Positions 1 to 20,745 of a stretch of 20,745 bases of DNA are shown one piece after another; position 1 is the stretch's first letter; each line of letters starts with the position of its first letter. The DNA lies in the NCBI GenBank assembly GCA_964426185.1, contig CAYRPF010000063.1, forward strand, positions 1 through 20,745. The letters run 5' to 3'. This DNA comes from an uncultured archaeon (GTDB taxonomy: Archaea > Asgardarchaeota > Lokiarchaeia > Sigyniarchaeales > Promethearchaeaceae). The translations under genes and the position numbers were made by a program. Under the pieces are notes generated by a model. The model was not told the DNA's origin. It ran no database searches and was given only the letters and a program-made list of their open reading frames with translations.

Positions 1-8007: not shown

Positions 8008-9141
8008 TTAAATCCCTATACCAATTGAGTTTCCAATTCCTGCTATTATAACTGATTGATTTTCTTTTGTTTTTCTTCTTATTAACGACTTAGTTTTTTC
8101 CATTATTGTGGGAACAGAATCTAAAATTGGTTTTTTCATTGTACAGATAGCATCTTCAAGACTTTGACGACAAATGAGAGCATCCATGGGAATTTGATTT
8201 TTAGTTGAAACATCTTCAATCTTAGATTTTTCGACACCAAATCCACCAATGGCTGCACCTACTCCAGCCACAACAGATCCTGTTATATCTCCTTCATATT
8301 TAATACCTGCATCAATTGTTATGATCCTAACTATTTCATCGGAGTGTAATTCAATAACTTTTTTAATCGCTGTTCCCGGTTTACCAACGGTTCCTCCAGG
8401 ACCTTTAGCCCTGATAAAATAAAGAGTTCGATCTTCAAAACTAACCTTTTGCATAATAGTTTTATCAGAAATTTCTTCGTAATCAGGAATATTGCCTTGA
8501 GTCATTTCTCTTACTAATTTCGCTACAACCATCGGACCCAAAGCATCTCCTATTGGACTACCCTCTGCAAATGATTTTGATGCGGAAACATAAGCTTTTG
8601 CCATAATCAGCAGTGAGTGTAATTGCATTTCAACTTGTTGTAGAAATACGGCAGATTTGCTTTTTTTACCTAAAAGGAAAAAATGTAATAGTAATCGATG
8701 AACCAAATTAACTGCTGAAGCCACTTCTAATAGGTTTACAAGATTTTCAATTTGAATTTCATCATCAATCTTTGTAAGATCTCTAACTTCGCTTAAATAG
8801 ATAGATTCTCTACTATTAAGAATATGTTCAATTTTAGAAACAATTCCATAAGGATCCAATTTAACAGGGGTGATTGTAACAAAATTCAGAAATTCATCAA
8901 CTTTACTTTTAATTTCTTGTACTGAACGACTTTCATTGCAACACTCTTTGAATTTTGTTATGGTTAATTGTTTGGTATCTTCATTTAATTCTTTCAACTC
9001 TTCTAAAACTGCTTTTATCGCTCTGGAAGATTTCCATCCTTGAATTTTGGTATTGTAATATATACTGATAAACATTATGATTATAAACACGACATTAAAA
9101 ACAGTTGACATTATTTCATTTACTTGATCGGTGAAATTCAT
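8008..9141 (-). CDS. DUF1512 family protein (N-terminal TM, helical domain, C-terminal HybD/YyaC-like peptidase-type domain)
   Basis: Motifs recalled for archaeal DUF1512: LDPYGIV.K, G.PIGDALGPMV, AKGPGGTVGKPG, IITIDAG.KYEG, GVGAAIGG.GVEK..IE, C-terminal IAGIGNSIGI. Confidence 0.8.
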   Translation of the reverse strand: MNFTDQVNEIMSTVFNVVFIIIMFISIYYNTKIQGWKSSRAIKAVLEELKELNEDTKQLTITKFKECCNESRSVQEIKSKVDEFLNFVTITPVKLDPYGIVSKIEHILNSRESIYLSEVRDLTKIDDEIQIENLVNLLEVASAVNLVHRLLLHFFLLGKKSKSAVFLQQVEMQLHSLLIMAKAYVSASKSFAEGSPIGDALGPMVVAKLVREMTQGNIPDYEEISDKTIMQKVSFEDRTLYFIRAKGPGGTVGKPGTAIKKVIELHSDEIVRIITIDAGIKYEGDITGSVVAGVGAAIGGFGVEKSKIEDVSTKNQIPMDALICRQSLEDAICTMKKPILDSVPTIMEKTKSLIRRKTKENQSVIIAGIGNSIGIGI

Positions 9142-9387
9142 TTTTATTTTGCTTCCTATTCACTGGATTTTTTAATTTATGGGATATATAATAGATTTAT
9201 TGGAATATATGTTAATTATATATATTTGTATCCTCCATGGATATATCTTTTTTTCTTCAATTACGATAACACCTTTGCAGAGTAATCTGCTTTGGAAAAC
9301 GTTGGAAAAAGAAGAAGAAAAAATAAAGAAAAGAAAAAATAAGATATTACTCATTATTTCAAAGTTTCAGTGCAAATATATCACAAT

Positions 9388-10152
9388 TTATTTTTCTTCC
9401 TCGAATTCTACATGAGGAATTTCGAATCCAAATTCTTTGGTTCCAAAAATTGCATAAATGAAACACAAAATATAGATTGTGATAAAGAATGGAATAATCG
9501 CAAACATTATATCAAGGGTTCCACCATCAGCAGCTCTAAGACCTCCACTATAGGTTGCAGTTATCATCTGAATCGACATCATAATGTTGGTAGCTAACAT
9601 AAAAATTCCACCGATTGTCAACAGATTTTTTGGGAATAATGAACCTTCCTTCTTTAGTGGAAGAGCGATTATTATTATTGCACTTATAAGTTGGACCAGT
9701 ATCAGAAAGATAGTTGCGATTAAGTCATATTTCGGAACAACTCCAGTATTTCCCATAAGTTGCATAATGAGATATCCTAGAGAGAAGATTATAGTAAAGA
9801 TAGTATAACTCTTCCCAAGTTTCTCATCTTTGTCATAACATAAACCCGCAGCAAAGAGCCCTGGTATCAATGGCAATAACAGTGCTGTTTGAAGCCCAAA
9901 CATACTTGTGCTAAAAGCACCAGCTAATGCTTCCAAAGATTCAGAAGCAAGTAAAGTGTGATAGAAAACAAAGATTCCTAAGAACCCAAATGTCCATAAT
10001 AATTGGCTTTTATTCCTGGTCTTAAGATAACTCGCAAATAGAAACATTCCCATAAACAATGCTGCAAGAGCCACAATCCAAAGGAATGGTTCAGTCCATC
10101 GGTAATTTGATATGGCCCATACATCAAAAGGTGCTGCATCTCGTAGTAACAT
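9388..10152 (-). CDS. Hypothetical 7-TM membrane protein
   Basis: 254 aa, seven hydrophobic segments, acidic C-tail; TAATG overlap with the upstream gene at 10150-10154 and a GGAGG SD. Confidence 0.75.
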   Translation of the reverse strand: MLLRDAAPFDVWAISNYRWTEPFLWIVALAALFMGMFLFASYLKTRNKSQLLWTFGFLGIFVFYHTLLASESLEALAGAFSTSMFGLQTALLLPLIPGLFAAGLCYDKDEKLGKSYTIFTIIFSLGYLIMQLMGNTGVVPKYDLIATIFLILVQLISAIIIIALPLKKEGSLFPKNLLTIGGIFMLATNIMMSIQMITATYSGGLRAADGGTLDIMFAIIPFFITIYILCFIYAIFGTKEFGFEIPHVEFEEEK

Positions 10153-10889
10153 TAGTGATTCCCCTCCACGGAAGTAATCAATGAATTAGCTGGTTTAAAA
10201 TGCTTAAGTATAAATCCCCCACCTAACATTGAAACTCCAATTATTGATGTAGTATAAGCGCCTAGTGATTGGATTTCCACAAGTTGCCAATAATTAAACC
10301 CTGAAATTACATGAGCACTAGCCATGAAATTTGTTCCGAGGAATGATATCATTGAAAGCCAGAAGAAGAACAATGACATCATCATTAATTGTTTTGCTAT
10401 ATTTCCTGTAAATCTATTTTCAGTAGATGCAAATTTCACAACACTCCTTCTAACAGGAGGGATTAACAATACAATAATTACTAGCAAATTAGCAAATGTT
10501 CTTGCCCAATGTGGTGATCCTATCGAAAATGGAGTTTCTTCATTGACTTTTGATAAATCAGATATAAGTGCAGGCACCAATCCCGCTGCAAAAGAAACAA
10601 TAGCGGTGAGAAGTGCCATTATGTAAGCCCCTTTTCTCTGAGTTAAGAAAGCGAAAATCACATATCCCCAGAAAAGAGCCCCTAACCAAGTAATTATATT
10701 AGCTATCCTAAAAACTACAAGATTTTCCATTACATACGCAAACGCCATCGAGAACGGAGGCTCGGAATATTTTGGATCCCAAGTAACACAAACTGCTCCA
10801 TATGCACTTAACAGTGTAAGTGCCGCAGTTACTGCAAACAGAGCAAGTACTACAAAGGAAGTTGTAAATTCATTTCTCTTTAATTTCAT
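10152..10889 (-). CDS. Hypothetical ~6-TM membrane protein
   Basis: 245 aa, about six hydrophobic segments, with motifs GAVCVTW and IGSPHWAR; translationally coupled to the downstream 7-TM gene. Confidence 0.75.
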   Translation of the reverse strand: MKLKRNEFTTSFVVLALFAVTAALTLLSAYGAVCVTWDPKYSEPPFSMAFAYVMENLVVFRIANIITWLGALFWGYVIFAFLTQRKGAYIMALLTAIVSFAAGLVPALISDLSKVNEETPFSIGSPHWARTFANLLVIIVLLIPPVRRSVVKFASTENRFTGNIAKQLMMMSLFFFWLSMISFLGTNFMASAHVISGFNYWQLVEIQSLGAYTTSIIGVSMLGGGFILKHFKPANSLITSVEGNH

Positions 10890-11157
10890 TTTTGATCGAC
10901 CTAATTTTTAGAAATTCAAATGAGAAGAGTATAAAAATAAATTCAGTCATTTATTTTATACAATCTCAATAATTACTCTTTCAGAGTTTATTTAAAGATT
11001 TCTCAAGCTTGCAAGAAAATTCACTGACGAAATTATCCCCTTATATTGATCATTTTCCATGATTCTTAGAATTTATAATATAGAAGCGGATTATATTATT
11101 AATTTGGTGATATTGTTGTAGTTATTGTAGAAAAAAAAGGTATATTATCGAAGAAAC

Positions 11158-12540
11158 TTATTTTGTCTTCTTTTTACGTTTTTCCTTTTTCTTTTTCTCT
11201 TTTTTCTCAATAGCTTTTGCCTTTCCTTCATCCAAACCAGTATCGATTTTTTCTTCTAAAATAAGTATCTTCTCTAAAGTGAAGTAATATCCATTATGCA
11301 AGAAATAAGAGAAAAGCAAACCTAAAACGGTAAATGTCCCAATTAAGGCACTGTAAGCTAAAAGCGCCAAACCATTACTTAAGCCAGCCAACCATATGAA
11401 GAGATTATCTCCACCACCTGTACTTGTAGCAGAAATAATCAATGTAACAATCCAAATAATTAGACCGACTACAATTAGGGTGATCGCAAATAAAATCCCG
11501 ACCGTGATCACTTTAGCGGATAAATTTTCCTTTTCGGACTTCTTTGGGTGGTACTGTACAAAAAGCGAGGTCATAATCAAATTATTGCCCCGTTTATAGA
11601 AGAACATAGCAAAAACTAGTGTGCCAAAGAAAAGAGCTGCAAAAATTCCATAAAATGAAGTTTGAATGCCAATTGGATAAGTTCGAAATGCACTACCCCA
11701 ATCGCTGGTGATCGATTCGATTATTGCCCACACAACTCCAAAAACCACGCCGATTAATTCAAGAACGATTATTCCAAAGAAAATTTTTCCAGTAATCTTC
11801 TGTTTTGAAGAAAAATCATATTTAGATTCTACGCGTTCATTATAAAGTAATATGCTTTCGATTACCCAATTGTGTCCATTTTCCCAGATGAAGATCATGG
11901 AATAAATTAAGCCATCAAACAGCAGTAAAATCAACCCGATAATTAAGGTGATAGAGCCACCTGTTAATGTGGTGAAAAAATCGGGTATGTTCGTAGATGT
12001 AATATGACCAAATAGAAATTCGATTAAAGCGATAATTAATCCAGTAAAGACTAAAAAGACCGCAATTAGAGTGCCGGCCGCAATATATTTTGCTAATAAA
12101 TAAGCTTCGTCTTTGGATTTTTTTAACTCTTTATCAACTTTGAATAGATTTCTCTGTAAATTTCGACTCCCTCGCTTGTAGAAAACCACTAAAAATAGAA
12201 CCAAGAAGAACAATCCCAATAAGATTAAACCTACAATGAAGATCTGAGTCTGAATAGAGAGATTTAAAAATTCTTTCCACTTACTGGTAGAAAAAATGTC
12301 ACCTATCGCCCAAAAAAGCCCAACGGTAGAAACAAATATGCCTATGGCGGTCATCCATAGAATGATTTTTATAATTATGGATTGAAACCGCAATTCACGT
12401 TCGGATGGAGATGTTCTGATAGATATATCCTTTTTCGGCGTATTATTCGAAGATGGATGTGCAAAGGGGGCATCTTGTGAATTGGAGTTGCTCCCGTGAC
12501 TTGAATTCTCATCGTTATTGTTAGATTTATTTTTAGTCAT
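11158..12540 (-). CDS. Hypothetical 8-TM membrane protein with internal tandem duplication (2 x 4 TM), low-complexity N-terminus and Lys-rich C-tail
   Basis: Start moved from 12705 to ATG 12540 (TAGGAG SD at ~12549-12554), which removes the overlap with the regulator gene. The two halves share G..WAI, FYKRG, AK.I..G.L.A..L...GLII and NG.....E.IL. Confidence 0.8.
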   Translation of the reverse strand: MTKNKSNNNDENSSHGSNSNSQDAPFAHPSSNNTPKKDISIRTSPSERELRFQSIIIKIILWMTAIGIFVSTVGLFWAIGDIFSTSKWKEFLNLSIQTQIFIVGLILLGLFFLVLFLVVFYKRGSRNLQRNLFKVDKELKKSKDEAYLLAKYIAAGTLIAVFLVFTGLIIALIEFLFGHITSTNIPDFFTTLTGGSITLIIGLILLLFDGLIYSMIFIWENGHNWVIESILLYNERVESKYDFSSKQKITGKIFFGIIVLELIGVVFGVVWAIIESITSDWGSAFRTYPIGIQTSFYGIFAALFFGTLVFAMFFYKRGNNLIMTSLFVQYHPKKSEKENLSAKVITVGILFAITLIVVGLIIWIVTLIISATSTGGGDNLFIWLAGLSNGLALLAYSALIGTFTVLGLLFSYFLHNGYYFTLEKILILEEKIDTGLDEGKAKAIEKKEKKKKEKRKKKTK

Positions 12541-12622
12541 ATTAATAACTCCTAAGGTAGTTACTAATTGCCAACATGTACTTAAATAAATAACTGATAC
12601 ACAAAAATGGATAAAAATAAGA

Positions 12623-13075
12623 TTATTGGGAATATTTCCGGCTTTCGCAGAATTTAGTATAATTATCAGACTTAGGCAGGTTAAACTTTTCACAAATCGC
12701 ATCAATTAAGGTGCATTGGACTCTACCAGCAAGATGAAGGGCTTGGTAATGAGCTTCTTCATCACTTAGGTCTAATGTTTTCTTTAAAAAGAATTCTATG
12801 ATAAAATGGTGATTTGATAGATGCTTTGCTAATTCTAATCCAGATCCTTTTAAAGTAACTGCACCATATTTCTTCCATGCAATCAGATCTTCGCCCACTA
12901 ATCGATGTAAGACAGAATTTAGTGTAGAATGAGGCAAATTCAGCTTATTAGCTATATCCCTTGGCAGAATAGGTTTACCCCAATAAAATAAAAAATCTAA
13001 AATTTGATATTCTTTCTCCTTTAATAATTTTCCATTAAAGGTGCTTGTGCCTTGCTTTAATTCTTCTTTAATCAT
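12623..13075 (-). CDS. DtxR/MntR/TroR-family metal-dependent transcriptional regulator (degenerate primary metal site)
   Basis: wHTH PRDIANKLNLPHSTLNSVLHRL...LIAWKKYGAVTL..G..LA, then HH.IIE.FL...L......AH. Start moved to ATG 13075 (GGTGA SD at 13083-13087). Confidence 0.85.
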   Translation of the reverse strand: MIKEELKQGTSTFNGKLLKEKEYQILDFLFYWGKPILPRDIANKLNLPHSTLNSVLHRLVGEDLIAWKKYGAVTLKGSGLELAKHLSNHHFIIEFFLKKTLDLSDEEAHYQALHLAGRVQCTLIDAICEKFNLPKSDNYTKFCESRKYSQ

Positions 13076-13088
13076 ATCAATTTCACCA

Positions 13089-13934
13089 CTATTCTTCATT
13101 TAAATTGTAAGCAATGGCAATTGCCTTGTCAGCATTTGGATTTTCAGGTGACCCGTCAAATCTAATGGTTCCATCTAATACAAACAAACGACCGCAATGT
13201 TTACGAATGAGATTAACGTTATGGTGAACCATCAATATTGTAAGCCCATATTTTTGATGCAATTCATCAACTAAGTGGAATACTGAACGAGTCATTTCAA
13301 AATCTAAGGCACTGGTAGGTTCGTCAAGTAGCAATATAGAAGGATTTTTGGCAAGAGCCCGTGCAATTAATATTTTCTGTTGTTCTCCCCCAGAAAGATG
13401 ACCAATTGGTCGATTAGCAAATTCATGCATATGAACTTGAACTAACGCATGATGGACCATTTCATAATCATGCTTCGTAGGTCGATGAAATAAACCAATC
13501 TGACCATAACGACCCATTAGTACTGCTTCACTTACGCATAACGGAAAATCTTTAGGAATCGGGTTCATCTGTGGAACATATCCAATAATATTTCGTGATT
13601 TTTTATTCAATGGTTTACCAAATACTAATACATTTCCCGAAAGGGGGGGAAGAACGTAAAGTAGAGTTTTCAGTAGAGAAGTTTTCCCTGAACCGTTAGG
13701 TCCCACTATTCCAATGTATTCTCCAGATTTAACGGTAAAGTTAAGATTTTGCAAGACCAAATGCCCTGGATATCCTATATCCGCATGGGAGAATTCTACT
13801 GCAGGATTATTGGGATCTATGGGAAAATGATTTTTCTCGATTTCCAAATGAGAATGGGACATTTTATGGGATAAATGAGAAGGCTGGATGTTGGTATGAA
13901 TAGCCCTTTCTGATCTACTTTTATTCAAAGTCAT
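13089..13934 (-). CDS. znuC: Zn/Mn ABC transporter ATP-binding subunit (ZnuC/TroB-like) with His-rich N-terminal extension
   Basis: Walker A GPNGSGKT, IGYVPQ, VLMGRY, signature LSGGEQQK, Walker B LLLDEP, H-loop MVHH. A GGAGGA SD upstream of ATG 13934 lies inside the permease 3' end. Confidence 0.9.
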   Translation of the reverse strand: MTLNKSRSERAIHTNIQPSHLSHKMSHSHLEIEKNHFPIDPNNPAVEFSHADIGYPGHLVLQNLNFTVKSGEYIGIVGPNGSGKTSLLKTLLYVLPPLSGNVLVFGKPLNKKSRNIIGYVPQMNPIPKDFPLCVSEAVLMGRYGQIGLFHRPTKHDYEMVHHALVQVHMHEFANRPIGHLSGGEQQKILIARALAKNPSILLLDEPTSALDFEMTRSVFHLVDELHQKYGLTILMVHHNVNLIRKHCGRLFVLDGTIRFDGSPENPNADKAIAIAYNLNEE

Positions 13935-14919
13935 TATTTACTTCTCCTCCTTGATTGACGAGCATTTCATGGTGTTCTTCTTCTTGACAATAGGGACAAT
14001 CTTCGATTTGGGACAAATCGCGACAATAACGGCAATTTTTTGTATGAGTTGCTTGATCTTTAGAACTAATTAACGAAGGGGTGTTTCTCTTGGGAGAAAA
14101 TATAAAGGAAATGCCAAAAATGAAGGTAACCATCAGAACGATCGTTGAACCGGTTGGAAGATCAAAAATAAAACTTAATATCATGCCGAAAAAAGAAGAT
14201 AATCCTCCGAATAAGGCACTTAAAAGTAACATTCGATTTATTTTATATGTCCATTGATATGCAGCAGCAGCTGGAGTCACGATCATCGCAAATACGAGAA
14301 TAGCACCGATCGCACGCAAAGATATAGTAACAATTGCCGCAATCATTCCTACAAATAAATAATTTAATAAGTTTACGGAAATGCCAGATATTTTTGCCAT
14401 AGATTCATCAAAAATAATGAAAAGCAGTTCTTTTTTGAGAAGAAAGAAGATTACTAAAACAGTTGCAGAAATAACCAATAATCGAATAAAATTTTCATTT
14501 GTAATCAGCAAGGCATTTCCAAATAGAAGAGATTGAATATTAGTATTATACTCTTTGTTCAACCCCACAAAAAGTATGGCTAATGCCATTGATAGGCTGA
14601 ACATTATTCCCACTGCAGTATCATTTTGAGAAGACTTGTCACGTTTATTTATATAACCAATAATCAAGGCGGTGGCTTCTCCAAAGGCAAAGATAGTAAA
14701 GAAAGGATCAATACCCAATAAAATCGCAAGAGCACCTCCTGCAAAACAACTATGTGCAATTCCTGCGCCTAAAAAACTCATTCCTTTCAAGATAATAAAA
14801 ACACCAATCAGACCACAAACTATACCAACAATGATCGTCGAAAAAAGCGCCCGCTGCAAATAAGCATATTGAAGATTGTCAAAGAAATCTAGAATAGTTG
14901 TCATAAGCTTCAGCCCCAT
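13921..14919 (-). CDS. znuB: Zn/Mn ABC transporter permease (ABC-3, ZnuB-like) with C-terminal CxxC-x8-CxxC extension
   Basis: LQRAL, G.IGVFIILKGMSFLGAGIAHS, DTAVGI, LLFGN.L, FDE..A...G, GAILV.AM...PAAAA, D.PTG..IV. Alternative start at 14904. Confidence 0.9.
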   Translation of the reverse strand: MGLKLMTTILDFFDNLQYAYLQRALFSTIIVGIVCGLIGVFIILKGMSFLGAGIAHSCFAGGALAILLGIDPFFTIFAFGEATALIIGYINKRDKSSQNDTAVGIMFSLSMALAILFVGLNKEYNTNIQSLLFGNALLITNENFIRLLVISATVLVIFFLLKKELLFIIFDESMAKISGISVNLLNYLFVGMIAAIVTISLRAIGAILVFAMIVTPAAAAYQWTYKINRMLLLSALFGGLSSFFGMILSFIFDLPTGSTIVLMVTFIFGISFIFSPKRNTPSLISSKDQATHTKNCRYCRDLSQIEDCPYCQEEEHHEMLVNQGGEVNNDFE

Positions 14920-14958
14920 GTATGGTTATAAAAAATAGGATTTACACACTTAAAAATT

Positions 14959-14976
14959 TTTACGAAACTTCGTAAA
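14959..14976. promoter_or_regulatory. Palindromic operator copy 1: TTTACGAA-AC-TTCGTAAA (perfect 8-2-8)
   Basis: Read directly; lies immediately upstream of a minus-strand TATA-like TTTTTAAG (14949-14956) of the permease operon. Confidence 0.8.
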
Positions 14977-15010
14977 CTTTATTTACTTACAATTAATTGA
15001 GTTAATTGGT

Positions 15011-15028
15011 TTTACGAAGGTTCGTTAA
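15011..15028. promoter_or_regulatory. Palindromic operator copy 2: TTTACGAA-GG-TTCGTTAA (one mismatch)
   Basis: Read directly; 52 bp from copy 1 and just upstream of a plus-strand TATA-like TATAAAAA (15038-15045) of the SBP gene. Confidence 0.75.
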
Positions 15029-15071
15029 CTCGATTAGTATAAAAACCCATTTTATGGAGGAAAATCACATA

Positions 15072-16163
15072 ATGAATAGGTCTAATAAAACTATTTTGAT
15101 ACTATTTACTTTGATGTCATTATTTTTGCTGTCTATGGTGAATTTACAACTTACACCCGTTGCAGGCCAAGAAGTGGACAATTCCAGCTCAACTCTAAAG
15201 GTGGTAACATCCGTTGAACTTTTAGAAGATTTTGTAACCCAAATAGGGGGTAATTTAACCGGAGTAACTGCGGTATTGGTAGATGGAACCGAGGATCCAC
15301 ATACATACGAGCCGACTCAATCCGAAATCAACGCTCTTATCGAAGCAGATGTGTTACTTTTAATGGGACGGCCAGATTTAGAACCTTGGTGGGAAGGTTA
15401 TACTGATTCTCAAGGAAATTCTGAAGGTGGTTATAAAGAAATTGTTTTACAAGATAACCCAGATTTGTTGGTAATTACAGCTATGAACGAATCAATGACT
15501 CAAACCGATCCACTCTTAGGTATGTCTAACCCCCACGGGTGGATGTCTCCAATAATTGCCAAGCAAATGGTAAAAAACATCTATCTTGGTTTGAATTCAT
15601 CAATAAGCGAAGATAGCCAAATATTATTGAAGAAATACTACACCACTTATATTAATCAGTTAGACACTTTAATTACATATTTACAAAACCAAAAATCGCA
15701 CTTCTCCGGACTTAAAGTGGTGGTTTATCACCCTTCGTTCATGTATCTTTTTGATCTTTTAGGAATCGAGAGAATTGCTGTCATTGAAGAACAACACGAT
15801 GTAGAACCATCCCCCCAGCATATTCAAGAAATTAAAAGCCTAATGGAAACAAACAACTGCACGACTATTGTTAGTCAAGCTAACTTGGATGAAGATGCAG
15901 TGATGCAACTAGCGAGAGATATGAATGCCAATATTATATGGGGTATCCCTCTGTTGGGAATGGAATCAAAAAATGGAACCCGAATTTCTTCTTATATAAA
16001 TATGATTCATTACAATATTTGGGCATTAGATCATCCGGAGCCCCCAACACCTAAAGAAAACTCTATCCCAGGATATCTGCTAATGCAATCGATCGCAGGA
16101 GCTGGAATTGGGATAGCACTTGCTTTTTCAGTAATGCAATTTGGAAAATTGCAAAAAAAATGA
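15072..16163 (+). CDS. znuA: Zn-type ABC transporter substrate-binding protein (ZnuA/AdcA/TroA cluster A-I) with signal peptide and IPGY-TM-basic C-terminal sorting signal
   Basis: LKVVTS, DPHTYEPT, NPHGWMSP, VVYHPSF.YL, EPSPQHI; three His ligands. Start moved from TTG 15006 (which would overlap the operator) to ATG 15072 (GGAGG at 15056-15060). Confidence 0.88.
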   Translation: MNRSNKTILILFTLMSLFLLSMVNLQLTPVAGQEVDNSSSTLKVVTSVELLEDFVTQIGGNLTGVTAVLVDGTEDPHTYEPTQSEINALIEADVLLLMGRPDLEPWWEGYTDSQGNSEGGYKEIVLQDNPDLLVITAMNESMTQTDPLLGMSNPHGWMSPIIAKQMVKNIYLGLNSSISEDSQILLKKYYTTYINQLDTLITYLQNQKSHFSGLKVVVYHPSFMYLFDLLGIERIAVIEEQHDVEPSPQHIQEIKSLMETNNCTTIVSQANLDEDAVMQLARDMNANIIWGIPLLGMESKNGTRISSYINMIHYNIWALDHPEPPTPKENSIPGYLLMQSIAGAGIGIALAFSVMQFGKLQKK

Positions 16164-16269
16164 TTCTCTACCTTTCTTCTCTTTAACTAACGTATAGAAC
16201 GCTTTCACACTTTTTTCAGTCAGTATGTCAAAACTGACAAAAGTTTTTACGGTTTTCGGTGCTTTACAG

Positions 16270-16331
16270 TACCGTCATGCTATCTGTAATTCAGTAATCT
16301 TGACCTACAGACCTACAGTTCTGACATGGTA
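16270..16331 (-). terminator. Imperfect ~60-nt hairpin immediately 3' of the pfk stop, between convergent genes
   Basis: TACC/GGTA and GTCA/TGAC outer pairs; inner stem TCTGTA (16283-16288)/TACAGA (16306-16311) plus TCA/TGA; GACCTACA direct repeat at 16302-16317. Confidence 0.35.
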
Positions 16332-16332
16332 T

Positions 16333-17643
16333 CTATTTAAACAATTTTTCCTTACTTTTATGCTTGACTGAAATCATTGCATCTTTAATTCTCAGCAAAT
16401 CAGAATCGATCGGAATCAATTGCTTTTTCGAACCGCGTACTATATCAACCGGTTTTATTTCAGTGCCTTGTAAAGAAGTCATCTTTCCAAAGTTTCCGTT
16501 AATAACATATTCCATTGCATGATATCCATAACGCAAACCCAGCACACGATCGTAAACATTTGGAGTGCCAGATCGCATGGTATGACCGAGAACAACCGAT
16601 CGAATCTCGTAATGTGCATGGCGTTTATTAAAATATTCCTTAATATCATCTCTTTTCTGCAATTCTTGTTCAATTTTTTTTGCTATATTCAATTTTGTTA
16701 AAATCGGGTTGCCAAAACTATCCTTTGGTAAAGATTCAATATCTTCTTGACTGATTGTAGTAAAATCACGCTTCAATGAATTTGAACTGGGATAAGCGCC
16801 TTCAGAACATGCAATAATGTGAAATTTATAACCAGCATTAGCTCTTTTCTTCAAGACATCAACCACATCTTGTTCAAAATCAAATGGAATTTCAGGTAAT
16901 AGAATAATATCTGCTCCACTCGACAAACCAGAATAAAGTGTTAGCCAGCCTGCATCTCTTCCCATAATTTCCACGACGAAAATGCGTTGATGGGAATGAG
17001 CCGTGGTGGTTAAGTTGTCCAAAGTATTACTAGCCAGTTGAGCACCACTAAAGAAACCAAATGTGAAATCTGTACCAGCTAGATCATTATCTATCGTCTT
17101 CGGGCATGCCACCACTTTAGCACCTCCATATTTATACATAGCTGCTGCCACACCGCAAGTATCATCCCCTCCAACAGCAATCAAAGCATCAATTTTCAAA
17201 TCTTGGAATTTTGAAGCTAAATCTTCCCCAATACTTTTAGTTAATTGTTCCTTTTTTTCTGGATCTTTCAATTTTGCTACCGTTTTGAAAGGATTGGTAC
17301 GAGAAGTATACAGCATTGTGCCCCCTTTAGTGTGGAGATCATCCAAATCACCAATATCCAACACTTGAGTATAATGTTCAATCAATTCGGGAGTAAGTTC
17401 TGTTTTAGGATAATTGAAGACCTTCCACCCTTTGATGATTCCTACTACTTGAATTGGACGTTGTGTTTCTTCTGAAGCACGGAGTAAAGCACCGTAGATA
17501 ACCGCGTTTAATCCAGGACAATCACCTCCACCGGTTAAAATACCAACTCGAAGTGGATCTTGTTTCAAACTTCTTGCTTCGGTATTGCTATCTTCATTTG
17601 AAAAGGTCGAATTCATAATATGTGGGAATAAGGTGCTTCCCAT
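16333..17643 (-). CDS. pfp: PfkA-family 6-phosphofructokinase, predicted pyrophosphate-dependent (group III-like)
   Basis: GILTGGGDCPGLN, GGTMLYTSRTNP, GGDDT, PKTIDND, VEIMGRDAGW, LGHTMRSG. The exact start is uncertain. Confidence 0.88.
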   Translation of the reverse strand: MGSTLFPHIMNSTFSNEDSNTEARSLKQDPLRVGILTGGGDCPGLNAVIYGALLRASEETQRPIQVVGIIKGWKVFNYPKTELTPELIEHYTQVLDIGDLDDLHTKGGTMLYTSRTNPFKTVAKLKDPEKKEQLTKSIGEDLASKFQDLKIDALIAVGGDDTCGVAAAMYKYGGAKVVACPKTIDNDLAGTDFTFGFFSGAQLASNTLDNLTTTAHSHQRIFVVEIMGRDAGWLTLYSGLSSGADIILLPEIPFDFEQDVVDVLKKRANAGYKFHIIACSEGAYPSSNSLKRDFTTISQEDIESLPKDSFGNPILTKLNIAKKIEQELQKRDDIKEYFNKRHAHYEIRSVVLGHTMRSGTPNVYDRVLGLRYGYHAMEYVINGNFGKMTSLQGTEIKPVDIVRGSKKQLIPIDSDLLRIKDAMISVKHKSKEKLFK

Positions 17644-17833
17644 TTAAGTATAACTTTCGATTTTTCATCAACGAATTTCTATAACTATATTTAAGTAAAA
17701 ATTTTTTTCTCAACGTCACGAATTTCATTATCACCAAAGTTTTATTAGAAGATTCTACCTTACAATATTTAGATTTACGGGTTAGTTAGTACGTTAATCA
17801 CCAAAATAAAATTAAAAATTACTCAAACAACTA

Positions 17834-17954
17834 TGGCTGCCGCGCGGAATTTATTTTGTCTTTTTGGATGTCCGACCTTCTAGTCGGACTTGATTTCACC
17901 TCTTCGGAGGTTCTCTACTTTTACGAGCAGTTTGCTCGTTTCCACGCGGGGCCA
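17834..17954 (+). ncRNA. Candidate structured non-coding RNA, 121 nt: closing stem plus three internal hairpins; family unidentified
   Basis: Outer stem TGGCTGCCGCGCGGAA / TTCCACGCGGGGCCA. Hairpins GTCCGAC-cttcta-GTCGGAC (17870-17889), ACCTC-ttcg-GAGGT (17898-17911) and ACGAGCA-gtt-TGCTCGT (17923-17939). Pyrimidine/T-rich tract immediately 3'. Strand is inferred from the cUUCGg loop. Confidence 0.6.
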
Positions 17955-18048
17955 CTCTTTCTTTTTAATAATTAATCTTCGAGAAAATCATATTTTCAAG
18001 ATTCTGACAAATTTTTAAGATGATAAAAAAAAACATAAATTGAAGTCT

Positions 18049-18084
18049 AAAAGAAGAAGATTTCGATCCGAGAATCTTTCTTTC
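18049..18084 (-). terminator. Hairpin plus pyrimidine tract downstream of the THUMP gene
   Basis: Minus strand AAGATT-c-TCG-gat-CGA-AATCTT followed by CTTCTTTT, just after the TGA stop. Confidence 0.35.
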
Positions 18085-18657
18085 TCAAAAAGTAATTTCT
18101 GCTCTTTCTTTCTCAAAAAGTAATTTCTGCCGTTCACTGATAGGTTTGAAAACATCTTCTTTCCTTAAAATAGCGATTCCAGTTTGATTTCCAAAAATCT
18201 CAAATTGTAGATTCCAATCATATCCTTTTAAATCGACGGGATGTGAGATTAACGGCGCAATTTGGGAGATGAGTTCTTCAGGTGTTATCGGTGAATTTCG
18301 CTTACGAACGGTAATTCTAAATTTTGTAGAAGGATCATGACAGATGGGAGTGCACAAAATAAGATCTTGTACCGCTGTTCTAATAACGGGAATTTCAGTG
18401 ACGGTGACTACATCAATCGGAATAACTTTTTGGATAAACTGAATGTAGTCCGCATTTTTAGTATTAATAATGTCCCGTAAGTAATGTACCAATTTTCGGG
18501 GAGGAATAGAAGAATGTCCTAATATTAGGCCTTGAAAGGGAGATTTAAATAAAATGGGTGTGGGATCTCCAATGGCCATTAAGTTAAACCAAGCTTCACA
18601 TTCAGCTTGGGATTCAAACTCACGTCCAGTGGATATAATCAAGTTAAATTCATGCAT
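18085..18657 (-). CDS. Stand-alone THUMP-domain RNA-binding protein (Tan1/THUMPD1-like)
   Basis: FNLIISTGREFE..AE.E, IQKVIPIDVV, KFRITVRKRNS, I..IA..I...VDL...DW.L..EI.G..TGI.IL. Confidence 0.85.
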   Translation of the reverse strand: MHEFNLIISTGREFESQAECEAWFNLMAIGDPTPILFKSPFQGLILGHSSIPPRKLVHYLRDIINTKNADYIQFIQKVIPIDVVTVTEIPVIRTAVQDLILCTPICHDPSTKFRITVRKRNSPITPEELISQIAPLISHPVDLKGYDWNLQFEIFGNQTGIAILRKEDVFKPISERQKLLFEKERAEITF

Positions 18658-18668
18658 CTGATCATCAC

Positions 18669-19424
18669 CTAATCCAATTCAGAATCAAAAGCAGAGTCAG
18701 AATTAGAATCATCAAGATCTGGAAAAGTATTAAACAAATTTTGTTTAGAAATCAGCCCTTCTTCTTCTATTTCAATATGATCAAGATGAAATACACCAAC
18801 TCGAGTAACTGGCAAGACACGTCGACCTTTTTGCATACGGCCTCCATCAGCCACCACTCCTAATTGTTCATTTCCAAGCTCATTCATCACAGTAACTGCG
18901 TCTTGGGCACAGAAATTTGGTGAAATCAAAGCGTAATTACCTAACATAACTGGTAGATGGCCATTTTTCTTCAGATATGAAAAAAAGGCTTGAATCACAG
19001 GATGTTTAGGAACCAAAAGATAAATAGATCGCTGAAGTAATACTGTTTCAAGCTCGGGATTTAAAGAAAAAATCTTTTCTTGGATTGCATTTTTTGGCTG
19101 GTGATTAAAAGGAACATGTAAAACTAAATCTCCAGGCCAAAAGTGTTCAGCGATTTTCTGAGCTAATGGATTCAATACGCCTAATTGAGAAAGAGTCTCA
19201 ATAGAGTCACCTATAAATATTACATTTTTAAAAAAATCTTCCCCATAGAGGTCCCAGTATTGATAGTAAACATTTAAATTGCTTGGATCTCCCCCTATTC
19301 CATATCCAGCGCGCCCCAAAGGGAATGAGAGCAACTTTCCTTCACGATAAAGATCCAATATATGCTGAAAAAAAAAATCCCATTTCTCAAGCTGATTAGG
19401 ACGAAATTTCAGAATTAGCCCCAT
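18669..19424 (-). CDS. Sua5/YrdC (TsaC)-fold protein with degenerate catalytic motifs
   Basis: Retains G.L..FP....YG.G.D, A..IAE.FWPG.L.L, VP.HP, V.DGG and G.IS; lacks TETVY, KxR and SANxSG. Confidence 0.75.
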   Translation of the reverse strand: MGLILKFRPNQLEKWDFFFQHILDLYREGKLLSFPLGRAGYGIGGDPSNLNVYYQYWDLYGEDFFKNVIFIGDSIETLSQLGVLNPLAQKIAEHFWPGDLVLHVPFNHQPKNAIQEKIFSLNPELETVLLQRSIYLLVPKHPVIQAFFSYLKKNGHLPVMLGNYALISPNFCAQDAVTVMNELGNEQLGVVADGGRMQKGRRVLPVTRVGVFHLDHIEIEEEGLISKQNLFNTFPDLDDSNSDSAFDSELD

Positions 19425-19523
19425 ATATTGATATTAAATTAACAAAAAGAGAAAAAATTTGGGATTTCCCGTAACTAACCAATTAACTAACAATTTATTA
19501 TTTATTCAAATTAAACATCTGAA

Positions 19524-20315
19524 TTATATGAAAGCTCCACCATCACCGAGGAGGACTTGACCAGTGACCCAATTAGAGAGATCCGAACTGTAGAATCCTA
19601 CAATTCGGGCAATGTCAATTGGACGACCTCCAGTCTTATTTCGAGAAAAGGGAATGGCATTAATCGCCACACTTCTGATTGCTGGAGGCAAACCTAATTT
19701 CATTCCTGGTTTTTTCTCTGCAGTCATACGAGTTTCAACGAAACCAGGTGCTACTGCATTAACACAAACACGATATCGGGCAAATTCACGTGCAATTGCT
19801 TTAGTATATCCAATTATTCCTCCTTTGGCTATTGCATAATTTGCTTGTCCGATATTTCCCGAAACACCAGTAGTAGAAGCAAAATTGATTATTTTCTTAA
19901 ATTCATCTTTACGCTCTTCTTTTAAGAATTCTTTCATAACTGCTTGGGTGCAAACATGAGTTCCCTTCAAATTTACATCGATAATAAAACGTAAGAGCTT
20001 GTCATCCATTTTGTGAATAAGAGCATCCCGAGAAGTTCCAGCATTGTTGACCAAAATATCGATTCTACCAAATTTAGCCACGGTATCGGCAACCATTTTC
20101 TCTACTTGCTCTTTATTCGTCACGTCACATGGAATGGCTAAAACATCACCACCCATGGCACGCAATTCTTCTGCAGTTTCCTTACATGGAACTGGATCAA
20201 TATCATTTATAACTACTTTGGCACCTTGTTCCACAAAGAAAGTAGCAATACCTTTTCCAATTCCACGACCAGAGCCAGTAATTATCGCAACTTTATCTTT
20301 TAATAATTCTTTCAT
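19524..20315 (-). CDS. fabG: Classical SDR, FabG-like 3-oxoacyl-ACP/CoA reductase
   Basis: TGSGRGIG, CDV, NNAG, VNLKG, INFAST, GNIGQANYAIAKGG, VAPGFVET. Asp in VINDID suggests NAD(H) preference. Start moved to ATG 20315 (GGAGGG SD at 20322-20327). Confidence 0.8.
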   Translation of the reverse strand: MKELLKDKVAIITGSGRGIGKGIATFFVEQGAKVVINDIDPVPCKETAEELRAMGGDVLAIPCDVTNKEQVEKMVADTVAKFGRIDILVNNAGTSRDALIHKMDDKLLRFIIDVNLKGTHVCTQAVMKEFLKEERKDEFKKIINFASTTGVSGNIGQANYAIAKGGIIGYTKAIAREFARYRVCVNAVAPGFVETRMTAEKKPGMKLGLPPAIRSVAINAIPFSRNKTGGRPIDIARIVGFYSSDLSNWVTGQVLLGDGGAFI

Positions 20316-20326
20316 TTTTTTCCCTC

Positions 20327-20745
20327 CTATTGCTCCAACTTCAACCAAAGGCCACCATCTACGCTGATAATTTGACCAGAAATGGCAATTGCATCATCGG
20401 ATGCTAAAAAGCAGACCATTGGAGCGACTTTTTCAAATGTTATTGGTTGTTTAGACATATCTGTTTGAGTAACCATAAATTCATCCTTTATTTTCTCTCG
20501 AGGACCTTGCATTTTCTTTTCGGCCAGTGGTCCAAATGCAACCGCATTGACGTTAGCAAACCTACCAAATTCTCGAGCAAGACTTTTTGTCAATCCAATC
20601 ATTGCGGCTTTAAAGCCAGCATAGACCGATCCTAAACTTACTCCAGATTTACCCACCATACAAGTCAAGAGGACTACTTTGGCATAAGTGCCTTGAGTCT
20701 TTCTTTGAGTGGCAAATTGTTCTCGAACAGCAGCCAATAAATGGA
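20327..20745 (-). CDS. Second SDR, C-terminal part (gene starts beyond the right edge)
   Basis: YAGFKAAMIGLTKSLAREFG, NVNAVAFG, FLASDDA.AISGQIISVDGG. The frame is open to the window edge, so the TTG at 20737 is probably internal. Confidence 0.8.
   Translation of the reverse strand, partial: HLLAAVREQFATQRKTQGTYAKVVLLTCMVGKSGVSLGSVYAGFKAAMIGLTKSLAREFGRFANVNAVAFGPLAEKKMQGPREKIKDEFMVTQTDMSKQPITFEKVAPMVCFLASDDAIAISGQIISVDGGLWLKLEQ

Follow-up and report, generated by a model that had tools for sequence, protein, structure and literature searches.

The DNA analysed in this study, a stretch of 20,745 nucleotides referred to here as the window, contains a structured element at positions 17835 to 17953 of the plus strand that is very probably a genuine stand-alone RNA gene of a new family. 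As our leading explanation, which is offered tentatively, this RNA of about 120 nt would form the core of a ribonucleoprotein (RNP), in which one U-rich single strand of its junction (J1/2) is bound by a uridine-specific protein. To our knowledge, the non-coding RNAs of Asgard archaea have hardly been described so far, and the element presented here represents a strongly supported, order-wide, multi-copy structured RNA.

Fold and covariation of the RNA

The element (17834–17954, plus strand) lies in a 441-bp A/T-rich gap between a phosphofructokinase gene (pfk; 16333–17643, minus strand; PF00365, E 6e-80) and the gene of a 190-aa THUMP-domain protein (18085–18657, minus strand). Its closing stem, P1, is formed by 17834–17849 and 17940–17954 and has 14 pairs in all, with a bulged G (17839), a U-G pair (17838–17950) and a C/A mismatch (17845/17944); according to the covariance model, the RNA starts at G17835. 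P1 encloses the hairpins P2 (17870–17889; 7 bp, 6-nt loop), P3 (17898–17911; 5 bp, c(UUCG)g loop) and P4 (17923–17939; 7 bp, 3-nt loop), the last of which abuts P1. All of these helices were identified by both fold and covariation.

Three junction strands, recognized by their conservation, join the helices. J1/2 (17850–17869) is a U-rich strand of 20 nt, UUUAUUUUGUCUUUUUGGAU, and is the proposed protein platform; J2/3 (17890–17897) carries a conserved UUGAUUU(C) and reads UUGAUUUC in the window; and J3/4 (17912–17922) is pyrimidine-rich (UCUCUACUUUU in the window) and ends in a conserved CUUUUAC (17918–17924), which extends into P4. The four-way junction, the U-rich linker, an A/T stretch upstream and a tract downstream had been described in an earlier note on this DNA, and in every detail and position that description agreed with the sequence and the computed fold.

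The plus-strand RNA was predicted to fold into the four-way junction with a minimum free energy of -50.4 kcal/mol (z -5.65), compared with -30.8 +/- 3.5 kcal/mol for 200 dinucleotide shuffles, none of which folded equally well. The reverse strand folded equally well or better (-51.9 kcal/mol, z -7.94), so fold energy alone cannot assign the strand.

That the structure goes beyond chance was confirmed mainly by comparison, i.e. by the folds of single homologues and by the covariation of helices. The same four-helix architecture was obtained for 21 of 22 homologues folded singly, and a MAFFT alignment of 22 copies, made without structural information, showed the same helices. In an alignment of 29 copies, which was fitted to the structure and is thus biased towards it, 90.0% of 926 cells were standard pairs, as against 39–45% when the 3' partners were slid by 1–3 columns; double changes were found in 32 of the 33 pairs, and none of 500 shuffles reached any of these measures. 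An alignment of 30 copies, fitted in the same way and including sequences from a second family of the same Asgard order (f3; the window's own family is f1), gave 90.1% paired cells versus 35–47% after sliding, again with 32 of 33 pairs double-changed.

All four helices covaried. In P1 all 12 modelled pairs were changed on both sides, while double changes affected 8/8 pairs of P2 (96.9% of cells paired) and 6/7 pairs of P4 (96.4% of cells paired). Between the window and a record of Harpocratesius, compensatory changes were seen in P1, P2 and P4, and the junction strands were identical. P3 differs in length among paralogues and is absent from f3, where an unpaired C-rich run takes its place, indicating that the order-wide core is a three-way junction. 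Every sequence was also predicted to form a mini-hairpin of 4 bp within J1/2, the columns of which never vary.

Searches for known RNA families

No match to Rfam 15 at gathering thresholds was obtained in the window or in 10 homologous loci. When matches with E-values of up to 10 were admitted, the window gave only weak ones far below threshold, the best of which was to a nematode H/ACA model on the minus strand (25.3 bits versus a gathering score of 80). The snRNA models (U1, U2, U4, U5 and U7) were not among the Rfam matches at E-values of up to 10, nor was a Rfam match to Y RNA found, and no ribozyme or riboswitch model of Rfam matched the window. ARAGORN detected no tRNA in the window, and normal 5S genes are located elsewhere in the window's own assembly (G000) and in G001, G010 and G011.

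Box C/D RNAs are defined by a C box (RUGAUGA) and a D box (CUGA) forming a K-turn, and H/ACA RNAs by an ACA located 3 nt from the 3' end. A candidate box C/D, K-turn or L7Ae site at GGAUG ... CUUGAUUU was rejected on account of an extra U and a missing C-stem partner. An H/ACA guide RNA was likewise rejected, as there was no ACA near the 3' end, and neither a C/D nor an H/ACA model reached its threshold. No paper on this RNA was found by full-text searches of the literature or by a look-up of terms in one recent survey of prokaryotic non-coding space.

Strand and predicted transcription unit

In the paired columns of the alignment, 77 cells were G-U and 13 were A-C (42 versus 6 in a second alignment). 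Since G-U pairs on the plus strand would be mismatches on the minus strand, the plus strand is favoured. The 3' flank has the same polarity. In 48 copies the first bases 3' of P1 were T/A, C, C/T, T, T, T and T, with T at +5 in 36/48, at +6 in 40/48 and at +7 in 37/48. A run of at least four T residues within 12 nt of P1 was present in 30 of the 48 copies, compared with 10 of 47 in the opposite orientation, and the mean pyrimidine fraction of the first 8 nt after P1 was 0.875 versus 0.55. T tracts are the usual terminator signal of archaea, and the pyrimidine/oligo-T tract of the window, CTCTTTCTTTTT (17955–17966, plus strand), is likely to be such a terminator, judging from the flank comparison of the 48 copies.

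Upstream of the RNA, an A/T-only stretch, AAAATAAAATTAAAAATT (17803–17820, plus strand), is a candidate promoter. In the window, the 5' part of this stretch forms an A/T box about -32 to -25 from the first G (AAAATAAA); the box is found at -32 to -25 in the Promethearchaeum paralogues (TTTTTATA) and at -32 to -23 in f3 copies (AAAATAGGGA), and the remaining upstream flank diverges among copies. Archaeal TATA boxes are located at about the position of the window's box. Taken together, the covariation, the G-U excess, the T tract, the A/T box and the unrelated gene contexts of the copies point to an independent plus-strand transcript, predicted to have its own TATA-type promoter and oligo-T terminator. 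Independent transcription of a small RNA, as put forward in the earlier note, has thereby gained comparative support.

An invariant AUG opens a frame of 35 codons in the window, which in a paralogue stops after 6 codons; a small ORF was rejected, as this frame is not conserved.

The earlier note had listed a minus-strand cis element of pfk as an alternative. Such a regulatory leader would be consistent with the position of the element 190 nt upstream of that gene, with the retention of the pfk neighbourhood in seven f1 loci (in the order PFK / RNA / THUMP) and with the good fold of the minus strand. However, the f3 members and the f1 paralogues, and with them most of the family, are not adjacent to pfk, the plus-strand G-U pairs would become A-C mismatches, and the T tract is at the plus-strand 3' end. 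We give this reading practically no credence.

Distribution, copy number and gene context

BLAST detected one copy of the RNA in the window's own assembly and homologues in relatives, with matches in 11 of 41 related genomes (the window's own assembly counted) and in 9 of 13 from f1. Covariance models R1, R2 and R3 were then built successively, the last of which includes f3 sequences. At the order level (R1, 151 genomes) the RNA was found in 10/13 genomes of f1 and 1/132 of f3, and at the class level (R2, 151 genomes) in 9/12 of f1 and 34/127 of f3, with 0/11 in the five other families (f2 and f4 to f7). At the phylum level (R3, 151 genomes) it was found in 26/26 genomes of f3 and 1/1 of f1, compared with 0/123 in the other 25 families. 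A search of 15 chosen genomes with R3 yielded 0/4 in f4, 0/1 in f2 and 0/7 in f5 to f7, and three f1 genomes of genera g2 and g3 also gave 0/3. Because the genome sets are samples with many incomplete genomes, and because the models may miss distant versions of the RNA, these negative results mean "not found in those searched" rather than "absent".

A 20-mer scan of named genome records returned 35 loci. Twenty-one of these scored 89–131 bits with R2 and were all archaeal, belonging to Promethearchaeum syntrophicum MK-D1, Promethearchaeum sp. MAGs, Ca. Lokiarchaeum ossiferum, Ca. Harpocratesius repetitus, a Promethearchaeota MAG and two "uncultured archaeon" records; four of the loci (L125, L149, L150 and L156) are those of MK-D1. 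These named records agree with the Asgard archaeon of the earlier note. Twelve bacterial records were chance word matches, 11 of them scoring below 30 bits and one giving no match. As far as searched, the RNA family thus appears to be limited to two families of one Asgard order, and the group of Promethearchaeum, Lokiarchaeum and Harpocratesius would be its range.

In IMG/VR, exact 17-mers were found at 24 loci, of which only L116 resembles a diverged member (f3-type, 36.6 bits, with a weak fold of z -1.74). It lies at 102352–102768 of a 224,826-bp contig filed as viral. This contig may represent a provirus or a giant mobile element, or it may be archaeal and have been misfiled.

The copy number is 1–6 per genome. 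In the window's own assembly, a second, divergent copy (C44:1-131, 38.7 bits) is cut by a contig end and resembles the second copy (L047) of G001, a genome of the same genus. Further members at contig ends are G015 C65:9-127 and C80:1-119, G013 C25:51-187 and G090 C440:98-211. This suggests that near-identical copies break assemblies and that draft genomes yield a minimum estimate of the copy number.

One copy keeps its place between PFK and THUMP in the seven f1 loci mentioned above, and one RNA copy is syntenic across three genera. The main f3 copy is preceded by the genes of an unknown 154–155-aa protein and a small membrane protein and followed by a radical SAM gene. The other copies lie in unrelated places, and the synteny that is kept is local only. 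The neighbourhood was analysed by comparing 72 + 25 flanking proteins with Pfam and 156 flanking ORFs with each other in an all-against-all BLAST, and in these 97 proteins and 156 ORFs it pointed to no protein partner; none of the 97 neighbouring proteins scanned was encoded by an LSM gene.

Extra copies at L042, L047, L063 and L081 are near mobile or defence genes, namely an ISAZ013-type DDE transposase, a TniQ fragment, a CAP12/Pycsar TIR effector and a STAND NTPase. Like tRNA genes, the genes of the RNA may be used by mobile elements as landing sites.

The earlier note had also named a MITE/REP-like repeat as an alternative, and a mobile or repeat element, or a mere attachment site without an RNA function of its own, would be consistent with several copies per genome, with the position of some copies at contig ends and with the transposase, TniQ, TIR or STAND genes beside some extra copies. 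It is contradicted by the low number of copies, the synteny of one copy across three genera and the compensatory changes that preserve the helices. The putative promoter and terminator are conserved as well, and the flanks show neither terminal inverted repeats nor target duplications. A mobile, repeat or attachment element of this kind is judged extremely unlikely.

Conservation of the junction strands

BLAST matches already showed stems that vary among copies and unpaired strands that stay identical. P1 is the most variable part of the RNA, and the loops are invariant. J1/2 is the best-conserved part of the whole family, with 20 consecutive invariant columns in 22 of 22 f1 copies aligned by MAFFT; a TGATTT block and parts of J3/4 are also invariant in this alignment. 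J2/3 (CTTGATTT) is invariant across f1. In f3 the core of J1/2, UUUUGUCUU.U.G, and the UGAUUU of J2/3 are retained, and together with a U tract they make up the order-wide conserved strands. Altogether, approximately 40 unpaired and almost purely pyrimidine nucleotides are frozen across the family.

The combination of drifting helices and frozen unpaired strands suggests that the strands are read by something else. Helices P1 to P4 would then serve as a frame, in which sequences drift and pairing is kept, and this frame would hold three nearly invariant, unpaired, pyrimidine-rich strands. The 20-nt J1/2 (UUAUUUUGUCUUUUUGGAU), which consists of two tandem Sm-site-like U tracts, each with a terminal G, would be the strand on which a uridine-specific RNA-binding protein docks.

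A conserved, unstructured intergenic element with a J1/2-like motif was detected in four genomes of genus g6 (Promethearchaeum; L016, L019, L023 and L029). The motif lies just past the stop codon of a HAD-hydrolase-like gene, and the element carries three spaced repeats of the UUUUGYCUUUU type, followed by a UUUUCCUCYCUU tract. This element may be a degenerate relative of the RNA or a second RNA binding the same factor.

The strands could alternatively be read by RNA. A trans-acting regulator would use the roughly 40 conserved unpaired pyrimidines to pair with purine-rich RNA, such as Shine-Dalgarno sequences or A-rich tracts, and J3/4 (CCUCCUUUUAC in many copies, CCCUCCUCCCCC-type in f3) would mimic the anti-Shine-Dalgarno sequence of 16S rRNA. 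In agreement with this idea, the 3' end and trailer of the G001 16S rRNA (L082, 2985–3005) read GGATCACCTCCTTTAC, which is close to J3/4 of genera g5 and g6. J3/4 of the window and of G001, however, are without CCUCC, and the anti-Shine-Dalgarno likeness is thus not a constant of the family. Duplexes of J1/2, J2/3 and J3/4 with the G001 16S and 23S rRNAs were no better than those of 30 shuffles each, no long complementary site was found elsewhere in the window's assembly beyond low-complexity matches, and antisense seeds usually vary between paralogues, whereas the strands in question are invariant. Regulation by base pairing is quite unlikely on this evidence.

As a separate observation, the last 10 bases of GGATCACCTCCTTTAC are nearly those of J3/4 in many g5 and g6 copies (CCUCCUUUUAC), and not those of J3/4 in the window. 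A role as a guide for rRNA was also considered and was rejected on the energies of the junction-strand duplexes relative to shuffles.

Catalytic and ligand-binding RNAs, too, typically have stems that vary and covary around junction nucleotides that do not change, and in a new ribozyme or orphan aptamer the junction nucleotides would form the tertiary core. Folded catalytic cores, however, are not usually made up almost entirely of U and C, as the invariant strands are, P3 is lost entirely in f3, and there is neither a downstream gene on the same strand nor a Rfam ribozyme or riboswitch match. This makes a ribozyme or aptamer very improbable.

Three observations argue for a protein rather than an RNA as the reader of the strands: they are invariant between paralogues that are otherwise different, their pairing with rRNA is no better than that of shuffled controls, and the J1/2 motif occurs three times, unstructured, in the four Promethearchaeum genomes mentioned above, in the manner of a modular binding site. 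An action through protein binding at the junction strands is, on this pattern of conservation, reasonably probable.

Candidate protein partners

The leading candidates for the protein partner are three Sm-like (SmAP) proteins of the window's own assembly, which contains three Sm-fold genes of 84–89 aa; one of the encoded proteins matched archaeal SmAPs and LSm6/SmF in the PDB with E-values down to 9e-12. According to PMC12817955, uridine-rich RNA is bound by SmAP rings, and TACK and Asgard archaea typically have three smAP genes. The strand that would be bound is single-stranded between P1 and P2 in the computed folds. It includes UUUGUCU, the core of the U7-type Sm site, and UUUUUGGA, that of the spliceosomal type; the two sites are given as AAUUUGUCUAG and AAUUUUUGGAG, respectively, in PMC7491329. 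Against the consensus R-A-U(4-6)-G-R, J1/2 of f1 reads U-A-UUUU-G-U and C-UUUUU-G-G, neither of which is a full match, and J1/2 of f3 reads G-A-UUUUU-G-U (GAUUUUUGUCUUUUGG), which is also short of the full Sm consensus.

Other RNA-binding domains were searched for as well. The TROVE/Ro domain (PF05731) was found in 0/4 genomes, while the control matched in Deinococcus and Bacteroides, and the RRM domain was found in 0/5 genomes searched. A search for La (0/5 genomes) was uninformative, as its control also matched nothing. A SmAP-bound RNP was ranked first on the basis of the Sm-site cores, the Sm-fold genes, the binding of uridines by SmAPs and the negative TROVE and RRM searches.

In the window's own assembly (34% G+C), each kb of strand has on average 1.18 words of the type A-U4-6-G-R, and a resemblance to Sm sites alone carries little weight at such a frequency, as the earlier note had cautioned for an AT-rich genome. 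Of 151 genomes of the class, 150 had LSM genes, irrespective of a match to the RNA, and being nearly everywhere these genes provide no co-occurrence signal with the RNA. Moreover, the Sm rings of archaea are homomers that are formed in advance, and with J1/2 in a loop closed by P1, such a ring could bind the strand by its face only and could not be threaded onto it. Of the earlier proposal that the linker resembles a Sm/Lsm-binding site, the linker itself proved to be the most conserved part of the RNA, identical over 20 nt in all 22 f1 copies, and the binding of Sm proteins stands as a prediction. A Sm-like identity of the bound protein is plausible on these grounds and is proposed with reserve.

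A protein-binding or sequestering RNA whose partner is not Sm-like would fit the pattern of conservation equally well, as well as the missing co-occurrence or neighbourhood tie to LSM genes. The KH domains of the termination factor aCPSF1, the cap proteins of the exosome or an uncharacterised Asgard protein would be possible partners, and aCPSF1 is described in part of PMC8716108 as cooperating with terminator U-tracts. No test pointed to a candidate protein of this kind, including the RRM search in five genomes, and a non-Sm partner is regarded as unlikely, if worth keeping in mind.

Resemblance to small RNP RNAs

Returning to the preferred reading, a RNP core with J1/2 bound by a uridine-specific protein, the closest analogues include the Sm-class snRNAs of eukaryotes (U7 and U1/U2/U4/U5), which like the RNA described here are short and have a single-stranded U-rich site ending in G between helices. 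They are also stable and independently transcribed, as is predicted for the present RNA. Unlike in these snRNAs, the site of the window RNA is placed within a multi-helix junction closed by P1. In eukaryotic snRNAs the Sm site lies between a 5' domain and a 3' hairpin. The window RNA is without an antisense 5' arm. A presumed likeness of J3/4 to loop 1 of U5 snRNA was given no weight.

In its strictest form, the Sm hypothesis would make the RNA a Sm-class RNP core, with tandem U7-like and spliceosomal-like sites and with one or two SmAP rings that encircle or cap it. We consider the strict form improbable. If true, it would be the first prokaryotic counterpart of a eukaryotic snRNP-type particle, situated in the presumed ancestral lineage of eukaryotes, and would give a direct handle on the roles of Sm proteins before the spliceosome. 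The pre-spliceosomal role of Sm proteins is an open question in eukaryogenesis, and J1/2 is of the type that they read.

Y RNAs, the Ro-associated RNAs of animals and some bacteria, are about 100–120 nt long, and their ends form a closing stem with a bulge. They have large internal loops rich in pyrimidines and a U tract at the 3' end, a genome encodes several paralogues of them, and their lower stem is the conserved part. The RNA of the window is similar in size, in its bulged closing stem, in its pyrimidine-rich loops, in its predicted 3' U tract and in its paralogues. Unlike in Y RNAs, the closing stem, which has a bulge or mismatch, varies in sequence between paralogues. By analogy, the RNA would thus functionally resemble a Sm-class or Y-type small RNP RNA while being a member of neither, given that no model matched, that Ro was not found in the four genomes searched and that the lower stem is variable.

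Archaeal non-coding RNAs of Sulfolobus, Haloferax and Pyrococcus are described in part of PMC12817955 as being bound by SmAP1/2 via U-rich tracts. As presented in that part, the SmAP-associated RNAs are heterogeneous and include no such structured family, in contrast to the window family with its fixed junction and invariant 20-nt site.

The CsrB/RsmZ-type RNAs of bacteria sequester proteins by means of short binding motifs repeated in unpaired regions. Both there and in the present family the motifs are displayed between helices, and at the second, g6-type locus the motif is present three times. The two systems differ in motif, partner and domain of life, and sequestration by the archaeal RNA would be no more than an idea drawn from this comparison.

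Both long-cultured strains, P. syntrophicum MK-D1 and Ca. L. ossiferum, carry the RNA, which can therefore be tested at the bench; for the MK-D1 culture, an RNA-seq library is described in PMC7015854. Even with another partner, it would be a new lineage-specific ribonucleoprotein, and its covariance model can be used for genome annotation.

Other features of the locus

Downstream of the RNA, an A-rich region (18011–18091, plus strand) gave weak matches to Plasmodium C/D-box snoRNA models (E 0.5–8; 19.7–25.1 bits versus gathering scores of 50–55), most likely due to base composition. At 18075–18130 there is a perfect tandem duplication of a 28-bp unit, TCTTTCTTTCTCAAAAAGTAATTTCTGC (2.0 copies, 100% match), which overlaps the 3' end of the THUMP-domain ORF. 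As 28 is not divisible by three, the duplication may have changed the stop or the C-terminal end of this ORF.
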